Source: an uncultured Candidatus Micrarchaeota archaeon
GTDB taxonomy: Archaea > Micrarchaeota > Micrarchaeia > Anstonellales > Bilamarchaeaceae
DNA: 64,000 nucleotides
Assembly: GCA_963714085.1 (NCBI GenBank)
Contig: OY970229.1
Location: 1,152,001 to 1,216,000 of the forward strand
Direction of reading: 5' to 3'
Position 1 is the first letter of the stretch; each line of letters begins with the position of its first letter. A program made the position numbers and the translations under genes. Shown here one piece after another: positions 1-64,000 of the stretch. The notes beneath the pieces are model-generated. The model did not search any database and was not told the origin of the DNA. It was given only the letters and a program-made list of their open reading frames with translations.

Positions 1-90
1 GCCAAAGCGCTCGCCAAGACGTTCAATGTCCATCCCGACGAGCTGCTGGAGATACTCCCGAACGGGAAATCCAAAATCTCCAATAAATGA
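1..90 (+). CDS. 3' end of a truncated gene (AKALAKTFNVHPDELLEILPNGKSKISNK*), possibly HTH-like
   Basis: Open frame from base 1 to TGA at 88-90 with host-like codons; too short to classify. Confidence 0.4.
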   Translation, partial: AKALAKTFNVHPDELLEILPNGKSKISNK

Positions 91-133
91 AGCAATAAAA
101 GAATTCCCTTTCCAATAGGCGTATCGTGGGGCT

Positions 134-3046
134 ATGGCGGGAAGGATCGAGATAGGCATAAACAGCGGGGTGCGCGACGTCACGGCGGAGCAGATGCAGC
201 GCCGCATAAAGGCGGAGCTGAAGAAAGACGCCGCCTGCAGCTTCATAGAGGCCTATAGCATAGACGCGGACCTCACCGAGCAGGAGCTCGAGAGGCTCGG
301 GAAGGATGTCTTCACGGACAGCGTCATCCAGCACTTCTCCTATAAAGGATCCCTGCAGCCGGACTCCTGGCGCGTGGAGATCGGATTCCTGCCAGGCGTG
401 ACCGACAACGTGGGCAAGACCGCGAAGGAGGCCATAGCCGACGCGCTCGGCAAGGACGTGGACGTCTACTACAGCAGGATATACGCGCTCAAGGGGAGCC
501 TCGACGAGGAGGACTGCGGGAAGGTCGCGGGGATGGTGCACAACCCGCTCGTGGAGAAATACGTGCTCCGCCAGCCCGGCAGCCAGTCCGAGCCCTACAT
601 CCCCAAGGTAATCATCCATCACGAGCCCAACGTGGAGCACGTCTCTTTGCACATGTCCGAGGCCAGGTGGATGCAGCTCTCCAAGGAGAGGACGCTCGCC
701 CTTGGCATAGCCGAGTTCCGCGCCATACAGAGGCACTTCAAGGGGGAGCGGGTCCAGGAGCAGAGGAAGGAGGTCGGCCTGGACAGCAAGATAACCGACG
801 TTGAGCTGGAGCTGCTCGCCCAGACCTGGTCAGAGCACTGCAAGCACAAGATATTCAACGCGGACATAAGCTACCTCGAGAACGGGGAGACCACGGCCAT
901 AAACTCGCTCTTCAATACGTTCATACGCGGCGCCACGGAACAGATAAAGAAGCCCTATGTCGTGAGCGTGTTCAAGGACAATGGGGGCATAATCAAGTTC
1001 AACCACGAATACGACATCGCGGTGAAGGTCGAGACACACAACGCGCCCTCGGCGCTAGACCCGTACGGAGGCGCTTTGACCGGCGTGCTCGGGGTGCAGC
1101 GCGACGTGCTCGGCACAGGCCTCGGGGCAAACCCGATCGCGAACACGGACGTGCTCTGCTTCGGGCTCCTGGACGAGACCGAAGTGCCCAAGGGCGCGCT
1201 CCACCCGCGCAGGATATACGACGGGGTCACCAAGGGCATAGAGCACGGCGGCAACAAGATGGGCATACCGACCGTGAACGGCTCCATAATATTCGACAGG
1301 GATTTCACGTGCAGGCCGCTGGTGTACTGCGGGACCATAGGCATCATGCCCTCGAAGATAGGCGAGCGGCGCACGTCCGAGAAGCAGATATTCCCCGGCG
1401 ACCTGGCGGTGATGGCAGGCGGCAGGATAGGCAAGGACGGCATACACGGGGCGACCTTCTCCTCGCAGCAGATCGACCAGCACACGCCGCAGTCCGTGGT
1501 GCAGATCGGGGATCCGATAACCCAGAAGAAGATGCTGGACTTCGTGCTTGAGGCCAGGGACGCCCTGCTCTACAACGCGATAACGGACAACGGCGCCGGC
1601 GGCCTCTCATCCAGCATCGGCGAGCTCGCGCAGCTCTCCGGCGGCTGCGAGATATACCTGGACAAATGCCCGCTGAAATACCCCGGGCTGGACCCCTGGG
1701 AGATCCTCGTCTCAGAATCCCAGGAGCGCATGACCCTCGCCGTGCCATCCGGCAACATGGAGAAGCTCACCCTGCTCGCCCAGAAGCACGGCGTGGAGAT
1801 AAGCGTGGTGGGCAAGTTCACGAGCAGCAGGAAGCTGCACGCCTTCTACAGGGACAAGACCGTGGCCTACATAGATCTCAAGTTCCTGCACGACGGCGTC
1901 CCCCAGTACAAGCTCGAAGCCGAGTGGAAACCGAGGCCGTTCCCCGAGCCGCAGATAAAGGAGACTGACCTGGGCGTCATACTCAAGATGCTCCTTTCCT
2001 CCCCCAACATAACGACCAAGGAGCCGGTGATACGGCGCTACGACCACGAGGTCAAAGGAGAGAGCATAATCAAGCCGCTCATGCGCGGTCCGAGCGACGC
2101 CGCGGTGATCAAGCCGCTCTACAGCTCGTGGGAGGGCCTCGCCATATCGCATGGCATATGCCCCAAGTTCGTGCAGGACAGCTACGCCATGTCCTCCCTC
2201 GCCTTCGACGAGGCGGTGAGGAACGCAATCGCCGTGGGAGCGAAGTTCGGCTATCTCGCGTGCCTGGACAACTTCTCCTGGCCAGACCCGGTCAAGTCCG
2301 AGAAGACCCCTGACGGCGAGCTCAAGCTGGCGCAGCTGGTGCGTGCATGCCTCGCGCTCTACGACTGCGCGACCACGTACGGGATCCCGATAATATCCGG
2401 GAAGGACAGCATGAAGAACGACTATTACTCCGGCGACCGGAAATATTCCATACCGCCAACCCTGCTCATCACCGTGGTGGGCAAGATGGACGACGTGCGC
2501 AAGGCCGTGACGTCCGAGTTCAAGGCCCCGGGCGATTCGATATATCTCCTGGGCATGACCCGGGACGAGCTCGGGGGAAGCGATTACTACCGGCTCTTCG
2601 GGGGCGTGGGCAACAACCCGCCCAAGGCGCGCCCGGCCGAGCACACGCCGATATACAGGGCGCTCGGGACCGCGATGGAGGCCGGGCTGGTCGCGTCCGC
2701 CCACGACGTCTCGGACGGAGGGGTCGCGGTCGCGCTCTCCGAGTCCGCGATAGGCGGCGACGTGGGCGCGGACCTGGACGTAAGCCTCATGCCGCGGGAC
2801 ACCGAGAAGGAGGACGCGCTGCTCTTCTCCGAGAGCCCGGGCAGGCTCGTGGTCTCGGTCGCGGAGGCCAACTGCGCCCGCTTCGAGGCCGCGATGAAGG
2901 GCTGCATCTGCGCCAAGGTCGGCCGCGTGCGCGGGGACCACCGCGTGATAATACGCAAAGAGGACAAGTCCGTGGTGAACGCGCTAGTCGAGGACCTCAG
3001 GGTCCTGTGGAACAACGGGCCGGAGAAGCCCGCCCCGAGGCTATGA
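134..3046 (+). CDS. purL: Phosphoribosylformylglycinamidine synthase PurL with N-terminal PurS-like extension
   Basis: AQTWSEHCKHK, KVETHNAPS, DNGAGGLSS, ILVSESQERM and GKDS motifs; N-terminal LPGVTDNVG region resembles PurS. Confidence 0.95.
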   Translation: MAGRIEIGINSGVRDVTAEQMQRRIKAELKKDAACSFIEAYSIDADLTEQELERLGKDVFTDSVIQHFSYKGSLQPDSWRVEIGFLPGVTDNVGKTAKEAIADALGKDVDVYYSRIYALKGSLDEEDCGKVAGMVHNPLVEKYVLRQPGSQSEPYIPKVIIHHEPNVEHVSLHMSEARWMQLSKERTLALGIAEFRAIQRHFKGERVQEQRKEVGLDSKITDVELELLAQTWSEHCKHKIFNADISYLENGETTAINSLFNTFIRGATEQIKKPYVVSVFKDNGGIIKFNHEYDIAVKVETHNAPSALDPYGGALTGVLGVQRDVLGTGLGANPIANTDVLCFGLLDETEVPKGALHPRRIYDGVTKGIEHGGNKMGIPTVNGSIIFDRDFTCRPLVYCGTIGIMPSKIGERRTSEKQIFPGDLAVMAGGRIGKDGIHGATFSSQQIDQHTPQSVVQIGDPITQKKMLDFVLEARDALLYNAITDNGAGGLSSSIGELAQLSGGCEIYLDKCPLKYPGLDPWEILVSESQERMTLAVPSGNMEKLTLLAQKHGVEISVVGKFTSSRKLHAFYRDKTVAYIDLKFLHDGVPQYKLEAEWKPRPFPEPQIKETDLGVILKMLLSSPNITTKEPVIRRYDHEVKGESIIKPLMRGPSDAAVIKPLYSSWEGLAISHGICPKFVQDSYAMSSLAFDEAVRNAIAVGAKFGYLACLDNFSWPDPVKSEKTPDGELKLAQLVRACLALYDCATTYGIPIISGKDSMKNDYYSGDRKYSIPPTLLITVVGKMDDVRKAVTSEFKAPGDSIYLLGMTRDELGGSDYYRLFGGVGNNPPKARPAEHTPIYRALGTAMEAGLVASAHDVSDGGVAVALSESAIGGDVGADLDVSLMPRDTEKEDALLFSESPGRLVVSVAEANCARFEAAMKGCICAKVGRVRGDHRVIIRKEDKSVVNALVEDLRVLWNNGPEKPAPRL

Positions 3047-3050
3047 TGAA

Positions 3051-4775
3051 ATGCTTTCTGAAATAAAGGACGAGGCCGCCAGCCTGCTTCATGCGGCGTG
3101 CGGGAAAAAGATCACCGAAGAGGAGGTCGCGCGGACGATGGAGCCGGGCAAGGAGGGCTTCGGCGACCTGGCGAGCAAGCTCGCGTTCTCCCTCGCGCCG
3201 ATTGAGAAAAAGAGCCCGGTGGAGATCGCGAAGGACATCGTCGCCAAGGTTCCCAAATCCAAATTCTTCTCGAAAGTGGAGGCGGTCGGCCCATACGTCA
3301 ACCTTTACATGAGCGACGCGGCCTACTCGTTCGCGCTGCAGAAAATCATGAAGCAGGGGACGAAGTTCGGGCGCGGGAAGAAGACCGGCAAGAAGATGAT
3401 GGTGGAATATTTCCACGCGAACACGCACAAGGGGGTGCACATCGGGCACATAAGGAACATCTCGCTCGGCGAGTCCGTGTGCAGGCTCCTGGAATTCTCA
3501 GGCAACAAAGTGATACGCGCGAACTATCAGGGAGACATCGGCCCGCACGTGGCCAAGTGCCTCTGGGGCTTCATCAACCTCTATGGCGGGAAGGCGCCTG
3601 AGGAGAAACGCGGCATATGGCTCGGCAAAGTCTATGCCGAGGCGTCGCAGAAAACCAAGGGCAACCCGGAGCTTGAGAAGCAGGTGCAGGACATAAACCT
3701 GAAGCTCTATTCCGGGGACAAGGAGATGACCCGGCTGTGGAAGGAGACCAGGCAGTGGTGCCTGGACGACTTCGAGGAGTTCTACAAGGTGTTCGGAGTC
3801 AAGTTCGACGCGTTCTATTTCGAGAGCCAGGTGGAAAAGCTCGGCAAGGAGACCGTGTTGAGGATACTGGACCAGGGCATAGCCAGGAAGGACCAGGGCG
3901 CGATAATAATGGACCTCAAGGGCGACGGCCTCGGCGTCTACGTGCTGCTCACGAAGGAGGGCTACCCGCTCTACTACGCGAAAGAGCTCGGCCTGGTCCA
4001 GATGCAGTTCGGCAAGTACGACCCCGACAGGCTGATCCACGTGGTCGGCAAGGAGCAGGAGCTCTACTTCAAGCAGCTGTTCAAGACCTTCGAGAGGATA
4101 GGCGCGGCCGGGGACAAGCTGTTCGAAAAAGCCGCACGCGCGTCTTATCATCTCATCTACGAGCTCGTCATGCTGCCTGAAGGCAAGATGTCCTCGCGCG
4201 AGGGCACGATGGTCCTCTACGAGGACCTGAAGGACAAGCTGCTGGAAATCGTGAAGGGCGAGGTCAGGAAGAGGCACGCTGACTGGGACGAAAAGAAAGT
4301 CGCAGAGACCGCGCTTTCCATAACGCTCGCCGCCATAAAATTCACCATGGTCCGCAGGGAGAGCAACAGGCAGCTCATATTCGACTGGGACGCGGCGCTC
4401 AGCCTGGAGGGCGACTCGGGCCCGTACCTGCAGTACGCCTATGTGCGCACGAACGGCATACTCAGGAAGGCTGAGTTCAAGCCGCAGATCGCCAAGGGCT
4501 ATGCGTTCACGGCGCAGGAGAAGACGCTGATAAAGCAGCTCTGCCAGTTCCCGGATTCCGTAGAAGGCGCGGCTTCGACCCTGTCTCCGCACGTTCTCTG
4601 CGGCTACCTGCTGGAGCTGGCCGCGGAGCTGAACAGGTTCTACACCACGTCGCGCGTGCTGAACGCGGAAACTGACGAGGAGAAACAGACCAGGCTCGCG
4701 ATGATCGCGGCGACCAATTCCGTGCTCTGGAGCTCCCTGGACCTGCTCGGCATAGGGACCCCGGAGAGGATGTGA
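3051..4775 (+). CDS. argS: Arginine--tRNA ligase
   Basis: HIGH motif (VHIGHIRN), KMSSREG, GDSGPYLQYAYVR, C-terminal PERM. Confidence 0.97.
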   Translation: MLSEIKDEAASLLHAACGKKITEEEVARTMEPGKEGFGDLASKLAFSLAPIEKKSPVEIAKDIVAKVPKSKFFSKVEAVGPYVNLYMSDAAYSFALQKIMKQGTKFGRGKKTGKKMMVEYFHANTHKGVHIGHIRNISLGESVCRLLEFSGNKVIRANYQGDIGPHVAKCLWGFINLYGGKAPEEKRGIWLGKVYAEASQKTKGNPELEKQVQDINLKLYSGDKEMTRLWKETRQWCLDDFEEFYKVFGVKFDAFYFESQVEKLGKETVLRILDQGIARKDQGAIIMDLKGDGLGVYVLLTKEGYPLYYAKELGLVQMQFGKYDPDRLIHVVGKEQELYFKQLFKTFERIGAAGDKLFEKAARASYHLIYELVMLPEGKMSSREGTMVLYEDLKDKLLEIVKGEVRKRHADWDEKKVAETALSITLAAIKFTMVRRESNRQLIFDWDAALSLEGDSGPYLQYAYVRTNGILRKAEFKPQIAKGYAFTAQEKTLIKQLCQFPDSVEGAASTLSPHVLCGYLLELAAELNRFYTTSRVLNAETDEEKQTRLAMIAATNSVLWSSLDLLGIGTPERM

Positions 4776-4874
4776 ACGAAAAACATTTTGCCATGCCTGC
4801 CCGCATCGCCAGCAGTCGCGACTGCGAGCATACCTGCTAGCGGTCTTCATCAAGTCAAAGCGCCTGAAACTCCT

Positions 4875-6158
4875 TCAGCCGCTGCCTGCTTCATTTCCAG
4901 CTGATCTAAACCGGGAGCCTTCAAAATCGAATGTCGAGAGGTAATCGGAAATCCGCTCAGCCCTCCGTATCATCCTGAATTCCCCATCTTCTGTCAAAAG
5001 GAATTCTGCGCATCTTAGTTTTCCATTGTACTGGAATCCCATTGCATATCCATGGGCACCGGCATCATGGAAAACGAGGACATCCCCATTCCTTATTTCA
5101 GGAAGGTCCCGGTCGATTGCGAATTTGTCGTTATTTTCACAAAGCGAACCAGTGACATCATACCGATAGTCCCTGGGTTGTTCCTCTTTCCCCAGGACCG
5201 TGATGTGATGATATGCGCCGTAAAGCGCAGGCCTCATGAGGTTTGCCATGCATGCGTCCATGCCGACGTAATGCTTGTGTTTTTTGGTCACGTGCCTTAC
5301 GGCTGAAACAAGGTAGCCGTGCGGTCCGGTGATAAGCCTTCCGCATTCCATAAAAAGCTGCGGCAGAGAGGCAAAGGCACCGGCCAGCTTCGCATACTCT
5401 TCCTGTATGCCCTTTGAAACAAGTTGAAGGTCAACCGCCTTCTGCTCTGGTTTGTAGGGGATCCCTATGCCTCCGCCGGTGTTGATGAATCCGACGGATA
5501 TCCCCTGCTCTGAAAGCTTGGCCGAAATCCCAAGAAGCATTTTTGCGGTATCAACGAAATACTGCGGGTTCAGCTCGTTAGATGCGATCATGGTATGCAA
5601 TCCGAATTTGCGTATCCCTCTCGAAAACGCCTCGTGGTACGCATCGAATATCTGGTCGCCAGGCACGCCGTATTTTGCTTCTTCCGGCTTTCCTATGATC
5701 GCGTTCCCTTCCCTTGAAGCTCCAGGATTATACCTGAAGCATATCAGGTCTGGCAGCCCGGCATGGGTCTCAAGAAAACCAAGGTGGGTTATGTCGTCAA
5801 GGTTTATTATCGCGCCGAGCGCCTTTGCATGGACAAACTCCCCTGCCGGGGTATCATTTGAAGTGAACATTATGTCGTGTCCTCTCATTCCGACCATTTC
5901 CGCCAACCTGAGCTCCGGCAGGGAACTGCAGTCAGCCCCGAAACCTTCATTTTTCAGGATTTCCAGTATATGGGGATTCGGGCAGGCCTTTACTGCGAAG
6001 TAGTTCCTGAAACCCCCAGAAACCCATGAAAAAACTTCATTCAATCCCCGCGCCGTTTCTTTCATGCCTTTTTCATCGTAGATGTAGAACGGAGTCGGAT
6101 GCTTCTTCGCAAGGTCCTGTACTTGTTCTTTTGTGAAAGGTAGGGTTTTTTGTTTCAT
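4875..6158 (-). CDS. lysA: Diaminopimelate decarboxylase
   Basis: YFAVKACPN (PLP lysine), GGGIG, ECGR, GSLCENND, GAHG motifs. Confidence 0.95.
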   Translation of the reverse strand: MKQKTLPFTKEQVQDLAKKHPTPFYIYDEKGMKETARGLNEVFSWVSGGFRNYFAVKACPNPHILEILKNEGFGADCSSLPELRLAEMVGMRGHDIMFTSNDTPAGEFVHAKALGAIINLDDITHLGFLETHAGLPDLICFRYNPGASREGNAIIGKPEEAKYGVPGDQIFDAYHEAFSRGIRKFGLHTMIASNELNPQYFVDTAKMLLGISAKLSEQGISVGFINTGGGIGIPYKPEQKAVDLQLVSKGIQEEYAKLAGAFASLPQLFMECGRLITGPHGYLVSAVRHVTKKHKHYVGMDACMANLMRPALYGAYHHITVLGKEEQPRDYRYDVTGSLCENNDKFAIDRDLPEIRNGDVLVFHDAGAHGYAMGFQYNGKLRCAEFLLTEDGEFRMIRRAERISDYLSTFDFEGSRFRSAGNEAGSG

Positions 6159-6195
6159 TTTAATACCCGTTCTACTACTGCATCAATAATTTTAA

Positions 6196-7492
6196 ATGCG
6201 TTAGGCCCGGGAAATCCAACGTCTTCAGACGTTGGATGAAAGGGCCGGATCTGCTCAGCTCCGTCGAGCACCGCGGAAATCCACCCGGGCAACGCTTATA
6301 AACGACCTTTCCGGCAAATCCTTATGAGAGTGACGCGGGCCTGGAAGTACCGGCTCTATCCTTCAAGAAGTCAGGAAAAATTGCTGAACCGTCAGTTCTA
6401 CGAATGCAAAACACTCTGGAATTCCTTGCTGGATCACACAAAGGAATATTACGAGGAAACAAAGAAATTCCCGACTCGAAAGCAACTCTATACTCTGGCA
6501 AAGGATACGGGGCTTTATTCCCAGGTAGCCCAGAACGTCGCAGACAGGCTTGTGAAATCCCTGAAGGGGGTGATTGCCAGGAAAAAAGCCGGCAGGAAGG
6601 CAGGATTCCCACGGTTCAAATCATTTGAACGGGTGAAATCCCTGACCTATCCTCAGTTCGGTTTCAAGCTCAAAAACAAGCTGGAGCTGTCAGGGATTGG
6701 AAGCGTGGCAATCAGGAAACACAGGGAGATGGATGGTGAGATCAAGACCCTGACCATAAAGAAATCCCCTTCAGGGAAGTGGCATGCGATTTTCACGACC
6801 GAATCCGAAAGAAAGGCACCAGAGAGAAACAAAATGCCGAAAGTAGGGATTGACCTGGGGATAGAAACATTCGCCTATTTGAGCGACGGCTCAAGGGTAG
6901 AGAACCCGCGCAATCTCAGATTGGCAGAGGCCAGACTGAAGCTCGCCCAGAGGCGGATGTCGAACAGGAAGAAGGGCAGCTTGAACAGGGCCAAAGCCAG
7001 AAAAGAGGTTGCGATCGCATACGAGAGATTAACGGACAAGAGGAGGGATTTCCTGCACAAGGCAAGCCGCGCTCTTGTGGAGAATCATTCGCTCATAGCC
7101 ATGGAAGCGCTGAGCAACGAAGGGTTGGCGCGGGGTTTCCTGGCTAAAGAGGTATTGGACTGCAGCTGGGCGGAATTCGCCAGCATGATCAGCTACAAGG
7201 CGGAAGGAGCTGGTTGCGAAGTCGTGCTGGTTGACCCTGCTTACACCTCGCAGAGGTGCAGCAGCTGCGGCCTGATACGGAAGAAAACGCTGGCTGAGAG
7301 GTGGCACGATTGCACCTGCGGTGCATCCATGCACAGGGACCTCAATGCGGCGATGAACATACTCCAACGAGCTACTGGTGGAACGCCAGGAAGTCAGGCC
7401 TGCGGAGAAGAGACCTCTATCCGTTATAAACATAACGGGCAAGTATCTTCAATGAAACAGGAAGCCCACGCCTTTAGGCGTGGGTAGTTCAC
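6196..7492 (+). mobile_element. IS200/IS605-family tnpB-only element, family A copy 1 (1297 bp)
   Basis: Left-end hairpin ATCCAACGTC-TTCA-GACGTTGGAT; right-end hairpin CCCACGCC-TTTA-GGCGTGGG followed by TCAC; preceded by TTTAA; colinear with the copy at 27384-28680. Confidence 0.92.
6324..7487 (+). CDS. tnpB: RNA-guided endonuclease TnpB
   Basis: N-terminal KYRLYP HTH, RuvC GIDLG / MEAL / RDLNAA, CxxC...CxC zinc ribbon. Confidence 0.95.
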   Translation: MRVTRAWKYRLYPSRSQEKLLNRQFYECKTLWNSLLDHTKEYYEETKKFPTRKQLYTLAKDTGLYSQVAQNVADRLVKSLKGVIARKKAGRKAGFPRFKSFERVKSLTYPQFGFKLKNKLELSGIGSVAIRKHREMDGEIKTLTIKKSPSGKWHAIFTTESERKAPERNKMPKVGIDLGIETFAYLSDGSRVENPRNLRLAEARLKLAQRRMSNRKKGSLNRAKARKEVAIAYERLTDKRRDFLHKASRALVENHSLIAMEALSNEGLARGFLAKEVLDCSWAEFASMISYKAEGAGCEVVLVDPAYTSQRCSSCGLIRKKTLAERWHDCTCGASMHRDLNAAMNILQRATGGTPGSQACGEETSIRYKHNGQVSSMKQEAHAFRRG

Positions 7493-7535
7493 ATAGTGTA
7501 GACACGGCTAAAGAAGTGGAACGATTCCTGGGAAT

Positions 7536-8279
7536 TCATCCCCTTATGAATTTCAGCGTCTTTTCGAGGTCGCGCTTGAAGCCGCGCTTTTCAAAATACT
7601 TCAGGACTATCCCCACGTCGCGCTCGAGGAATTTCTGCGCTGCCGGGTGCTCGAGCACCACTCCCTGCCCGAAGTCTATGAGGAACGGCTGCGGGCCCAT
7701 GAGTATGTTGTATTCGCTCACGTCCGCGTGCACTAAGCCGACCCTGTACATCGCCCTGATGTCCTGCAGTATTGAATCCAGGTCCTTCTCGCCATGCAGC
7801 GGGCCCGATTGCTCCATTGTGGGGTACGGCAGCCCCTCCTCCCCCAGGAAGCTCATGATCAGCACATGGCCGTCCACATAGAGCGGCCTCGGCGCATGGA
7901 CATTGGCCTTGTCGCAGAGCTCCAGGTTCTTGAACTCCTTGTGGGCGAAGGCGCCGGCGATGCCCCGGTCGTTCATCTTGATGTTCCTGAACCTCGGATC
8001 GGCCTCCAGATAGCCGGATTTGCGGAAGAACGGCGCGGTCTCTATCTTGTATATCTTCACCGCCACATAAGCTCCGGACGCGGCCGTGGCGCGGAACACG
8101 TTGGCCTCCTTCCCGGTGGACACCGGGTAGTCCACGGTGTCTATTATCCCTTTCTTTATCGCCTTGGAGAGGATCAGCAGCGTCTGACGGTCGAACACCT
8201 CAGACTCTATCTTGAAGCGTTCCTTGAGCTGGTAGTCCTCCTTCAGCGGTTTTTTTCTTTTGGATACCTTGTGAGCCAT
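7536..8279 (-). CDS. rio1: RIO1-family Ser/Thr kinase
   Basis: STGKEANVF, AVKIY, VHADVSEYNIL, IDFGQGV; an alternative TTG start lies at 8306. Confidence 0.93.
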   Translation of the reverse strand: MAHKVSKRKKPLKEDYQLKERFKIESEVFDRQTLLILSKAIKKGIIDTVDYPVSTGKEANVFRATAASGAYVAVKIYKIETAPFFRKSGYLEADPRFRNIKMNDRGIAGAFAHKEFKNLELCDKANVHAPRPLYVDGHVLIMSFLGEEGLPYPTMEQSGPLHGEKDLDSILQDIRAMYRVGLVHADVSEYNILMGPQPFLIDFGQGVVLEHPAAQKFLERDVGIVLKYFEKRGFKRDLEKTLKFIRG

Positions 8280-8397
8280 AGTAAACCAGGTATCCCTCTC
8301 AGCCAATGATTAAAATGCCGTTGTTCCGCGCCGCCCGGAGAAGGTGGCTGCCGGGGGCTGGCCAAGTATGTCGATAAGCCCTGCCGATTAGTCTGCC

Positions 8398-8748
8398 TCA
8401 GAGGTTGATTTCTCCTCTTTCCTTCAGTATCTTGGCCTGGAGCGGGTTGTACCTCCAGACTATGTCGCCCTTCTTGTCCGCCTCTATCTCGTAGGGCCGG
8501 ATTATGACCACGTCGCCTTCGCGCACCCATATCTTGTTGCGCATCTTGCCCGGGATCCTGCACATGCGCTCCTTCCCGTCCTTGCACATCACCTTCATGC
8601 GCGAGCCGCCCATGAGCCCGAGCACGATGCCCAGCAGCTCGCCCTCGCCGGGCATCCTTATCCTCCTGAACTCCTCCGCCTCGGACACCGGTCCGGTCCT
8701 CGCCGGCATCGGCCTCCTGTATCCCCCGCTATGATGGTGGTATGCCAA
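8398..8748 (-). CDS. eif1a: Translation initiation factor aIF-1A
   Basis: CKDGKERMCRIPGKMRNKIWVREGDVV, GDIVWRY. Confidence 0.95.
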   Translation of the reverse strand: MAYHHHSGGYRRPMPARTGPVSEAEEFRRIRMPGEGELLGIVLGLMGGSRMKVMCKDGKERMCRIPGKMRNKIWVREGDVVIIRPYEIEADKKGDIVWRYNPLQAKILKERGEINL

Positions 8749-8752
8749 TAAA

Positions 8753-9175
8753 TCATCCCTTTATGGGCGCCCTCGCGCCGCAGCTCTCGCACACCAGCTG
8801 CCTGAAGCCGTGGCCCATCTCCTGTATGTTGGTGTCGGGCCTCTTGCACTCCTTGCAGATGACGTACCTGCTGACGAAATCCTCCAGCTTGGAGTTCACC
8901 ATGTCGCCGGTGAGCCTCCTGGCGAGCACCATGCGCTCGCCCTGCTGCTCCGCAGGCACGGCAAGCTCCTTGGAGAAGAACTTGATGAGCATGGACGGTT
9001 CCCTCCGTATCTTGTCCGCCACGGCCTTGAAGTTCTTGACTATGGTCTTGTTGCCCTCGGTGAAGTACTCGAATTTGGGCATCTCGAACCTCTCGCCGCT
9101 GTGCTTCGCCTTCTCCGGAAGGTTCTTGTAGACGTTGTCGAGCAACTGCTCGTATTCCTTCTGCTCGTCAGCCAT
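8753..9175 (-). CDS. eif2b: Translation initiation factor aIF-2 subunit beta
   Basis: ERFEMP, GNKT, CKECKRPDT...CESCGA zinc ribbon. Confidence 0.95.
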   Translation of the reverse strand: MADEQKEYEQLLDNVYKNLPEKAKHSGERFEMPKFEYFTEGNKTIVKNFKAVADKIRREPSMLIKFFSKELAVPAEQQGERMVLARRLTGDMVNSKLEDFVSRYVICKECKRPDTNIQEMGHGFRQLVCESCGARAPIKG

Positions 9176-9221
9176 GAAATGGATTAACGGGGATAGAGTT
9201 TAAAAATAGACGATACCCGCG

Positions 9222-10481
9222 TCACGTCCCTTCCTGCCAGCTGTGGAGGTACTTGTCCTGCTCCTTGGTGAGCGTGTCCTTCCTTACGCCCATGGCCTCC
9301 AGCTGGAGCCGGGCTATGTGGTCGTCGATCTCGTCAGGGAGCTTGAGCACCTTCGCGGCCAGCTTCCCCCTGTTTTTCACCAGGTACTCGCAGGCCAGGC
9401 TCTGTCCCGCGAACGAGGTCGCCATGACCTCGGGCGGATGGCCCTCAGCGGCAGCGAGGTTGACCAGCCGGCCCTCCCCGCACAGGTAGACCGGCTTGCC
9501 GTCCACGTCGTACTCCTCTAGCTGGGGGCGTATCGTCCTCCTCTTCCATTTCGCGTTCATTCCTTCGACGTCTATCTCGTTGTTGAAATGGCCCGAGTTC
9601 GCGAGTATGGCGCCAGGCTGCATGCTTTTCACTTCGTCGGTCGTTATCACGCGCTTGTCACCGGTCACTGTCACGAATATCTCGCCTATCTTAGCCGCCT
9701 CGGCCATGGGCATGACCCTGTAGCCGTCCAGCCTCGCCTGCATGGCGCGGAAGGCGTCGACTTCCGTGACTATCACATCAGCTCCCATGCCCCTGGCCCT
9801 GAGCGCGACCCCCTTGCCGCAGTCCCCGTAGCCGCCCACCACGAAGTTCTTCCCTGCGATGAGGGTGTTCGCGGCACGCAGCAGCCCGTCTATGGTGGAC
9901 TGCCCTGTCCCGTAGTAATTGTCCAGGCAATGCTTGGTCTTGTTGTCATTGACCGCTATCATCGGATATTTGAGCACGCCGTCCTTCTCCATGGCGTGGA
10001 GCCTGATCACTCCTGTCGTGGTCTCCTCGCAGCCGCCTATCATCTTAGGGAGCATGTCCTTGTGCTTGGTATGCATCTCCGTGACCAGGTCGCATCCGTC
10101 GTCTATGGTTATGTCCGGATTCGTTGCGATCACGGCTTCGATATACCGGTAGTAATCCTCCTTGCCTTCTCCCTTGTGGCCGTAGACCATGAAGCCGTCC
10201 TTGGCCAGGGCAGCGGCGACGTCGTCCTGCGTGCTGAGCGGATTGCAGCTCGCGAGGGCCACCTTGGCCCCCCCTGCCCGGAGCGTCCTGACCAGAACCG
10301 CGGTCTCCTTGGTGATGTGGAGCGCGAGCCCTATCGTGAGCCCCTTGAATGGCAGCTCCTTCTCGAACCGCTTCCTTATGCTCGCCATTATCGGCATGCG
10401 CATCTCGGCGTAGCCTATGTTGAGGGCGCCCTGCTCCGCGAGCTTCATATCCTTGACTTCGTAATCCTTTCCTTTGTCCAT
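9222..10481 (-). CDS. ahcY: Adenosylhomocysteinase
   Basis: SCNPLSTQD, EETTTG, DNYYGTGQS, GRLVNLAAAEGHP. Confidence 0.97.
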   Translation of the reverse strand: MDKGKDYEVKDMKLAEQGALNIGYAEMRMPIMASIRKRFEKELPFKGLTIGLALHITKETAVLVRTLRAGGAKVALASCNPLSTQDDVAAALAKDGFMVYGHKGEGKEDYYRYIEAVIATNPDITIDDGCDLVTEMHTKHKDMLPKMIGGCEETTTGVIRLHAMEKDGVLKYPMIAVNDNKTKHCLDNYYGTGQSTIDGLLRAANTLIAGKNFVVGGYGDCGKGVALRARGMGADVIVTEVDAFRAMQARLDGYRVMPMAEAAKIGEIFVTVTGDKRVITTDEVKSMQPGAILANSGHFNNEIDVEGMNAKWKRRTIRPQLEEYDVDGKPVYLCGEGRLVNLAAAEGHPPEVMATSFAGQSLACEYLVKNRGKLAAKVLKLPDEIDDHIARLQLEAMGVRKDTLTKEQDKYLHSWQEGT

Positions 10482-10670
10482 GATAACACCACACAAATAG
10501 TACTATCGGGTTTGAACGGTTGTCTTAAAAAAGCTTGAGCGGGACCTCGAACCGCGGCGAATTCCGATTGGCAACTGTCGGAGACTGTTCGAGGCATTTA
10601 CAAACTCCCAAATGTAATAGAAAGTGTAAAAAAGCGTATATTTATAAATAGTTTTGCGCATAATAACATT

Positions 10671-11255
10671 ATGAAACCCACCGAAGTTACTACCAGTGCC
10701 GGAGTAGGACCGCAGAGCAATAGGGAGCGCAAGGCCCTGCAAAAGGCTCTCAGGGCCATAGGGCCCGCGTCCGAAGGGCATATGTCCGGGCGCAGCCTCT
10801 GTTTGGGCGTATCCGCTCTAATCGGAGCCGCTGCCTTCGGAGTCGCCGTCCGCGGGAGCGTACACAAAGGAAACGCTAAAATAGACACTAATGTTGAATT
10901 ACTGTGTTCCGACCAGGGTGGCCTGGAGTCCGTAGGCGAAAGCGAGAGCGGGAGAGGCCTCACGTTCCGCACCACGGAGATAAGGGACACCGTCAAGGAC
11001 CTCGAAATGGCGGACCGGTTCAAGGATCACTTCGGTTATATGGTGGATGTCGTCTATGCAAATGCGTATAAATCGGCCACTGTCACCTTTGAAGTCGGCA
11101 ATCCTAAAGGAGGCACGTACCAACTCGACGGTTCTCGTCCGATTCCCCTGAGAGACGTACTGGCGATCCCATCATGCGCGGATAACATGAACGAAAAGAT
11201 CAGGGGCGCGATGGAAGTCGCAAAATTCAGGGTTCATCGCAATCAGGACCGCTGA
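10671..11255 (+). CDS. Hypothetical protein with one N-proximal hydrophobic segment
   Basis: 194-aa ORF downstream of an AT-rich TATA region (TTTATAAA near 10640). Confidence 0.6.
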   Translation: MKPTEVTTSAGVGPQSNRERKALQKALRAIGPASEGHMSGRSLCLGVSALIGAAAFGVAVRGSVHKGNAKIDTNVELLCSDQGGLESVGESESGRGLTFRTTEIRDTVKDLEMADRFKDHFGYMVDVVYANAYKSATVTFEVGNPKGGTYQLDGSRPIPLRDVLAIPSCADNMNEKIRGAMEVAKFRVHRNQDR

Positions 11256-11362
11256 ACCTGTCTTTTCTGCATCGACGCGGCCAAGAATGAGTCCGATAAA
11301 AAAAGCGTCGTGCGCGCGAGACTGGTCTTTTTTTAATCCCTAACCCTTCAAAAGCGGAAAAC

Positions 11363-13405
11363 ATGGAACTCATAGTGGCAGAGAAGCCGAAGGTAGCGGA
11401 GAAGATCGCCGCGGCCATCGGCACAGGAGTAAAACAGAAGAAAGTCGGCCAGGTATCCTATTACGAAGGCACGCACAACGGCGACGAATTCGTGGTCGCG
11501 CCCGCGGTAGGCCACATATACGGTCTAGCTGAGAAGAAGAAGACGAACACCTACCCGGTGTTCGACATAGAATGGGTCCCGTCCTACGTCGAGTCCAAGG
11601 AGTCGGATTACACCAAGAAATACCTCGACGTGCTGGAGAAGCTGGGTAAGAAGGCGGACGTGTTCGTCTCGGCGTGCGACTATGATATAGAAGGATCGAC
11701 GATCGCGTACAACGTCTTCCGCTTCGCTACCAAGATAAAGGAAGGCAAGAGGATGAAGTTCTCCGCCCTCACATCGGAGACCCTTTTGGAGGCCTACGAG
11801 AACCGGGGCGAATTCGACTACAACAACGCGTACGCCGGCGAGGCGCGCCACATCCTGGACTGGTACTACGGCATAAACCTGAGCCGCGCGCTCATGTCAG
11901 CGCTAAGGGCAGCGCACCGCTACAGGGTGATGTCCATAGGGCGCGTGCAGGGCCCTGCGCTGGACATACTCTGCGACCTTGAGCTGCGGATAAAGGCGTT
12001 CGTGTCCACTCCGTATTGGGAATTGACCGCGGAGGTCAAGGGCGCGGAATTCATGCATTCCAAGGGCAGGTTCCTGGAAGAGGGCGAGGCGCAGACCGCG
12101 CTGGAGCGGACCGCCCAGTCAGGAACGGTCGCTGCGGTCGAGAAGAAGGAGCAGGTGATAAAGCCGAACCCGAACTTCGACCTCACATCGTTGCAGGTGG
12201 AGGCGCACTCGGTATTCAACATTGCGCCTTCCGAGACGCTGGAACTCGCGCAGCACCTCTACGAGGACTCGTTCATATCCTATCCCAGGACGTCATCCCA
12301 GCAGATCCCACCGAGCATAAAGACCAAAGACATAGTCAAGCAGCTCGCCGCCAACCCGGAATACAAGGAGCTGGCAGAGCGGCTGATAAAAGAGAACAAG
12401 ACCACGCCGATCCAGGGCAAGAAGACCGACCCGGCGCACCCGGCAATACACCCGCTCGGGCAGAAGGGCAGCCTGGAAGGCAACGAAAAACGCTTGTACG
12501 ACCTCATAGTGCGGCGCTTTTTGGCGTCCTGCGCCTCCGATGCGAAGAAAGAGAGGACGAATGTCGCCCTGGACGCGGGGGGCGAGCCTTACGAGGCGGA
12601 CGGGGTTGTCACCACGGAACCCGGATGGATAACGTTTTACGGCCAGTATTACAAGTCCGAGGACAAGGAACTCCCCCAATTCTCCAAGGGCGAGAGCGTC
12701 CCACTGAACAATAAGCAGAAGACCAGGAAGGACACCAAGCCCCCGAAGCGCTACACGCAGGCGAGCGTGATATCCGAGCTGGAGCGCCAGCACCTGGGAA
12801 CCAAGGCCACGCGCTCCACCATCGTGGACACGCTGTTCAAGCGCGGCTACGTGGACGGCAAGCCCATAGAGGTCACGGACCTGGGGCTCAAGGTGCGCGA
12901 GGTGCTCCACAAGCACGCCCCTGAGATCCTCGACGAGGCGCTCACGCGCAAGATAGAGGACGACATGGAGCAGATACAGGACGGAAAGCTGGACAAGGAC
13001 ACGGTCATAGGCGAGGGCAAGGAGATACTCACCCAGACTCTGGAGCGCTGGAAGAAGGACGAAGCGAAGATAGGCGAGGAACTCCTTGAGGCGCTGAAAG
13101 CCACCATAGAGAAGGAGAACATGGTGGGCGAGTGCGACAAGTGCGGCAAGCAGCTGCGCATAATCAGGATGAGGACCGGCAGCCAGTTCATCGGCTGCAC
13201 CGGCTATCCGGCCTGCAGGAACACCTATCCGCTCCCCCAGGGCGCGCTCATAAAAACCAGCGACAGGAAATGCCCGGCCTGCGGCAAGCCCATGGTGTAC
13301 GTCATCCGCAAAGGGAAAAGGCGCTTCGAGATGTGCATAGACCCGGGCTGCCCGAGCAAGGCGGACTGGGGGAAGAAGCCGGAGACCCCCAAGAAACAGG
13401 AGTAA
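11363..13405 (+). CDS. topA: DNA topoisomerase IA
   Basis: IVAEKP, ACDYDIEG, SIGRVQ, ISYPRT (catalytic Tyr), C-terminal zinc ribbons. Confidence 0.97.
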   Translation: MELIVAEKPKVAEKIAAAIGTGVKQKKVGQVSYYEGTHNGDEFVVAPAVGHIYGLAEKKKTNTYPVFDIEWVPSYVESKESDYTKKYLDVLEKLGKKADVFVSACDYDIEGSTIAYNVFRFATKIKEGKRMKFSALTSETLLEAYENRGEFDYNNAYAGEARHILDWYYGINLSRALMSALRAAHRYRVMSIGRVQGPALDILCDLELRIKAFVSTPYWELTAEVKGAEFMHSKGRFLEEGEAQTALERTAQSGTVAAVEKKEQVIKPNPNFDLTSLQVEAHSVFNIAPSETLELAQHLYEDSFISYPRTSSQQIPPSIKTKDIVKQLAANPEYKELAERLIKENKTTPIQGKKTDPAHPAIHPLGQKGSLEGNEKRLYDLIVRRFLASCASDAKKERTNVALDAGGEPYEADGVVTTEPGWITFYGQYYKSEDKELPQFSKGESVPLNNKQKTRKDTKPPKRYTQASVISELERQHLGTKATRSTIVDTLFKRGYVDGKPIEVTDLGLKVREVLHKHAPEILDEALTRKIEDDMEQIQDGKLDKDTVIGEGKEILTQTLERWKKDEAKIGEELLEALKATIEKENMVGECDKCGKQLRIIRMRTGSQFIGCTGYPACRNTYPLPQGALIKTSDRKCPACGKPMVYVIRKGKRRFEMCIDPGCPSKADWGKKPETPKKQE

Positions 13406-13415
13406 GTGTTTATTT

Positions 13416-14746
13416 GTGACGTGCTCCCACCCTTAAAAGGTGTGGGCTTCCCGTTTCCTCGTCAGCCATTTTGACTAACTCCACGAGCGTTACTTCCCGA
13501 ATGCCCTTCGGTAGCTCTATTGAGTATGTTTATCGCGGCGTTATGGTCCCTTCCGAGTGAAAGACCGCAGTAAGGACAGTCATGCCGCCTTTCATGCAGT
13601 TCTTTCTTGACCATTTCGCCACAATCACTACATATCTTCGTAGTGTTTGCCGGATTCACCAGCATTACTCTCGAACCAGCGCTTTCAGCCTTGTAAGAGA
13701 GTATACTGATGAACTCACTCCATCCTGCGTCATTGATTGATTTTCCATATTGGTTCTCAGCCATCTCTTGAGATGCCAAATCCTCCAATGCGATCATCGA
13801 GTGAGCATGAACCAACTTCGTTGAGAGTTTGTGCAGGAAGTCCCTCCTGGTGTTCCTGACCTTCTCGTGGATTACCGCAAGGCGTTTCCTTGCTTTCTTT
13901 TTGTTGCTGCCGAACCTCCTTTTTCTCGGCAACTGCTTCTGTTTCGCCCTGAGATTATCCTGATGCTTTTTCAGATGCCTTGGATTCTTGAATGCCGTTC
14001 CGTCTGAAAGGACTGCGAAGTTGATTAGCCCCAAGTCCAATCCAACTTGAGAACCATCGTTCTTTTGGACTGGTTTGGCTTCCGTCTCAGCAATTAGAAT
14101 CGCATACCACTTGCCAGACGCTTCTTTTTTCAGCATGAGTGTTTTGATTTTGCCGATGACTTCCCTATGGAGCCTGATGTTGATCTCTCCGAAGGGGCTG
14201 ACTTTCAGCTTCTTGCCGTGCAGAGAAAACCCGGACTGAGGATAGGTCAATGATTTCATGCGGTCTATGCTCCTGAAACGTGGAAACCCTGCATTTATGC
14301 CCTTCTTCCTCCTTGCGACCATGCCGTAGATTGACTTGTTCAGCCGCCTGAAAATATCCTGTGCTGTCTGGGAATACAGGCCGCATTCGCTTGCTTTGAC
14401 TATTCCATTCAGTTCGTTCATGCTGGAAAACTTCTTCTCCTGCTCGTATTTCTGTTTCGTAGCGTCGAGCATGTCATTCCAGAGGTCTTTCGCCCAATGA
14501 AGATGCAGCTGAAGCTCTGAACGTTGTGCTGCATTCGGATACAGGCGGAATTTGTAGGCTCGGTTCATGATAAAATCGCTGAAATGGTCTTTATAAAGAA
14601 GAACCAGCACAGTGCATTTCCGCGGAGGTATTTCCGTGGAGAATAGACCTCTCGTCCAATGACGAGGACGTCGTATCGTACTGGTGCCTTGAACTTTATA
14701 GTGTTTATCCCACCCCTAAAGGGTATAGGTTTTACCACTCACCTTG
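13416..14746 (-). mobile_element. IS200/IS605-family tnpB-only element, family B
   Basis: Minus strand: TTTAT then CAAGGTGAG... with imperfect left-end hairpin CCTATACCC-TTTA-GGGGTGGG; right-end hairpin GCCCACACC-TTTTAA-GGGTGGG then GTCAC; boundaries inferred from one copy only. Confidence 0.8.
13462..14568 (-). CDS. tnpB: RNA-guided endonuclease TnpB
   Basis: MNRAYKFRLYP, GLDLG, LEDL, CSDC..CPYC, RDHNAA. Confidence 0.95.
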   Translation of the reverse strand: MNRAYKFRLYPNAAQRSELQLHLHWAKDLWNDMLDATKQKYEQEKKFSSMNELNGIVKASECGLYSQTAQDIFRRLNKSIYGMVARRKKGINAGFPRFRSIDRMKSLTYPQSGFSLHGKKLKVSPFGEINIRLHREVIGKIKTLMLKKEASGKWYAILIAETEAKPVQKNDGSQVGLDLGLINFAVLSDGTAFKNPRHLKKHQDNLRAKQKQLPRKRRFGSNKKKARKRLAVIHEKVRNTRRDFLHKLSTKLVHAHSMIALEDLASQEMAENQYGKSINDAGWSEFISILSYKAESAGSRVMLVNPANTTKICSDCGEMVKKELHERRHDCPYCGLSLGRDHNAAINILNRATEGHSGSNARGVSQNG

Positions 14747-14767
14747 ATAAATATTTATGTGCCTAAT

Positions 14768-15541
14768 ATGGGCATGGCAGGATCACAACAATCGCTCCGT
14801 CCCCAGACCCAGATAGCTCCGACTGGTCAAGCCCGGTTCGAGACGAAAAAGCCGCTGGTGGACGCGGTGGTTTTCGGCCTGGATGACACGCTGATAACGC
14901 ACTCATACGGCACCATCACGCCCCCACGGCTGAGGGATGCCGACATACCAGACCTTCTGACGGAGCTCAGGGACAACGGATTAAGGCTGTTCGTAGCAAG
15001 CGGATATCCGCCGGCCAGCGCGCCGGGCCAGGACAACCCAGGTTTAATCAAGCTTTTGACCGACAAGGGGTACACATGCACCGGTAGCGTCACGGAAGGG
15101 GAACATTGGAAAACGGGCTACTCAAGGCCCAATCTAGAGGACCCGGAGGACTCAGGTGCGACGCTACTCATTCCGTCAGCCACGAGCCCTGGGAACGCGA
15201 CTCTTCAAAAGCATCTCCTCATGGAGGAGCTGGGCATCGACCCGTACCTGTTCGAGGCGATATTCTCCTTCCCACATGAGCGCCAGTCCACCATGGAACC
15301 ATACGTCCGGAGCAAAATCGAGATTTACGAGCGCGTCAGGGCGGACACCGGCATAAGCAGCGAACGGATACTGGTCGTGAGCGACAAGGAGGACGAGCGC
15401 AAGGCTGTCGAGGGCATCGGGATCAGATTCGTGCATGTCAAGCGCGCTACCGATGCGGTCTGCGAATCCATGGAAGGCGAGCCGGACATCACGCTCGGGG
15501 AAATGCTCAAGCACCATCTGTTCGGGAACGGCCAGCCATGA
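14768..15541 (+). CDS. HAD-superfamily-like protein with degenerate motif I
   Basis: VVFGLDDTL (motif I-like), LFVASG (motif II-like), ILVVSD (motif IV-like). Confidence 0.6.
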   Translation: MGMAGSQQSLRPQTQIAPTGQARFETKKPLVDAVVFGLDDTLITHSYGTITPPRLRDADIPDLLTELRDNGLRLFVASGYPPASAPGQDNPGLIKLLTDKGYTCTGSVTEGEHWKTGYSRPNLEDPEDSGATLLIPSATSPGNATLQKHLLMEELGIDPYLFEAIFSFPHERQSTMEPYVRSKIEIYERVRADTGISSERILVVSDKEDERKAVEGIGIRFVHVKRATDAVCESMEGEPDITLGEMLKHHLFGNGQP

Positions 15542-15579
15542 AATGAATTCTTTTAAACTCTACCCCATATTCCATAGTC

Positions 15580-16773
15580 ATGCGGGGCATAGCTTCGGTT
15601 GACGTCAAAGGCAAGACGATACTGCTCAGGCTGGACCTCAACGTGCCCATAGAGGACGGAAAGATCGTCCCGGGCCCGCGCATGCAGGTGCACGCCTGCA
15701 CTGCCAAGATGCTCTCGGACAAGGGCGCGAGAGTGATAATACTCGCCCACCAGGGACGAAAGGGCAAGCCTGATTTCACATCCCTGGAGCAGCACGCCAA
15801 GCACCTCCACCACATGATAAAGAAGGACGTCGCATGGGTGGACGACATCGTCGGCCCACAGGCCAAGGAGGCCATAAAGGCGCTAAAAGACGGCGACATA
15901 CTCGTACTGGACAACGTCAGGAACCTGGATGACGACACCAATCATGATGGCAAGATAGTGGAGGAACTATCCCCGCTAGCGGATTATTTCGTCCTGGACG
16001 CGCTTTCAGTGGCGCATCGGAACCAGGCCAGCGTGACGGGCTTCACCAAGACGCTGCCCTCCTTCGCAGGGCCGCACCTGCTGGAGGACGTGGAGGCGCT
16101 CGAGAAGCTCAAGCACAGCAAGGACATCGTATTCGTATTGGGAGGGTCGAAAGTCGAGGATTCTTTCGCGATAATGAAGAAATGGCTGCGCGACGGGCGG
16201 GCGAGGAAGATACTCGTCTGCGGCGCGCTCGCCACGCTGATGCTGCACGCGAGCGGCCACAAGGTCGGCGAGTCCATGGAGTTCCTCAACCTCTCCAACA
16301 TGGAGGCCCACTGCGCCGAAGCCAAGGAGGTGCTGGCGGAATTCAACGACCGCATCTCGCTGCCCGTGGACGTCGGGCTTTCGGTGGGCATGGAGAGGCA
16401 CGAGTGCGGCGTGGCGGACGTCCATCGGGGACAGATATGGGACATCGGACCCAAGACCGTGGAGCTATACAAAGAGAGCATATTCAACTCGCACACCGTG
16501 GTGATGAACGGCCCGGCCGGGGTCTACGAAATGGACGCGTTCTCAAAGGGGACCCGCGGCGTGCTGGAGGCAATAGCCCAGTCCGACGCGTTCTCATTGC
16601 TGGGCGGCGGGCATACAGTGACCGCGGTGGAGAAGTTCGGGATCGAGAAGGAGCACTTCGGCCACATATCGCTTGCGGGCAAGGCCCTCATAGAGTTCCT
16701 GAGCGGGCACGAGCTCCCGGGCCTGAAGGCGCTGGAAGAGAATGAAAAGAAATTCCCGCTCAAAAAGGCCTAA
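15580..16773 (+). CDS. pgk: Phosphoglycerate kinase
   Basis: RLDLNVP, AHQGR, GGSKVED, DIGPKT, NGPAGVYE, GGGHT. Confidence 0.95.
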   Translation: MRGIASVDVKGKTILLRLDLNVPIEDGKIVPGPRMQVHACTAKMLSDKGARVIILAHQGRKGKPDFTSLEQHAKHLHHMIKKDVAWVDDIVGPQAKEAIKALKDGDILVLDNVRNLDDDTNHDGKIVEELSPLADYFVLDALSVAHRNQASVTGFTKTLPSFAGPHLLEDVEALEKLKHSKDIVFVLGGSKVEDSFAIMKKWLRDGRARKILVCGALATLMLHASGHKVGESMEFLNLSNMEAHCAEAKEVLAEFNDRISLPVDVGLSVGMERHECGVADVHRGQIWDIGPKTVELYKESIFNSHTVVMNGPAGVYEMDAFSKGTRGVLEAIAQSDAFSLLGGGHTVTAVEKFGIEKEHFGHISLAGKALIEFLSGHELPGLKALEENEKKFPLKKA

Positions 16774-17186
16774 TCCTTGCTGTAGATATCCTTCACTTTC
16801 CCGGTTATCATGGCCTCTATGCCGAAGACGGTGTCTGTCTCCGGGATGATGATTATCGCAGGCCACTCCAGCCCGAGCATCCAGGCGACGCGCACCCTCC
16901 TGTGCCCGTCTATGAGTATGTCCTTGTTGCCCTTCGTCTTCCTGAGCACGATTATCGGGGTCGAATAGCCATGGCCGATGGCGGTGTTTATCATCTTCAT
17001 CTTCTCAGCGGCCGTCGACTCGGTCTCCTCCCCGGCGTAGGTGTAGTACAGTTCCCCCAGCTGCTCCTTCCGAAGCTTCCTGTCCTCCCTCCTGAACCTC
17101 ATCCCGGGATAAAGCTTCTTGTAGTATTCGATAAGCTTGTTGTACAGCTTCTCCTCTTCCTCAGGCGGCACCAGTCCGACGACCAT
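16770..17186 (-). CDS. ParB/Sulfiredoxin N-terminal-domain protein
   Basis: PIIV...LIDGHRRV motif. Confidence 0.75.
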   Translation of the reverse strand: MVVGLVPPEEEEKLYNKLIEYYKKLYPGMRFRREDRKLRKEQLGELYYTYAGEETESTAAEKMKMINTAIGHGYSTPIIVLRKTKGNKDILIDGHRRVRVAWMLGLEWPAIIIIPETDTVFGIEAMITGKVKDIYSKD

Positions 17187-17238
17187 CCAATCACCAGTGG
17201 CGCTATCGAAGAATAAGATTAAATAGGGAAAGCCCGTG

Positions 17239-20079
17239 TCAGCCCTTCTTCATCGCGATCTTCACGAGCCGTCCGTCTATCTCGTACTCGTTCATCTCTT
17301 TCGCGATTTCGAACTGCACCTTGGAGGCGTTGACCTCCGACGAGAGGCGCTCCGCATGCTTCTCCAGTATGGTCTCGAACTCCTTCTCGCTGGATATGAA
17401 GAGCGTTATCTTGTCCGTCTCCACGAGCCCGGCCTCCTTGCGCATGACCTGTATCCTGCGCTTCACCTCGTTGAGGACGCCCTCCTCGTAGAGGCCCTCG
17501 TCTATCTTCCGGTCTATGTGCACTATGCCGGAGCCGAACATCTGGGACGCGATCTCGCCCGCCGGCTCGGTCTCCACGGTGACGGCCTCCTTGGCGTTCA
17601 TCAGCGTCCTTATCACGCTGCTGAAGGCGTTGACCGCGTCTATGGTCTCGTGGGACTTGGTCTCCACGTAGAGCCGGCGTATCGGCCACCTGGCCTTTAT
17701 GCCCGCGGTCTGCCTTGCGGTGAGGCCGACAGAGCAGACTTCCTTCACGATGCCCATCTGGCTCTCCATCACCGCGTCTATGGCCGCGCTGTCCTCGTCC
17801 TCAAGCCCGAGCAGGAAGACGGACTCCGCGCCCTCGAACCTCCTGAAGAACCTCTGGTAGAGGTGCTCGCATATGAAAGGCGACACCAAGGAGAGCATCT
17901 TGAGCGACGATAACGCCGAGGCGTAGAGCACGTAGAACGCCGCGTCCGCGTTCTCCTCCCTGGCTATCCTGTCTTTCGCGATCTTCATGTAGAACCTGGA
18001 GATGTCCTCCACCAGGAAGCTCCTCAGGCCCCTCACAGCCTTGTTCAGCTCGTAGGACTCGAAGGATTTCCTGAAATCCCTCCGCGTGCTGTTCATCCTG
18101 CTGAGCAGCCAGGCGTCCTCGTGGCCCAGCTCCTTGGGCTTCTCCGGCCTCTTCTCGGGGTGGAACCTCTCGAGGAAGAGGACCACGTTGAACGCTATGT
18201 TGAGGTCCGTGCTCGCCTTCTTCATGTCATCCCAGCTGAATTTGAGCTCGTCCCACATGGTGTTGCTCAGGCCCCAGAGCCTGAAGCTGTCAGCGCCGTA
18301 CCTGTCGAGTATCTGCTCAAGGGGGGTGAAGTTGCCCACGGACTTGGACATCTTCTCTCCCTTCTCGTCCACGAAGAAACCGTGCATGAGCACGCGCTTG
18401 TACGGGCAGGCTCCGTACCTTATCATGCCTGAGCCTAGAAGCGAGTAGAACCATCCCCTTATCTGGTCCTGGCCCTCTATTATGAGGTCCGCCCGCTCGC
18501 CGTACTTCTTCCTCTCGTTATCATCCAGGGCCGCCCATACCGCGTTGCCGGAGTCGAACCACACGTCCAGCACGTCCGGAACACGGTCCATCTCTCCGCC
18601 GCATTCGCACTGCAGCTTTATCTCGTCTATGTACGGCCTGTGGAGCTCCTTGACGTCCTTGGGGAGCTCCTTCCTGGAGCCTATGACATTGATCTTCTGG
18701 CATCCGGGTTTTGAACACCTCCAGATGGGCAGCGGGATGCCCCAGTAGCGCTGCCTGGATATGCACCAGTCCGGCGCCCCCTGCACGAACTCCCTGAAGC
18801 GGTCCTTGGCGAACTCCGGATGCCATTCTGTCTTCTCTATCTGCTCCAGCATCTTCTCCTTCATCTTGGATATCGTGATGAACCACTGCTTCGTGCTCAG
18901 GAATATGAGCGGGGTCTTGCACCTCCAGCAATGGGGGTACCTGTGCTTGACCCTCTCCTCTGCCAGCAGCATGCCCTCGTCCGCGAGTATCTTTATCACG
19001 AGCGGGTTCGCGGCGCGCACGTTCTTGCCCGCGAGCTCCCCTGCCTCCTCGGTGTAGTTCCCGTGGGTGTCCACAGGGCAGAAGGGCTCTATGTCGTACC
19101 TCTTGCCTATGATGAAGTCCTCTGGCCCGTGCCCGGGCGCGCAGTGCACCAGGCCGGTCCCCTCCTCGACCGTTACGTATTCGTCGCTGAGCACGACCTT
19201 CCGCTCGTACTCCTTCCTTATCCTGCCCTGGAACGGATGGAGGTACTTGTAATCCTTGAGCTTCCTGCCGCTGAACTCCTCCACCACGGTGGCGGACTTG
19301 CCGACCATGGCCATGACCCTGTCCAGGAGGTCCTTGGCCAGTATCCACGTCTCGTTGTCCACCTTGACCTTGACGTAGGTCAGCGTGGGGTGCGCCATCA
19401 CGGCCATGTTCGCGGCCAGAGTCCACGGCGTCGTGGTCCATATGAGCAGGTACTCGTCCGGCTTGTCCACGGAGAGGAATTTCACGTATAGGGACGGGTC
19501 GGTCTCGTCGCCGTACTCGAGCTCGTAGTTCGCCATCGTGGTCTCGCACCTGAAGCAGTAGGGGAGCACGTAAACGCCCTCGGTGAGCAGGCTCTTCTTC
19601 CAGGCCTCCTGGAGCGTGAGCCAGCTGGATTCTATGAAGGGGTCCTTGTACGTTATATACGGGTTCTCGAAATCCATCCAGACCCCTAAAGAGAGGAACT
19701 GGCCCCCCATCACGCCCATGTACTTGGTGGCGAACTGCTTGCACTTGGCCGTGAACTTGTCTATGCCGTACTTCTCTATCTCGTGCTTGTGGCCTATCTT
19801 GAGCTCCTGCTCCACCTTCACCTCTATGGGCAGGCCGTGGGTGTCGTAGCCCGCCTGGGCCCGCACGTCGCAGCCGCGCATGCGCCAGTAGCGGCACACC
19901 GCGTCCTTCACGGTCTTGTTCCAGCCAGTCCCAGGGTGTATCTGGCCCGTGGCGTACGGCGGTCCGTCGCAGAAGTAGAACTTGGGGCCGCCCTCATTCT
20001 TCTTCATGGCCTTGGCCACGGTACCCTCGGCCTTCCAGAACTCTGCTATCTCTTTTTCTACCTTTTTGTGATCATACAT
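17239..20079 (-). CDS. ileS: Isoleucine--tRNA ligase
   Basis: DGPPYATG, WTTTPWT, DWCISRQRYWG, EGQDQIRGWFYS, KMSKS. Confidence 0.97.
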   Translation of the reverse strand: MYDHKKVEKEIAEFWKAEGTVAKAMKKNEGGPKFYFCDGPPYATGQIHPGTGWNKTVKDAVCRYWRMRGCDVRAQAGYDTHGLPIEVKVEQELKIGHKHEIEKYGIDKFTAKCKQFATKYMGVMGGQFLSLGVWMDFENPYITYKDPFIESSWLTLQEAWKKSLLTEGVYVLPYCFRCETTMANYELEYGDETDPSLYVKFLSVDKPDEYLLIWTTTPWTLAANMAVMAHPTLTYVKVKVDNETWILAKDLLDRVMAMVGKSATVVEEFSGRKLKDYKYLHPFQGRIRKEYERKVVLSDEYVTVEEGTGLVHCAPGHGPEDFIIGKRYDIEPFCPVDTHGNYTEEAGELAGKNVRAANPLVIKILADEGMLLAEERVKHRYPHCWRCKTPLIFLSTKQWFITISKMKEKMLEQIEKTEWHPEFAKDRFREFVQGAPDWCISRQRYWGIPLPIWRCSKPGCQKINVIGSRKELPKDVKELHRPYIDEIKLQCECGGEMDRVPDVLDVWFDSGNAVWAALDDNERKKYGERADLIIEGQDQIRGWFYSLLGSGMIRYGACPYKRVLMHGFFVDEKGEKMSKSVGNFTPLEQILDRYGADSFRLWGLSNTMWDELKFSWDDMKKASTDLNIAFNVVLFLERFHPEKRPEKPKELGHEDAWLLSRMNSTRRDFRKSFESYELNKAVRGLRSFLVEDISRFYMKIAKDRIAREENADAAFYVLYASALSSLKMLSLVSPFICEHLYQRFFRRFEGAESVFLLGLEDEDSAAIDAVMESQMGIVKEVCSVGLTARQTAGIKARWPIRRLYVETKSHETIDAVNAFSSVIRTLMNAKEAVTVETEPAGEIASQMFGSGIVHIDRKIDEGLYEEGVLNEVKRRIQVMRKEAGLVETDKITLFISSEKEFETILEKHAERLSSEVNASKVQFEIAKEMNEYEIDGRLVKIAMKKG

Positions 20080-20211
20080 GATTATGCACCCCTATCCTCT
20101 GTCTTTCCTAAGTTAGCCCGAAAACCTATATAAACGGTTGTCGGCATATGGAAACGTTGATTAGGGAACATTTAAAAACAGTTTGTAACACAATAATAAC
20201 TAGGTGGAACT

Positions 20212-22185
20212 TTGACAGAACATAATCATACCCAGCCAGCGATAATCGTGAAGCCCGAGCTCAAATATGGCGGCCACATGATGAAGGTGTCCATGAAGTC
20301 GCCGGCCATCGTCCAATTCCCGGGCGGCCATCCTTTCTGCCAGGTCACAAGCGACGAGTTTCCCGACATGCTTGCGTCCCTGAGGGGCAAGATGCTGCCT
20401 CCGGACAAGGGTCCTTATGCGGATAACGAGAAAGGCGAACTCCACAAGATGGCCTTCCAGATGGCGGCTGCGGGCAAGGGCCGGCCCGACAGGCTCGAAG
20501 CAGAGTGCGAGTGGCTCATAGACGTGCTCCTTCCCAGGGGGGAAATCACCGGGGCGATTGGTGAGAAGAAAAAAGTCGACCTCTGGCCCATCGACGACGA
20601 GAGGAGCTTCGGGGACCTGCGTCTCATCGAGTGGAACGCAGCTGCCGGAGCCAGGCCGAGCTACCCGTTCATAACCTCCGGCAGCCTGCTGGGGCAGGAA
20701 ACAATCCAGATCGAAGGCAACGTCTACATGCCCGTCTTCTACGAAGAGGAGGCGCCCCTGGCCGGCGCAGGAGCCATACGCGCCCGCCACGAAGTGGACC
20801 ATACAGTGCAAGCATACCTGTCTCTCCTATACTGCAATGACGGCCTCCATAACGGCATCGCCGTCTTCCCGGACGACCATACGCTGCTTTCGTTCAGCAA
20901 CAGCAGGACGCACCGCGAGGTGAGGGCCATCGGCGTGCTCTCCGACCCCATGGTGATGGCCACTCAATGGCTCAGGAGGGCTGACCAGAAGCTGATACGG
21001 GAGACGGATTATGTCTCGAGGAAAATAGGTCTCCCACCGACAATCGAGAGAGATGAGAAAGGTCGGCCTATAGCCCACCGCATCATCGACGAGGAGTACG
21101 TGGACATTACAATAGCGATATTAAGGGCGATGGCGGCGCACGCGTCATTCCATTGCCTTGAGCACCCAGAACTGGAGACGTTCGACCAGAGATTCCGCGG
21201 CGTAAGGCTGGACTGGAAAAGCGCGCTCACCGCCCAACGCATCCAGTCCAGGCTCATGGATCTCCATAAGCGGCTGGAAGCCGAGGGCGTTGCACCCCAA
21301 AGGCCCGGTGGCATCCCGCCGGCCAATGTAGAGGCTTACATACTCAAGAAAATCGTTGAACCGCTCTGCTTCGGCTACTACACGTCCGGTCCTGACCACC
21401 CAAACATGGCGGAATGCCATGCCATGGTCTCGGGCTGCATAGCCGCGCTGCCAAGGTTCGGTTTCCCGGAAGAACGGCTTCCCGACCTGATTGCCCGCAT
21501 AGACGCGAAGATCGAAGCCATCAGGGGCACTGAGACCGCGCTGAGGATCGAGGCTGCCGACGCGGCGCAAGGGACCAATCTCCTCGCAGAGGCATACCTC
21601 AAGGACCTCGAGTCAGGCCTGGGCGAGCTAAGAGCAGCGCTCGAAGCAAGTTCAATATCCCAGGTCGAGGCGGTCAGGAGGGTGGAATCGATCACCGACA
21701 AGCTTGGCGAGGGCAGCCGGAGATGCGGCCTTGACCATGCCTTGATCGTGAACGGGAAAAGCCAGCTAGAGGCTTTCATCACAAAGACCCTGCCCACTCA
21801 CGAGTTCCCCCGGCGCACTGTCAAGGCGCTGTCCACCCGTCTCGATGACCAGTTCGACCCGAAGAGCGCGGTGAACATGGAGCACGAGGCTGAGCAGCGC
21901 AAGGAAGAGGTGTTCAATCGCGTCGCCCGGCTGGTACTCAGGCTGGCCTCAAATCCGCCACCTAAGATGAGCGAGGTGGTCGAAGTCGTAAAAGACATAA
22001 TCACCAACCTCGCGACCGACGCCGCCAGGTTCGGCCATGACAATGCGTCTATGAAAGCCGCCAATCAGCATATAATCGACTTTGTGCTTAAAATCCTGCC
22101 CAAGCATGGCGTGTCGGATGCGGCCCTGCGCGATATAAAGAGTTTTGCCAGGGAGAAGCTCAGCCCGCCTGCTGCGCCGAAGTGA
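20212..22185 (+). CDS. Hypothetical protein with a HExxH (HEVDH) zincin-like motif
   Basis: 657-aa ORF; HEVDH followed by REVRA; true start uncertain. Confidence 0.6.
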   Translation: MTEHNHTQPAIIVKPELKYGGHMMKVSMKSPAIVQFPGGHPFCQVTSDEFPDMLASLRGKMLPPDKGPYADNEKGELHKMAFQMAAAGKGRPDRLEAECEWLIDVLLPRGEITGAIGEKKKVDLWPIDDERSFGDLRLIEWNAAAGARPSYPFITSGSLLGQETIQIEGNVYMPVFYEEEAPLAGAGAIRARHEVDHTVQAYLSLLYCNDGLHNGIAVFPDDHTLLSFSNSRTHREVRAIGVLSDPMVMATQWLRRADQKLIRETDYVSRKIGLPPTIERDEKGRPIAHRIIDEEYVDITIAILRAMAAHASFHCLEHPELETFDQRFRGVRLDWKSALTAQRIQSRLMDLHKRLEAEGVAPQRPGGIPPANVEAYILKKIVEPLCFGYYTSGPDHPNMAECHAMVSGCIAALPRFGFPEERLPDLIARIDAKIEAIRGTETALRIEAADAAQGTNLLAEAYLKDLESGLGELRAALEASSISQVEAVRRVESITDKLGEGSRRCGLDHALIVNGKSQLEAFITKTLPTHEFPRRTVKALSTRLDDQFDPKSAVNMEHEAEQRKEEVFNRVARLVLRLASNPPPKMSEVVEVVKDIITNLATDAARFGHDNASMKAANQHIIDFVLKILPKHGVSDAALRDIKSFAREKLSPPAAPK

Positions 22186-22192
22186 TGGGACC

Positions 22193-23212
22193 ATGCTATC
22201 AAGGCGAACATTCTTCTTCGGAACATTGGCCGCCGGAGCGCTCGTTGCCCAGCCCAAGATATGGCGGGCCATCCCTCCGGTGTACGCCGCCCACGCGTCT
22301 GCTTACGATCCTGATGTATTCCCGTTCAAGGCAGGCCCTCTTGTAAAGGCGATCGCGAAAGAGGTGAAGGCGGACACAGAGCTCCAAACCGCGAAAAACC
22401 TGCATTCGCGCCTCAAAGGCAGCGCAGCCGGAGGCCTCAAAGCCGTCGAGTCCAAGAAAACGTTCGGGGACGACCGGCCTCCGCGCAGCCCTGAGGAGAC
22501 GCTCATACAACGCTGCGGCGACTGCAGCGAGCTCGCCTACGTGGTGCTGAGCGCGGCAAAGGAGCTCGGCCTCGAGGCAGGGACGATAACGCTCGACTTA
22601 GGGAACGGCATACTCCACCTGCTCCCCTTCCTCAAGATAAAGGGCAAGAAATACATCATCGACCTCCAGACCGACGAATTCGGGAAAGGCAGCGTTGATA
22701 CGAGCTCAGGAAGGGTGGCATTCACCTACGAATCGCTGGGCGAGCCGGGCATGCCCAAAGTGCTGTGGGAGTCGACATTCGACCAGTCAGTCGGCCACTG
22801 GCACATGGAATGGGGCAACTACCTCAAATCCAATAAGGACCCGGCCAAGCTCAAGCAGGCGATCACCGCATTCAAGAAGGCGATCGAGCTCAACCCATTG
22901 GACACGCATTCGCCGGCTAAGCTGGACAACGCCTCGGTCTCGCTCGTGAACATCCTCATGAAGCAGGCGGACAAGAAAATCTCCGGCAAGACGAAGGACT
23001 GGCCGGGCGCGGCTTCGCTTTTCGAGGAAGCCATAAGCTACGCACCACTCACCATAACCAAGGAGCAGTTGGCATCGCTGCACCAGAGCGCGGGCACCTG
23101 CTCACACGAGTCTGGGAATCACGCCGCTGAAGCGGAGCATTACGAAGCTGCGTACGGTCTCACCAAAAACGAGTATTACAAGAAACTCGCCAACCAGGCC
23201 CGGGCCGAGTGA
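22193..23212 (+). CDS. Tat-exported transglutaminase-like protein with TPR repeats
   Basis: SRRTFF twin-arginine signal; GDCSELA...H...D triad; AITAFKKAIELNP TPR. Confidence 0.75.
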   Translation: MLSRRTFFFGTLAAGALVAQPKIWRAIPPVYAAHASAYDPDVFPFKAGPLVKAIAKEVKADTELQTAKNLHSRLKGSAAGGLKAVESKKTFGDDRPPRSPEETLIQRCGDCSELAYVVLSAAKELGLEAGTITLDLGNGILHLLPFLKIKGKKYIIDLQTDEFGKGSVDTSSGRVAFTYESLGEPGMPKVLWESTFDQSVGHWHMEWGNYLKSNKDPAKLKQAITAFKKAIELNPLDTHSPAKLDNASVSLVNILMKQADKKISGKTKDWPGAASLFEEAISYAPLTITKEQLASLHQSAGTCSHESGNHAAEAEHYEAAYGLTKNEYYKKLANQARAE

Positions 23213-23230
23213 AATAAAAATATTAAAAAA

Positions 23231-23917
23231 TCAGAATACTTTTTCTCCTACATAGACCTTGATCCCCGAAGGCGTCACCTTGAACGGCACCAGGTCGCGC
23301 GAATGAGCCGTGCCCCTCATCTTCATGATCTCGAGCGCCCTTATCCTCCGGTCCTCCTTGCCTATGTTGTAGAGGTTGATTATCCCGTCCATCACGAAGT
23401 GCTCTATGTCGTACTTCATCTCGTCCCTGGACGCGGTGACTGCCTCGACCGTCGTCATGCTGGTGCAGTCCAGGCCGCGCAGCAGTGAGAGGAACTCGAA
23501 GAGCGTCTGCCTGTACTCTATCTCGTTCTTGAAGGACATCCTTATCATGGTGGACGAGTCTATGACCGCCCGCTTCACGCCGTTCTCGGTTATGCTGTTC
23601 TCTATGATGCCGGCCACGTCCTCCAGGTCCAGCTTGTCGGGCTTGAGTATCTCTATCTTCTTGTCGTCTATGAGGTCCTTGACGTCGTTTATCATGGGGA
23701 ACGTGCTCGCCATGTTCTCGATTATGTCGTCCGTGGTCTCCTCAAGGGAGACATAGACCCCGGGCTCGCCCAGCTTAGCGCCTCTGTAGAGGTATTCGAA
23801 GCACAGCGAGGTCTTCCCGCATCCAGGCCCGCCGTATACGGCTATATGCCTCCTTGCCGGTATTCCGCCGTTTAGCATCTCATCCAGTCCCTGGATGCCA
23901 GTCATGACACGGTCCAT
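23231..23917 (-). CDS. KaiC/RAD55-family ATPase
   Basis: TGIQGLDEMLNGG, GGPGCGKT, VIDS, KMRGT. Confidence 0.92.
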   Translation of the reverse strand: MDRVMTGIQGLDEMLNGGIPARRHIAVYGGPGCGKTSLCFEYLYRGAKLGEPGVYVSLEETTDDIIENMASTFPMINDVKDLIDDKKIEILKPDKLDLEDVAGIIENSITENGVKRAVIDSSTMIRMSFKNEIEYRQTLFEFLSLLRGLDCTSMTTVEAVTASRDEMKYDIEHFVMDGIINLYNIGKEDRRIRALEIMKMRGTAHSRDLVPFKVTPSGIKVYVGEKVF

Positions 23918-23995
23918 AGTTGCACCTGCATCCCCTTATCCTACAATATTTATATGTGTTCGTTCAAAGATATCCGAAAGATGCGGGTGGGAAAG

Positions 23996-24973
23996 ATGAC
24001 CGATGCTGAGCTTGACATACTTCCATGGACTGAGAAATACCGGCCGAAGGACCTCGGCGCAGTGGCAGGGCAGACGGAGATCGTGAAGAGCCTCAAGGCC
24101 TTCGTGAAGATGAGGAACATGCCGAACCTGCTCTTCGCCGGCCCGCCAGGGGTGGGCAAGACCACCGCGGCCCTGGCGATGGCTTCGGAGATGTTCGCAG
24201 GCAACCTCCAGGGCAACTTCTGCGAGCTAAACGCCAGCGACGAGCGCGGCATAGACGTGGTGCGCGGCAGGATAAAGGACTTCGCCCGCTCCATGTCGCT
24301 CGGGGACGCGCCGTGGAAGCTCATATTCCTGGACGAGTCCGACTCGCTGACATCCGAGGCCCAGCACGCGCTCAGAAGGACCATGGAGTCCACGAGCGGG
24401 GTGACGAGATTCATACTCAGCTGCAATTACTCCAGCAGGATCATCGAGCCATTGCAAAGCAGGTGCGCGGTGTTCAGGTTCGCGCAGCTGCAGGAGCAGG
24501 ACGTGCGGAAGATGCTCGTGCACGTCGCGGAGAAGGAGAAGCTCAAGCTCGACGACGAGGCCTGCCAGGCGCTTTTCTACGTCTCAGAGGGCGACATGCG
24601 CAAGGCTCTGAACGCGCTCCAGGGCGCGGCGTTGCATTCATCCCACATCACGGCGGACCTGGTGCACAAGATCTCCAGCCGTGCCAAGCCCAAGGAGGTC
24701 GTGGACATGGTCCAGCTCGCCTTGGCAGGCGACTTCGCCAAGTCGCGGGAGAACCTCGACAAACTGGTGATCCACTACGGGCTGAGCGGAGAGGACATAC
24801 TGAACCAGGTGTACCGCGAGATACCCAACCTCAAGATACCCGAGAAGAAGAAGGTATTGCTCATGGACCGCCTGGCCGAGTACAACTTCAGGCTCGTGGA
24901 AGGCGCGAGCGAGCGCATACAGATCGAGGCCATGCTGGCGCAGTTCGTGTTAATCGGGGCAGAAGGTGCTTGA
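23996..24973 (+). CDS. rfcS: Replication factor C small subunit
   Basis: PWTEKYRP, GPPGVGKT, ELNASDERG, LDESD, SRC. Confidence 0.97.
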   Translation: MTDAELDILPWTEKYRPKDLGAVAGQTEIVKSLKAFVKMRNMPNLLFAGPPGVGKTTAALAMASEMFAGNLQGNFCELNASDERGIDVVRGRIKDFARSMSLGDAPWKLIFLDESDSLTSEAQHALRRTMESTSGVTRFILSCNYSSRIIEPLQSRCAVFRFAQLQEQDVRKMLVHVAEKEKLKLDDEACQALFYVSEGDMRKALNALQGAALHSSHITADLVHKISSRAKPKEVVDMVQLALAGDFAKSRENLDKLVIHYGLSGEDILNQVYREIPNLKIPEKKKVLLMDRLAEYNFRLVEGASERIQIEAMLAQFVLIGAEGA

Positions 24974-25644
24974 GGGTGCTTCGGCCGGCGTTTCTCCTGC
25001 TCCTTTTAGTGGCGCTCTCCTTCGCCTATCCGTCCGGAGACATCGTCTTGACGCCGTTCGAGCACATGGATATGGGCAACACCAGCCAGCCCAAGTTCGA
25101 CGGCCTTGTCCTGAAGATGGATTGCAATGCCGGGACGCTGAAGATATACGCGTTGTCTGGCAATTCCCCTGTGGAAGGGGCTACGTCACTGCTCAAGTCG
25201 ACAAACTACGAGCAGCCGCTCATCGGCTCTGGCACCACGGATTCCAACGGGTACGTGGCCCAGCACATCCCAGGCAACCTATCGTTCTTCACGGGATTCT
25301 TCGTGCTCACCGTGGAGAAGCCCGGCTATGAGGAAAGGGAGGTCCATTTCGACATAAACGGCTGCTTCGGGAAGCCGTCGGGCCCCACCGTATACCTGCC
25401 TGTCACCGTGCAGCCGCCGGCTACCAAGAACGTCACACCTCCAGGCGTACCAGCCAATGCTTCGCAGCTGAATGCCACTCCGGGCAATGCGACCGGAAAC
25501 CCGGCCGGGAATGCGACCGTGAACCAGACAGCAACGGGAAACCAGACTGGAACCGCGGGCGCGATGCCGGCAATCCCGTCCTGCCCGCTGCCGCTGGCCC
25601 TGTTCGCAGCGCTCGGCGTCTGCTGGGTCAGAGTCCTGAAGTAG
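24970..25644 (+). CDS. Secreted surface protein with sequon-rich linker and C-terminal Cys-Pro + transmembrane anchor
   Basis: Signal peptide, repeated NxT/S sequons, ...PSCPLPLALFAALGVCWVRVLK; TTG start overlaps the rfcS stop. Confidence 0.7.
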   Translation: MRVLRPAFLLLLLVALSFAYPSGDIVLTPFEHMDMGNTSQPKFDGLVLKMDCNAGTLKIYALSGNSPVEGATSLLKSTNYEQPLIGSGTTDSNGYVAQHIPGNLSFFTGFFVLTVEKPGYEEREVHFDINGCFGKPSGPTVYLPVTVQPPATKNVTPPGVPANASQLNATPGNATGNPAGNATVNQTATGNQTGTAGAMPAIPSCPLPLALFAALGVCWVRVLK

Positions 25645-25803
25645 CGATTCCGTACGAAAGCTCCGCTGTATAACATGCCAGACAGTCGTATGGTAAAAAA
25701 GAGCCGGGGTTTACACTCGGCATATCATCGTTCTTATTCGAGGAATAGGGGATATAATTGTATGAAAAAAATAAAGAATTAGTCAATCAACGCAGATTCC
25801 CGT

Positions 25804-25823
25804 CACCGGCGATCAAGCCGGTG
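25804..25823 (-). terminator. GC-rich hairpin downstream of the CxxC-x17-CxxC gene
   Basis: CACCGGC-GATCAA-GCCGGTG, 10 nt after the stop codon. Confidence 0.4.
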
Positions 25824-25833
25824 GTTGTGAGTT

Positions 25834-25974
25834 TCAGAAGCGTGATTTCGGTTTGTAGCAGTTCCTGCAGTAAACTGGCCTTCCTTCGGTCGGTTTAAAG
25901 GGAACTTGACACGGCTGTCCGCACTTTGCACATACTGCATCGTACATCGGCCTGTCGCCACCTTCGTATGCCAT
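25834..25974 (-). CDS. CxxC-x17-CxxC domain small protein (46 aa; absent from the ORF track)
   Basis: MAYEGGDRPMYDAVCAKCGQPCQVPFKPTEGRPVYCRNCYKPKSRF; AGGTGA SD upstream. Confidence 0.9.
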   Translation of the reverse strand: MAYEGGDRPMYDAVCAKCGQPCQVPFKPTEGRPVYCRNCYKPKSRF

Positions 25975-26152
25975 TCATTTCACCTTATTTATTGGCGCTT
26001 ATGCGCCTTCCATGATAAGCCGCGTTTCTCTGAATCAGACTAGGATAATTTTCCAGATGCAATGCATCTACAAAATCAGGAATTTTACCCAATAGTTCGT
26101 TCAAAAGAACCAGCCTATCTGATATTATATATGAACGTCCTAGTATTTAAAC

Positions 26153-26989
26153 CTATCCCGTCGTCGGATGTCGTATTTTCTGCCGGGCTGCATAGCCCTC
26201 AACGCTCCTCAGGAACCTCAGAGCGGTCCTCAGATGGGCTAGCGGCATGCGCTGGTCCGGGGTGTCGAAATGGCCGTATACCACCGGTCCGAACGCGAAG
26301 GATGGCCATTTCCGCTCGTATACGCAGGCCTCGTCGTAGCCGTGGAAGCGCCGCGCCGCGACCTTCCTGTCCCTGAAGCGCCGCATGAAATCCGCGCTCA
26401 GCCTCTGAACCGCTGGCAGGGAGAAGCCGTCCAGATAGCAGTGGGTATGGTCGCCGGCGTCGAAAAGGCTATCGTAGCTCTTGGTCCAATCCAGCTTGTC
26501 CTGCGGATGCAATAATCGGGGATAAGTGACGTCCACGGCTATGCAGAAATCCGGCCTGATGCCGCGCCTCGTAAGCTCGGCAACGACCTCCCTGGCGCCT
26601 TTCGCGAACCTTTTCGGGTTCTCCTTTTCCGCCTCCTCAGAGGCCGTGAACACGTATATCGCACGGCCTCTCTTCGGGCCGCGCTGGGCGAGCAGCAGGT
26701 TGATATAGCAGCCCACGGCGTTATCCAGCACGCCGCTGAGCTCTATCCCTTTGCCGGACCTGCGGCTGCTGAAGCTTATGCGCCTGATGCGCGGGTCCAC
26801 GTCCAGATGCGAAGAGAACAGTATGGTCGGCTTCCCGGAGCCCTTTTCCACCCAGATATTCCCGTGCCGGTCTACGTTCGGATGGCAGCCCCGTTTTTGC
26901 AATTCCTTGAGTATATGGGCGTGCCTGGGGCCTTTCCGTGTATTGCCGTCGAACGGCTTCCTGGCTATTGCTCTTATCGCATCGACCAT
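26153..26989 (-). CDS. M20/M28/M42-type zinc peptidase-fold protein
   Basis: SHLD, LDNAVG, ASEE, VDVT, C-terminal H. Confidence 0.75.
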   Translation of the reverse strand: MVDAIRAIARKPFDGNTRKGPRHAHILKELQKRGCHPNVDRHGNIWVEKGSGKPTILFSSHLDVDPRIRRISFSSRRSGKGIELSGVLDNAVGCYINLLLAQRGPKRGRAIYVFTASEEAEKENPKRFAKGAREVVAELTRRGIRPDFCIAVDVTYPRLLHPQDKLDWTKSYDSLFDAGDHTHCYLDGFSLPAVQRLSADFMRRFRDRKVAARRFHGYDEACVYERKWPSFAFGPVVYGHFDTPDQRMPLAHLRTALRFLRSVEGYAARQKIRHPTTG

Positions 26990-27383
26990 TGGGTATGCCT
27001 ATAGGAAGCCGGCTATAAAAAGGATATTACCTGCCCAGTCTTGCCGAATAACCACTAAAAAGAGCGACTTATCAGGTAGATACCTCAACTGGCAGCCTTC
27101 TAAACGGAAAATCAGGTACCATTTGCAGTCCTGGTATTGCACATTCATCTAACAGCTGCTCGAACGGTATAGTGCCAGCTTTGAATCTGGGGTACGATTC
27201 TGCAAGTTTTTCCATATCAATGGGCCGCGGGTCTCGAAGAGTAATCCCTTCTTTATCCAACGGTTCTAAACAGACTGAAACCATGTGATGGTTGGTAAGG
27301 CCATAGTAAACATCCCATCCACCGGATACGATCTGCAGAAGTCTTGCTTGCCTGGTTTCTTCAACGCTTAAGTTTCCTTTTAA

Positions 27384-28680
27384 ATGCGTTAGGCCCGGGA
27401 AATCCAACGTCTTCAGACGTTGGATGAAAGGGCCTGATCTGCTCAGCTCCGTCGAGCACCGCGGAAATCCACCCGGGCAACGCTTATAAACGACCTTTCC
27501 GGCAAATCCTTATGAGAGTGACGCGGGCCTGGAAGTACCGGCTCTATCCTTCAAGAAGCCAGGAAAGGCTGCTGAACGACCAGTTCCACGAATGTAAGAC
27601 GCTCTGGAATTCCCTGCTGGAGCACACGAAGGAATACTACGAGGAAACAGGGAAATTCCCTACCAGGAAGCAGCTTTATCTTATGACAAAAGACACGGAA
27701 CTTTATTCCCAGGTAGCTCAGAACGTCGCAGACAGGCTTGTGAAATCCCTGAAGGGGGTGGTCGCCAGGAAAAAAGCCCGCAGGAAGGCAGGCTTCCCAC
27801 GGTTCAAATCATTTGAACGGGTGAAATCCCTGACCTATCCTCAGTTCGGTTTCAAGCTCAAAAACAAGCTGGAGCTGTCAGGGATTGGAAGCGTGGCAAT
27901 CAGGAAACACAGGGAGATGGATGGTGAGATCAAGACCCTGACCATAAAGAAATCCCCTTCAGGGAAGTGGCATGCGATTTTCACGACTGAATCCGAAAGA
28001 AAGATACCCGAGAGAAACAAGATGCCCAAGGTGGGTATCGACCTTGGGATAGAAACATTCGCGTATCTGAGCGACGGCTCAAGGATAGAGAATCCGCGGA
28101 ATCTCAGACTGGCAGAAGAACAGCTGAAGCTTGTCCAAAGGAGGATGTCTAATAAACGGAAGGGCAGCTCAAACAGGGCCAAAAACAGAAAAACGGTTGC
28201 AATCGCCTATGAAAGACTAACGAACAAGAGAAGGGATTTCCTTCACAAGGCAAGTCGTGCCCTTGTGGAGAATCATTCACTCATAGCCATGGAAGCGCTG
28301 AACAACGAAGGATTGGCGCGTGGTTTCCTGGCGAAAGAGGTATTGGACTGCAGCTGGGCGGAGTTCGCCGGCATGATCAGCTACAAGGCGGAAGGAGCTG
28401 GTTGCGAAGTCGTGCTGGTGAATCCCGCTTACACCTCCCAGAAGTGCAGCAACTGCGGTCTTATACAGAAGAAGTCGCTTGCGGAACGGTGGCATGATTG
28501 TCCTTGTGGGGCATCCATGCACAGGGACCTAAATGCAGCGATAAACATACTCCAACGAGCTACCGGTGGAACGCCGGGAAGTAAAGCCTGCGGAGAAGAG
28601 ACCTCTATCCGTTATAAACATAACGGGCAAGTATCTTCAATGAAACAGGAAGCCCACGCCTTTAGGCGTGGGTAGTTCAC
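27384..28680 (+). mobile_element. IS200/IS605-family tnpB-only element, family A copy 2 (1297 bp)
   Basis: Same ends as copy 1; preceded by TTTAA and ending in TCAC; precise removal restores the host ORF. Confidence 0.95.
27512..28675 (+). CDS. tnpB: RNA-guided endonuclease TnpB
   Basis: Close paralog of 6324-7487 with the RuvC D-E-D triad intact. Confidence 0.95.
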   Translation: MRVTRAWKYRLYPSRSQERLLNDQFHECKTLWNSLLEHTKEYYEETGKFPTRKQLYLMTKDTELYSQVAQNVADRLVKSLKGVVARKKARRKAGFPRFKSFERVKSLTYPQFGFKLKNKLELSGIGSVAIRKHREMDGEIKTLTIKKSPSGKWHAIFTTESERKIPERNKMPKVGIDLGIETFAYLSDGSRIENPRNLRLAEEQLKLVQRRMSNKRKGSSNRAKNRKTVAIAYERLTNKRRDFLHKASRALVENHSLIAMEALNNEGLARGFLAKEVLDCSWAEFAGMISYKAEGAGCEVVLVNPAYTSQKCSNCGLIQKKSLAERWHDCPCGASMHRDLNAAINILQRATGGTPGSKACGEETSIRYKHNGQVSSMKQEAHAFRRG

Positions 28681-29214
28681 AATTCCGACTGGCGTGTGAG
28701 GGTTTTTTGCATATTCCGGAGATTGCGTGCTTCCCATTATCTTGTGCTCCTGGTACGTTTCGATATCCGTTCTGTACCCTATCTCCATCAATAACTGCTG
28801 AACGTTTTCATTGAGTTGCGAATATGCGGTTTGCTCGCTTGGAGGCACTTTTTGAAATAAACCATTTTCGTAAAATGCGGTTATTGCTGAGACAAAGTCT
28901 AATTTGTATGTCGTTGTCCTAGGATCGCATATTTGTTCTATAAGCAGTTTGACTCCCTTAAATTTTCCCGCATCACCAGGTCTGACTGCTCCAAGTATCC
29001 GCCTTAACTCCCCAATTAGTTCGACTTTTTTTCGCAGCTAATCGTTGCTCTATTGCCATATCTGGTACTTTGTGAGCATACATTTAAAATAGTCTTTATT
29101 TGCCCGAGCAATCGGTCATTTCCGGACTTCTCCAGCAAAGCTTTCCCGTCCGATTTAGCGCCAAAAGCCTCGATTTTACAAAACGCACATAAATCTTTAC
29201 GCGGAAATAACAGC

Positions 29215-30522
29215 ATGAATGTGAACAATAATGGCAACGGGAAGCCGAAACGCAAATTCCTTTTCGTATCAATCGAAGCGCTCATCGGCGACCTCGCATG
29301 GGCGGTCAAGAAGGAAGGCCACGAGGTGCGCTATTTCATAACCGAGAAGGAGCAGAAGGACGTGTGCGACGGCTTCCTCGAGAAAGTGGACGACTGGAAG
29401 GCGCACGTGGACTGGGCTGACGTGATCATCTTCGATGATTTCGGGTTCGGCGAGGATGCCGAGAAGCTGAGGAAGCAGGGCAAGCTCGTGGTCGGCGGCA
29501 GCGCCTACACCGACCGGCTGGAGATGGACCGGGAGTTCGGCCAGGCCGAGATGAGCTCAGTGGGCATATTCGTCATACCGCGCTGGAATTTCACCAATTT
29601 CGACGACGCGGTGGAGTTCATAAAGAAGAACCCGGACCGCTACGTGATAAAGCCCAGCGGCCTGGCGCAGAACGAGAAGGAGCTGCTCTTCGTGGGCCAG
29701 GAGGAGGACGGCGAGGACATACTGGACATACTCCAGCTCTACAAGAAGAACTGGGGCAAGAAGATAAAGTCGTTCCAGATACAGAAATACATATCAGGCG
29801 TCGAGGTCGCTGTGGGCGCGTTCTTCAACGGCGAGGACTTCATAATGCCCCTCAACGTCAATTTGGAGCACAAGAAGATGTTCCCGGGCGAGCTCGGGCC
29901 GAGCACAGGCGAGATGGGCACCGCGCTCTTCTGCACCAGCAGGAGCCCGATCTTCGAAGAAACGCTCGCGAAGATGAAGAGCAAGCTCGCCGCCTCGGGC
30001 TACGTCGGCTACATAGACATCAACTGCATAGTGAACTCCCGCGGCATATACCCCCTGGAGTGGACATCCCGCTTCGGCTATCCGCACATAAGCATACTCA
30101 TGGAGGGCATACTCAGCGAATGGGGCGAGTTCCTCTACGGGATCGCCAAGAAGGAGAAGCCGGAGCTGCGCGCCAAGAGGGCGTTCGTAGTAGGAGTCGT
30201 CGTCGCGGTCCCTCCGTTCCCGTTCCACGACCCTGACGCGTTCAAGAGGTACTCCGAGGACGCCACCATAATATTCAAGAAGCCCATCCACGAGGGCGTG
30301 CATCCTGGCGACGTGAAGTTCGTGGAGGACGACTGGCGACTGGCCGGCAACAGCGGCTACGCCCTGGTGGTCACAGGCTCCGGCACCACCATGGAGGAGG
30401 CCAGGAGCGTCGCCTACAACAGGATAAAGAACATAATCATCCCGAACATGTTCTACCGCACGGACATAGGCAAGAGATGGGGCGACGAGAGGGACAGGCT
30501 CATGACCTGGGGCTATCTCTGA
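29215..30522 (+). CDS. purD: Phosphoribosylamine--glycine ligase-like ATP-grasp protein
   Basis: RLEMDREFG, VIKPSG, EHKK..GPSTGEMG, LEWTSRFGYP, YRTDIG. Confidence 0.8.
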   Translation: MNVNNNGNGKPKRKFLFVSIEALIGDLAWAVKKEGHEVRYFITEKEQKDVCDGFLEKVDDWKAHVDWADVIIFDDFGFGEDAEKLRKQGKLVVGGSAYTDRLEMDREFGQAEMSSVGIFVIPRWNFTNFDDAVEFIKKNPDRYVIKPSGLAQNEKELLFVGQEEDGEDILDILQLYKKNWGKKIKSFQIQKYISGVEVAVGAFFNGEDFIMPLNVNLEHKKMFPGELGPSTGEMGTALFCTSRSPIFEETLAKMKSKLAASGYVGYIDINCIVNSRGIYPLEWTSRFGYPHISILMEGILSEWGEFLYGIAKKEKPELRAKRAFVVGVVVAVPPFPFHDPDAFKRYSEDATIIFKKPIHEGVHPGDVKFVEDDWRLAGNSGYALVVTGSGTTMEEARSVAYNRIKNIIIPNMFYRTDIGKRWGDERDRLMTWGYL

Positions 30523-30554
30523 GCGTCTGGAAGGGCTTTACAAGAGGCATATCC

Positions 30555-31976
30555 ATGAAGACCCGCACCGAAGAGGATTTCATCGGCAAAATCGAAGTCC
30601 CCGAGGACGCGTACTACGGCTGTTTCACGGTGCGAGCGTCCGGCACATTCAAGCTCAGCGGCCAGAAGGTCGACCTGAGGCTCATAAGGGCGGTCGCGCT
30701 CATAAAAAAGGCCGCGGCAGCCGCGAATGCCGAGCTCGGCACGCTGGACAAGAGGAACGCGGAAGCCATAATGCAGGCTTCGGACGAGGTCATGGCAGGG
30801 AAGTTCGATTCCGAGTTCATAATAGACGCGTTCCAGGCCGGCGCAGGCACCCCGCTGCACATGAACGTGAACGAGGTGGTCGCCAACCGCGCCAACGAGC
30901 TGCTAGGAGGCAGAAAAGGCGCGTATTCCCCGGTCCATCCGAACAACCACGTCAACATGGCGCAGAGCTCCAACGACGTCACGCCCACTGCGTTGAGGCT
31001 GTCCTGCCTGCTCTCGCGCAAAGAATTGCTTGAGAGCATGGAAGCGCTCGAGGAATCCTTCGCGAAACTCGGCTCCGAGCACCAGAAAACCCTCAAGTCC
31101 GGCCGCACGCATCTCATGGACGCGGTCCCCATAACCTACGGGCAGGCGTTCTCGGCATGGGCAGGATCTATAGCCAGCGACCGGATGGGCGTCGTGGCGG
31201 CATCAGAGCGCCTCCTGGAGCTCGGTTTAGGTGGCACCGCGGTCGGGACCGGCATAAACACGCATCCTGGGTTCAAGAATAAAGTCGCGGCGAAGATAAA
31301 GGAGTTCTCTGGCCTGGATGTCCACCCTGCGGAGGACACAGTACGGACCACGAACGACATGAACTGCTTCCTAGCGCTCAGCGGCTCGTTACGCTGCTAC
31401 GCATCCACGCTCAACCGCATCTGCAACGACCTGCGGCTCCTGGGCTCAGGCCCGAACGCCGGCATAGCCGAGCTCGTCCTGCCCGCGGTGGAGCCCGGTT
31501 CCTCCATAATGCCCGGGAAGGTCAATCCATCTGTACCAGAAGCCGTCAGCATGTGCTGCTGGCAGGTGTGCGGCAACGACCGCGCCATCGAGCTCGCGGT
31601 GCAGTCCGGCCAGTTGGAGCTGAACTGGGGGACCCCTTTGATAGGTAACGGCCTGCTCCAGTCCATGGAGCTCCTTGTCAACGCGTCCTCCACGCTGCGT
31701 GTTAAATGCGTCGAAGGGCTGAAAGTCGACGAGAGGCGCGTTGCAGGGCTGCTCGACAAGTCCTTTGTCTATGCGACCGCGTTCAACCCTTATCTCGGCT
31801 ACTCGCTGGTATCAAAGCTCGTGACCGAATCCAACGCGACCGGCGTTCCCCTGAGAGAGCTCATCCTGCAAAAAGGGCTCATGGAGAAGAAGGACATCGA
31901 CGCGGTGATCGCGTCCGCGTCAGGGCCTTCGCTAACGGACAAGGAGCTGAAAGAAAGAGTGAAAGGCGCGCGCTAG
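30555..31976 (+). CDS. Class II fumarate hydratase or aspartate ammonia-lyase
   Basis: GAGT..HMNVNEV, QSSND, GRTHLMDA, GSSIMPGKVNP; fumC versus aspA cannot be resolved by eye. Confidence 0.9.
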   Translation: MKTRTEEDFIGKIEVPEDAYYGCFTVRASGTFKLSGQKVDLRLIRAVALIKKAAAAANAELGTLDKRNAEAIMQASDEVMAGKFDSEFIIDAFQAGAGTPLHMNVNEVVANRANELLGGRKGAYSPVHPNNHVNMAQSSNDVTPTALRLSCLLSRKELLESMEALEESFAKLGSEHQKTLKSGRTHLMDAVPITYGQAFSAWAGSIASDRMGVVAASERLLELGLGGTAVGTGINTHPGFKNKVAAKIKEFSGLDVHPAEDTVRTTNDMNCFLALSGSLRCYASTLNRICNDLRLLGSGPNAGIAELVLPAVEPGSSIMPGKVNPSVPEAVSMCCWQVCGNDRAIELAVQSGQLELNWGTPLIGNGLLQSMELLVNASSTLRVKCVEGLKVDERRVAGLLDKSFVYATAFNPYLGYSLVSKLVTESNATGVPLRELILQKGLMEKKDIDAVIASASGPSLTDKELKERVKGAR

Positions 31977-31978
31977 AT

Positions 31979-33457
31979 TCAACCGAGGAACCTTCTCATG
32001 AACGCGGCGCGCCTTATCTCGTCGCGCAGCGCGGCCTGCTCGCCCTTCCTGAAATGCAGCATGAGCTTGGAGGTGACCGCGGAGTAGTCCTCGTCCTCCT
32101 CGTAGTCTATCCATCCGGCCACCTTCCGCACGCCGTCAGCGACCTGCTTCGGGAAGTACTGGAGGTTGGCCATGTTGAGGTACTTGGCCGAGTCCGTGAG
32201 GTCCTCGTCGAGCTTTATGTACATGGTGTGCAGCTCGTCGAACTCCTTCTCGTTCAACGCGCACAGCCCCAGCAGCTCGGGCGGCAAGCCGAGGGAATAG
32301 AACGCGGCGCAGAACGTGATCGCCCGCGGCAGGCTCACGCCCTTCAGCGAGCGCGCGTAGCCGAACAGTCCCACGTGCAGCTTCCTCGCTCTTCTCGCAG
32401 GCACGAGCGGCGAGATGCCGTTTATGGTATCAGCCAGGAGCCCTATCTGGGACTGGTACTCCTTCCTTATCTTCTCCACTAACTTGAGGGCCGCCTTGGC
32501 GTCCATGGGCCTGGGCGGCCTCCTCCTGCCGTGGTTTATCATGTCCACCGCGTTCGCCACGTCCCGGAACGGGTGGTCGTACTTGAAAGATGACTGTATG
32601 GTGTATGTCTGGACCGACGGGTACTCCTCCCCGCAGTTCATCACGTTGTCCGGCCTGAAGTTGCCGCGGAACGGGGCGGAGCCGACACCTATTATGGGTA
32701 GTATCTCGGTTCCGCTCTCCTCCTCCAGCTTCTCGAGGTCCTGGAGCGCCACCTTCGCGAGCAGCACCGCGCTGACCGAGCCGTAGTTGAGCGCCGGGTC
32801 GGAGCGCGCGAGGAACACCCTCTGGTACTCCAGCCGTTTTCCTTCCAAATAAGTCTTCAGGATGCTCCCCGCAGCGAGGAACGAGTCCGAGTTCTCGAAA
32901 AGCGGGATGACGTTTATTCCCTCGGGCTGGAAGTCGCCGACCCACTCCTTGACCGTGCGCCTGGACTTCCCGCTCCCCAGCATGGTGTTCTTCTGGCCCA
33001 CTATGACGCGCTCGTAGTACGCGCGGACCATCTCCACCTCCTCGGCCGAGGTGGTCATAGGCAGTATCACCTCGAATATGGGCGGCACGCCTTTGTTCAC
33101 CGCCTGCGCGACGTCGAATGCGCGCGGTATGGAATGCAACGTCTCAAGCAGTATCTTGCCCTGCTCCCTTTCTATGGCAGGGTTCGGCACCCTGTAGGTG
33201 AGGAAGAACTCGCTGCCCAGCTTGTGGCTGCCGAAGAACTCCGTGTAGCGTGAGAGGAGCTTCTCCACGACCTGGTTGTCCGCCTCCTTGCCCTCGCTGT
33301 CCCACATCTGCTCGTTTATGCCCAGCTGAGCGAAGACGTAGTACGCCTCTTTCACCTCGCCCTCCCCTGCAAGCACCTCGCTGTCGGAGAAGAACGGGGT
33401 GCTGATGTTGTCCGGATGCTGGGTGGACATCGTCCTCGGAATCCTTCTGGCTCCCAT
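31979..33457 (-). CDS. ppcA: Archaeal-type phosphoenolpyruvate carboxylase
   Basis: IPRTMSTQHPDN, MWDSEGK, FLARSDPALNYG, PFRG, LPRAI. Confidence 0.95.
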   Translation of the reverse strand: MGARRIPRTMSTQHPDNISTPFFSDSEVLAGEGEVKEAYYVFAQLGINEQMWDSEGKEADNQVVEKLLSRYTEFFGSHKLGSEFFLTYRVPNPAIEREQGKILLETLHSIPRAFDVAQAVNKGVPPIFEVILPMTTSAEEVEMVRAYYERVIVGQKNTMLGSGKSRRTVKEWVGDFQPEGINVIPLFENSDSFLAAGSILKTYLEGKRLEYQRVFLARSDPALNYGSVSAVLLAKVALQDLEKLEEESGTEILPIIGVGSAPFRGNFRPDNVMNCGEEYPSVQTYTIQSSFKYDHPFRDVANAVDMINHGRRRPPRPMDAKAALKLVEKIRKEYQSQIGLLADTINGISPLVPARRARKLHVGLFGYARSLKGVSLPRAITFCAAFYSLGLPPELLGLCALNEKEFDELHTMYIKLDEDLTDSAKYLNMANLQYFPKQVADGVRKVAGWIDYEEDEDYSAVTSKLMLHFRKGEQAALRDEIRRAAFMRRFLG

Positions 33458-33520
33458 GATGAGGAATGAGGGAAATTCATTTATATATCTTGCTGGAGAT
33501 ACGTCCCCCTAGGTGGTAGG

Positions 33521-34252
33521 TTGATACCCTCCCTGAAAAGAGCGATAGCGCAGTTCGTGAAAAAACCATTCCCCTTCGCCTGGTCATCGATAATGTACCT
33601 CGTGCTCCAGCTGCTGTTCGCATTCGCGGCCGTGGGCCTGTTCATGATATACTTCATCATCGCATCGGTCTTCGGGATGCCCGTGACCGCGAGCAGCGTG
33701 CCGACCGCCCTCGCCGCGGTGTTCGTGCTGGCCGTGCTGGGGTTCTTCTCCTGCGGCCTCAACGCAGGCCTGTTCAGGAGCTATGCGGCGGCGCTCGAAG
33801 GCAGGAAGACCACGGTGGCCGACTTCCTAAGGTATTCTTTCAGGAAATCCGCGCCCATGTTCGCGGTCCTGCTCCTGGCCGGAGTCGTGCTCACCGTGCT
33901 CGTCGGTCCGGCCATAGCGCTCTATAGCGTCTCGCTCAAGGGCATAGCCTACATGGACGTCGTCCTGTGGCTTTACTCCCTGGGCGCGGCGTTCCTGGTG
34001 TTCTTCCTGTTCACGCCCGCGTTCGTCGCAATAGGCGCGTTCGGCACCGAGTTCGTATCCTCGCTGCGCGGCACGATAATGCTCCTCAGGAGGAAGCACG
34101 TCAACGCCCTGGGGCTCTACATACTGTTCGCATTCACCTGGGTGCTGAACGCCATTCCGCTCGTGCAGATAGTATCATTCTTGGTCATCTATCCGGTGAT
34201 CGCTTCGGCGTTCGTCGTCATGTTCCAAGGGAGCGGCGGCCGCCCCCGGTGA
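33521..34252 (+). CDS. Multi-pass membrane protein
   Basis: Five to six hydrophobic segments. Confidence 0.75.
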   Translation: MIPSLKRAIAQFVKKPFPFAWSSIMYLVLQLLFAFAAVGLFMIYFIIASVFGMPVTASSVPTALAAVFVLAVLGFFSCGLNAGLFRSYAAALEGRKTTVADFLRYSFRKSAPMFAVLLLAGVVLTVLVGPAIALYSVSLKGIAYMDVVLWLYSLGAAFLVFFLFTPAFVAIGAFGTEFVSSLRGTIMLLRRKHVNALGLYILFAFTWVLNAIPLVQIVSFLVIYPVIASAFVVMFQGSGGRPR

Positions 34253-34256
34253 TCAT

Positions 34257-34565
34257 ATGCGAAGGGTATACGAGTGCGAGCTTTCCAAGCAGAAGGACCT
34301 CAAGGCCATAATCGAGGCCGACCCATATGCCGAGGGCAGCTTCGCCCGCGCCGGCTACAAACTGCGCGACGGCGGCTCGCTCAACGAGGACAAGGCGAAG
34401 GTCTACCTCTACATCTCGGCATCCGACGATTTCATAAAAAAGGCCGACAACGCGCTCAAGGACGTGGCCAAGCCCCTCAAGGGCGAGGCCGAGAAGCGCA
34501 TAATAGACAAGATAGTCGCTGAAGAGGAGAACGCCGAATCCGGGTTCGGCAGCATGTTCGGCTAA
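34257..34565 (+). CDS. Small hypothetical protein
   Basis: 102-aa ORF with GGTGA SD, host-like codons, ends GFGSMFG. Confidence 0.7.
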   Translation: MRRVYECELSKQKDLKAIIEADPYAEGSFARAGYKLRDGGSLNEDKAKVYLYISASDDFIKKADNALKDVAKPLKGEAEKRIIDKIVAEEENAESGFGSMFG

Positions 34566-34569
34566 TCAG

Positions 34570-35136
34570 TTACGTGCTGACTCCGTTTCCACCGCGCGCG
34601 TCCAGCATCTTCGCAAATTCTAAATGGCCGTATTTGGTGGCGTATCCCCTCACATTCCATCCCTTGTGGACCCCCACTGTTACCACCGCGTTCACATTCG
34701 CTCCATTCTCAATAAGCAGCTTTCCGTTTTCAATGCGGTCATACATGGCAGCCCACATGAGCGCCGTTACGCCATCAGCGTCACTCGCCTTCGGATTCGC
34801 TCCCCAGCTAATTAGCGTCTTCACCATTATCACGTTGCAGTCCCCGCTGGCTATGCACAGCGCCGCCTGCTCCATCGCGTTCGCATCCGCTCCATCATCC
34901 AGCGCCCGGCGCGCTGCTCGCACATTCTTGCGTCTGACAGCATCGATCAGAGCCCTATCAAGCTCACTCTGTTGCTCCAAGGCCGCATCCTGCTTCCCTT
35001 TTTGCTCCGGGCTCGGCTTTACACTCGTCGTAAGCGGTTCGACTGCCTCTTTTGCCCTTGTTTTCCTGCGTGTGTACGGGCCCCGCCCAGTCCCGTGCGC
35101 GGTTTTTTTCACGACTATGCTCGGTTCCAATGCCAT
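34570..35136 (-). CDS. Ankyrin-repeat protein
   Basis: GADANA, GVTALMWAA, LIENGANVNA. Confidence 0.85.
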   Translation of the reverse strand: MALEPSIVVKKTAHGTGRGPYTRRKTRAKEAVEPLTTSVKPSPEQKGKQDAALEQQSELDRALIDAVRRKNVRAARRALDDGADANAMEQAALCIASGDCNVIMVKTLISWGANPKASDADGVTALMWAAMYDRIENGKLLIENGANVNAVVTVGVHKGWNVRGYATKYGHLEFAKMLDARGGNGVST

Positions 35137-35231
35137 GACGATTCCCTACACTATTGTGCCAACAAATGTTTATAAATAGTGATTTTTAGTGGTACGCCAA
35201 CTCTTTTATTCTTTCTTCCCCTATCCTACTC

Positions 35232-35750
35232 ATGGACGAGCCGCAAGCACCTATCCAGGAGAAGAAATCCATCGCCTCGCGCGGGGTGCCCTCATCCGAA
35301 TCCATCTATCTGCCGCCCTACAACAGCGAGGAGCTGCGGAGCTTCCAGGACGCCTCGGAGAACCCGACCAGGAACCTCTGGTCCGTGGAGGAGGTCGCCA
35401 ACTTCGTCTTCTCACGCAGGTACCAGCCGAAATACTACGAGATCGCGCTCGCGTTCCTGCGCCTATTGTCCGCGCAGTCGCACCTGGACGGGGCCATGAT
35501 ATCGAAATTCGTGTCCGACAACAACGTGTCCAAGGCGACGTTCTACAACCGCGTGCTCCCGCGCCTCAGGCGCGTCGGCATGATAAAGATAGAGCGCGAC
35601 ACCATCGTCGCGGTGGAGAGCAAGCGCAAGTTCAGGCCCATGCGCATAAGCCTGAGCAAGACCTTCGGTAATTATCTGATGAAAATAGGCGATTCCTGGC
35701 TCGCGATAGTGGACGACACCAGGACCATGAAAAAACAGGAGAAGCTCTGA
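35232..35750 (+). CDS. Hypothetical protein, probable winged helix
   Basis: VSKATFYNRVLPRLRRVGMI resembles a winged-helix recognition helix. Confidence 0.65.
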   Translation: MDEPQAPIQEKKSIASRGVPSSESIYLPPYNSEELRSFQDASENPTRNLWSVEEVANFVFSRRYQPKYYEIALAFLRLLSAQSHLDGAMISKFVSDNNVSKATFYNRVLPRLRRVGMIKIERDTIVAVESKRKFRPMRISLSKTFGNYLMKIGDSWLAIVDDTRTMKKQEKL

Positions 35751-35814
35751 TTATTTCGTCGCTCCGGCAGGCTTCGCCTCATCCGGTGCGATCGGGCACG
35801 TGATCTTGGCCTCC

Positions 35815-36477
35815 TTATATGCCATGCCATTGAATACGATAGTGCTTCGCCTCGTCCGATGCGGCCGGGCACGTGAACTCGACAAGCGCGCCTTTTCCTG
35901 AGCGTTTTACGGCCTTGATTTTGACGACAAGCGCAGCCTCGCCAAAACTCGCCGTCTTGCCATACTTGATTCTACAGGCTCCCATGTCCATGGCGAGTTC
36001 GACACCCTTGTCATCTATCTTCGTGAACGTGACATTGAAATGAACTGGTGTTTCAGGGGCGACCCGATACGTGCTGAGGATGGTATCGCCTTCATGTACA
36101 GTGTGTTTTACTTTCTTGTACGCTGTCACGTTTGCTGCCGGAACGACCGTGGCACCAAGGTCGCTCGGCTTGGCGCTGTTCTCCACGTGCGTCACCGCGA
36201 CGGCCTTGAACATCGTGGCGTGCTGGGCATTGCCCATCTGGCCCGCGAGCTTGTCTATCTCGTTTTTGGCGGAAAGGCTGATCTTGCCCATATCGATGAT
36301 GCTCGACCTCGCGTAGACGAGGCCTGCGTCAGCCTTGGCCTTGATGCCTGCTGGCTTCGAAGGTTCGCTCTTCCTCACACATCCCCCGCAAAGAGGCAGG
36401 ACAGTCGCAAAAACCAGCGCTCCTACCTTCAGCGTGTCCACGAACCTTCTTTGAGTCGTTCTCTGCATCCATGCCAC
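35815..36477 (-). CDS. Hypothetical exported or lipoprotein-like protein
   Basis: N-terminal hydrophobic stretch followed by GGC. Confidence 0.55.
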   Translation of the reverse strand: MAWMQRTTQRRFVDTLKVGALVFATVLPLCGGCVRKSEPSKPAGIKAKADAGLVYARSSIIDMGKISLSAKNEIDKLAGQMGNAQHATMFKAVAVTHVENSAKPSDLGATVVPAANVTAYKKVKHTVHEGDTILSTYRVAPETPVHFNVTFTKIDDKGVELAMDMGACRIKYGKTASFGEAALVVKIKAVKRSGKGALVEFTCPAASDEAKHYRIQWHGI

Positions 36478-36484
36478 CCTGGTT

Positions 36485-38371
36485 TCACTTGCGCTTCTTC
36501 CCCTTGAATTTCTTGGCGTTCCTGGTCGGTTTCCTTACCGGTTTCCTCGATGGCCTCGCGGAATACGAGCGCCGCGGAGACGTAACCGTCCCCCTCGCGG
36601 CGCGGATGTCCTCGCCGAGCATCTGCCGCTCGGTCTCCTTCTCCGCGAGCAGCTGCGTGACGCTGCCCAGCTTGTTCTGGGCCTCCTGCCTCACGGTCTC
36701 GAAATCCGCTATGCCCGAGGTGTCGGTGCGCAGCTTGGCTATCATCTCCTTGCTGTCCCGGACTAGGTCTGCCAGGCGCCTCTTCGAGTCCGCGATTTTG
36801 GACTCCACGTCCTTCTCCTCCCCGGTCGCCCTGTTGAGCTCCGAGTCGTAGTTCGCGGTCATGCCGTCCAGCTCGCGCAGGTACTTCTTGATGTATGCCG
36901 CCTCGGCGCTCTCCTGGAGCGCTGAGAGCTCATCGTCCCCGGCGCGCACGTAGCTCGTTATGCCGTCTATCTTGGACTCGTAATCCTTGACGTATTCGCG
37001 GACCCACTTCTCGACCTTCTCGATGCTTGCCATCTGGCCCTCGAGCCCGTCCAGCTCCGCCTCCTTGGAGTCCATGGAGCTCCTCACACGGTCCACCATG
37101 TCGGCGATCTCCACCTTCATCTGCGTGGCGTCCTCCAGGTCCGAGAGCAGCTCCTTCATTGCAGAATTGAGCTCCCCTATCTGCTCCTGGGTCTCGTCCG
37201 CGGACTTCCTGAGGTCCGCGACCCTGCCCTCCACGTCTCCGGAGAGCCTTTTGAGCTCCGCGATCCTCCCCTTCTCGCCGTCTATCTTGGAGCGCGCGTC
37301 CGCCATCCTGCCCTCGAGCTCCTCCTTGGACGCGTCTACGGTCTCCATGAACGCTTCGACGTCGGCCCTGGCCTTCTTGAGGACCTCGCGGCCGTCCGTC
37401 TCCAGCTTCGTTATCATCCTGTGGACCTTCTCCACTTCCTCGACCTTGTCCGGCAGCTCCAGCACCCGCTCCTTGAGCGCGAGCACCCTGCCCTCCTTCT
37501 CGAGTATGCGTTCTGTGATGGACGCGATGTCCGCCTCCACCTTGGATTCGAGCGACAGGTACCTCTCGCGGTATACCCTGTCCTTCTCGGCTTTCAGCTT
37601 CTCCAGGTTCGCCCTCTCCTTGTTCATCTCGTTGAGATAGGCGTTCACCAGCTCCTTCGCCTTCGCGGACTCCCCTGTCATCCTCGCCGGCTTCCTGACC
37701 TTCTCCGGCTCCACCGCATCCGGCTCCGCCCGCTGCTCGACCTCGTCGTGAGGGACTGCGGCGAAGCTTTGCTCCTCAGCTTCGAGCTCCTTGCGTTCGG
37801 TGAGCATCTCGCGCGCGACCACCTGGAAGTCCTGCCTTTTCGTCTCGATAGCGGATTCCATCCTCTCAGGCTCCGGGCCTTCTGGCCCCTCGGGCGCGTC
37901 CGGATGGGCGCTCGCCACCGACCTCACGCCGCTGTCCCTGCGGGAATCGAGCTTGCCGAGTATGCTGCTCTTGATGTCGCCCTCGTCGTCCCTCTGCGCC
38001 TGCTTCCTCTTGAGGTACTCCTCGAGGCGCCTCTCCGACTCGTCGCCCTTGCTTATCTCGCTGAAGACCTCGTCGTAGGCCTCGTGGGTCTGCTTGGTCT
38101 CCATGCCGCTCAGCGCAGCGTCCAGGTCCTTGTCCGAGTGCCTGGCCTCCTCGCCGAGCCAGAGGATATTGGTGCCCCTGAGGCCGTAGACTATGCTGAT
38201 GTATCCTTCGTCCTCGAGCACGCGCACCCATTTGTCTATCGCGCGCCTGTCCATCCCCGTGAGCCTCTCGAGCTCGGCCAATTCGATCCGCCTCTTCTCC
38301 GATATGGTCCTTATCAGCCTGTCCACGTCTGTGCTGACAAGTGCTCCGTTAACAGTTATCTTGTCTGACAT
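36485..38371 (-). CDS. Long coiled-coil protein with N-terminal winged-helix domain
   Basis: IDKWVRVLEDEGYI winged helix, then extended E/K-rich heptads and a basic tail. Confidence 0.75.
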   Translation of the reverse strand: MSDKITVNGALVSTDVDRLIRTISEKRRIELAELERLTGMDRRAIDKWVRVLEDEGYISIVYGLRGTNILWLGEEARHSDKDLDAALSGMETKQTHEAYDEVFSEISKGDESERRLEEYLKRKQAQRDDEGDIKSSILGKLDSRRDSGVRSVASAHPDAPEGPEGPEPERMESAIETKRQDFQVVAREMLTERKELEAEEQSFAAVPHDEVEQRAEPDAVEPEKVRKPARMTGESAKAKELVNAYLNEMNKERANLEKLKAEKDRVYRERYLSLESKVEADIASITERILEKEGRVLALKERVLELPDKVEEVEKVHRMITKLETDGREVLKKARADVEAFMETVDASKEELEGRMADARSKIDGEKGRIAELKRLSGDVEGRVADLRKSADETQEQIGELNSAMKELLSDLEDATQMKVEIADMVDRVRSSMDSKEAELDGLEGQMASIEKVEKWVREYVKDYESKIDGITSYVRAGDDELSALQESAEAAYIKKYLRELDGMTANYDSELNRATGEEKDVESKIADSKRRLADLVRDSKEMIAKLRTDTSGIADFETVRQEAQNKLGSVTQLLAEKETERQMLGEDIRAARGTVTSPRRSYSARPSRKPVRKPTRNAKKFKGKKRK

Positions 38372-38462
38372 TCTCTCCCCTCCTATACGTAGTTGTGTGG
38401 GGAAACGTTTAAAAAGATAGTATATGAAAGTGGAGGAATGTGTGCGGTAGCGCGGGACGACC

Positions 38463-38978
38463 CTACGACGTTATGACGGCGTAGTTGCCCGATATCTTCC
38501 TCATCGCGCGGTCGAACGCCACCGACGCGACGGCCGCGTTCGCCTTGTAGGTGTATATGGAGAAGAGGTCGCTGCCCTTGGCGAGCCTGGCCGCCATGTC
38601 AGTGGGCCTGCCGAAAGCGCGTCTCATGCCCTTCTGCAGACGGTCGGCCCCTGCGCCGGCGATCATCTTGTTCTCCCTTATGACGTGGTGCGGGTAGACC
38701 CTCACGATGAAGTAGTACTCGCCCGGGGCCTCCTTCTCGAGCTGTTTGTTCGCGCTCATGCGCGCAGCCTCGATGGCGTTGTCGCGCAGTATGACCGGCG
38801 CCAGCGCCCGGAGGTGCATCACCAGGTCGTAATCGCGCTTGTCCACGCCCATCCTGAACTGGTGGAGGTCCTTGTGCGGCATGGCCTTTATGTAAGACCT
38901 TCTCGGCTTCGACCTGCTGAACCTGGTCCATGCGACCTTGTCAGCGTCCCTTATGCTCCTGCCTGGTCTGATTCCCAT
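38463..38978 (-). CDS. rpl10e: 50S ribosomal protein uL16 (L10e)
   Basis: RDNAIEAAR, YPHHVIRENK, AGADRLQKGMRRAFGRP. Confidence 0.97.
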   Translation of the reverse strand: MGIRPGRSIRDADKVAWTRFSRSKPRRSYIKAMPHKDLHQFRMGVDKRDYDLVMHLRALAPVILRDNAIEAARMSANKQLEKEAPGEYYFIVRVYPHHVIRENKMIAGAGADRLQKGMRRAFGRPTDMAARLAKGSDLFSIYTYKANAAVASVAFDRAMRKISGNYAVITS

Positions 38979-39105
38979 GAATGCTCACCTTGATGTTTTC
39001 AATAACGAGTGTCAAAAGTGTGTTGCGTTAGGATTTTAAACGCTCGCGTTGGCGGAGGAAGACCCGGAGCGGTCCGCTTGGCGTCGTTCGCAGCATAAAA
39101 ATAAT

Positions 39106-39178
39106 TGCGGTCGTCGGGATTTGAACCCGAGTTATAGGCTTGGAGGGCCTAAGTCCTACCAGGCTAGACTACAACCGC
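39106..39178 (-). tRNA. tRNA-Gly(TCC), with atypical C33
   Basis: Full cloverleaf; anticodon arm TAGGC-CCTCCAA-GCCTA; T-loop TTCAAAT. Confidence 0.9.
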
Positions 39179-39249
39179 GTTGGTATCTAAAGACCTTTTA
39201 TCGTGGGGGAAGGGTTAAAAACCCTTTAAGTGCGTCCGAAGGCAAGCAC

Positions 39250-41367
39250 TCATTTGATCCCGAATATGGATTTGATGAAGTCGATTATGCCATCGAAGAA
39301 CCCTGCCGGTTTGGGCGCTCCGTTGGTTTCACCGGATACCTGCTGGATGCTCGTGTTCTGCTGCGCCGTGGCATTTGAAATATTCTGCTGCGCGCTTGCG
39401 TTTTGCTGCGCCGCGGTGCTGGAAGCATTCTGCTGCGTCCATACTCCTGAAGAGCCGCCCTGCCGCGTTCCCGCGCCGTTCTGCGGGATGGTCGGGCCGC
39501 TTGCAGCGCCAGTATTCGTGGTTATGTTCAGGCTGCTCCAGTTGAAGTTGGCATACTTGGTCGAATTGGCCTCTTCCGGCAGCGTGAATCCGACCGCGTT
39601 CGAAGTGATGGTGCGCGCGGACGAGATGCTGGTCGCCAGCGGGGTGATATTGATGATGTTCGTAGTGTTCTTGGTCGTGAAAACCCACTGGAAGTCCGAG
39701 TAAAGCGGGGTTCCGTTCACGGATCTGATGTCTTTGGACAGGTACACCACGTAATCCGTATCCGGTTCGAGCTGCCTGTCCGGTGTGAATATAGCCAGGT
39801 TCTTCGCGACCGTGATCTGGCCCGACACCGGGGTCCCGGACGCATCCGTGACGCGGAACGTCGTCGAGTTCACGGTCGTGTTGTCAAGAGGTTGCGTGAA
39901 GATCGGGCAGACGCTGAAGTAGTCTTCGAGATACTGGCTCGCGAAGGTGCCATTCTGCGGGTAGACCTTTTTCACGAACATCATGTCCGCCCCAGCGATC
40001 AAGCCGGGCGAAACACCCGGGAAAAGACCCTGGACGAGCTGGTTGTCGGAGCCTGGCTGGAAAGGTATCTTATCTCCTGCGACCGCGATATCTATCCAGG
40101 AGCCATTGGTGCCGATGCTCTGGAGCTGCTCCATATCATCCAGGTCGTAGACCAAGACAGTATCCCAGAGGGTCTCACCTGGCGAGTCGCCGAAAGAGGT
40201 TGTCACGAAAGCGAGCTTGCCGTCGCTGGTCGTTGCGATGGTCGATGGGCCCTCGGTTTTCGGAACGGTGAGGTATCCTCCCACGTCCGAGGAATACAGC
40301 TCATCGTTCGGCACGATATTCATATCCGTCATGCTGTTGACGAATGGTTCCGCTGTCTTGAGCCCGGAGTATTTGTGCGTCGTGTACGTCTTAACGTAGT
40401 TGGAATCCATGGTGTACCCTATGACATAGAGCGTGTTCCCGTCCTCCGAGACAGAAAGTGCGACCGGGTAGTACCAGGTGATCATGAATTGCATCCCTCT
40501 CGTCTGCGTGTTCATCACCACGATTCCGGTCTCCTGGGCGTTCGTAGCATAAAGCATGGTGCCGTTCGCGCCTATGGCGATGTCCCGGGTGTAGACGCCC
40601 TCAGCCCCGCCTCCAAGAAGATTGATGGCGCTCACCGTGTTCGTGGACCAGTCGAGCTCGTAGACCTTCGGGGCCTGGAACCACGGGGCGAAGTAAACTT
40701 TCGAGCCGTCGGAAGAGAAGGCCATGCTGTTATACATGGTCGGGGTCTTGCCCGGAAGATTCCAGGAGACGCCTTTCGAGAAATCCATTATATACAAGCC
40801 GCCATTGGAGGCGTTGTCCTGATAAGCGAGGTAGAGCTTGCCATCCGGCGCGACCGCCAGGTGATCCGGGGTTATCCCGTCGAACTCATACTGGTCTATG
40901 GGCTGCTGCGTGCTCGCATTGAGGCGGACCACGCGCGTGGTGCTGATTTTCGGGCATTCGTCGTATTCGGAACAGCCTGGAGTGAGATTCTCCCATGTGA
41001 CCGCGGCGTAGACGAACTGGCTGTCAGGAGATACTGCGACGCCGCCGATGTACGCGCCTGAGATGCCCGGATTTATCTTCGAAACGATCTTGAGGGTCGA
41101 GGAATCTATCACCAGGGCGGAGCTGCTCGCTACGTAGACCATCGGCCCGCTTTCGAGCTCGAGTTCGGCGGCTGCTAGCAATGAGCTTGTGTTGATGCCG
41201 GTCAGGCTGATGCGCTGGAGCGTGGTGTTGCTAAGAGGCGGTGTGGCTATGCTTGTGTTGAGCGCGGCCACGTGAATCAGGGGTTGGCCTGATCCGAGCG
41301 AGACTGCGTAAACCGGAGAGGATCCTAGAATCAGCAAAAGCAGAATGACACAGGATAATTTCATCAT
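39250..41367 (-). CDS. Secreted beta-propeller (YncE-like) protein with Ig-like (Big_5) domain
   Basis: Signal peptide, AVSPD/SSDG blade repeats, FTPDRQLEPDTDY Ig-like motif, sequon-rich tail, amphipathic C-terminus. Confidence 0.8.
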   Translation of the reverse strand: MMKLSCVILLLLILGSSPVYAVSLGSGQPLIHVAALNTSIATPPLSNTTLQRISLTGINTSSLLAAAELELESGPMVYVASSSALVIDSSTLKIVSKINPGISGAYIGGVAVSPDSQFVYAAVTWENLTPGCSEYDECPKISTTRVVRLNASTQQPIDQYEFDGITPDHLAVAPDGKLYLAYQDNASNGGLYIMDFSKGVSWNLPGKTPTMYNSMAFSSDGSKVYFAPWFQAPKVYELDWSTNTVSAINLLGGGAEGVYTRDIAIGANGTMLYATNAQETGIVVMNTQTRGMQFMITWYYPVALSVSEDGNTLYVIGYTMDSNYVKTYTTHKYSGLKTAEPFVNSMTDMNIVPNDELYSSDVGGYLTVPKTEGPSTIATTSDGKLAFVTTSFGDSPGETLWDTVLVYDLDDMEQLQSIGTNGSWIDIAVAGDKIPFQPGSDNQLVQGLFPGVSPGLIAGADMMFVKKVYPQNGTFASQYLEDYFSVCPIFTQPLDNTTVNSTTFRVTDASGTPVSGQITVAKNLAIFTPDRQLEPDTDYVVYLSKDIRSVNGTPLYSDFQWVFTTKNTTNIINITPLATSISSARTITSNAVGFTLPEEANSTKYANFNWSSLNITTNTGAASGPTIPQNGAGTRQGGSSGVWTQQNASSTAAQQNASAQQNISNATAQQNTSIQQVSGETNGAPKPAGFFDGIIDFIKSIFGIK

Positions 41368-41629
41368 CACAACCCCGGTCTTCACTTGCCGGGTTATATT
41401 TATAATGCGAGGCCCCCCGGCGTCATAGCTTGCAGCGCAGTTCCATATGGAAATCCCGGAAGCCCCGGCAAGCACGGTGTTTATAACTGATAAAGGAAAA
41501 GAACCCGATCTGTGCCTGACCGCGTGAATGTTCTTCTATCGTGAGGGTTAAAAAGCCTTTAACTCGCGCCCGGAGGAAAGCTCCAGAAAATATTAAAATC
41601 TTAAGTCAGAGGTAAACGCGGTGATATCC

Positions 41630-42019
41630 ATGGGGCTTTCGTATGTAAGCATAAGGGTAAAGGATATGAAGAAGTCGCTGGCTTTCTACACCCGTAAGAT
41701 GGGCCTGAAGGTCATCGGCAAGAGGGAGATGCCCGGCGAGCTGATCATGCAGCTGGAGGACAAGGCAACGAAGCAGCGCCTGAACCTCATGTGGTACGCG
41801 AAAAGCAACAGATGGTACACGCCATACAAGATGAACGGGGTCGAATTAGACCATCTGATGTTCCAAGTCCCGGACGCGAAGAAGGCCTACGCCAAGCTTC
41901 TGAAGGGTGGCGCGATCAAGGCCACGGACATCTGGGATGGCAAGGAGCGCGTCATGGGCCTGGTCAAGGATCCCAACGGCATCTGGATCGGCGTGATGAG
42001 CGTCAAGAAGAAAAGATAA
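41630..42019 (+). CDS. VOC/glyoxalase family protein
   Basis: IRVKDMKKSLAFY, DHLMF, KDPNGIWI. Confidence 0.88.
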   Translation: MGLSYVSIRVKDMKKSLAFYTRKMGLKVIGKREMPGELIMQLEDKATKQRLNLMWYAKSNRWYTPYKMNGVELDHLMFQVPDAKKAYAKLLKGGAIKATDIWDGKERVMGLVKDPNGIWIGVMSVKKKR

Positions 42020-42020
42020 T

Positions 42021-42680
42021 TCAGAACACGGCCGCGAGCCCGCTGAGGAACTTCTTCGGGTCCTCGGCCTTCACGAACGCGCTCGAGAGCAGGACGCCTT
42101 CTGAGCCCAGCTCCAGCGCCTTGCGCACGTCATCCGCGTTGCTGACCCCCGCGCCGCAGAGCACGGTGATCTTCGAGTTTATCTTTTTGATTTCCTTCAC
42201 TGTCTCAGTGACAACTTCCGGCTTCGCGGTCGATACGCTCACGCCCGAGCCTATGAGCTCCGGCGGCTCCACAGCGATATAAGTAGGTTCGAATGCCGCG
42301 ATCTCCGCCGCCTCTTTCGTGCTTGCCGCGCATACGAGCGATTCCAGGCCGTTGGACTGCAGCGCCTGCACCGTCGCCTTGACCTTGTCCATCCGCAGCT
42401 TCTTCTCCGAATGGTTGACCAGCGAGCCCTTCACCTTTATTATCTTGAGCGCGTCCACGGGTATGGAGCCGGTGAAAGCCCCGGGGCTCTCCGCGTCCAC
42501 GTGCTGCGCGAACACGTCGCCGAACCTCTCGGTCGCCTCCTTGAGGTATATCGCCGGGGGGCACACCACTATGCGCACTCCGGTCTCGGCCACCACCTCG
42601 CTCGCGATGTCCGTGAAAAGAAGCGACCTTTCCAGGCTTTGCGTATATGTCTTAAGATTGAGGACTATCAAGGCATTCAC
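42021..42680 (-). CDS. tpiA: Triosephosphate isomerase (archaeal type)
   Basis: LNLKTY, NHSE, AVEPPELIG, CGAG. Confidence 0.95.
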   Translation of the reverse strand: MNALIVLNLKTYTQSLERSLLFTDIASEVVAETGVRIVVCPPAIYLKEATERFGDVFAQHVDAESPGAFTGSIPVDALKIIKVKGSLVNHSEKKLRMDKVKATVQALQSNGLESLVCAASTKEAAEIAAFEPTYIAVEPPELIGSGVSVSTAKPEVVTETVKEIKKINSKITVLCGAGVSNADDVRKALELGSEGVLLSSAFVKAEDPKKFLSGLAAVF

Positions 42681-42779
42681 CCATTCATGAAATGATTGAA
42701 AGTCTTTAAATGGTTGGGCAACCCACCGCGGAAATGTGGTCGAGTTAAGTTAATAAAGTCGAATTCTCCTGCATCTGTC

Positions 42780-43469
42780 ATGGATTTAAGCGAAATCAAC
42801 AGGAAAAAGATTCTGATTCGTTGGGGGAGAATTCATGCAGCCGAACAAGAATACATCACTATTCATGCAATGAAGAACGAACCCCTCAAGGCAAGACTCC
42901 ACGGTTATCTTTGTGGCGACGGAAGCGTATCCTGCAGAAAGGAACGCAAAAATGGAAAGATGCATCATGAAATCCGCTTCTATCCGGACCATGTCTCCAT
43001 GGCGGCTTCTTACATAGATGCCTTTCATCTGGTTTATGGAAAGCGATTGAAATTGAAAGAACTAACGAACCATTATCTCGTCAATGTAAACTCCCAAGTC
43101 ATAGTCCACGACCTTCTTCGTGATGGTTCCTTTTCAAGCATGGGATGGCGCGTGCCTATTTGGGTGGCGCGCAATCAAGAGAACTCCAAAGAATGGCTCC
43201 GTGCGTTTTTTGATGCCGAAGCGTATGTCAGTGACAAGGAAATTCGTGTCCAATCCGTTAACAAAATCGGGCTGCGCCAGGTGAAGTCGATGCTCGAGGC
43301 TTTTGGAATCACGTGCAGGGAGTATACCTACAAAAGGAAAAACAAAAGATGGAATATCAACTATCATCTGGCAATTCGTGGACAGGAGAATCGATACTAT
43401 TTCTTAAAAAAGGTTGGCTTCAATCATATAAAAAAATTGAACAAATTAAGTAGTGCCGACGTCGCATAA
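42780..43469 (+). CDS. Free-standing two-motif LAGLIDADG homing-endonuclease-like protein
   Basis: LHGYLCGDGS and LRAFFDAEAY motifs; more AT-rich than neighbours; stop codon lies inside the tRNA-Ser. Confidence 0.85.
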   Translation: MDLSEINRKKILIRWGRIHAAEQEYITIHAMKNEPLKARLHGYLCGDGSVSCRKERKNGKMHHEIRFYPDHVSMAASYIDAFHLVYGKRLKLKELTNHYLVNVNSQVIVHDLLRDGSFSSMGWRVPIWVARNQENSKEWLRAFFDAEAYVSDKEIRVQSVNKIGLRQVKSMLEAFGITCREYTYKRKNKRWNINYHLAIRGQENRYYFLKKVGFNHIKKLNKLSSADVA

Positions 43470-43572
43470 TCCGGTAGTGCGTCGGAAACCATTACGGTTG
43501 ACGAATCTCGAACCGGATTAATCGAGAAAACCGATCCCTCTGGGATTGCAGGTTCAAATCCTGCCGTCGGCG
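43455..43572 (+). tRNA. tRNA-Ser(CGA) with two introns (43486-43505 at position 30/31; 43513-43528 at 37/38)
   Basis: Removing both introns gives TCGGT-CTCGAAA-ACCGA, a long variable arm and G73; BHB-type splice motifs present. Confidence 0.9.
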
Positions 43573-43586
43573 TTTTTTCTCACCGA

Positions 43587-44348
43587 TCAGCAGATGAGCA
43601 GCGGTCTGGAGAAGTCGCTTTCCAGGAAGATGGCGGCGCGGACCTTCTGGTCCCTGGCACGGGGGCCGTCCGCCCTGAAAAGAGGCGACATCCCCCTCAA
43701 AAAGGTTTTGGCGAACCCAGGTTCATTGAGCACGGCGTCCTGGAGATCCTCCTTTAACCGGGCCGGCATCACGAAGTTGATCAATACCGGGAGCGGCTTG
43801 GAACCCCTGCCGCCAAGCAGATCTTCGTTTATGCTGGTCGCCATGCAAACAACCAGCTCATCCCCGCGGATCCTGAGGTGTATCTCGCGTGGGTCCGGCT
43901 TCAAGTCCATATAATTCTGCACGCACACGCCCTGGAGCTCTCTCATATTCGCTCTTTTTGCAAGTTCCGGAGCCGCGTGCATCCCGCAGAAAATAAAACC
44001 CTCTGGGTACGGCAGCATCGCTATCCCCCCGATGGCATGGCGCTTTATCTCTACTATGACCTCGGCGGGCGATAGTTCTCGTTCCGGTTCGGATATGACG
44101 CTCGGAACTCGGGCCGCTGGTGCATGCGTGGCCGGAGGCGTACGGGTCTCCAAAATCCCGCTTGCGGTCCGGCCAGCCGGGGCTTGGCCAGCGGTTCTCG
44201 GCTCGGTAGTCGCGCCCTCGGCAAGCGGGAGCGGCGACGGCGCAGCCGGCTTACTTGCTGGCGGTGGAGCCGTCGGGCCAGCTCGCTTCGTGGTGCGAAG
44301 AGCCATTCCGAGCGCCCGCAACGGATCGTCAGGACCGAGTTTTCTCAT
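43587..44348 (-). CDS. Hypothetical protein with Pro/Ala-rich N-terminus
   Basis: Long ORF downstream of a TATA-like element. Confidence 0.55.
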   Translation of the reverse strand: MRKLGPDDPLRALGMALRTTKRAGPTAPPPASKPAAPSPLPLAEGATTEPRTAGQAPAGRTASGILETRTPPATHAPAARVPSVISEPERELSPAEVIVEIKRHAIGGIAMLPYPEGFIFCGMHAAPELAKRANMRELQGVCVQNYMDLKPDPREIHLRIRGDELVVCMATSINEDLLGGRGSKPLPVLINFVMPARLKEDLQDAVLNEPGFAKTFLRGMSPLFRADGPRARDQKVRAAIFLESDFSRPLLIC

Positions 44349-44483
44349 GTGATAATCTATGTTAAGAAATATATAAAAATGTGCCTGTCCGGGCTGGCGC
44401 ACAGCTTTTCAGGATACGGGCGCCCCGATTCCGCAGTCCGCTGTATTTTTACTGTTTGCCGGTTTCTTATTACCGGTGCTTGC

Positions 44484-45302
44484 ATGGAAGACTCACGAAA
44501 TGCGCGCAAGGTCGTCATAATAACAGGCGCGTCATCCGGCATAGGGCGCGAGGCCGCGCGCCTGTTCGCGCAGAAGGGGTGGCAGGTGGTCGCCACAATG
44601 AGGGACACCTCGCGCGGGGAGGACCTCGCCGCTTTGGGCAACGTGGACCTCATGCGCATCGACGTCAGGGATTCCGGATCCATCAGGAGCGCCTACGACA
44701 AGACGATGAAGAGATACGGCAGGATAGACGTCCTGGTGAACAACGCGGGATACGGGCTCGTGGGTCCGATCGAGGCCGCGAAAAGGGAGCAGATGGAAGC
44801 GGAGGTCGACACCAACCTCATCGGGCTCATGGACGCCACCGCGCAAGTGCTGCCGCACATGAGGAAGAACAAGTCGGGGACCATCGTCAACATCTCTTCC
44901 ATGGCCGGGAAGGTCGCGTTCCCGTATCACAGCGCGTACAATGCCACCAAGTTCGGAGTGGAGGGATTCACCGAGGCGCTGCAATACGAGGTCAGGAAGT
45001 TCGGGATCAGGATGAAGCTCGTGGAGCCCGGGATGGTCGAGACCGATTTCTACACGCGTTCGATGGAAAAGCTGGCGCATCCCGCCTACGGCGACTATTC
45101 CGGGATGACGAAGCGGACCGGCTCGAGAAAGGGGATCCCGCCCACGCGCGTCGCGGAAGTGATCTACCGCGCGGCGAACGATGCGAGCGGCAGGCTGCGC
45201 TATCCGGTGGGGAGCGATGCCGCCATGCTATTGCTCATCAAAAAAGTGCTGCCGGACGGCGTCTTCTCCTGGTTGATAATGAGGGTAATGGGTAGTTCTT
45301 GA
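44484..45302 (+). CDS. Short-chain dehydrogenase/reductase
   Basis: TGASSGIG, NNAG, YNATK. Confidence 0.93.
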   Translation: MEDSRNARKVVIITGASSGIGREAARLFAQKGWQVVATMRDTSRGEDLAALGNVDLMRIDVRDSGSIRSAYDKTMKRYGRIDVLVNNAGYGLVGPIEAAKREQMEAEVDTNLIGLMDATAQVLPHMRKNKSGTIVNISSMAGKVAFPYHSAYNATKFGVEGFTEALQYEVRKFGIRMKLVEPGMVETDFYTRSMEKLAHPAYGDYSGMTKRTGSRKGIPPTRVAEVIYRAANDASGRLRYPVGSDAAMLLLIKKVLPDGVFSWLIMRVMGSS

Positions 45303-45703
45303 TGGAAAAGCGAATGACCACGAAGGAGCTTCTGGACAGATACTACGAACGGCTCTCAGGAAAAGGCGAATTGGGCCCCTTGCTTTCCGAAGACTTCATG
45401 CTCGCAGGGACCGGGGCGAAAGAGGCCCGGGGAAGGGACGCGCACGCTGACAACCTTTTTTTCAGGTTTGTCAAGAGCCTGGAAGTCAAAACAATGATTA
45501 TTGACGGCGAGCGCGCCTGTGCGGTGGTCCATTACGCCCTCGTGTCCCCGCAGGGCGACGGCTTCTCGTGCGACGTCGCCGAGGTCTGGGAGATGAAAAA
45601 CGGGAAGCTCGCTTCGCTGGCGATGTATTTCGATACGGTGGAGTATCAGAAGTTCATGCTTCCGATTCTGTTTCCACTTACGCGGCTTAAGAAGAAAAGA
45701 TAA
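45299..45703 (+). CDS. SnoaL/NTF2-like protein
   Basis: Typical size and C-terminal KNGKL...YFD pattern. Confidence 0.7.
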   Translation: MMEKRMTTKELLDRYYERLSGKGELGPLLSEDFMLAGTGAKEARGRDAHADNLFFRFVKSLEVKTMIIDGERACAVVHYALVSPQGDGFSCDVAEVWEMKNGKLASLAMYFDTVEYQKFMLPILFPLTRLKKKR

Positions 45704-45706
45704 GAT

Positions 45707-45779
45707 AGCCTCGGAAGGGATTTGAACCCCTGGCCTCAGGTTTACGAAACCCGCGCTCTACCAGCTGAGCTACCGAGGC
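45707..45779 (-). tRNA. tRNA-Thr(CGT)
   Basis: Cloverleaf; anticodon arm CGGGT-TTCGTAA-ACCTG. Confidence 0.93.
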
Positions 45780-45842
45780 GAATAAAGCGTGGGTTATGTA
45801 GCGCCCCACTTCTTTTATATATTTCCCTTTACCATCCAAATC

Positions 45843-46469
45843 ATGGAAATAGAGCCTATCACTACCGGCAAGACCGAGGATAAAGTGGAATTCGCCACCG
45901 CGTTCAAGGCGATCCAGGTCGCGCTGGACAACTACCAGGACATATTCTCGGACTTCGACACCGGGCCCTACAACTACAGGACGCTGTCCAACGACTTCGT
46001 CAACGAGGTGGAGCGCCGCTACGTGGAGACCAAGCCCGGCGAATTCGAGGTGCGGCTGACCCTGCCGGCCAAGGAGCGCGACCAGAGGGTCGAGATGGTC
46101 ATAAAGAAGCGGCTGAGGGACTACTTCACCGGCCGGCTCAAGGAGAAGGACGAGGAGATCACCAAAAAGAGGAACATCGGCATCGTCAGGATCCTGGCGG
46201 GTATCGTGATAATCATCTCAGTCTTAGAACTGCCCATAGCAGATAGCGCCGCGGTGTCGAACATACTCTTCGTCCCGGGGTGGTTCTTCATATGGTCAGG
46301 GTTCGAGAACATCATGGACATCCCGGGCAAGCTCGCAGAAGAGCGCCAGTTCCTGAGCAGGTTCTCCAAGGCGAAGTACCATTTCTACTCCGAGGACGAG
46401 CTCACCGTGGTGGCTGAGAAGCTCCCCGAACCGCCCCCGGTCCCGCCCCTGGAGCCGAGGCATACCTAG
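45843..46469 (+). CDS. Hypothetical membrane protein (two transmembrane segments)
   Basis: DIFSDFD...RTLS motif followed by two hydrophobic helices. Confidence 0.7.
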   Translation: MEIEPITTGKTEDKVEFATAFKAIQVALDNYQDIFSDFDTGPYNYRTLSNDFVNEVERRYVETKPGEFEVRLTLPAKERDQRVEMVIKKRLRDYFTGRLKEKDEEITKKRNIGIVRILAGIVIIISVLELPIADSAAVSNILFVPGWFFIWSGFENIMDIPGKLAEERQFLSRFSKAKYHFYSEDELTVVAEKLPEPPPVPPLEPRHT

Positions 46470-46598
46470 ATTCCTTCCCCTGCAAAACTTACCATTACTT
46501 GTATTTGCATGTAGGATTTTGCATCAGGGTAGTGAGAGAATATCGCTCTCAGGCTGTTCGAGCATAATTCTCCTGCAAAATTTTACCATTTACCCGCA

Positions 46599-47561
46599 CT
46601 AGAAATACCTCAACGCGAGCACCTCGGTCATGCGGAACGTGTCAAAGGTCCGAAGCATCGAGCCTCCCTTGTCTTTCAGCTCTGAAATCAGGGATTCGAA
46701 CTTATCCGGCTCGATGAAGAACTCGGCCTCTATGTCCGCATAACCCGTCGTCCTGTCCAGATAGACCAGGTTCGGGTGCGACTCAATAATACTCATCAGC
46801 GCTTTCGCTACGCTCCTATCCGACAAGAATACGTCCAGCTTGAGGTATTCCCAGCCAAACTTCTCGAAATCTATAGTCGGTCTGAACGCCAAGATAACGC
46901 CCTCTTTTCTCAACGCATTCATTCTTCTTTTCAGGGTGACCGGATTCAGTCCAAGCTTCGAAGCGAGATTGTTGAGCCTGATGCGGCCGTCCTTGGCGAG
47001 CTCGGACAGCATCACGACGTCCTTCTCGTCCACCTTCACGATCCTGTCTTTTCCGCCTACGATAATGGGATTGCCCTTCTCCACACCCGGAAATGGATAA
47101 GGATAATGCACAGCTTCGTAGTAAGGCGATGACTCCACAACGAGCAGAAACCTCGCGAATCTGTCCGCGAACCCCTCCCATACCCTATGGAGCTCTTTCT
47201 GCGAGCGGTAGATGACCATCCAGCTGATGTCGAACTTGCCGGAAACCTTTCCGAGGAACCACGTCTGGGGCAGCGAAGCCACGTAAGCGAGGATCTCCTT
47301 TTCGCTCATGCTGTCAGTGCCTTGGAACTTCGCGTAGAACCTGTGGAACGAGTAGCCTATAAGGGAGGTGTCTATCACCGCGTGGTAGCCTTTTATGACG
47401 CCTGACTTTTCGAGCTTCGAGATGCGCTTGGAGACCGCCTCCTTGCTCAGCCTCACCTTCCTGCCTATGACGTTCAGGGACTGGCGGCAGTTCGCGTCGA
47501 GCTCCTTCAGTATCTTCTGGTCTATTGCATCCAATTTAATTGACAAAGCATCATTTTTCAT
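46599..47561 (-). CDS. Tandem Lrp/AsnC-family transcriptional regulator
   Basis: Two LDxxDxxIL-type HTH units, each followed by a RAM-like domain. Confidence 0.88.
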   Translation of the reverse strand: MKNDALSIKLDAIDQKILKELDANCRQSLNVIGRKVRLSKEAVSKRISKLEKSGVIKGYHAVIDTSLIGYSFHRFYAKFQGTDSMSEKEILAYVASLPQTWFLGKVSGKFDISWMVIYRSQKELHRVWEGFADRFARFLLVVESSPYYEAVHYPYPFPGVEKGNPIIVGGKDRIVKVDEKDVVMLSELAKDGRIRLNNLASKLGLNPVTLKRRMNALRKEGVILAFRPTIDFEKFGWEYLKLDVFLSDRSVAKALMSIIESHPNLVYLDRTTGYADIEAEFFIEPDKFESLISELKDKGGSMLRTFDTFRMTEVLALRYF

Positions 47562-47631
47562 ACAAATTAGTATTGTTTGTCAAGATTCTTAATGATTGGT
47601 GTTAAGTATATGTTTTGCTTTGTTATAAAAC

Positions 47632-48771
47632 ATGGCAACAAAAGAAATTTACAACAAGGAAAAAGCGTTTGCTTTCTCAGGACAGGTCTCATCGCAGGTC
47701 TCGGTCGCCATCCGGGACGCGGTACACTCGAGGGGCCCGAAATACGCTGAAGCCTTGATGGATATCCCGCTGAAGAAGGCGAGCGGCACGACCCTCCAGC
47801 GTGCGACGCTCTTCTCCGCAGTGCTCCAAGACAGCGGAAAGGACTGGACAAGGCACGTCAGAGCCGCTGCCTCGCTTGAGCTCCTTGTGTCGTACATGTA
47901 TTTGCATAACAGGATATACGACAACAAGGGAGGCATCAACTTCTCTGATCCGCCAACCGTCGGAAGGCACATTCTCGCAGGAAACCTATGCAGAGAGCTG
48001 GCGTGCTCGGTGCTGCGGCATGATGCGGGCCCGGACACTGAGCGGGTGTTCAGGTGGGCCTCCGAGGTCTTCGATTACGGCCAGGTGCTCGCTTTCGATA
48101 GCAGGCAGGCATTCGAGGGGCCGCAGGAGCGCATGGACACGCTGATGCTTATGCTGAAGCGGACTTACTGCATAAACGCGGCATACTTCCAGGGAATCGG
48201 CGCGCTCGCGGGTGCCGTATCCGGCGCAAGCCCTGAGAGAATCGACATGCTCGCGAGATGGTCCTACGGATTCGGCATGCTCGTGCAGTTCGTGAACGAC
48301 ATCGCGGATTTCGTCCCATCGACATTCGGAGAATCCACAGTGGAGAAGGTTCCGGATGACGCCTTCGCGGATTTCAGGAAAAAGGAGCTCAGCCTGGTGC
48401 ACCACAGGCTCATACATGCGGGCGCTGATTTCTCTTCGGAGGAATCGTGCCTCGCGTCCGCAGGCAGTTCGGGCGTCATCCGGAGCTCCATGCGCCTCTG
48501 CAGAAGCATCTCCCGCGCACTAGGGAAATGGGCTATGGACGAAGGCATGGAAACGCTCGCAGGCACGTCGTTCCTGGGAATCTCGAACAAATACTTCAAG
48601 GATTTGATGCGCATGAAAGAAACCGGTCGCATCCAGTGGGGCGCGGTCTCAGAAGCGGATTCGCGCGAGAACCAGGCGATACTGGAAGCGCTCATCCGCC
48701 ATCCTGGGCCGGTCTGGGGCGGGCTCCCGGAGCATCTCCAGCCCCGCTTCTCCTATCTTAGAACGAGATGA
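47632..48771 (+). CDS. Class I isoprenoid-synthase-fold protein with non-canonical Asp motifs
   Basis: AASLEL..YLHNRIYD (FARM-like), GQ..., FGMLVQFVNDIADF (SARM-like). Confidence 0.65.
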   Translation: MATKEIYNKEKAFAFSGQVSSQVSVAIRDAVHSRGPKYAEALMDIPLKKASGTTLQRATLFSAVLQDSGKDWTRHVRAAASLELLVSYMYLHNRIYDNKGGINFSDPPTVGRHILAGNLCRELACSVLRHDAGPDTERVFRWASEVFDYGQVLAFDSRQAFEGPQERMDTLMLMLKRTYCINAAYFQGIGALAGAVSGASPERIDMLARWSYGFGMLVQFVNDIADFVPSTFGESTVEKVPDDAFADFRKKELSLVHHRLIHAGADFSSEESCLASAGSSGVIRSSMRLCRSISRALGKWAMDEGMETLAGTSFLGISNKYFKDLMRMKETGRIQWGAVSEADSRENQAILEALIRHPGPVWGGLPEHLQPRFSYLRTR

Positions 48772-48777
48772 CATGGC

Positions 48778-49941
48778 ATGAAGATCGCAGACAGAAGCAG
48801 GACCGGGATCTCACGGTATTGCCCGACGTTCAGCGATGCGTTTTCACGCCCCTTCAGGAAGGCGAAGGAGGCTGTCGACCCGGATCCGATTCTTCCCGGG
48901 CAGGCTTACCGGAAAGGCGAAGTCAGAGAGCGGCTAGCCAAAGGAGAAACATCACAACTGCGTGAGATGGTGGCGCGCCATCCAGAATCCACGCGAATCA
49001 TAGCCGGCCTGCTTTCGGATGCTGATTGGCATGTAAGGAAGAATGCCGCTTGTGCGTTGCTCGATACGTTGGGCAGCGATGACGCATCAGTCAATTTCCC
49101 AAGATGGTTAAGCGATCTCCCTCGCGATGCTACTCCGCTGGAAATGGTGTTTTGCTACCTGGAGCATTTCCATCATGGCATCATAGTCGCTCTTCCTGCG
49201 CTTAAGGATACACTTTCGGACAAGGACCCGCGCATCTTATTGCGTACTCTGGCAGCGTTGAAACACACCGCGCAAAGATGGGACGTTTCTGCGCTCATGC
49301 CAGTTGTCGCGAAGGCGTTCTCCGAAGCGGATTCAGACATCCGGGATGACATGAGCGCGGCGGACTGGGTGCATGCCTACTCGAGTTACAAATACGATTA
49401 TTCGATTGCCGTACCAGAGCTCGCGGAGCTATTCGATAGTCGCGAGTGGCGAATCAACTGCTACGCCGCCAACGCCCTTGGCGATGCTGCAGCGCATGGA
49501 TGCGACATATCTGTCGCCGTACCAGCTCTTGCGGGAGAGATTTCATGCTTCGGCACACGCGCCGAATGCGCGGCCGATGCTTTGCGCACGGCCTCGAAAA
49601 CGACGGATATCAATATCTCCGACACGATTCCACGCATTATCGATCAGATTTGGTACGAATACGGCAAGTACTTCTTTGACTACCCGGACGATGCGGACCA
49701 CAGGCTTTTCCTCTGCAATCGCCTTGTCGGGGCATTGGAGAATCTGATACGTTTCCACACCTCGGACATCGAAAATATGTATCCCATATTAAGAGTACTC
49801 ACTTATCTCAGTGATTCCGAGCGGGTCGAGTCGGACCTGAATAAAGCCACGTTCGCCAGAGTGGTGCTCACCAAGGAGCAGGCCCGCTACGTGCTGGGAC
49901 TCGCCGAGCAGACGTACACCAAGAGCGGGACAGCAACATGA
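48778..49941 (+). CDS. HEAT-repeat protein
   Basis: LLSDADWHVRKNAACAL and similar repeats. Confidence 0.7.
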   Translation: MKIADRSRTGISRYCPTFSDAFSRPFRKAKEAVDPDPILPGQAYRKGEVRERLAKGETSQLREMVARHPESTRIIAGLLSDADWHVRKNAACALLDTLGSDDASVNFPRWLSDLPRDATPLEMVFCYLEHFHHGIIVALPALKDTLSDKDPRILLRTLAALKHTAQRWDVSALMPVVAKAFSEADSDIRDDMSAADWVHAYSSYKYDYSIAVPELAELFDSREWRINCYAANALGDAAAHGCDISVAVPALAGEISCFGTRAECAADALRTASKTTDINISDTIPRIIDQIWYEYGKYFFDYPDDADHRLFLCNRLVGALENLIRFHTSDIENMYPILRVLTYLSDSERVESDLNKATFARVVLTKEQARYVLGLAEQTYTKSGTAT

Positions 49942-50076
49942 AAAGTTATCAGATACGTGCTAAGCCAGAAACTCAGGAAAGAGCTCAAGCCGCAGCCCAA
50001 TGCATGAACCTATAAATGTTTTCCCTGAGTCATATCGTAAAATCGTGCTGGATGCTGCATGATCGGCGAGCGTCTT

Positions 50077-50601
50077 TTACCTCGGAATAGGCAGGCTTCC
50101 CAGCTCTTCCCTCGCCCGCGCGAGAAGGAATCCCATGCAATCGGCCTTTTTGCCCCTTCTCTTGTTCCACTCAGCGACTATCTGCTTGTAGGTGCCCAGC
50201 TCCCATAGATAAGTCGGCCTGAGCTGGGCCCCGAAACCCAGGGTCCGGAACATGAGTCCTGAGACGCCAGGGCAGAGCCGCGTCTTCCACCTGCCGTCTA
50301 TCCCTTTAGGGAACGCCTTGCAGACCGAAGGCGAGAATCCGTATATCGTGCACCTCTTGCCATCGAGGAACAGGCATGGATGGGATTTGAGGCAGAGGAT
50401 GTGCTCCTCCAGGTATTTCCTGTCATGGAACTCGAGCACGGTGTCGTTGTCGAAATTGAGCAGCCGCAGAGGGTAGAGCACCGCGAACTCTTCCGGCTTC
50501 TGCTTCAGGTTGTCCTCTATCCTGACTATGTCGAATATCGTCACCGTGATATAGAGGTCCTTGCAGCACGATGCATCGCAGATCGTGCAGGGATTCGCCA
50601 T
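50077..50601 (-). CDS. YkgJ-family cysteine-cluster protein
   Basis: CTICDASCC, PCLFL...CTIY..SPSVCKAFP. Confidence 0.85.
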   Translation of the reverse strand: MANPCTICDASCCKDLYITVTIFDIVRIEDNLKQKPEEFAVLYPLRLLNFDNDTVLEFHDRKYLEEHILCLKSHPCLFLDGKRCTIYGFSPSVCKAFPKGIDGRWKTRLCPGVSGLMFRTLGFGAQLRPTYLWELGTYKQIVAEWNKRRGKKADCMGFLLARAREELGSLPIPR

Positions 50602-50650
50602 AATGAGATATTTACCATGCCAAACGTTTTAATCATGGCGGGAAAACCGA

Positions 50651-50723
50651 TGGGGGAGCTGAGATTTGAACTCAGATAACAAGCTCCCAAAGCTTGCAGC
50701 ATACCAGGTTGGCTCACTCCCCC
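50651..50723 (-). tRNA. tRNA-Pro(TGG)
   Basis: Cloverleaf; anticodon arm CAAGC-TTTGGGA-GCTTG. Confidence 0.93.
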
Positions 50724-50771
50724 GTATGGGACAGGATGGTGTTTGAAAGCGATTATAAATAAAATAGTCAG

Positions 50772-51161
50772 TCAGTTCACGCACTTCCTCTCGAGCAGGT
50801 GGATGGAGCCGAACCTCTTCACCCTGAAGCCGTAATGATGGTAGAGCTCCAAAGCCGGATTCGACATGGTCGTGGTCAGCACCATGGGCTTGTCGCTCCT
50901 GGAGAACACCTGGAACAGCCGGTCAAGGAGCGCGGTCCCGATGCCGTGCCCGCGGGCGGACTCCTCCACCCCCAGGCCCTGCAGTACGATGCGCCTCTCC
51001 TCCTCCACCGCATGGCAGAACCCGACCGCCTTGCCCTTGGATTCTGCGAGCAGCACCACGTCCCCCTCGCAGATGTCCGGGTCCGCTTCAGGGAACACGT
51101 TGGCTATGAGCTCGAGCGCGTCCTCGATCTCCTCAGGCTTGAGCATCCTCACGGTTATCAT
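50772..51161 (-). CDS. GNAT-family N-acetyltransferase
   Basis: RGHGIGTALL, ALELY..YGF. Confidence 0.85.
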   Translation of the reverse strand: MITVRMLKPEEIEDALELIANVFPEADPDICEGDVVLLAESKGKAVGFCHAVEEERRIVLQGLGVEESARGHGIGTALLDRLFQVFSRSDKPMVLTTTMSNPALELYHHYGFRVKRFGSIHLLERKCVN

Positions 51162-51784
51162 AGCATCACGAACTCCACATCCAGCTTCCTGCCGTCCGTC
51201 TCCGCGACCACGGCCCGCAGCGCGTTGCCGGCCGGGACCTTCACGAGTTTCGTCGGCCCCAGCTGCGAGGTCCCGCTGTGCTCGTGGATGTGCCCGAAGA
51301 ACGCGGCGAACGGCTTCTTCTCCTCTATTATCCTGAGTATCGAATCGCTTCCTGCATGCGAGCCGCGCGCCTCGTCGAAATGCCCCTTGGGCGGGCAGTG
51401 GAGCGCGAGCAGCGTGTTCCTGTCTATCGGCAACGAAGACATCCCCTCGTATATCTTCCCTTCGGTCAGTTCGCCGTGGGTGTGGAACGGGGTGATGCCG
51501 GAATAGCCGAAGCCGACCAGGTTGAACCCCTCTCCCAGGTCGAAGCGCTTCCCATGGGCGTAGTTCCTCGCCTTGCGCATGATCTCGTTCACGCCATCCG
51601 AGTCCCAGTTCCCCGGTATGACGAACGCGTCCGGGAACTTCGAGAGGAAGTCTTCGGCGAAGGAGGCGCTCCTGGCCAGGTCCCCGCACACGAGCAGGTG
51701 GTCGACTCCCCCGGCCATTCTCGCCTCTATGCGCGAGACCGCCTCCTCCTCTTCGTGGATGTCGCACACAACGAGCAGCTTCAT
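51158..51784 (-). CDS. Metallophosphoesterase
   Basis: DIH, GD, GNWD, HCPP, GHIHE. Confidence 0.92.
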   Translation of the reverse strand: MKLLVVCDIHEEEEAVSRIEARMAGGVDHLLVCGDLARSASFAEDFLSKFPDAFVIPGNWDSDGVNEIMRKARNYAHGKRFDLGEGFNLVGFGYSGITPFHTHGELTEGKIYEGMSSLPIDRNTLLALHCPPKGHFDEARGSHAGSDSILRIIEEKKPFAAFFGHIHEHSGTSQLGPTKLVKVPAGNALRAVVAETDGRKLDVEFVML

Positions 51785-51800
51785 ATGACCCCCTGCAAGT

Positions 51801-52622
51801 TCATTGGTTGGCGGCCGGCCTCTTCGCTTTCTCGGCCGCATAGGCGGCCATTATCTCCGCGTAACGCTTGTCGAAGTCCGCGAGCAGCCCGGCGCCTATG
51901 TCCCGTTTCGTATACGCGTCGGCCTTGGCCGCTATGCATATCTTGGCAGCCAGAGCCCTGGCTATCCTGCCGCGCACCGCCTTGGGCGAGCCGGATATCC
52001 TCGGGTGCTGGAATATGATGCCGTGCTTGGGCGGGCTTATCCTCCTGTTCTTCAGGTGCTTGAACAGGGCCTTCTCCGCGCCGAGCACCTGTATGGTGGA
52101 CGATGGCAGCCTGGCCAGCCTGGCAAGGGAGCCGACATGGGACACGAGCTTCGCGGCCACCTCGGGCCCGGCGACCTTGGACATGTTCGGGCAGATCTCC
52201 GTCGCGAGCTCGCACTGGTACTTGAGGTAGCGCTCGCGCATGCCGTGCAGCCCGATTATGGAGTTGGCGAAGAACCTGCACTGCGCAAGGTCGTTGTCCG
52301 AGAGCCCGGCGCCAAGGGTCCGCGCGGCCTGCGCGGATATCTCGTCTGCCTTCTTCTGGCCCACGGAGCTCGCCAGCTCCTTCTTGTCGAGGTTCGCGCG
52401 GTCTATGCTGAGCACGAGCTCAGCGTACTTGAGCTTGTCCTCGACCTTCATCTCCGGGAAGTAGATGCCGTACCATTCCTCCAGCCTCTCGCCCAGGAGG
52501 TTGATGACCTTGTCCAGGTCCTCCATGGTCTTGGTGACCCCGCTGAGCAGCATGTCGCGGGACATGAGGGCGGCCTTCACCCGCTCCCTGGCCCTTTTCA
52601 TAAATATGTCTCGTTTCTCCAT
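51801..52622 (-). CDS. nop5: Box C/D sRNP protein Nop5 (short form)
   Basis: EWYGIYFPE, QVLGAEKALFKHL, PPKHGIIFQHP. Confidence 0.93.
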   Translation of the reverse strand: MEKRDIFMKRARERVKAALMSRDMLLSGVTKTMEDLDKVINLLGERLEEWYGIYFPEMKVEDKLKYAELVLSIDRANLDKKELASSVGQKKADEISAQAARTLGAGLSDNDLAQCRFFANSIIGLHGMRERYLKYQCELATEICPNMSKVAGPEVAAKLVSHVGSLARLARLPSSTIQVLGAEKALFKHLKNRRISPPKHGIIFQHPRISGSPKAVRGRIARALAAKICIAAKADAYTKRDIGAGLLADFDKRYAEIMAAYAAEKAKRPAANQ

Positions 52623-52685
52623 GGGGCATTGATGAGCATAACGTTATAAAAAGTTAGTTATACCCAATCCTTCCAAGGTAATCTC

Positions 52686-53222
52686 ATGAACCAGGTCCAG
52701 AAACTCACGAACGAGACTGTCAAGAACGGCGGAGTGCTCGCGCTGCTCTATTTCGACATACACACGAAGACCAAGGACCTGGCGCAGGAGGTGGGCGCGG
52801 GATTCGTCAACGACCTCCTCAGGTACAACGGCGTGGTCTACGCCGTGGGCGAGATAGACGAGCCCCTCGAGAGCAAGGAGGGCGACTCCATGTTCTCCAC
52901 CTCGGTGCAGGTGAAGGTGCTCACCAAGAAGTTCGGCCATCTCATGCTCATCTGCGCCACCTTCAGCCCGTTCACGGTCGAGATACTCCAGCCTGACGAG
53001 ATACGGCTTCCTCTGAACGAGGCCCACGAGCTGCTCAGCACGATCGGCGCGATCACACTGGACTACAAGAAGTTCATAGTTGAGCGGATCAAGTCGCCGG
53101 CGGAATCCAGGCAGTACACCGAGCTGCTCTCCCGGAGGGCGGCGCTCGGCAGGCAGATCCTTTCGAGGAAGTCGGCAGCCGAGGAGGCGAAGAAACCGGC
53201 CGCGGAAGAGGCGAAGAAATGA
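52686..53222 (+). CDS. Hypothetical archaeal protein
   Basis: 178-aa ORF translationally coupled to the next ATPase. Confidence 0.7.
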   Translation: MNQVQKLTNETVKNGGVLALLYFDIHTKTKDLAQEVGAGFVNDLLRYNGVVYAVGEIDEPLESKEGDSMFSTSVQVKVLTKKFGHLMLICATFSPFTVEILQPDEIRLPLNEAHELLSTIGAITLDYKKFIVERIKSPAESRQYTELLSRRAALGRQILSRKSAAEEAKKPAAEEAKK

Positions 53223-53917
53223 AGCGCGAGTTCATCAAAAGCGGGATACCCGGCCTGGACAAGATAACCGGGGGCGGGCTGCTCGAGGGCTCCGTGGTCA
53301 CGCTGAGCGGGCCTACGGGGAGCGGCAAGAGCACGTTCGCGATGCAGTTCCTGGTGGAGGGGGCGCTCAAGTTCAAGGAGGCCGGCGTCTACATCGCGAT
53401 AGAGGAGAGCAAGGACTCCATGTACTTCCACATGAGCGGCTATGCCTGGGACCTGGACAAGATGGAGAAAGCCCGGCAGCTGGTCTTCCTGGACTACCCG
53501 GTCTACGAGGTGGACCAGTTCATGAACCAGTACTCCGCCATATTGGAGATCATCAACTCAGTGGGCGCGCGTCGCGTGGTCATAGACTCCATAATGCCCA
53601 TAGCCCTGTTCTTCCCCAACGACGAGGAGAGGAAGAAGGGGTTCCTCAAGTTCATAGACAACATCCGCAAGTGGAACACCACGACGCTCATAGTGTCCGA
53701 GGACACGACATCCGCGGCCGGAGAGGCGCTCCCGGAGACCAAGTACGGCATAGAGACCTTCACGGACGCCTGGATACACATATACAACATATTCTCAGAT
53801 AAGACGAAGGAGCGCACCCGCGAGATCGAGGTGCTCAAGATGAAGGGCGCGGCCCACAGCACGAAGAGATACCCGGCGAAGATAGACGCGAACGGGTTCA
53901 CGATACTGGTCAAATAG
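53219..53917 (+). CDS. KaiC/RAD55-family ATPase
   Basis: SGIPGLD, GPTGSGKS, VIDS, LKMKG. Confidence 0.92.
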   Translation: MKREFIKSGIPGLDKITGGGLLEGSVVTLSGPTGSGKSTFAMQFLVEGALKFKEAGVYIAIEESKDSMYFHMSGYAWDLDKMEKARQLVFLDYPVYEVDQFMNQYSAILEIINSVGARRVVIDSIMPIALFFPNDEERKKGFLKFIDNIRKWNTTTLIVSEDTTSAAGEALPETKYGIETFTDAWIHIYNIFSDKTKERTREIEVLKMKGAAHSTKRYPAKIDANGFTILVK

Positions 53918-54431
53918 GCCTGAGAACGCCCCAGACCAGTTTCCGCTCCTTCTCATCCAGCTTGTCGTAATCGGATTCGTACAGGATTATGCGCTTGCCC
54001 AGCTTCAGGAAACGCGCGGCCGACTCTTTCGTGGCCTCCTCGATTATGACATCGTGCACGATCTCCGCATCTCCGTGGTAGCCCGAAGTTGCGACCCCCA
54101 CCAGCAGCCGCTCGCTTTTTTTCCATTCCGAGAGGTCGGCTCCCAAGTCCAGGACCACCCGCGCCTTCACCTTGATGAGCCTCTCGATCATGTCCTTCTT
54201 CACGCTGCACTCGACCTGGATGTTCACGAAATAGGTGAGCTTGTCGTAGATGTCCATGTTGGACGTGGTCCCCCTGATCGCGTCCAGGTCAGCGATGTGG
54301 ATGAGCTTCGCGCCTTTCTCCGAGAGCTTCCTCACGAGCTGCGTGGGGTTCCCCATCATGCGGAGCGAGCCGTGGTCCATCCTGTACGCCTGCTTGTCCT
54401 TCACGTAGAAAAGAGGTATGTCGAGCGTCAT
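53910..54431 (-). CDS. Truncated HisA/HisF-related barrel protein
   Basis: GNP...GAKLIHIADLDA; only 173 aa. Confidence 0.6.
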   Translation of the reverse strand: MTLDIPLFYVKDKQAYRMDHGSLRMMGNPTQLVRKLSEKGAKLIHIADLDAIRGTTSNMDIYDKLTYFVNIQVECSVKKDMIERLIKVKARVVLDLGADLSEWKKSERLLVGVATSGYHGDAEIVHDVIIEEATKESAARFLKLGKRIILYESDYDKLDEKERKLVWGVLRPI

Positions 54432-54472
54432 CGTTTCCCTTTATCCATGCGATCAAAATATTGAACGATCGT

Positions 54473-55714
54473 TCATTTTATTGAACGCACTCTCCCAATC
54501 GCGTCCTCTATCTTCAGGGCCTCCTCCTTCCCGCTCGCCATGTCCCTGAGCGTGACTGTGCCGGCCTCCTTCTCGCGCTCGCCTACGACCGCGACGTAGG
54601 GGATGGACAGAGTGTTCGCGTAGTCAAGTTGTTTTCTTAGGTTGCGCTCGTTGAGGTCGGTCTCGCATTCTATTCCCCCGATGCGGAACTTCGCCGCGAC
54701 CTCTAGAGCATAGGAGTATAACTCGGGTTTTACCACCGCGAGGAAGACACGGGTGTCGGTCTTCTTGACCGCCGTCTTCTTCTCGGTTATGAGTGTCACC
54801 AGCCGTTCGATGCCCACCGATATCCCGGTGGCTGGCGCCGGCTGGCCGTAAACCCCTAATAAGTTGTCGTACCTTCCGCCTCCCATGACGCTGCCCATGC
54901 CCTCGCTGAGACTGACCTCGAACACCGGCCCGGTGTAATATCCGAGGCCGCGCGCAAGCGGAAGGCTTATCTCGATCTCGATTCCGCTGCACAGCTCCAG
55001 TATCTGCTCCAGCTCCTTCGCGCCCTCGGGGCTGTATTTGGCCGCGAGCGATAATTTCTTCTTGTTGTCGCCCTCCGCGTTTATCACGTCGAGGAGCTCC
55101 TTCGCCTTCTTCTTGCCGAGTATCTCCTGGAGCAGCTTGTCCACTTCGGCCTCGCCTATCTTGTCGAGTTTGTCCAGCACGCGGAAAACTTCCCCCTTGC
55201 TCTCGTCAAGCCCGAGCTTGGCGGATATCCCGTCGAGTATCTTGCGGTTGTTGAGCAGGATGCGCGGCTTTCCGAACCCGAACGCGACGCAGAGCGTGTT
55301 CGCGATGGAGAGCAATTCCGCTTCGCATCGCATGGACGGGCTCCCTATTATGTCAGCGTCAGCCTGGTAGAACTCGCGGAACCTTCCTCTCTGCGGCTCC
55401 TCCTTCCTCCAGACCACGTCGACCGCATACCGTTTGAAGGGCTTGGGCGTGTCCGTCCCGGCCGCGTATCTGGCGAGCGGCACCGTGAGGTCGAACCTGA
55501 GCCCGTACTCGTTGCCTTCGATCACGAATATCTGCTTGTCCACCTCGGGGCCGGCTTTTGCCCGGAGCGTCTCAAGGTATTCCATGGCCGGGGTCTCCAG
55601 CGGCCGGTAGCCGTAGAGCTGGAAGGTGCGCCGTATGCCGCCTATGACCTCCTCGCGCACGAACATGTCCTCGGGCCCGATGTCCCGCATTCCTTTCGGA
55701 GTGAGCTTTGCCAT
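54473..55714 (-). CDS. hisS: Histidine--tRNA ligase
   Basis: PKGMRD, LRFDLTVP, GRFREFYQ, ARGLGYYTG, GGGRYD, C-terminal anticodon-binding domain. Confidence 0.96.
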   Translation of the reverse strand: MAKLTPKGMRDIGPEDMFVREEVIGGIRRTFQLYGYRPLETPAMEYLETLRAKAGPEVDKQIFVIEGNEYGLRFDLTVPLARYAAGTDTPKPFKRYAVDVVWRKEEPQRGRFREFYQADADIIGSPSMRCEAELLSIANTLCVAFGFGKPRILLNNRKILDGISAKLGLDESKGEVFRVLDKLDKIGEAEVDKLLQEILGKKKAKELLDVINAEGDNKKKLSLAAKYSPEGAKELEQILELCSGIEIEISLPLARGLGYYTGPVFEVSLSEGMGSVMGGGRYDNLLGVYGQPAPATGISVGIERLVTLITEKKTAVKKTDTRVFLAVVKPELYSYALEVAAKFRIGGIECETDLNERNLRKQLDYANTLSIPYVAVVGEREKEAGTVTLRDMASGKEEALKIEDAIGRVRSIK

Positions 55715-55757
55715 GGTAACCACTTTCTACTTTCGGATTTAAAAAATGGAAAGAAAA

Positions 55758-56168
55758 TCAAGGGATGGCCGGGTAGCGCTGCCCCTTTTTCTTCGTCATG
55801 GTCCGGCGCAGTATCTCGCCCAGCACGTCCTCTATCCGGACGCCCCTGTTCACGAGGTACAACTGGACGAAATACAGCAGGTCCGCCGCCTCCCATATCA
55901 GGTTCCTCTCCCCGCGCGCGGTTATCAGCTCGACCGATTCCTCTATGACCTTCTTGCGTATCTTCCTGGGGTCGGCTAGGAGCTGCGACGTGTACGACCC
56001 CGGGTCGGGATTCCGCTCGCGCTCCCGTATCATGGCGGTCTCGAGCTGCAGGGCGAGCGCTGACGGTCCGGACCGCCGGATCATCGCGTCGATATCCCTT
56101 TTCCCGAAAACCTCTGCCGGGTCGGGCAGGGCCTGCTTTTTCGGCGTTCGTATTTTTCTCATGGCCAT
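55758..56168 (-). CDS. hisE: Phosphoribosyl-ATP pyrophosphatase
   Basis: GSYTSQLL, KKVIEESVE, EAADLLYF. Confidence 0.88.
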   Translation of the reverse strand: MAMRKIRTPKKQALPDPAEVFGKRDIDAMIRRSGPSALALQLETAMIRERERNPDPGSYTSQLLADPRKIRKKVIEESVELITARGERNLIWEAADLLYFVQLYLVNRGVRIEDVLGEILRRTMTKKKGQRYPAIP

Positions 56169-56172
56169 CGCC

Positions 56173-57021
56173 TCAGAGGACTATCAGCCTGGGCTCTGTG
56201 ACAACGATGCCAGAGCCCCCGTTCCCTTTCAGCGCCACCACCAGGTCCTCTATGCCTTTCTCCGGCACCGCCGCGGTCAGGGCGTAACCGCCGCCCACGA
56301 TGGGGCTGACGTCAGGATTTTTCAGGGCCGGAAGGATTTTCACCAGCTCGTCCCTTATCAGGTCCGTAGCCGCGTTTACCCGGACCATCAGGCGTTTTCG
56401 CGCTTCTATCACCGCTCTCAGGCAAAGCTCAATCCGGTCGATCTCCGGCTTCCTGCTTTTCAGGGATGCGGGATTCGCTAAAAGCCTCACCCGCGATTCC
56501 ATCAGCACCTTCAGGATGCGCAGGCCGTTCTCGCGCAACGTGGTGCCGGTGTCCACCTGGTCCACTATGGCTTCGGCTATGCGGAAGAACGGCGCGGTCT
56601 CAAGCGCGCCCTGGAGCCGGATTATCTTCGCGCTGCGGCAGTAACGCTCGGCGAGATTAGGCATCGTGGTGGCGATGCTTTCCGGCTCCCTTATCCTCGG
56701 CGGTGCCGCGAGGGCCACCTTGCAGGCCCCGAAATCCAGTTCCATCACCACCGCGAGGTCCCTTATGCGCCCCCAGGAGGGCGTGGTACAAAGGCCGCAC
56801 TCCGCAACGGCATCGTCGCCGGCAATGCCGATGTCCGCGGCACCGCGCGCCACGAACAACGGTATGTCCATGGCGCGTGCCAGCAGCAGCCGCACCCCTG
56901 CCCGAGACGTCGGGACGATGAGCTTCCGGTCGTCTCCGCCAAGGGCCTTCATGCCCGCGTCCTCAAGGAGCCTGAACAACGGCTCCCTCATCCTGCCCTT
57001 GTTGGGCACCGCTATGGTCAC
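56173..57021 (-). CDS. hisG: ATP phosphoribosyltransferase, long form; predicted to be made from ATG 57076 via a +1 frameshift
   Basis: IAVPNKGR, DIP..V..G..DIGIAG, GALE.AP, IVDQVDTGTTLRENGL, C-terminal regulatory domain. Confidence 0.93.
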   Translation of the reverse strand: MTIAVPNKGRMREPLFRLLEDAGMKALGGDDRKLIVPTSRAGVRLLLARAMDIPLFVARGAADIGIAGDDAVAECGLCTTPSWGRIRDLAVVMELDFGACKVALAAPPRIREPESIATTMPNLAERYCRSAKIIRLQGALETAPFFRIAEAIVDQVDTGTTLRENGLRILKVLMESRVRLLANPASLKSRKPEIDRIELCLRAVIEARKRLMVRVNAATDLIRDELVKILPALKNPDVSPIVGGGYALTAAVPEKGIEDLVVALKGNGGSGIVVTEPRLIVL

Positions 57022-57334
57022 TTCATTCGTGAAGTAAACCCCTTCCTTTTTTCACCTTGTTTTCCATTCCATTCATTTTTCACACCTCCTTGTTTTTTCT
57101 CTACATAGCTCCCGTTTCGGGAGAATGCGCACGATTCAACGTTTTCCGGAGCTCTCGCTATGCTTGCGTTTATCCTGCCGCCTTGCGCGGCGCTCACGTT
57201 CAGGAGTATTTTTTCCCCGGTTCTGATCCCGATGGCGTCCCTTATCTCCAAGGGTAAGACTAGCCGGCCCTTCCTGTCAAGCCGGATGAAGCAAATCCCT
57301 TCCCATGAAGGACATCCCTTCCTTGTTTCTCCAT
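57018..57334 (-). CDS. AbrB/MazE/SpoVT-family DNA-binding protein (104 aa), predicted to need two +1 frameshifts
   Basis: IRLDRKGRLVLPLEIRDAIGIRTGEKI AbrB signature has no in-frame ATG/GTG/TTG upstream; the SD-led ATG at 57334 reaches it by +1 shifts at 57310 and 57291. Confidence 0.8.
57023..57076 (-). CDS. hisG leader peptide MNGMENKVKKGRGLLHE* (unshifted product)
   Basis: Strong SD AGGAGGTG; its single His codon sits in the shift cassette. Confidence 0.75.
   Translation of the reverse strand: MNGMENKVKKGRGLLHE
57029..57046 (-). promoter_or_regulatory. Predicted His-sensing +1 frameshift site 3 (GGA AGG GGT TTA CTT CAC)
   Basis: prfB-like SD-like/3-nt/CTT geometry; the +1 frame is hisG. 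Confidence 0.8.
57286..57303 (-). promoter_or_regulatory. Predicted His-sensing +1 frameshift site 2 (GGA AGG GAT TTG CTT CAT)
   Basis: The +1 frame enters the AbrB domain. Confidence 0.8.
57305..57322 (-). promoter_or_regulatory. Predicted His-sensing +1 frameshift site 1 (GGA AGG GAT GTC CTT CAT)
   Basis: The +1 frame places site 2 in register. Confidence 0.78.
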
Positions 57335-57478
57335 CGTTTTCACCTTGTTCGCATGGTCATTGTGATTTTTCCCACTATTTATTTGTTTGTAACAAAATCC
57401 ATCCTCGTCTATTGCTCCCCTCTCCCCGGGTTTTCTGTTGCAGTACGTCTTTTAAACTGATTCAACGAAATTAGCGTA

Positions 57479-58483
57479 ATGGCGATCATGCGGAACAAGC
57501 AGCCGCGCCTGTGGTGGGTGAACGCACAGACCCCAGGTAACGGCCAGCCCCTCTCAAGAAGCAACTCCGCGATACTGCCGGCTGACAGGCAGAACAAAGC
57601 CAGGATATTCTGCAGCCGTAAAGAACTCTCGTTCTCCGCGCAAATGCTCAAGGGAAGGGAGAGGAGCATATGCCAGGATACCATCGCGATGCTCGTGCGC
57701 GACGACATCATCATGGCAGCGGTGCTCGACGGCCACGAAAGCTGGGGTCATTTGTACTCCCTTGAGATGGCGCGCTGCCTGGTCCGTTTAGCCAGGCACC
57801 TGCGGACGCCGACCGGGCCCGATGCCAAGCAGCTCATCATCGAAGCTGCGAAGGCCATGCCGTTTCTCCCCAGCGAAGACTATCTCGAGGCCTTGCTCGG
57901 AGCCCCGAAGAAAGGAGGCACCACGGTGACAGTGGCGCTGTTGGGCAGGGACCGCAGGTACAGCATAGCCACGCTTGGCGACTCGCCGCCGTACCTGGTC
58001 GGGCACGGCTCCGCGAAGCGGCTGTCTGACAGCTCCTGCATCTTGGACATCGATAGAAAAGACGAGGGCGGCCGCCTGTTCATAGGCAAAGACATCGTCC
58101 AATGGGATGATTATCTCGAAGTGCGGAATTACATATTCGGAGCGGTCAACGGATTCGTCACCACCAAGTCGGAGATACAAGTCAAGGAAGGCGAGCTGGA
58201 ACGCGGCATGAAGCTGGTGCTGGTGAGCGACGGGATAACGAAGAACCTCTCATGCGTCACGGACCTTTCCATGAACGTGCTTGATGTGAGCGGCAATCTT
58301 GACATGGCCCGGATCATGCGCGATGGCATGACGCTGACCGAAGCCACCTCGCGCTTGTTATCGGTCGCCCGCAGCCGCGCGGATGGCAAGAGCGGACCCA
58401 CTTTCCGGTCCAACGGTGAGCGCCTCGAGGTCGTTTCACCGGCTGACGATGACATGACCGTGATAGCGCTCGCAGCGGACTGA
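57479..58483 (+). CDS. PP2C/PPM-family phosphatase
   Basis: CQD, VLDGH, GGTT, LGDS, VSDG, DDMT. Confidence 0.85.
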   Translation: MAIMRNKQPRLWWVNAQTPGNGQPLSRSNSAILPADRQNKARIFCSRKELSFSAQMLKGRERSICQDTIAMLVRDDIIMAAVLDGHESWGHLYSLEMARCLVRLARHLRTPTGPDAKQLIIEAAKAMPFLPSEDYLEALLGAPKKGGTTVTVALLGRDRRYSIATLGDSPPYLVGHGSAKRLSDSSCILDIDRKDEGGRLFIGKDIVQWDDYLEVRNYIFGAVNGFVTTKSEIQVKEGELERGMKLVLVSDGITKNLSCVTDLSMNVLDVSGNLDMARIMRDGMTLTEATSRLLSVARSRADGKSGPTFRSNGERLEVVSPADDDMTVIALAAD

Positions 58484-58530
58484 CGCTCCATGCGAATATT
58501 TTTATGCATGTCGCTGCGTAAAACGGTTCT

Positions 58531-59025
58531 ATGGAACTCTACGATAATAAATTCCTGCCGATGGACTCGTTCGTCCGCATCTTCGCGCTCGCTTCCATAG
58601 CGGTGCTCACGTTCTCGCTCAGCTTCATGGTGCTCCCGTTCATGAGCTGGGAGTTCCACTTCTTCCAGCTGGGGATATTCCTGTCCGCGTTCCTTTTCGG
58701 TCCGTTCGCGGGCGCCGTGGTAGGCGCGTTTTCGTCATCCTATAACGGCCTCTTCATAATCCACAACCCATGGATAATCGGGGGCAACGCGCTGCTCGGC
58801 TTCTCCGCCGCATACTTATATACTAAGACCACGCCGTTCAAGGCTGCGATGGCAGCATACGCGATACAGCTGCCCTACCTGGTTGCGACCGACGTGCTCT
58901 TTGCCGGCATGGCACCTATGATCGTGCTCGGGCTCGCGGCCACGCTCCTGGCCGAGAACGTGCTCTGCGCCTTCATGGCAGTCTCCATGGCGCCGCATGT
59001 GAAGGCGCTCCTCTCACGCTCATGA
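58531..59025 (+). CDS. ECF transporter S-component-like membrane protein
   Basis: FLFGPFAGAVVG motif and five to six transmembrane helices. Confidence 0.75.
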   Translation: MELYDNKFLPMDSFVRIFALASIAVLTFSLSFMVLPFMSWEFHFFQLGIFLSAFLFGPFAGAVVGAFSSSYNGLFIIHNPWIIGGNALLGFSAAYLYTKTTPFKAAMAAYAIQLPYLVATDVLFAGMAPMIVLGLAATLLAENVLCAFMAVSMAPHVKALLSRS

Positions 59026-59450
59026 AACCCATCCCGGTCTCCTACGGAGAGATAATGGATTCCACCCCCTGGGTCAGCCTCAGGGCTTTCTCGCCCGACA
59101 TGGTGATAGGGGTGGAGCGCGGGGGAATGGTACTCGCCGCGATAACCGCGTTCCGGTTGGACGCCGCGCTCGCCACGGTGCGCGCTTCATTATACGATGA
59201 TTCGAAACCTGCCAAGGAGAAGCACCCGGAGCCCGAGATCATGCCCGCCCCGCTTCCGTCTCTTGCGGGCAGGCGCGTCCTCATCGTGGATGACGTGTGT
59301 AATACAGGCAGGACACTTGCCGCGGTCAGTAGGCTCGTGCAATCCGCAGGCCCGAAGGAAGTGAAGACGTTCGTCTATGCGGGCAACGCGGATTTCTCCT
59401 GCAAGCCGTTCGAGAAATGCCTGAGATTCCCTTGGGAGGAAGTGCGGTAA
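59022..59450 (+). CDS. Type I phosphoribosyltransferase
   Basis: VERGG, VLIVDDVCNTGRT, FPWE. Confidence 0.88.
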   Translation: MKPIPVSYGEIMDSTPWVSLRAFSPDMVIGVERGGMVLAAITAFRLDAALATVRASLYDDSKPAKEKHPEPEIMPAPLPSLAGRRVLIVDDVCNTGRTLAAVSRLVQSAGPKEVKTFVYAGNADFSCKPFEKCLRFPWEEVR

Positions 59451-59488
59451 GTTTTTATTCTCTTCTCCGCGAAACGAATACCCTATAC

Positions 59489-59581
59489 AGCCCCGTCGTC
59501 TAGTGGTCAAGGATAGGAGGCTCTGGCTTTTCCTAAAAAAGGAGAAACCTCTTGACATCGGTTCGAATCCGGTCGGGGCTA
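59489..59581 (+). tRNA. tRNA-Gln(CTG) with canonical 37/38 intron (59527-59546)
   Basis: A1-T72 acceptor pair; GGAGG-CTCTGG[intron]A-CCTCT; BHB central helix CTCT/GGAG. Confidence 0.92.
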
Positions 59582-59604
59582 AAAACTTCCCATCGCCGTC
59601 GGAA

Positions 59605-60018
59605 TCAGGCCGGCTTGAACATCTCGGCGTCCACGCTCTCTATCCCGACGACCTCGCTGTACTCCCTCGGGTCGAACGACGCCCCTTCCCACACCACCAG
59701 TATGGTGTTCCTCGAAACGCGCACGGCGATCAGGACCTCGCTGCGCTCCGCTATCTTCTTTCCGAGGTTGGACACGAGCCTGGGGCCGAGCTCCGAAAGG
59801 AGATAGTCCTTCACCCTGAGGTTCGCGGCTTTCATGAGGCCTCTTTTCGAATTGCCCAGCACCACGTTGAATCCCCGTATCACGCCGTCCTGCTTCATCC
59901 TGTTGAACCTCAGGTATACCGTAGGCCTGGGAACTCCGATCATGTCGGCTATTTTGGACAGCGGCGTGCTCGCGTCTTTCTGGAGGATATCTATGATCCG
60001 TTTGTCAAGATCGTCCAT
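59605..60018 (-). CDS. Lrp/AsnC-family regulator
   Basis: MDDLDKRIIDILQKDA HTH. Confidence 0.88.
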   Translation of the reverse strand: MDDLDKRIIDILQKDASTPLSKIADMIGVPRPTVYLRFNRMKQDGVIRGFNVVLGNSKRGLMKAANLRVKDYLLSELGPRLVSNLGKKIAERSEVLIAVRVSRNTILVVWEGASFDPREYSEVVGIESVDAEMFKPA

Positions 60019-60133
60019 GTGACCCCTTCCCTTTGAATATTTTTTATTTTGCTGCTCTTTTTATACCTATCTAAGGTGGGCAGGCATTATAATCCTCACG
60101 GTAATGCCCTGACAAGCATTTTATAAACTTTTT

Positions 60134-60883
60134 ATGGATGGTATATGTGATTCTATGAACTTCGCATCGTTTCATTCGTTCCGGGGCATTCTCAAGGACG
60201 GCATACCCGAAGGGGACCAGATCCTCATCTCAGGCCCTCCCGGCTCCGGGAAGAGCATCATGGCGATGCAGTTCCTGATGGAAGGGGTCAAAGCGGGCGA
60301 GAGCGGAATATTCTTCACGCTCGAGAACCGGCCCGAGTTCCTCGTTGACCAGATGGAGGGGCTTGGATTCGACGTGAAGAAGGCGGTCGCGGACGGGAAC
60401 CTCGAGATAGTCGAGCTCCAGCCCAACGACGTCTACGTGCTCCTGGACGAGATGGGCGAGCGCGTGAGGAAGCTCGGCGCCAAGCGCATCGTGCTCGACT
60501 CCCTGTCCGTTTTGGCGGTGTACTGCGGCTCGTACCGCAATCTTCCGGAGGATTTGATAGCGTTCATGGAGAAGACCCCGCACAGGCCCCCGATAGCGAT
60601 AGGGGAGCAGGTGAAGAAGCAGATGCTCTACCACGTGCTCTCGGAGATACGCAGGCTCAAGTGCACGACCATCATGATATCCGAGCTCGCCAAATCCTCG
60701 AAGTTCTATTCCCGGGACACCGTCAGCGAATTCGCATGCGACGGGCTGATCCTCCTGGATTACAACCTTCTCGGCTCCGCCGGGGTCACGAGGACCATGT
60801 CCGTGGTCAAGATGCGGCGTTGCTCCTACAACGAGGGCATGCACGAGATATCGATAGGCGCCAAGGGCATCAAGGTCCACTGA
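60134..60883 (+). CDS. KaiC/RAD55-family ATPase
   Basis: GPPGSGKS, VLDS, VKMR. Confidence 0.9.
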   Translation: MDGICDSMNFASFHSFRGILKDGIPEGDQILISGPPGSGKSIMAMQFLMEGVKAGESGIFFTLENRPEFLVDQMEGLGFDVKKAVADGNLEIVELQPNDVYVLLDEMGERVRKLGAKRIVLDSLSVLAVYCGSYRNLPEDLIAFMEKTPHRPPIAIGEQVKKQMLYHVLSEIRRLKCTTIMISELAKSSKFYSRDTVSEFACDGLILLDYNLLGSAGVTRTMSVVKMRRCSYNEGMHEISIGAKGIKVH

Positions 60884-60888
60884 CGAGC

Positions 60889-61476
60889 CTATTTCGCTTT
60901 GAGGCGCTTGAACTCAAAAACGCATTCCGGCGCCATTCCCGTAGCCCTGCATTTCGTTTCCACTACTGAATACGCGTGTCCTGACACGCTTTCCGCGACT
61001 CCAGCGAGCAGTCCGCGCAGATAATGGCAGACCGGCCCCTTGCTCTTCCCGTACGTGGTCAGGTAGGTCTCAGCGATGGGCGAATTCTTGGTCGTGGCGA
61101 TCGCTTTCTCCCCTTTCCCGATGAACTCGCTCAGACGCGTGTCTCCCCAGCCTGCCAGTTTCAGAGCCTCCCAGCCCATTTCCATGGAGGCGTCGCCGGT
61201 TACAGGCAGCTTCTGATACAGCCTGGAGAGCATGTCCTTGTCCTCCAGGTATCTCTTGCTTCCGGTTTTCGTCTGGTGGAGGCCGCATTCGTAGATGAAC
61301 TGCGCAGCCTCATCCTTTCCGGTCCTCTCCGAGAGCCGACGTTCCATATCTAACAGCGTTTCCGCGGGAATCATCATGAATAGCCTTCCCTTCACTCGTA
61401 TATTGCCCTTGTCGAACCTGAGTATGCTCAGGGCTATCATCTTTGAAACTAGGTCTACGCTCAACAGAAACACCAC
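60889..61476 (-). CDS. V4R-domain protein
   Basis: GWG, PVCHYLRGLLAG, ETKCRA.G...C.F; start may be 61440. Confidence 0.88.
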   Translation of the reverse strand: MVFLLSVDLVSKMIALSILRFDKGNIRVKGRLFMMIPAETLLDMERRLSERTGKDEAAQFIYECGLHQTKTGSKRYLEDKDMLSRLYQKLPVTGDASMEMGWEALKLAGWGDTRLSEFIGKGEKAIATTKNSPIAETYLTTYGKSKGPVCHYLRGLLAGVAESVSGHAYSVVETKCRATGMAPECVFEFKRLKAK

Positions 61477-62309
61477 GCTATCATTTGCAGGAGAAGCACG
61501 AGCCTAAAATTATTAAGGATAACCTTCGCGTTGTCCGGGCTCGGGTTAGCGAGAAGCCTCGCCCCGAACGAGATGCGGATCGCTATCGCTGCCAGGTAGA
61601 TGACGAGGAAAGCGTTGGAGAGATCGAGTATCTTCCATGGCAGCCACACGACCGCGATGGGAAGGCAGAGTCCTATGAACGTTATCCTGGCCGCTTCTTC
61701 CACCCCTATCTGGACCGGCAGGGTTTTCATCCCGGTCTTCCTGTCGCCTTCCACGTCCTTGTAATCCTTTATGGAGAACGCGAATATCTCTGTCACGAAC
61801 ATGAACGCCGACGCGAACACTATCTTCTCGTCAAGCGGGTGGAAGAGCAGGTATCCTATCAGCATGGGCGTGACGATGTGCGTGGTGACGAGGGTCATGT
61901 ACGAGAGGATGCCCATGGATTTGGTGAACTTGGAGTATATGATCCCGAAGAAGACGTAGAGGACATTGCTCAATGCGAAGACCCAGGACACGACCAGGGA
62001 GAACGCGACGCCTGCCATCGCGAGCGCGAACATGAGCGCCCATGCGAACCTCATGCTGAGCGAGCCGCGCGCGAGCGGCCTCTGAGGGTCGTTTATCCTG
62101 TCCCCTTTCACGTCGCAGATGTTGTTGAACACCGCGTACGTGCAATATACGCAGATGCATGTGAGCACCCCGAAGACGATGAACACGGGGTCGAAATGCC
62201 CGCTCATGAGCATGCCCGCGACCAGCGCCAGGCACGCGGTGAAGGAGCGGTTGGGCATCGTTATCGAGATGACGTCTGCGATGAAGCCGTCCTTGCCCAC
62301 GTCAATCAC
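61461..62309 (-). CDS. UbiA-family prenyltransferase
   Basis: NNICDVKGD..N.P.RPL and KDYKDVEGD motifs; multiple transmembrane helices. Confidence 0.9.
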   Translation of the reverse strand: MIDVGKDGFIADVISITMPNRSFTACLALVAGMLMSGHFDPVFIVFGVLTCICVYCTYAVFNNICDVKGDRINDPQRPLARGSLSMRFAWALMFALAMAGVAFSLVVSWVFALSNVLYVFFGIIYSKFTKSMGILSYMTLVTTHIVTPMLIGYLLFHPLDEKIVFASAFMFVTEIFAFSIKDYKDVEGDRKTGMKTLPVQIGVEEAARITFIGLCLPIAVVWLPWKILDLSNAFLVIYLAAIAIRISFGARLLANPSPDNAKVILNNFRLVLLLQMIAWCFC

Positions 62310-63063
62310 CTTCGAGGCGGCCGGCGTACTCGTATTCCATCTCCTTGAATCCCGGGTGGATGATGTCCAGGGCGCTGAAGGGCTTGTTCTTGTACTCCTC
62401 TATGATATGGGCGGTCATGGACAGCGACCTCCCGATGAGGAAGAACGCCGGCCCGAACGACGGGTCCTTGAATCCGAGGTCGAGGAGTATCGCGCCGCCT
62501 ACGCCGTCTATGTTGCCGTATATCCTCTTGCGTTCGGAGAGGATTACCTCTATCCTGTCGAACTTCCTCACCGCGTCCCCTTTGATGCCGGATTCCGCGA
62601 ACAGCTTGCGCAGCACCTGCGGCCTGGGGTCCCTGTCCAGTATCGGATGCCCGAATCCGGGTATGCGCTCCCCTTTCTCGAGCGCGCTTTCAACGTATTT
62701 GTCTATATCGTCAAGCGGCGTGGACGCGTAGACCTCCATGCTCTTCTGGATGGCGGACGTGTGCGACGGCCCGCCCGCGCAGAACCCCGCGGCGAGGCAT
62801 TGCGCCATCGGCGCCCGAGTCGTAGCCGCGAGGCGCGCCGAGAGTATGACCGGCACCGTGATGCTCCAGCCACCGCAGAACGCGACCATCAGGGAATTGA
62901 GCATCTTCTTCTCGGCATGGGAGGCTTTCTTGTGCAGCCACGTGTGGAAGATGGCATCGATGAAATCGAATTCCTTTATCATGCTGAGCAGTTTCCTGTC
63001 CCGCACGTACAGCGTCTCGGTCTCCAGATCCACCCAGTCCACAGAGCTTTTCGTCCTTACCAT
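62302..63063 (-). CDS. Citrate synthase-family / citryl-CoA lyase-like protein
   Basis: GPSH, IPGFGHP...DPR, NIDG, FLIGR. Confidence 0.85.
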   Translation of the reverse strand: MVRTKSSVDWVDLETETLYVRDRKLLSMIKEFDFIDAIFHTWLHKKASHAEKKMLNSLMVAFCGGWSITVPVILSARLAATTRAPMAQCLAAGFCAGGPSHTSAIQKSMEVYASTPLDDIDKYVESALEKGERIPGFGHPILDRDPRPQVLRKLFAESGIKGDAVRKFDRIEVILSERKRIYGNIDGVGGAILLDLGFKDPSFGPAFFLIGRSLSMTAHIIEEYKNKPFSALDIIHPGFKEMEYEYAGRLEGD

Positions 63064-63064
63064 G

Positions 63065-64000
63065 TCAATCACCAGCCATTTCCCCGAAGAAGCATTGCGA
63101 GCGCAGCCTGGACGTGCCCAGCTTCCCGCAGAGCCCGCTGGCAGCCGCCGCCTCACCGACTTTAGGAGGGATGATGAGCGCGTTGCGCTTCTTCTTCCGC
63201 AGGAGGTCCGAAGCGCGGAGGTAGAGCACCTCGCTTTCGTCCTCGTCCATCCAATCGTCCATCACCGCATGGAACGTGGAATGCGGGTCCTCCCCTATCT
63301 CCATCCTCTCGTATTCCTCCTTGACCTGGCGGACGGTGCTGCCTGGCCGGGAGGATATCTCGTAAACCCTCTTCGAGCGGAAACCGGCGTCGGCCTCATG
63401 GACCCTTCGTACCGGCACCAGGCCGGAAGCGTTCCCGCTGAGGAGGACCTCGTCGGCGCCGACAAGCTCGTCCGGACCAAACGTCCCGAAACGGAACCTG
63501 AAGCCGTGTTTGCGCGCGGCCAATGATATGAATCGTAACGAGATGCCCGGCATCGCCCCTTCCGAAGGAGGCGGCGTTATGAACTCGTTGTCCCTGACGA
63601 GTATGACGCTCCCTCCGGTCCCCTCTACCAGGGACCCGCGCGCGTTCGTGAAGATGGCCTCCGAGCACTCGGAGCCGTTGAGGATGTTGAAGAACGTCAG
63701 CTTCTTCTTCGCTTGGATGGAGAACTGGTAATTGGACGACGCCCTGGTCCCCGGGAACGGAAGCGCCCGCGGATTGGGGTATATCATGGTGTCGACGCCT
63801 CCGCCCAAGCATTCCCCCATGGGCTGGATCATCATCGCCAATCGCGAACGCGAGGCCGCGCCGAGCTCGAGCCCTTCGGATTCGGAGAACAGGAGAGGCC
63901 GGACGTAGAACCTGCCGACCGACCTGCCCGCCCTTTTTATCCTGGGGATGTGCGCGTTCTTCCGGTGGAGGCCGCACATCGCCGCCAGGCGGAAGACGTT
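63065..64000 (-). CDS. Class IV (branched-chain-type) aminotransferase-like protein, 5'-partial
   Basis: EAIF.N..G.LVEGTG, TPP...AMPGIS, ADEVLLSGNASGL; frame open to the window edge. Confidence 0.8.
   Translation of the reverse strand, partial: NVFRLAAMCGLHRKNAHIPRIKRAGRSVGRFYVRPLLFSESEGLELGAASRSRLAMMIQPMGECLGGGVDTMIYPNPRALPFPGTRASSNYQFSIQAKKKLTFFNILNGSECSEAIFTNARGSLVEGTGGSVILVRDNEFITPPPSEGAMPGISLRFISLAARKHGFRFRFGTFGPDELVGADEVLLSGNASGLVPVRRVHEADAGFRSKRVYEISSRPGSTVRQVKEEYERMEIGEDPHSTFHAVMDDWMDEDESEVLYLRASDLLRKKKRNALIIPPKVGEAAAASGLCGKLGTSRLRSQCFFGEMAGD

Follow-up and report, generated by a model that had tools for sequence, protein, structure and literature searches.

Three short cassettes at the head of a histidine operon in an uncultured Candidatus Micrarchaeota archaeon are probably sites of programmed +1 ribosomal frameshifting, with a histidine codon serving as the sensor. 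The operon lies in a window of 64,000 nt (assembly GCA_963714085.1, contig OY970229.1, positions 1,152,001-1,216,000 of the forward strand), and coordinates refer to that whole stretch. All predictions of the frameshift reading that can be put to the sequence hold, in the window genome as well as in numerous independent relatives. One finding, stronger than the others, extends the claims of the preliminary description of this DNA: the same cassette, carrying proline, tryptophan or cysteine codons, stands before genes of the matching pathways.

The proposed mechanism begins with a ribosome that would initiate at the ATG of a short leader ORF, through that ORF's own Shine-Dalgarno site, and would reach a decision point with CUU in the P site and CAY in the A site. 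With charged tRNA-His plentiful, CAY would be decoded and translation would end at a stop codon 1 to 14 codons farther on (in the window). With charged tRNA-His scarce, the A site would stay empty and peptidyl-tRNA-Leu(GAG) could re-pair from CUU to UUC. This slip would be aided by the tract GGAAGGGRU, which ends 3 nt upstream and is similar to the host Shine-Dalgarno sequence. Translation would then go on in the +1 frame into the real gene. Cassette 3 would feed ribosomes into hisG, for the first step of histidine synthesis; cassettes 1 and 2, acting in series, would lead into an AbrB-like DNA-binding protein through two successive shifts, giving a steeper response. Very little AbrB-like protein would be made unless both shifts were efficient. 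Sequence comparison shows the anatomy and its conservation, the frame relations, the missing start codons and the agreement of sensor codon with pathway; from these we infer the shift itself, the P-site slip as its mode, pairing of the purine tract with 16S rRNA, and the response to amino-acid supply.

Cassettes, leaders and reading frames

The features are listed in their order on the minus strand.

57366..57386, minus strand: putative archaeal promoter, an A/T-rich TATA-like box followed by AGTGGGAA
57340..57346, minus strand: Shine-Dalgarno site AAGGTGA of leader ORF A, complementary to the 16S 3' end GATCACCTCC
57260..57334, minus strand: leader ORF A, frame 0, from ATG 57334, MEKQGRDVLHGKGFASSGLTGRAG and stop
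57305..57322, minus strand: cassette 1 (motif search), GGA AGG GAT GTC CTT CAT; proposed P-site CTT 57310-57308, sensor His codon CAT 57307-57305
57286..57303, minus strand: cassette 2, GGA AGG GAT TTG CTT CAT, in the +1 frame of cassette 1; CTT 57291-57289, CAT 57288-57286
57018..57287, minus strand: AbrB/SpoVT-like coding frame, beginning IRLDRKGRLVLPLEIRDAIGI, reached by a +1 shift from cassette 2
57083..57089, minus strand: Shine-Dalgarno site GGAGGTG of leader ORF C, from the sequence
57023..57076, minus strand: leader ORF C, frame 0, from ATG 57076, MNGMENKVKKGRGLLHE and stop
57029..57046, minus strand: cassette 3 (motif search), GGA AGG GGT TTA CTT CAC; CTT 57034-57032, sensor His codon CAC 57031-57029
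56173..57030, minus strand: hisG, long-form ATP phosphoribosyltransferase, in the +1 frame of cassette 3 and open from ACG 57030
55758..56168, minus strand: hisE, phosphoribosyl-ATP pyrophosphohydrolase (PRA-PH, E 2.5e-15)
54473..55723, minus strand: hisS, histidyl-tRNA synthetase, the last clear gene of the operon

The preliminary description reported three minus-strand copies of GGAAGGGRT-NTN-CTT-CAY, and they are present at exactly the positions it gave: GGAAGGGATGTCCTTCAT at 57322-57305, GGAAGGGATTTGCTTCAT at 57303-57286 and GGAAGGGGTTTACTTCAC at 57046-57029. With up to two mismatches allowed, the motif matches four times in the window, against 0.18 matches expected, and none of 100 shuffles reaches four. 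The fourth match (28229-28246, one mismatch) lies within a TnpB-like gene. At no more than one mismatch, these window matches are the only ones in the whole 1.57-Mb genome.

The frame relations also proved to be as described. Cassettes 1 and 3 are in frame with ATG codons preceded by Shine-Dalgarno sites, and cassette 2, which begins 19 nt after cassette 1, lies in the frame reached by the first shift. A +1 shift lands in the frame that is needed, which is that of the AbrB-like gene for cassette 2 and that of hisG for cassette 3. Ribosomes that fail to shift would soon stop. The stop of leader ORF A is 14 codons past its sensor codon, that of leader ORF C (TGA 57025-57023) is one codon past, and the frame of cassette 2, if unshifted, ends at TGA 57279-57277.

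Assembly indels, an objection raised at the outset, are absent from the cassettes in independent contigs: one contig (run X1) spans 56893-57500 with a single substitution and zero indels, and contigs from two other studies (X3 and X4) span 57238-57386 with indel-free cassettes. These contigs, together with conservation over dozens of genomes, exclude errors and decayed genes as the source of the pattern. The repeats might otherwise be DNA operators, GAAG-N7-CTTC half-palindromes recognized by the AbrB-like protein or another regulator. Each cassette does bear short inverted arms, cassette 1 can pair with cassette 2, and a neighbouring gene encodes an AbrB-like DNA-binding protein. Operators, however, would not stay in a fixed frame with respect to the ATG before them and the gene after them, or vary as codons do, and explanations of this whole class are extremely unlikely.

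The operon had been named abrB-hisG-hisE-hisS. Its his genes are clear: hisG matches HisG (1.7e-36), HisG_C and, above its cut-off, TIGR00070; hisS matches tRNA-synt_His (2.2e-42), HGTP_anticodon and TIGR00442 (358.6 bits against a cut-off of 286.75). The name abrB is less secure for the window protein taken singly, whose match to PF04014 (E 0.0027-0.0039; 18.1 bits) is below the cut-off of 24.7, but its family supports it. PF04014 matches 16 of the 23 members of the AbrB-like family (best E 9.4e-06), and the family profile matches Abh, SpoVT and AbrB at E 0.009-0.014. By these family-level matches, the predicted product of the first gene fits the AbrB/SpoVT/MazE swapped-hairpin domain.

The two target frames differ in their own starts. 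In the ORF list, the AbrB-like frame has no ATG, GTG or TTG until TTG 57251, already inside the domain; if CTTC is read as a single step, one open AbrB-like product of 104 residues results. The hisG frame has a GTG at 57021, one base past the stop of leader ORF C, and a second or alternative entry by termination-reinitiation is therefore possible there.

Conservation in relatives

The preliminary description had pointed to related archaea as the place to look, and relatives keep both the cassettes and the frame relations. Four of them (L018, L019, L020 and L022), picked by HisG protein similarity alone and not by the motif (62-81% identity), have kept both cassette 1 and cassette 3, together with leader ORFs that begin at an ATG behind a Shine-Dalgarno site, and the +1 relation holds in them too; the cassette 3 18-mer is identical in the first three. 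Homologues of leader ORF A, 24-25 codons long and with the same TAG end, occur in L019, L020, L022, L031, L044, L060, L065, L073 and others, and homologues of leader ORF C in L019, L020, L022, L031, L044 and L083. AGGTG is kept at equal distance in the AbrB-type leaders of relatives, and GAGGTG recurs at the matching distance in most structural-gene leaders; from Shine-Dalgarno site to ATG, the leader distance is most often 8 nt. Farther upstream, the string ATAGTGGGAA also precedes leaders in L052, L058 and L088.

Of 401 genomes sampled from the phylum, 56 carry the motif at no more than one mismatch; in the window's own family the figure is 33 of 75 (about 80 matches in the survey, against about 21 for a reversed control). 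Leaders were then defined as a Shine-Dalgarno site, an ATG and a cassette within at most 60 codons, and 110 across Iainarchaeota-like genomes meet this definition. An ORF of at least 100 codons opens after the leader in the +1 frame in 56 of the 110, in the +2 frame in three, and in frame 0 in none; the three +2 cases are the first cassettes of AbrB tandems. In 31 of the first 47 of these +1 ORFs, the frame upstream is devoid of ATG, GTG and TTG, and six of these 31 also lack a canonical start within their first 40 codons downstream. The other 16 have a canonical start upstream in frame, which is ATG in ten. AbrB-like sites have an upstream cassette in 22 of 25 cases, at a spacing of 19, 22, 25, 28 or 88 nt, and the spacing is 1 mod 3 in 22 of 22.

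In the relatives picked by protein similarity, each of the ten cassettes has C or T as the base after CTT; later lists of sites came from a search pattern that demanded CTT and so add nothing on this count. The GRAAGG tract is almost invariant, as is GRAAGGGRT, and the site pattern left the bases of GRAAGG individually free. CAC and CAT replace each other synonymously, the NTN codon varies among leucine and valine codons, and conservation ends immediately 3' of the sensor codon. The constraint, judged from these comparisons, is on nucleotides. Just past the shift site, substitutions at positions 1, 2 and 3 of the +1 frame number 59, 47 and 77, no more than a mild third-position bias overall.

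Could the leaders control their targets without any frameshift? The downstream gene would then start by termination-reinitiation, or by ordinary initiation at a nearby GTG, TTG or CTG, and the +1 relation would be a by-product of overlapping stop and start codons. The hisG junction invites this explanation: TGA 57025-57023 is one base from GTG 57021; every one of the nine long-HisG leaders seen has the stop-A-NTG layout (GTG in six, CTG in two, TTG in one); a predicted hairpin joins the shift site to the region of the leader stop and GTG; and when the protein is started at GTG, its alignment to the NCBIfam hisG model begins at residue 1. In L022 and L044, though, this GTG is a CTG, and a canonical start is thus absent. 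The explanation fails for the AbrB-like gene, whose earliest start is TTG 57251, within the domain, and for the six +1 ORFs that are startless from the upstream stop to 40 codons downstream. The distance from sensor codon to leader stop is also spread from 0 to 33 codons. Moreover, stalling at a hungry codon would reduce reinitiation, the wrong direction for a biosynthetic gene, and the invariant CTT, the purine tract 3 nt upstream and the 22 of 22 spacings of 1 mod 3 are left unexplained. Control by the leader peptide in this manner is unlikely.

Sensor codon and pathway

The frameshift reading assigns specificity to the codon after CTT, which tracks the pathway of the downstream genes. By Pfam assignment, CAY stands upstream of HisG (8 sites), HisD (9) and HisI (1), and HisRS is downstream of CAY cassettes in 14 loci. 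CCA or CCT stands upstream of P5C reductase (proC; 5 sites) and a proB-like kinase (3 sites), TGG upstream of TrpE (3 sites), and TGC upstream of a cysteine-synthase-type enzyme (1 site). The match is not universal. An aspartokinase-asd operon (L135) has cassettes with TAT and CTC, mismatched to the pathway and unexplained, and cassettes with TTC or TGC also precede small HTH proteins, with no demonstrated link to a pathway. Where the sensor codon is not one for histidine, its first base is C or T in 20 of 21 leaders; for background motif hits the figure is 47 of 78 (Fisher p = 0.0015). A first pyrimidine is what the anticodon GAG needs in order to re-pair on UUC or UUU.

A fixed-rate +1 shift, or a tRNA that reads four bases, would recode the sites constitutively, whatever the amino-acid supply. 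The same anatomy is compatible with a shift at fixed ratio, and tRNA scans detected no tRNA-His gene in this genome, so that its decoding apparatus is incompletely known. But constitutive recoding gives the sensor codon no reason to follow the histidine, proline, tryptophan and cysteine pathways, and scans of the genome at standard thresholds found no tRNA with an enlarged anticodon loop. hisG itself carries a second in-frame CTTC, at codon 248, and would be broken there if CUUC were read as four bases everywhere, so that the shift has to be context-dependent. We consider constitutive recoding quite improbable, somewhat more so than control by the leader peptide. The tRNA-Leu(GAG) invoked for re-pairing from CUU to UUC in the frameshift reading does have a gene in the genome.

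Pairing of the purine tract with the 16S tail GAUCACCUCC is predicted to be only moderate, at -6.1 to -9.7 kcal/mol, compared with -4.8 for one shuffled control and -12.2 for a real Shine-Dalgarno site. The tract might itself be a true Shine-Dalgarno site for internal initiation, with the +1 codon 7 nt downstream (ACN, ATN, CAN or TCN) as an unusual start. It is similar to GGAGGTGAT, and 7 nt is near the usual 8 nt from Shine-Dalgarno site to ATG. The starts would have to be ACA, ACG, ACT, ACC, ATC, ATT, ATA, CAT, CAG or TCN, however, most of them two positions off ATG. Nor would internal initiation account for the frame-0 ATG and its own Shine-Dalgarno site farther upstream, for a CTT that never varies, for the synonymous exchange of CAC and CAT, or for the agreement between frame-0 codon and pathway. 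It is very unlikely.

Control by alternative RNA structures finds no sign in the leader. Its RNA folds no better than shuffles (z-score 0.6; 148 of 200 shuffles equal or better), no alternative terminator and antiterminator hairpins are evident in the fold, and no Rfam family, T-box included, matches at E ≤ 1 in 56800-57600. Each cassette has one sensor codon, and the earlier inference of frameshifting rather than attenuation or a T-box fits these results.

Comparison with known systems

The bacterial prfB (RF2) shift site is AGGGGG-TAT-CTT-TGA. The geometry matches, as had been claimed: a purine tract resembling a Shine-Dalgarno site is set off by 3 nt from CUU, and the codon in the A site is one that is decoded slowly. 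In both systems the downstream frame is +1; ORF 0 has its own initiation signals and a stop soon after the shift site (here in the 110 leaders); the slippery P-site CUU can re-pair in the +1 frame, here with tRNA-Leu(GAG) present; and the logic is autoregulatory, with shortage of the factor that reads the A site raising the shift. The +1 ORF of prfB has no start of its own, which holds for the AbrB-like frame and only partly for the window hisG, with its GTG. Unlike prfB, the A-site codon is a sense codon (CAY, or CCA, TGG and TGC elsewhere) and not UGA; the genes are his, pro, trp and cys genes and not RF2; ORF 0 is a short separate leader and not the N-terminal part of one conserved protein; the sites can be used in series; and the hosts are archaea. 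By its layout, then, the cassette would work like the prfB site but is not a member of the prfB type.

Bacterial his, trp and pheL attenuation likewise uses a short leader ORF that reads the charging of one tRNA and sets the matching biosynthetic operon. There, however, the leader has a run of sensor codons, not a single one per cassette, and the output is transcription termination, not a change of reading frame. T-boxes regulate hisS and amino-acid genes by tRNA charging, and antizyme is a metabolite-sensing +1 frameshift that feeds back on its own pathway. Sensing in the archaeal cassettes would differ from both in using the decoding site, rather than an RNA that binds tRNA or a polyamine.

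Hungry-codon frameshifting (Gallant and co-workers) and the yeast Ty1 site CUU-AGG-C are covered in a 2016 review (PMC5009743). As presented there, a P-site tRNA-Leu on CUU slips +1 while the A-site codon awaits a scarce tRNA, as proposed here. The hungry-codon cases are laboratory starvation effects, unlike the present one, and Ty1 is a fixed-rate shift with a rare tRNA in a retrotransposon. On functional, starvation-specific trans-frame proteins, the same review states that "no examples are known". A 2021 review gives no cellular case of +1 frameshifting in archaea (PMC8211752). The preliminary description knew of no archaeal mechanism of this type, and our literature search likewise found no description of one.

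A modular sensor

We lean toward a broader reading, held a little less firmly than the one for the histidine cassettes: an order of DPANN archaea may possess a modular translational sensor of amino acids, in which one codon sets the specificity and shortage of the charged tRNA causes a +1 shift that opens the matching gene. The module would consist of a fixed 15-nt unit (Shine-Dalgarno-like tract, NUN codon and CUU) and one exchangeable sensor codon. Histidine, proline, tryptophan and cysteine versions are apparent from the sites found, with perhaps a phenylalanine version. Sensor codons would be confined to those with a first pyrimidine because tRNA-Leu(GAG) must re-pair after the slip. The apparent targets are a biosynthetic gene, an aminoacyl-tRNA-synthetase operon or a small regulator, and cassettes could be wired in series, so that both +1 shifts are needed, or in the same frame, so that either suffices.

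To our knowledge, amino-acid control in archaea is poorly understood. If the broader reading is true, archaea gain a simple, general mechanism for sensing tRNA charging. It would join attenuation and T-boxes as a third general solution to that task, and no regulatory cellular +1 frameshift would have been reported in Archaea before it. It would also be a natural hungry-codon frameshift that gives a functional starvation product, the case described as missing in PMC5009743. The module is short and its specificity apparently comes from one codon, so that it can be tested directly with reporters and has appeal for the design of sensors. Annotation is affected in practice: hisG, hisD, hisI, proB, proC, trpE, a cysteine synthase and several regulators lack normal starts in these small genomes, and such genes will be annotated as truncated, mis-started or pseudogenes, distorting metabolic reconstructions of DPANN archaea.

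Leader organization of the his operon

An AbrB-like gene heads the operon, followed by hisG (HisG, 1.7e-36, plus HisG_C; TIGR00070 above its cut-off), hisE (PRA-PH, 2.5e-15), and hisS (HisRS, 2.2e-42; TIGR00442, 358.6 bits vs a cut-off of 286.75). Three minus-strand copies of the cassette GGAAGGGRT-NTN-CTT-CAY, in which CTT is the proposed P-site codon and the codon after it the sensor codon, lie exactly where the preliminary description had placed them. Its account of the reading frames also held: cassettes 1 and 3 are in frame with ATG codons preceded by Shine-Dalgarno sequences; cassette 2 is in the frame reached by a shift at cassette 1; and a +1 shift after CTT gives the frame needed for both the AbrB-like gene and hisG.

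Leader features in the window
~57386-57366, minus strand: A/T-rich box upstream of AAGGTGA and the ATG at 57334
57334 (ATG) to 57262-57260 (TAG), minus strand: leader ORF A, MEKQGRDVLHGKGFASSGLTGRAG, preceded by AAGGTGA
57322-57305, minus strand: cassette 1, GGA AGG GAT GTC CTT CAT, in the ORF A frame
57303-57286, minus strand: cassette 2, GGA AGG GAT TTG CTT CAT, starting 19 nt past the start of cassette 1 and so in its +1 frame
to 57020-57018 (TGA), minus strand: AbrB-like frame, +1 of cassette 2, IRLDRKGRLVLPLEIRDAIGI... (from the ORF listing)
57076 (ATG) to 57025-57023 (TGA), minus strand: leader ORF C, MNGMENKVKKGRGLLHE, preceded by GGAGGTG
57046-57029, minus strand: cassette 3, GGA AGG GGT TTA CTT CAC, in ORF C
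from 57030 (ACG), minus strand: hisG, open in the +1 frame of cassette 3, with an in-frame GTG at 57021

The cassette 2 frame stops at a TGA (57279-57277), and the earliest ATG, GTG, or TTG in the AbrB-like frame, a TTG at 57251, is within the domain. With up to two mismatches allowed, the window contains four motif matches vs 0.18 expected, a count reached in none of 100 shuffles. Frame breaks such as these might stem from assembly error, a concern raised at the outset. Independent contigs covering the leader region contain 0 indels and the structure is kept across genomes, which rules this source out. The leader has no Rfam match to a known RNA family, and its folding energy is not unusual.

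The sole further motif copy in the 1.57-Mb genome is inside a TnpB-like gene (window 27512-28675, plus strand), where an in-frame near-cassette, AGAAGGGATTTCCTTCAC, occupies 28229-28246 and encodes RRDFLH. This string recurs in many relatives' genomes and is probably just a conserved TnpB motif. The match at 28229 was rejected as part of the switch, since it belongs to the transposase's conserved RRDFLH-coding motif.

A proposed frameshift mechanism

In the prfB frameshift site, a Shine-Dalgarno-like tract stands 3 nt ahead of CUU, which is followed by a slowly read A-site codon. The cassettes share this layout (tract, 3 nt, CUU, sensor codon), in agreement with the geometry first proposed for them. 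The organism's strong Shine-Dalgarno sites (GGAGGTG) match its 16S tail, GATCACCTCC, and the cassette tract GGAAGG-GAT reads as an imperfect copy of GGAGGTGAT; predicted pairing between cassette tract and 16S tail is moderate (-6.1 to -9.7 kcal/mol). The genome encodes tRNA-Leu(GAG). Its anticodon would form two Watson-Crick pairs and one G-U on CUU and, by base-pairing rules, the same number on UUC after the slip.

Codon usage within the cassettes is uneven. The first codon alternates among Gly, Glu, and Ala (GGA, GAA, GCA), His is written either CAC or CAT, and various Leu and Val codons occupy the NTN position. Arg is AGG in all sites seen, and Leu is CTT in all cassettes of the relatives found independently of the motif. 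As far as sequence comparison can tell, selection is on the nucleotides, not the peptide. A further in-frame CTTC occurs at hisG codon 248, so the event must depend on cassette context rather than on general four-base reading.

The circuit would work by negative feedback, in which scarce His-tRNA would leave the A site empty, and the ribosome would then shift +1 to make HisG and the AbrB-like protein. It seems quite probable that the cassettes constitute a +1 frameshift mechanism that senses an amino acid.

Relatives identified through HisG

A HisG search of public contigs, made independently of the motif, yielded four useful loci: L018 (81% identical to the window HisG, with just 33 nt of upstream sequence); L019 and L020 (62%); and L022 (63%). 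Cassette 3 and its frame relation to hisG are kept in all four, and the 18-mer is identical in three. Loci L019, L020, and L022 also keep cassette 1, within a 24-25-codon ORF A that has the same terminal TAG; a degenerate cassette 2 in the +1 frame; and ORF C, complete with its GGAGGTG and ATG. The base following CTTCAC is G, A, C, or T depending on the locus; in the hisG frame, this base falls at the third position of a Thr codon.

In L022 and another relative's locus, L044, a 9-nt insertion preserves the +1 relation, and CTG replaces the hisG GTG, leaving hisG there without a canonical start. Over the 15 codons past the shift site these two loci differ at 1, 2, and 7 bases in +1-frame positions 1, 2, and 3, respectively, and the two differences ahead of TIAVP (AAA/AAG, GAA/GAG) are synonymous in the +1 frame.

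Family-level HisG relatives were found in 13 of 41 genomes, at identities of at most 39%; in these, hisB is the immediate upstream neighbour of hisG, and no leader is present at that place. As a refutation, this was dropped: genomes G013, G005, and G006 have the cassette ~3.6 kb upstream of hisG, at the head of the same operon, before hisD. The device therefore marks the operon's first gene, whichever gene that is.

Locus L073, from a sister species of the same genus (genome G001, contig 53), combines four His cassettes in a single operon: two in tandem ahead of an AbrB-like gene, and one each ahead of a divergent short HisG-like gene and of hisI, with HisRS after them.

The AbrB-like first gene

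Whereas the hisG, hisE, and hisS names in the preliminary description are clear, abrB is a sub-threshold assignment for the window protein alone (PF04014, E 0.0027-0.0039). Twenty-five homologues behind such cassettes in other genomes were collected and 23 aligned; 16 of these 23 match PF04014 (best E 9.4e-06), and the alignment profile matches Abh, SpoVT, and AbrB at E 0.009-0.014. The profile segment RLDKKaRLVLPlEIRdalgi aligns to Abh KVDELGRIVMPIELRRALDI from residue 9 of the Abh chain, and solved AbrB relatives have about eight residues ahead of this point. Here cassette 2 and the first codon past the shift encode the corresponding residues (..DLL-I), which a protein begun within the AbrB-like frame would lack. 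If CTTC is read in a single step, the result is one uninterrupted AbrB-like product of 104 residues.

An upstream cassette precedes the tandem partner in 22 of the 25 AbrB-like genes, at spacings of 19, 22, 25, 28, or 88 nt, and all 22 spacings are 1 mod 3. Among the genes lacking an upstream cassette, that in locus L122 has one cassette with its own ATG.

In L019, L020, and L022 the AbrB-like ORF, which lies between cassette 2 and ORF C, has lost the RLDRKGR motif and kept LVL...AI.I..L.PSM.AG...SIS.SYVEK. Differences are mostly synonymous, and nucleotide conservation is very high.

Sensor codon and pathway

Across loci from public contigs and relatives' genomes, the sensor codon can be compared with the product of the ORF in the +1 frame.

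Sensor codons and +1 ORFs
CAY (His): HisG; window, L019, L020, L022, L031, L044, L061, L081
CAY (His): HisD; L026, L027, L028, L041, L055, L056, L059, L085, L092
CAY (His): HisI; L073
CAY (His): radical-SAM proteins, and families X (~350 aa) and Y (360-466 aa), which have no Pfam or NCBIfam match
CCA or CCT (Pro): pyrroline-5-carboxylate reductase (proC); L087, L089, L156, L187, L193
CCA (Pro): amino-acid kinase, best NCBIfam model proB, below cut-off; L089, L145, L146
TGG (Trp): anthranilate synthase component I (trpE); L185, L186, L188
TGC (Cys): cysteine-synthase-type PLP enzyme (cysKM subfamily, 351.7 bits vs a cut-off of 344.15); L182

In addition, 14 loci encode HisRS on the same strand, downstream of HisG, X, or Y. 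If tRNA-Leu, with its GAG anticodon, has to move its pairing from CUU to UUC or UUU, sensor codons should begin with a pyrimidine. Non-His sensor codons do so in 20 of 21 switch-like sites vs 47 of 78 other motif matches (p = 0.0015). The match between sensor codon and pathway makes a strong case of what was a plausible anatomy. Taken together, these comparisons support the frameshift switch first proposed and suggest that it generalises.

For archaeal recoding, a 2021 review (PMC8211752) lists a single cellular -1 frameshift, in fucA1, along with a probable case in magnesium chelatase; a likely +1 event is given for a haloarchaeal virus only. A 2016 recoding review (PMC5009743) describes prfB-like and Ty1 CUU sites and hungry codons, and says of functional trans-frame products specific to starvation that 'no examples are known'. 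A full-text literature search, with most subscription journals outside its coverage, turned up no account of frameshift leaders that sense amino acids, whether archaeal or bacterial. The mechanism class is already known; what would be new, to our knowledge, is that it serves biosynthetic and synthetase operons as an amino-acid sensor programmed by a codon, and that it does so in Archaea.

Several further loci were noted. Family X (L034, L037, L043, L047, L069, L074, L076, L077, L079) and family Y (L038, L045, L062, L063) stand behind His cassettes and, in several loci, immediately precede HisRS. In the ESM Atlas, X has a weak lead towards cyclodipeptide synthases, and Y has none. An aspartokinase-asd operon (L135, G280:C100) has two same-frame cassettes at 400 and 421 with TAT and CTC after CTT, codons that misfit the pathway; it is only a thought that aspartate-family codons, which begin with A, could not work with a CUU slip. 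Cassettes with TTC (Phe; L078, L086, L091, L115) or TGC (Cys; L140, L142, L183, L184, L192) precede small +1 HTH_7- or HTH_23-like proteins (62-100 aa), whose neighbours, one of them AbiEii-like, gave no pathway clue.

Census of switch-like sites

With at most one mismatch, the motif occurs in 56 of the 401 phylum genomes sampled; for the window's own family, the figure is 33 of 75. This amounts to ~80 matches vs ~21 in the reversed control (counted from the table). A looser pattern that omits the sensor codon has matches in 79 of 99 family genomes, and one excluding second-base A gave 61 matches vs ~22 in the control (176 genomes of the order).

One script scored 233 pattern sites (216 + 17), and classed as switch-like those with a frame-0 ATG preceded by GGTG, GAGG, or GGAG and a leader no longer than 60 codons. 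Among the 110 switch-like sites, 56 lead into an ORF of 100 codons or more in the +1 frame, three into one in +2, and none into one in frame 0, the last a consequence of the definition. Each of the three +2 sites is the first cassette in an AbrB tandem, in which a pair of +1 shifts sums to +2. No ATG, GTG, or TTG lies upstream in frame in 31 of the first 47 +1 ORFs; the other 16 have some upstream in-frame start. Six +1 ORFs lack a start both upstream and in the next 40 codons (L045; L073 at 2892; L082 at 2437; L085; L089 at 2049; L145).

The site-list patterns fixed G[AG]T, the middle T, and CTT, so invariance at those positions proves nothing; the GRAAGG tract, sensor codon, and surroundings were not fixed base by base. 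Differences after the shift site show a clear third-position bias for ProB (2, 1, and 8 at positions 1, 2, and 3) and ProC (3, 2, and 8), and a weak one over all sites (59, 47, and 77).

Alternative entry and neighbouring genes

Each of the nine long-HisG leaders has an A right after its stop codon, with GTG (six), CTG (two), or TTG (one) coming next. Reinitiation at this NTG could give basal HisG. Alternatively, the NTG could be hidden: in the window (57018-57040, minus strand) the shift site UACUUCA is paired with the leader stop and GUG (UGAAGUG) across a variable 4-nt loop. By eye, the same hairpin is present in L018, L019, L020, L031, L083, L022, and L044, with a longer stem in the last two. 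The shift-site complement TGAAG was rejected as a general downstream element, occurring at 15 of 56 sites, mostly in the HisG and X families.

Neither ARAGORN, with or without introns, nor the Rfam tRNA model found a tRNA-His gene in the window's genome (single contig, 87.65% complete), and two low-threshold candidates are not credible. The gene may be split or have unusual introns.

A 173-aa ORF 3' of hisS (window 53910-54431, minus strand) matches the first third alone of the His_biosynth (HisA/HisF) model (E 8.1e-06), and may be a truncated or divergent gene. An intron-bearing tRNA-Gln(CTG) (window 59489-59581, plus strand) is syntenic with the his leader, with a PP2C-like gene (57479-58483) between them in the window. 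In L019, L020, and L022, a tRNA ~200 nt upstream of the leader was missed by ARAGORN; by eye, it is the same intron-bearing tRNA-Gln(CTG).

Follow-up and report, generated by a model that had tools for sequence, protein, structure and literature searches.

The AbrB-like and HisG proteins encoded at a histidine locus of an uncultured Micrarchaeota archaeon contain no histidine, and their gene sequences suggest that both are very probably controlled by a +1 frameshift switch responding to a shortage of charged tRNA-His. The locus lies in a window of 64,000 nucleotides (contig OY970229.1, positions 1,152,001 to 1,216,000), and all features described below are on its minus strand and given in window positions. 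Copies of an 18-nt cassette head the two genes, and the best reading of this element is an RF2-like +1 frameshift site that would have been rewired to sense charged-tRNA shortage.

Organization of the locus

Upstream of the genes lies a conserved promoter-like motif, TAAATAGTGGGAAA, placed by position (57368..57381), which combines a TATA-like box with GTGGGAAA; as the GTGGGAAA-containing element it may be the AbrB operator. In relatives, most double cassettes are preceded, at a distance of 56-115 nt, by TAAATAGTGGGAAA or its AGTGGGAA core. The AbrB-like gene (57018..57334) is read from ATG 57334 with two +1 shifts, and its translation of 104 aa was obtained by reading CTTC as a single step. 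For the looped-hinge helix N-terminal domain of AbrB/MazE-type regulators the product gives weak matches, to TIGR01439 (E=5.9e-6; 25.9 bits, below the cut-off of 28.3) and PF04014 (E=0.003), and the motif is kept in 18 aligned tails. A motif search located cassette 1 (GGAAGGGAT GTC CTT CAT, 57305..57322) and, 19 nt after it, cassette 2 (GGAAGGGAT TTG CTT CAT, 57286..57303).

The hisG gene is introduced by a Shine-Dalgarno (SD) sequence (GGAGGTG) and a leader ORF, MNGMENKVKKGRGLL-H-E-stop, starting at ATG 57076 (57023..57089). This leader is unstructured (MFE -3.9 kcal/mol, z 0.58) and includes cassette 3 (GGAAGGGGT TTA CTT CAC, 57029..57046) ahead of hisG in the +1 frame, a layout also seen at hisG in G318, G304, G143, G309, G419 and G421. 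The gene itself (56173..57076) encodes the long form of ATP phosphoribosyltransferase (PF01634, 1.7e-36; PF08029, 2.9e-9), with 300 aa when the leader and one +1 shift are included and 282 aa from GTG 57021. The abrB stop codon overlaps this in-frame GTG, and as a counterpoint a start is thus possible without a third shift in this genome. An internal CTT C lies at codon 248 of hisG.

Further downstream, hisE (55758..56168) encodes a phosphoribosyl-ATP pyrophosphohydrolase of 136 aa (PF01503, 2.5e-15), and hisS (54473..55714) a histidyl-tRNA synthetase of 413 aa, or 416 aa from an upstream GTG (PF13393, 2.1e-42; PF03129). Between them, a T-tract and TTTAAAT (55737..55757) likely form a terminator and a separate hisS promoter. 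The original prediction treated the four genes as one frameshift-controlled operon. Cassettes do head abrB and hisG, but 'four' is probably overstated because hisS is preceded by a T-tract and an AT-rich promoter-like stretch that is common to cassette-less genomes too; hisS is probably outside strict cassette control.

Cassette anatomy and proposed mechanism

Each cassette consists of an SD-like 9-mer, three nucleotides, CUU and a His codon, with the gene in the +1 frame. The 9-mer, GGAAGGGRT, sits at -12 to -4, matches at 7/9 positions when set against the 16S 3' end AUCACCUCC, and keeps the anti-SD register in its variants, including GGTGAA. Its distance of 3 nt from the shift codon agrees with the spacing that a review reports for +1 shifts (PMC5009743). 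CTT stands at all three sites of the locus and the genome holds a tRNA-Leu(GAG) gene, while CUU is a minor Leu codon (3,265 of about 40,000). Relatives show GTT, CTC, ATT and GGC as minority P-site variants, which re-pair less well than CUU. The A-site codons are CAU or CAC, with no stop codon, and the products are an AbrB-like protein and HisG, not a release factor; every leader site has one His codon and no run of cognate codons. Four folded segments contained no attenuator or stimulatory structure (z between -1.7 and +0.6), and a search of the genome for its tRNA-His gene gave no convincing location. A sigma-70 promoter scan was also run, which is uninformative for archaea. Genome-wide, the strict motif occurs three times, always at the locus, and no further leader-type cassette with any codon was found.

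Both abrB and hisG open with a brief leader that lies out of frame and closes with the cassette. In the mechanism we propose, a shortage of charged tRNA-His would hold the ribosome at the His codon, and tRNA-Leu would then move from CUU onto UUC, which brings translation into the coding frame; when histidine is plentiful, the leader would be read on to a nearby stop. The two shifts in abrB and the stop-start overlap with the next leader may couple the genes and yield a sharper response. The AbrB-like and HisG proteins would likely have been selected to lack histidine because they must be finished during the same shortage. Anatomy, frame, conservation, codon-pathway match and residue depletion are the directly observed parts of this scheme. 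Neither hisD, hisB nor hisI was found in the genome, with HisA/F giving weak matches only, and induction here therefore cannot yield histidine.

Histidine depletion with and without the cassette

As originally claimed, the AbrB-like protein (104 aa), HisG (300), HisE (136) and HisS (413) contain zero histidines, the HisA-like neighbour has four, and the HisE motif, EAADLLYF, had been read correctly as ADLLYF. The earlier expectation of about 19 residues was too high: recalculated from the proteome-wide content of 1.56% (gene calling: 1,377 proteins, 444,026 residues), 14.9 are expected in 953 residues. The corresponding binomial P of 3e-7 for zero His was dropped as a rarity measure because His-free proteins are overdispersed and it overstates rarity; in this genome 6/285 proteins of at least 400 aa lack histidine, against 0.14 expected. 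Among consecutive-gene runs totalling at least 830 aa, 3/1,377 have zero His and the locus is one of the three. The other two resemble secreted or membrane clusters. At about 0.2% of gene runs, the absence of histidine across the locus still exceeds chance.

This absence could reflect a lineage-wide cognate-amino-acid bias in His-related proteins, a phenomenon described in PMC4209129, and would then be uninformative on the cassette. HisS is His-free in 30/42 family genomes with the cassette and in 28/45 without (p=0.45), in classes that are leaky, as variant cassettes were later found in G205, G238, G326, G051, G063 and G149. An initial comparison (16/24 versus 40/62) was superseded, its 'no cassette' class having hidden single cassettes. 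With well-assembled loci only, the counts are 23/30 with and 13/27 without (p=0.03), a scripted split in which the upstream pair of G269, G025 and G299 was overlooked and that became 25/33 versus 12/25 by hand; inside the largest genus they are 13/18 and 4/8 (p=0.38). HisE is His-free in 22/22 family members, while several cassette-bearing genomes of other families retain the histidine of its motif, and HisC has none in 15/17. Mean histidine counts in the family are 0.5-0.8 for HisG and about 0.7 for HisS, compared with 3.1-3.8 and with 2.3 and 4.8, respectively, in two other archaeal phyla. The histidine enzymes are near the catalytic minimum phylum-wide, also where no cassette was found. We accept the bias for HisS and HisE, which are His-free mainly through a family-wide preference that does not need the cassette.

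The situation differs for HisG, which is His-free in 14/14 cases directly behind a cassette. In a quick tree search, the G000-type HisG clade represents one event and includes G034, which is His-free without a direct cassette. The original prediction had explained the loss by selection to remain translatable during histidine starvation. It had named equally His-free orthologs without the cassette as a refuting outcome, and this largely holds for HisS and HisE, where the loss is mainly cassette-independent; the idea itself is strongly supported by cassette-adjacent HisG, non-pathway cargo and the codon-swapped sets.

Codon-swapped cassettes

In other genomes, further genes stand behind the cassette. 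Non-pathway cargo behind His cassettes, including radical SAM, TyrRS-fold, VanX-like and unknown proteins, contains 6 histidines against 135 expected, and one 34-member cargo family has a single histidine in 11,879 residues. Exchanging the A-site codon in the search gave 60 non-His matches in 176 genomes, compared with 22 for the control. By eye, 27/52 of the matches examined were chosen as leader-like (8/60 lay outside that set); the other 25/52 were judged chance-like, in line with the control of 22. The swapped cassettes head trpE (UGG, 3 genomes), the cysteine synthases cysK/CBS (UGC) and proC/proB (CCN), and a UUC cassette heads Phe-free ORFs. Each set is poor in its sensed residue: 2 Trp versus 17.4 expected, with normal His (36 versus 28.9), 2 Cys versus 10.4, 5 Phe versus 24.7 and 33 Pro versus 68, where expectations follow the residue frequencies of the source genome and related members are not independent. 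For TrpE, CysK and ProC, cognate bias would be expected regardless of the cassette. At the AbrB locus L391 the cassette has changed to CTT TGG; the two cargo genes of this locus encode eight histidines each and zero tryptophans. This switch in avoidance is left unexplained by cognate bias, which as a full account is unlikely and already contradicted by the non-pathway cargo.

Conservation and alternative readings

The tandem pair with 19-nt spacing occurs in 27/99 family genomes and in 16/401 genomes of the phylum, with 0 for the reversed control in both searches, and single cassettes stand at hisD, hisG or hisF in other families. When the A site was left free, CAY was found in 16/17 matches among 257 genomes (control 3). 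Similarly, 48 AbrB loci were collected by protein alone, from which 4 duplicates, 1 unrelated, 2 truncated and 2 ambiguous loci were set aside; the frame break of the remaining loci carries a His codon in 38/39 and a Trp codon in 1/39. Among 30 matches in GTDB, the 9 outside Micrarchaeota were dismissed as tandem repeats or chance coding matches. The hisG genes of G304 and G143 have no ATG, GTG or TTG at the normal start position, and a +1-frame TAG immediately 5' of GTT CAT blocks the path in G293, G269 and G035; judged from sequence, the shift cannot be avoided at these loci.

These loci bear on the possibility that the ribosome halts at the cognate codon without shifting, and that an internal start such as GTG 57021 becomes accessible through this stalling or through translation of the leader. 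While an in-frame GTG is present at the usual HisG start here and in G318, and nearby ATGs in some cargo, G304 and G143 lack a start codon there and many AbrB tails lack any. The gene lies in +1, CUU is retained despite being a minor Leu codon, and the sites have no notable hairpins and a single cognate codon each, which makes an internal start very unlikely. We give just as little credence to an unregulated cassette that limits expression by a fixed low frameshift rate: in the His, Trp, Cys and Pro cases the A-site codon specifies the amino acid that the downstream pathway makes, and CAU and CAC are both used, even if an SD placed 3 nt before CUU is able to stimulate shifting by itself. Assembly errors or pseudogene lesions, which an incomplete His pathway in the genome might suggest, are refuted by conservation, as the breaks are shared by 27 family genomes and by other families, and a short-read contig, possibly from the source sample, covers 56893-57546 with 0 gaps.

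Comparison with known systems

As described in PMC5009743 and PMC3711429, the autoregulatory +1 frameshift of bacterial prfB (RF2) shares with the cassette an internal SD placed 3 nt before the shift codon, a P-site CUU, a slow A site and a short zero-frame leader fused to a functional +1 frame. In contrast to the UGA of prfB, the cassette presents a sense codon for the pathway amino acid and would sense charged tRNA instead of release factor; it is also archaeal, modular across many genes and found as tandem double sites. The Ty1 CUU_AGG +1 shift and laboratory 'hungry codon' frameshifting resemble its proposed action in that slippage from CUU is driven by slow decoding of an A-site sense codon. 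The Ty1 shift depends on a rare tRNA and, unlike the cassette, has no SD. Bacterial his, trp and phe leader-peptide attenuation likewise links a short translated leader and a cognate codon to charged-tRNA supply, but the cassette has a single cognate codon and lacks alternative hairpins, and its output would be a change of reading frame in place of transcription termination.

A 2016 review knows of no hungry-codon shifting that yields starvation-specific trans-frame proteins (PMC5009743). The same source describes the antizyme +1 frameshift, in which frameshifting both senses the metabolite of a control loop and carries out the response, as proposed here, although that system is eukaryotic, polyamine-driven and has a stop codon in the A site. 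In a 2021 review, the -1 frameshift of Saccharolobus fucA1 is the only archaeal case reported (PMC8211752); it is frameshift-dependent like the cassette genes but differs in direction, concerns a single gene and involves no amino-acid sensing. Cognate bias, by which enzymes under-use the residue they make (Alves and Savageau; PMC4209129), is found here as well, but the loss in cassette cargo is near total, reaches non-pathway genes and switches with the sensed codon.

Implications

Taken on sequence comparison, Micrarchaeota likely possess a modular hungry-codon switch for amino-acid supply genes, with an A-site codon swapped among His, Trp, Cys, Pro and Phe, tandem arrangement for steepness, and cargo purged of the sensed residue. 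The literature searched, which took in few subscription journals, contained no account of such a cassette. If true, and within that literature, starvation frameshifting would for the first time be seen in a natural regulatory role and a programmed +1 shift for the first time in archaea, adding a new class of amino-acid control alongside attenuators, T-boxes and riboswitches. At only 18 nt, the cassette opens the hungry-codon and archaeal frameshift questions to direct reporter testing, and as a codon-programmable amino-acid sensor it would be a useful biosensor part. It would show anti-SD scanning by elongating archaeal ribosomes. Many annotations would be corrected, because annotation gives the leading genes of his, trp, cys and pro operons wrong starts or treats them as broken, and a cassette together with a missing residue would mark unknown genes, such as the TyrRS-fold family, as likely starvation-response genes. 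Finally, such a switch would explain how biosynthesis is regulated in small-genome DPANN archaea.

Histidine absence at the locus

The genome is a single 1.57-Mb contig (GC 57%), and four proteins of its proposed frameshift-controlled operon contain no histidine: HisS, HisE and the long-form HisG, whose identities are backed by Pfam, and an AbrB-like protein of 104 aa that is read through two +1 shifts. This bears out the original prediction, with 0 His against 14.9 expected in 953 residues (proteome His 1.56% by our own gene calls). The loss, described there as extreme, is indeed unusual, as only 3 of 1,377 gene runs of at least 830 aa lack His, but a binomial estimate overstates its rarity because His-free proteins are overdispersed in the genome. 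A shortened HisA-like ORF (window 53910-54431) has four His and lies outside the His-free set; such truncated ORFs often follow hisS, cassette present or absent. A soluble-looking 456-aa protein without a cassette (G000:C1:438100-439470), possibly DnaG-like, is likewise His-free.

Cassette anatomy and distribution

On the minus strand, the promoter-like TAAATAGTGGGAAA (57368-57381) is followed by a start ATG (57334) ahead of cassettes 1 (57305-57322) and 2 (57286-57303), and a second SD and ATG (57076) stand ahead of cassette 3 (57029-57046). Each cassette reads GGAAGGGRT, three bases, CTT and CAY; the zero frame hits a stop 3-16 codons on, while the gene continues in the +1 frame. All three sites are covered gap-free by one short-read contig. 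They account for every occurrence of the strict motif in a whole-genome scan, and no further leader-type cassettes were found in this genome. The 16S rRNA 3′ end, AUCACCUCC, pairs with the cassette 9-mer at 7 of 9 positions, and the 9-mer lies 3 nt from the shift codon, the spacing given for +1 shifts in PMC5009743. The abrB frame here crosses the hisG leader and ends on GTG 57021, a start overlapped by the abrB stop that is a possible second route into hisG in this genome; in most relatives the frame ends at or near the ATG of the next leader.

The exact 19-nt pair occurs in 16 of 401 Micrarchaeota genomes and, with up to two mismatches, in 27 of 99 genomes of the family Bilamarchaeaceae, against 0 for the reversed control in both cases. 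With the A site left free, 16 of 17 matches carry CAY (257 genomes). In other families (f1, f6, f8, f14, f16, f17, f22, f23, f26, f34) single cassettes head hisD, hisG, hisG-hisD fusions, hisF or hisI, with SD variants that leave the register unchanged; one AbrB cassette apiece lies upstream of his genes in f13 and f15. Metagenomes yielded 48 AbrB loci by protein alone, some of which may repeat genome loci; among 39 distinct ones judged, the frame breaks at a His codon in 38 and at Trp in one. Two hisG genes (G304, G143) have no start codon at the usual position, and in G293, G269 and G035 a +1-frame stop lies directly 5′ of the shift site. Relevant GTDB motif matches are mostly titled Micrarchaeota (18/21); nine of 30 matches, outside the phylum, were dismissed as chance.

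Several variants were also seen. Six AbrB loci (L409, L412, L413, L415, L419, L420) have GGC CAC at the break, with the His codon kept and the P-site codon changed. The cassette of G343 opens a 45-aa ORF (L247:6018-6155) whose stop overlaps the hisG ATG (TGATG), an arrangement of control via coupling, not fusion. In L259 (G063), L268 (G149) and L266 (G249), hisD or hisG is closely preceded by a tRNA-His gene, which the cassette's short +1 ORF crosses in G063 and G149.

Orthologs with and without the cassette

Within the family, 30 of 42 genomes with the cassette have a His-free HisS, versus 28 of 45 without (p=0.45); the corresponding counts are 5/29 in another order and 0/30 in the phylum to which a Methanotrichaceae record belongs. 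Well-assembled loci alone gave 23/30 versus 13/27 (p=0.03), but one genus 13/18 versus 4/8 (p=0.38), three genomes being misclassed in this analysis of well-assembled loci. Cassette-linked HisS reaches six His. Strict cassette control of hisS is unlikely, since the gene is essential and has its own upstream T-tract and AT-rich stretch, common to cassette-less genomes. HisE is His-free in all 22 family members, the H-to-F motif change being family-wide; the H is kept in cassette-bearing G110, G210, G283, G345, G385 and G043. Because HisS and HisE are thus His-poor regardless of the cassette, two of the four proteins lend little independent support to a sensor. For HisG, all 14 directly headed cases, among them short forms and fusions, are His-free over the aligned region, and mean His is 0.58 with the cassette versus 1.52 without, and 3.1-3.8 in two outgroup phyla. 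The HisG clade of the present type, however, represents one event and takes in the unheaded G034.

Cargo proteins and swapped codons

Cargo outside the pathway, together with codon-swapped cassettes, is a stronger test than the ortholog comparison. Twenty-five proteins directly behind His cassettes and outside the core pathway (eight clusters, one HisRS-like) have 6 His versus 135 expected, or 4.7 versus 40.3 with one per cluster; a VanX-like peptidase accounts for three of the six. Within one cargo family (34 proteins, 51% median identity) there is a single His among 11,879 residues. The modelled structure of this family is similar to TyrRS (Z 14.5, rmsd 4.5, 273 aligned), and the HIGH motif expected in TyrRS-type proteins is absent; a search for a cassette-less ortholog of this family identified none.

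These ~355-aa His-free proteins with a TyrRS/TrpRS-like fold lie behind His cassettes (L107:7236-8300, L045:7973-9043, P0003-P0036); at some loci the next gene encodes an Asp/Glu-type racemase, which in G267 has CNTMQ in place of the usual CNTAH motif. Also behind His cassettes, His-free HisRS-like paralogs adjoin a normal hisS (L412:4194-5315, L419:2342-3568, L406:3937-4935), and a VanX-like D-Ala-D-Ala dipeptidase (L129:6349-7089, G010) and several radical SAM proteins (L052, L392, L426) occur as cargo.

Searching for non-His A sites gave 60 matches in 176 genomes versus 22 for the control, with a short leader and +1 ORF in 27 of 52 examined. UGG cassettes precede trpE (G006, G016, G033), UGC cassettes CBS/cysK or small coupled ORFs, CCN cassettes proC and proB, and UUC cassettes Phe-free ORFs. 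Each set depletes its own sensed residue (observed/expected: Trp 2/17.4, with His at 36/28.9; Cys 2/10.4; Phe 5/24.7; Pro 33/68), in sets that are small, kin-related, picked by eye and partly biosynthetic. At L391, AbrB and cargo sites both read CTT TGG, and two cargo proteins each have eight His and no Trp.

The L391 cargo is a radical SAM protein, then an EgtD-like methyltransferase. G006 (L120, L473, L474, L475) carries an entire set of cassettes: His (AbrB, hisD), Pro (proC, proB), Cys and Trp (trpE). Phe (L438, L446, L460, L468, L472) and Cys cassettes (L469, L470, L474) head 59-78-aa ORFs of no known family, coupled at three Phe loci to 169-188-aa Phe-free unknown proteins.

Mechanism and biological role

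We consider a starvation-sensing +1 frameshift highly probable. With peptidyl-tRNA-Leu on CUU and the A site empty, SD-anti-SD pairing would drive a +1 slip to UUC; charged tRNA-His would compete with the slip, so that output would rise in starvation. A His-free body would let the shifted ribosome finish, and the dependence would be compounded where sites stand in tandem or a stop overlaps a start. The earlier proposal that His was lost to permit translation in starvation, in support of the sensor, is partly supported; it draws its strength from the cargo and codon-swap depletion, whereas HisS and HisE add little. The proposed +1 slip from CUU with SD pairing recalls prfB, but there is neither a stop codon at the shift site nor a release-factor product, and the defining features of attenuators are also absent. 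The system would work like RF2 shifting with attenuation logic and is a member of neither family. According to PMC5009743, there are no known examples of hungry-codon shifting yielding starvation-specific trans-frame proteins, and PMC8211752 lists one case of archaeal frameshifting, a -1 shift; the prfB shift is also treated in PMC3711429, and the under-use by biosynthetic enzymes of their own residue in PMC4209129. No description of the cassette was found in the literature searched, which covered few subscription journals.

The genome lacks hisD, hisB and hisI and has only weak HisA/F matches (87.65% marker completeness), and partial his sets recur in G001, G318, G304 and G419. HisG and HisE alone would convert ATP and PRPP to phosphoribosyl-AMP and yield no histidine. 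Perhaps the locus is a relic in decay, or it may have some other function.

Follow-up and report, generated by a model that had tools for sequence, protein, structure and literature searches.

The question raised by this locus is how an AbrB/SpoVT-like regulator could be translated from a reading frame that lacks a canonical start codon. The frame lies on the minus strand of the window, meaning the whole 64,000-nucleotide stretch of the Micrarchaeota contig that was analyzed, as do the other features of the locus described here. Upstream of it, a leader ORF (leader 1; 57260..57334) runs in the zero frame for 24 codons, beginning MEKQGRDVLH, from an ATG at 57334 to a TAG at 57262-57260. Its Shine-Dalgarno (SD) sequence, AAGGTGA (57340..57346), is complementary to the 16S rRNA 3' end (...GAUCACCUCCA), and sequence comparison found it conserved before the leader ATG in relatives as well. 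The leader carries cassette 1 (57305..57322; GGAAGGGATGTC CTT CAT), and the +1 frame of its CTT (57310-57308) is an intermediate frame (57277..57306) that reads MGRDLLHPA from an ATG at 57306 to a TGA at 57279-57277. Cassette 2 (57286..57303; GGAAGGGATTTG CTT CAT, with the CTT at 57291-57289) follows 19 nt past cassette 1, and its +1 frame is the AbrB/SpoVT-like ORF (57018..57287; 89 codons without a canonical start), which begins with IRLDRKGRLVLPLEIRDAIGIRTGEKI... past the CTT and ends at a TGA at 57020-57018. It was noted that the AbrB frame is open back to a TGA at 57359-57357 and that its first ATG, GTG or TTG is a TTG at 57251, within the domain. The product of two successive shifts would comprise 9 + 6 + 89 = 104 residues. 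A preliminary description had proposed this layout, with the leader ATG, the stop after 24 codons, two +1 shifts at CTT-CAT leading to 104 residues, and no ATG, GTG or TTG from the upstream TGA to the middle of the domain; all of it was confirmed on the minus strand.

The cassette sequence is rare in this genome. Exact matches to GGAAGGGNTNTNCTTCAY occur three times in the 1,571,539 bases, all at this locus; with at most one mismatch, four matches were found in the window compared to 0.03 expected, and none of 100 shuffles reached four. The broader pattern [AG]AGGG[AG]TNTNCTT has five matches in the genome, three of them at this locus. A match at window positions 28229-28246 lies in frame within a TnpB gene and, like a similar match (L047), was set aside as unrelated.

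The regulator itself was characterized by family, fold and selection. Profile searches matched it to SpoVT (2ro5; E 0.0011), Abh (2fy9) and AbrB (1z0r/1yfb), with nothing outside the AbrB superfamily below E 1. The 14 best Foldseek matches of its AF2 model (mean pLDDT 72.4) were AbrB, SpoVT, C68, Sso7c4, Abh and relatives, all with weak E-values, the best being 1yfb (E 0.039, probability 0.99, TM 0.56 on the target). These profile and fold matches agree with the clear AbrB/SpoVT signature that had been claimed, but the window protein falls below the curated cut-offs, with 18.1 bits against 24.7 for PF04014 and 26.2 against 28.3 for TIGR01439. Among the aligned homologues, 16 of 19 matched PF04014 at E <= 0.01 (best 2.3e-05). 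The protein is like the AbrB/SpoVT/MazE swapped-hairpin domain in its PF04014 and TIGR01439 matches and in a predicted fold resembling the AbrB N-domain, SpoVT, archaeal C68 and Sso7c4. It differs from that family in its sub-threshold scores and its lack of a canonical start, in that no partner toxin gene was seen, and in a C-terminal third whose codons lie in a conserved RNA hairpin and which seems free of constraint at the protein level. Variable sites at codon positions 1, 2 and 3 of the AbrB domain numbered 17, 13 and 31 of 35, and the window and one relative (L025) differ there by 21 synonymous and 7 nonsynonymous codon changes. The AbrB domain is a real protein under purifying selection, and gene callers yield only a truncated 77-residue product for it in this genome (P0002).

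We compared the tandem arrangement across 23 loci, namely the window, L020-L028 and L031-L043, of which two pairs are identical over the compared stretch (L024 and L036; L028 and L041), leaving 21 distinct loci. L029 and L030, which were weak Gammaproteobacteria matches, and L044, in which no AbrB core was found, were dropped. In 17 of the 21 distinct loci, a leader ATG shares its frame with CTT-CAY, and another cassette lies exactly 19 nt on; the zero-frame stop falls 14 codons past the His codon in 15 of those 17. All related loci compared keep the intermediate frame free of stops from one cassette to the next. Half of the 18 loci with cassette 2 have an AbrB frame without ATG, GTG or TTG from the upstream stop to the shift site, and in five of these nine (L020, L023, L025, L027 and L031) a stop closes the AbrB frame between the cassettes. 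Another five of the 18 have a TTG, GTG or ATG further upstream in the AbrB frame. Given these and the ATG that several relatives have in place of the ATT at 57296, ordinary or non-AUG initiation of AbrB could occur in some lineages. A Val codon takes the place of CTT in cassette 2 of L025 (GTT) and of the lineages of L065, L068, L082 and L083, where +1 re-pairing would be poorer. The insert between cassette 2 and the domain shows weak protein-level conservation between L039 and L073, with 6 identical, 3 synonymous and 8 nonsynonymous codons of 17.

By this comparison, the earlier reading was partly supported. Its core idea, that two programmed +1 shifts at Leu-His pairs would lead into the AbrB-like frame and make its expression a report of histidine shortage, is backed by the conserved 19-nt spacing of the pair and the selection on the AbrB domain, together with the finding, described below, that the same cassette precedes his genes elsewhere. 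Two of its further suggestions did not generalize. The ATG at 57306, proposed as a bypass of the first site, is ATA or ACA in many relatives, and the overlap of the AbrB-frame TGA (57020-57018) with the hisG GTG at 57021, proposed as a coupled route to HisG, is specific to the window genome; the AbrB frame of L020 instead ends at a TGA overlapping the ATG of the next leader. Other routes into the AbrB frame were rejected. A -1 frameshift from leader 1 lacks an X XXY YYZ heptamer in the overlap, and L023 and all single-cassette units need +1. Hopping of the ribosome between the two CTT codons would span 19 nt and land in the intermediate frame, where a further +1 shift would still be needed. 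An N-terminally extended AbrB ORF, as some databases give it (P0008, P0012, P0015 and P0018), is contradicted by the in-frame stop between the cassettes in L020, L023, L027 and L031 and by a stop just before the site in L025, and the extension is a by-product of conserved nucleotides.

The part of the frameshift idea with the best support is a third cassette, absent from the preliminary description, that has its own leader and lies directly before hisG. Leader 3 (57023..57076; 17 codons, MNGMENKVKKGRGLLHE) runs from an ATG at 57076 to a TGA at 57025-57023 behind the SD sequence GGAGGTG (57083..57089). Cassette 3 (57029..57046; GGAAGGGGTTTA CTT CAC) has its CTT at 57034-57032 and its CAC at 57031-57029, and its +1 frame is the hisG frame, entered at the ACG at 57030-57028. 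The hisG gene (56173..57021; ATP phosphoribosyltransferase) comprises 282 codons from the GTG at 57021, its product matches Pfam HisG (E 1.7e-36) and HisG_C (E 2.9e-09), and its frame is open from 57051 with no canonical start ahead of that GTG. Downstream lie a gene resembling hisE-type phosphoribosyl-ATP pyrophosphohydrolase (55758..56168; Pfam PRA-PH, E 2.5e-15) and, directly downstream on the same strand, the histidyl-tRNA synthetase (HisRS) gene hisS (54473..55723; Pfam tRNA-synt_His, E 2.2e-42, plus an anticodon-binding domain). HisRS also follows the module in L020, L022, L031 and L032. No hisD or hisI was found in this genome by tblastn, and the histidine pathway encoded here may be incomplete; ARAGORN found no tRNA-His gene in it. 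A search with the window HisG reached the hisG neighbourhoods of 12 relatives, whose HisG is only 37-39% identical; there, hisB mostly stands ahead of hisG, and no cassette lies immediately before it. Subsequent scans located cassettes on those contigs at a distance of approximately 3.6 kb upstream in G005, G006, G009 and G013.

Single units consisting of an SD sequence, a leader and one cassette were identified 29 times, 13 of them in loci reached by AbrB homology and 16 by pattern. The leaders that precede hisG, hisD, hisI and HisZ-like genes have 8-24 codons and one His codon each. A long ORF of 168-443 codons occupies the +1 frame in all 29 units (two run off the contig), and among the 13 AbrB-found units, the +2 frame closes after 3-60 codons, and in the zero frame a stop comes 1-52 codons past the His codon. 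The +1 ORF is hisG in the window, L022, L064 and L072, and also in L020 and L089, where the match is below the Pfam cut-off; it is hisD in L063, L074, L084, L085 and L087, hisI in L020 and L031, and HisZ/HisRS-like in L042 and L043. The remaining gated ORFs encode radical SAM or unfamiliar proteins rather than known his gene products. Upstream of the site, 15 of the 29 units lack any canonical start in the +1 frame, and in 7 of those 15 the first canonical start lies 10-99 codons downstream, so that initiation there would cut conserved N-termini. The HisZ-like ORFs illustrate this, with a first start 57-59 codons in, yet a family match that begins at residue 12. The diverged hisG linkers of L020 and L089 have no start codon; their conservation at the protein level begins with the first +1 codon (13 codons identical, 19 changed synonymously and 21 nonsynonymously), and their zero frame meets stops. 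Several pattern matches were rejected, being inside ordinary ORFs or without a leader (L052/L079, L056, L062 and L080), followed by a +1 ORF of only 45 codons (L061), or an SD-like tract ahead of the GTG that opens a 419-codon ORF (L101), which we read as aspartokinase-like from its N-terminal motif.

The identity of the two codons at the site is strongly restricted. In one common set of 76 family genomes, CAY closes the motif 46 times (28 genomes; control 0), compared with two occurrences of the Gln codons CAR (control 4). Among the single units, the third base of the His codon is C in 18 and T in 10, and the next base is unconstrained. The P-site codon is CTT in all three window cassettes and in all first or single cassettes compared except L038 (TTT), and the AbrB-found loci have 18 second cassettes, of which that of L025 (GTT) alone departs from it. 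A tRNA-Leu(GAG) is present in the genome, and it follows from pairing rules that it pairs with both CUU and UUC. A CTT-TTC look-alike of the cassette precedes a small HTH protein in three genomes; the device may therefore not be purely a histidine sensor, and the variant hints at retuning to other signals.

The SD-like tract of the cassettes was assessed through predicted duplexes with an 11-nt 16S tail, using 2744 CTTCAY sites as background (mean -3.5 kcal/mol). Cassettes 1, 2 and 3 gave -8.4, -8.5 and -8.0 kcal/mol, which places them no higher than the top 4.4-5.5% of these sites (cassette 1 in the top 4.6%), with duplexes ending 2-3 nt before the CTT in an ambiguous register. In-frame CTT-CAT and CTT-CAC showed no depletion, with observed to expected ratios of 1.9 and 1.4, in an unreliable count based on crude ORF calls that include antisense ORFs.

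Two further conserved elements accompany the units. A promoter-like element (57365..57383), with a TATA-like AAATAAATA followed by GTGGGAAAAA, is the sole occurrence of ATAGTGGGAAA in the genome and may be an operator. In nearly all related loci with upstream sequence, T(T/A)AATAGTGGGAAA lies approximately 27-49 nt (mostly 33-43) 5' of the first leader ATG, and 39 of 74 leader units have GTGGGA in the 130 nt ahead of them, compared to an expectation of 0.029 per 130 nt. GTGGGAA also occurs in the promoters that precede hisD in L063 and L074. The second element is an RNA hairpin (57103..57129; GCAU-CUCCCG-AAA-CGGGAG-UAUGU) in the 3' part of the AbrB frame, upstream of leader 3. Of its 10 predicted pairs, 4 show compensatory changes, including one that is CG in 7 sequences and GC in 6, and the same hairpin occurs in L020 in non-coding DNA between hisG and the hisI leader. 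An Rfam search of 56800-57600 returned no match at E <= 10.

The anatomy of the cassettes, their conservation, their frame relations, the selection seen in the +1 products and the confinement of the A site to His codons are consistent with programmed +1 frameshifting of the prfB and Ty1 type, gated by the supply of His-tRNA at three cassettes, and we hold this to be the probable explanation with fair, though not high, confidence. Each cassette, set in a short leader ORF behind a strong Shine-Dalgarno sequence, would combine an internal SD-like purine tract, GGAAGGGRU, with one NUN codon, a P-site CUU and an A-site CAY. With plentiful His-tRNA(His), CAY would be decoded and the ribosome would finish the leader a few codons on. 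With scarce His-tRNA(His), the ribosome would wait, peptidyl-tRNA-Leu(GAG) would re-pair from CUU to UUC, and translation would continue in the +1 frame; the shift of the ribosome is what we infer from the comparison of loci, and its dependence on histidine is a hypothesis. Cassette 3 would act as a single switch into hisG, the first gene of the hisG/hisE-like/hisS cluster, whereas cassettes 1 and 2 in series would release the AbrB-like protein only at stronger shortage, perhaps as a steep, second-order switch for an AbrB-type transcription factor. The cassettes probably switch on the regulator and the his operon when charged His tRNA is short. Across the family, low His-tRNA charging may lead to synthesis of HisG, HisD, HisI and HisZ-like proteins and of the HisRS encoded downstream in the same clusters. 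As for its target, the AbrB-like protein may act on the conserved GTGGGAAA promoter element.

The frameshift site of prfB reads AGG GGG UAU CUU UGA, with CUU as its P-site codon. The cassettes resemble it in a zero-frame stretch with a candidate internal SD-like tract, one intervening codon, CUU in the P site, an A-site codon that would be decoded slowly and a proposed +1 direction, as well as in the spacing of 6 nt between AGG and CTT in the window cassettes; the shift would likewise sense the factor that decodes the A site. They differ in that the A-site codon is a sense (His) codon rather than UGA and the sensed molecule would be His-tRNA rather than RF2, in the archaeal host, in the use of a separate leader ORF instead of the gene body, and in being employed in series and before several genes. 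CUU is also the P-site codon of the Ty1 +1 site, CUU_AGG_C, as given in the passages on Ty1 in PMC5009743. Its hungry-codon shifting, as those passages present it, is similar in that peptidyl-tRNA-Leu slips on CUU while a sense codon for a scarce tRNA waits in the A site (PMC5009743). Whereas Ty1 in yeast uses the shift to fix a Gag to Gag-Pol ratio, the hungry codon in the window matches the pathway being controlled. For starvation-specific trans-frame products of hungry-codon shifting, the relevant passage of Atkins et al. 2016 (PMC5009743) states that 'no examples are known'.

A second comparison is with bacterial hisL. There, a leader ORF with His codons senses charged tRNA-His through ribosome speed; several such codons stand in a row, and attenuation proceeds by way of alternative RNA hairpins and a transcription terminator. 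The leaders described here are similarly short ORFs with a His codon upstream of histidine biosynthesis genes. Unlike hisL, they possess a single His codon and no terminator follows, and the response would consist of a switch between reading frames; the frame that encodes each gated gene opens within its leader. No attenuator hairpins were found past the leader; the one conserved hairpin precedes the leader SD sequence, and no T-run follows it. A literature search at the level of titles found no His-sensing frameshift, no frameshifting in Micrarchaeota or DPANN and no link between AbrB and his genes in archaea.

The strongest competing explanation, which we regard as unlikely, dispenses with frameshifting: the leaders would be uORFs, perhaps His-sensing stall peptides, and the proteins would start independently, AbrB at the near-cognate ATT at 57296 (ATC or ATG in relatives) and HisG at the GTG at 57021 by reinitiation, with the purine tract serving as a weak ribosome-binding site for a start codon right past CTTC. 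Several observations fit it. The ATT (57296-57294) sits within cassette 2 and aligns with an ATG that opens several homologues, and the codon is ATG in L026, L028, L034 and L040, so that non-AUG initiation there, an outcome by which the preliminary description would be refuted, is possible; the NCBI record P0010 begins the L025 protein at an ATC after CTTC. An ATG directly follows CTTC in 3 single units and in 7 first cassettes, and the purine tract lies approximately 6-9 nt before the post-CTTC codon, a plausible SD spacing. In 14 of the 29 units, the +1 frame offers a canonical start 3-45 codons ahead of the site, and the hisG GTG lies 1 nt past the leader-3 stop and 3 codons past the site, where termination-reinitiation without a shift could serve. 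However, because the third His base is mostly C and the next base is free, the +1 codon is mostly not a start codon: it is ACN in 18 of 28 single units, with any third base, and does not pair with initiator tRNA. Independent starts also leave the invariant CTT, the C and A of CAY and the exclusion of CAR unexplained, and they do not accommodate the 7 units with no canonical start before the site or for 10-99 codons past it, or the L020 and L089 linkers that are conserved from the first +1 codon without a start. For the ATT at 57296, no SD sequence lies at a usable distance, and the purine tract abuts it.

Far less probable is a reading of the 18-mer as a nucleic-acid signal, such as an operator for the AbrB-like protein or a small hairpin, whose position at a frame junction is secondary. 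Nucleotide conservation exceeds what the leader peptide would need, with T at -4 and T at -2 each in 27 of 28 single units; GAAGG and CCTTC in cassette 1 can pair, and both arms change in some relatives; and the GTGGGAAA element and the hairpin accompany the units. Yet a DNA or RNA site would have no use for the in-frame ATG with a strong SD sequence that lies 6-22 codons upstream in every unit, or for the long ORF exactly in the +1 frame of all 29; moreover, the last position accepts C and T and not A and G, and Rfam returned no match. That the AbrB-like gene is a decaying pseudogene or its frame breaks are sequencing or assembly errors is largely refuted and extremely improbable: although the callers' truncated product (P0002), a stop codon right past the aligned ATG in L025 and a base missing from L023 cassette 1 could be read that way, identical frame breaks recur in independent assemblies from many samples, the domain is under strong purifying selection, leader lengths change by multiples of three, and two public DNA contigs agree with the window at the cassettes (X1, which may be the source sample, spanning 56900-57480 with one substitution and no indel, and X4, from a related strain, covering both tandem cassettes without an indel there), so the frame breaks are not an assembly slip. 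The gene is not decaying, which answers the objection of unconserved indels that the preliminary description had raised against itself.

Regarding annotation, gene callers truncate or miss the gated genes, as with the 77-residue AbrB product, and some hisG, hisD and HisZ-like genes have their first canonical starts 10-130 codons past the shift site. The cassette also points to possible histidine-linked roles for proteins such as a 354-residue family and the radical SAM enzymes. The regulation of amino-acid biosynthesis in archaea is poorly understood, and to our knowledge neither bacterial-style attenuation nor T-boxes are known there. If the proposed His-gated +1 frameshifting is true, the reading frame of the ribosome would be a sensor of tRNA charging, an idea that dates from the 'hungry codon' experiments, and this would be the first natural hungry-codon frameshifting to serve as an amino-acid sensor and would join RF2 and antizyme as a third type of sensory +1 frameshift. 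It would also demonstrate SD-like stimulation of frameshifting for archaeal ribosomes and provide a compact, portable part for amino-acid-responsive switches. For this family of Micrarchaeota (DPANN), we lean, by a modest degree, toward the view that it carries a portable 'frameshift attenuator', in which a hairpin, an SD sequence, a leader and an RF2-like +1 site are combined and a His codon replaces the stop.

All features of the cassette locus lie on the minus strand of the window, and each cassette consists of an SD-like purine tract, one codon, CTT (P site) and a His codon CAY (A site). After a conserved promoter-like element (57383-57365) come AAGGTGA and a leader ORF of 24 codons, which runs from the ATG at 57334 to the TAG at 57262-57260 and carries CTT CAT as codons 9 and 10. 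Read one base later after this CTT, the sequence becomes ATG GGA AGG GAT TTG CTT CAT CCG GCT TGA, placing a second Leu-His pair 19 nt downstream of the first. One further base later lies the AbrB frame (57287-57018; 89 codons, starting IRLDRKGRLVLPLEIRDA), which ends in a TGA overlapping the hisG GTG (57021) and contains no ATG, GTG or TTG from the stop at 57359-57357 to a TTG at 57251, inside the domain. The preliminary description of a leader, two +1 steps, a startless AbrB frame and a TGA/GTG overlap was thus right in all details. It had missed a third instance of the pattern, in which GGAGGTG precedes a 17-codon leader (ATG 57076 to TGA 57025-57023) with GGA AGG GGT TTA CTT CAC, whose +1 frame is that of hisG. 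The 16S rRNA ends in ...GAUCACCUCCA, making GGAGGUGAUC the full Shine-Dalgarno complement, and sites of the GGAGGUGAUC type precede both leader ATGs.

Across the 1.57 Mb genome the motif GGAAGGGNTNTNCTTCAY has exactly three occurrences, all at this locus, and with up to one mismatch it has four matches in the window versus 0.03 expected. The one-mismatch copy, AGG GAT TTC CTT CAC, lies in frame in a TnpB-family RNA-guided endonuclease gene (27512-28675, plus strand; NF040570, E 1.8e-88); it was set aside as a his switch, being probably an unrelated, conserved TnpB peptide motif. A similar match was noted in a relative's gene (L047) that is TnpB-like by eye.

A protein search with the AbrB-like product gave 18 matches, including the truncated call from the window itself. 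Contig scans provided nine usable genome loci (L020-L028) and 13 metagenome loci (L031-L043), with L029, L030 and L044 left out; including the window and removing two duplicates, 21 distinct loci were compared. When the tandem cassettes were followed across these relatives, as had been proposed, 17 of the 21 kept the arrangement: an SD-preceded leader ATG in frame with CTT-CAY, a second cassette exactly 19 nt on, and AbrB in the +1 frame of the latter. The exceptions were L023, where one missing base lets the leader run directly into the second frame, the aberrant L038, and the distant forms L042 and L043, which lack a tandem pair and carry an ATG of their own. Between loci the leaders vary in length by complete codons, with 6-11 codons preceding CTT. 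In nine of the 18 loci having the second cassette, the AbrB frame lacks a canonical start upstream of the site, and five of these nine have a closing stop in it, located between the cassettes or directly at them. Long N-terminal extensions, as annotated in some databases, were therefore rejected as artefacts of conserved nucleotides. It was also noted that the Leu of the AbrB domain's conserved RLVLP is always CTA (window 57273-57268, minus strand; same place in all relatives), a rare codon in the window's genome (3.8 per 1000). This CTA supplies the TAG closing the first leader, and L042 and L043, without the tandem leader, keep it too.

AbrB could instead be initiated at the ATT at 57296, whose aligned codon is ATG in L026, L028, L034, L040 and several database proteins. 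In addition, a Val codon replaces CTT in the second cassette of L025 and of four pattern-found lineages. Both features count against a purely frameshift-dependent AbrB gene.

At the level of sequence, the single units (SD, leader and one cassette) are a stronger case for frameshifting than the AbrB tandem. The motif was searched in 401 genomes of the phylum and matched 59 times in 39 genomes (29 of them from the 75 that represent the window's family); the reversed control matched twice. Together, 29 single units were found (13 in AbrB-found and 16 in pattern-scan loci), and in all 29 the +1 frame continues as an ORF of 168-443 codons, two running off contigs. In the 13 AbrB-found units the +2 frame is open for just 3-60 codons and the leader frame stops 1-52 codons past the His. 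The gated ORFs include hisG (window, L022, L064, L072; weaker matches in L020 and L089), hisD (L063, L074, L084, L085, L087), hisI (L020, L031), HisZ/HisRS-like (L042, L043) and radical SAM genes (L021, L033, L081), a recurrent family of about 354 residues and unknown function (L032, L039, L067, L070, L075, L078) and, at a few loci, other unknowns. In the window, L020, L022, L031 and L032, the HisRS gene follows farther downstream in the cluster of the gated ORF.

For the window, HisG could also be made by reinitiation, with no shift, at the GTG at 57021, which sits 1 nt past the stop of the 17-codon leader. Also speaking against shifting, 14 of the 29 units have some canonical start shortly upstream in the +1 frame and three an ATG exactly at the site. 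Fifteen units have no ATG, GTG or TTG upstream of the site in this frame, and in seven of these the first canonical start lies 10-99 codons downstream (L020, 42; L022 and L072, 10; L042, 59; L043, 57; L077, 99; L089, 29). The HisS/HisZ family match of L042 begins at residue 12 past the site, so a canonical start would remove conserved sequence. The hisG shared by L020 and L089 has a linker of 16 to 23 codons, without a start codon, between the cassette and the conserved LAVP(D/N)KG motif. The linker alignment has 13 identical, 19 synonymous and 21 nonsynonymous codons, and protein conservation sets in at the first +1 codon, whereas stops interrupt the leader frame. Ribosomes must therefore come into the +1 frame no later than the cassette.

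The shift-site codons were then compared across 76 family genomes. The motif ending in CAY occurred 46 times in 28 genomes (reversed control, 0) and that ending in CAR twice (control, 4), a restriction that a His codon read in the leader frame would predict. Among the single units, 18 have C and 10 have T as the third base of this codon, with no constraint on the base that follows (A 5, C 10, G 6, T 7); part of the set was pattern-found, so fixed positions are partly due to ascertainment, and the AbrB-found units agree. A start codon following CTTC would not predict this pattern, because it would mostly be ACN. The RF2 site, sharing its core with that of Ty1, has an SD-like AGGGGG one codon upstream of CUU UGA, and every cassette here has AGG 6 nt before CTT. 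The core of the Ty1 site, CUU_AGG_C, is a P-site CUU and then a slowly read codon (PMC5009743); here CTT is followed by the His codon. Predicted pairing of the cassette tracts with the 16S tail stops 2-3 nt short of CTT and has an energy of -8.0 to -8.5 kcal/mol, compared with a mean of -3.5 (sd 2.55) for 2744 other CTTCAY sites. This places the cassettes in the top 4-6%, which is supportive but modest backing for a shift site. The genome carries tRNA-Leu(GAG), which under the pairing rules reads CUU by G-U wobble and with UUC would form G-C there.

Near position 1513 of L090 (minus), L092 (plus) and L100 (plus), an SD, leader and purine tract like those of the cassettes were noted with CTT TTC, the leader reading ...NGRDLLF. 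In L090 and L092 the +1 frame is a 74-79-codon HTH protein (HTH_7/HTH_11) without a canonical start for 40-54 codons. This form may be a Phe-codon or merely slippery (CUUUUC) variant, and its place before a small startless HTH protein in three genomes means that the device may be more general or partly constitutive.

The AbrB assignment, for which a profile search had been suggested, held at the superfamily level but not at family thresholds: the 89-residue product scored 18.1 bits against PF04014 (cut-off 24.7) and 26.2 against TIGR01439 (cut-off 28.3). PF04014 matched 16 of 19 aligned homologues at E <= 0.01, and the only solved structures matched by a family profile were SpoVT, Abh, AbrB and C56, with a best E of 0.0011. 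With the AlphaFold model (mean pLDDT 72.4), the best 14 Foldseek matches were all AbrB-superfamily domains, the AbrB N-domain leading (E 0.039, probability 0.99). Variable sites in the first 35 codons of 16 loci number 17, 13 and 31 at codon positions 1, 2 and 3, and the window and L025 differ by 21 synonymous and 7 nonsynonymous codons; what the frame encodes is thus an AbrB-like protein under selection rather than a relic.

We propose that a ribosome starting on each leader would wait, with CUU in the P site, for His-tRNA. Where this is abundant the leader would be completed, and where it is scarce the peptidyl-tRNA would slip +1 and translation would go on in the new frame. One switch would give HisG; a second decision six codons later, and hence two switches, would give the AbrB-like protein, whose level would scale approximately with the squared frequency of shifting, in line with the preliminary description's idea that two serial shifts multiply. 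The single units are probably programmed +1 sites, a double shift is our somewhat favored source of the window's AbrB, and tuning by histidine supply is only slightly better than an even proposition. According to a 2016 frameshifting review, starvation-specific trans-frame products from hungry-codon shifting have no known example (PMC5009743). Histidine-sensing frameshifting, frameshifting in Micrarchaeota or DPANN and an archaeal AbrB-his link were not found in the literature searched at the level of listings. The proposed mechanism is a form of sensory +1 frameshifting, which is already known as a kind; new are what it would sense, the leader-ORF design, the serial use and the archaeal host.

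Two further conserved elements were identified. An RNA hairpin, GCAU-CUCCCG-AAA-CGGGAG-UAUGU (window 57103-57129, minus strand), lies about 20-50 nt before the SD of single units, with compensatory changes (one pair CG in seven sequences, GC in six) and no Rfam match. In the window it falls inside the AbrB 3' coding part and accounts for the 'invariant' SRN residues; in L020 (3728-3752, plus) a copy occupies non-coding DNA between hisG and the hisI leader. The second is the promoter-like element T(T/A)AATAGTGGGAAA; of the tandem leaders listed with upstream sequence, nearly all have it some 27-49 nt (mostly 33-43) ahead of the ATG. It occurs once in the window's genome (57365-57383, minus) and is duplicated in L042, L043 and L089, and GTGGGAA copies precede the hisD leaders of L063 and L074, with no AbrB gene adjacent. 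The promoter-like element and the GTGGGAA copies are candidate operators of the AbrB-like protein.

The recurrent gated family (L032:1165-2235, L039:716-1873, L067:1655-2716, L070:435-1502(-), L075:441-1502(-), L078:83-1144(-)), of about 354-386 residues at six loci, has no Pfam or NCBIfam match, and a language-model atlas offered weak leads only (NurA-like, cyclodipeptide-synthase-like; low recognition score). It may have a function linked to histidine or His-tRNA.

The host is an archaeon, with a Nop5-type gene and with homologues and related contigs labelled Micrarchaeota. ARAGORN with the intron option found 43 tRNAs in this genome and predicted no tRNA-His, a point against the proposal, although the gene may exist in split or permuted form or with an unusual intron; a tRNA-Gln(CTG) predicted at 59489-59581 (plus) is longer than usual at 93 nt and may hold an intron. 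Downstream of the leaders, on the same minus strand, lie hisG (56173-57021), a PRA-PH (hisE-type) gene (55758-56168), the histidyl-tRNA synthetase gene (54473-55723) and, after it, a 173-residue ORF (53910-54431) matching only the first ~90 positions of the His_biosynth (HisA/HisF) barrel (E 8.1e-06), which may be a half-barrel or remnant. With relatives' HisD and HisI, tblastn (E 1e-5) found neither gene in the genome, a single contig of 87.65% estimated completeness. The His pathway therefore seems partial, comprising hisG, the hisE type, HisRS and the short His_biosynth-like ORF. In consequence, charging of tRNA may be a larger part of the gated cluster's role than biosynthesis.
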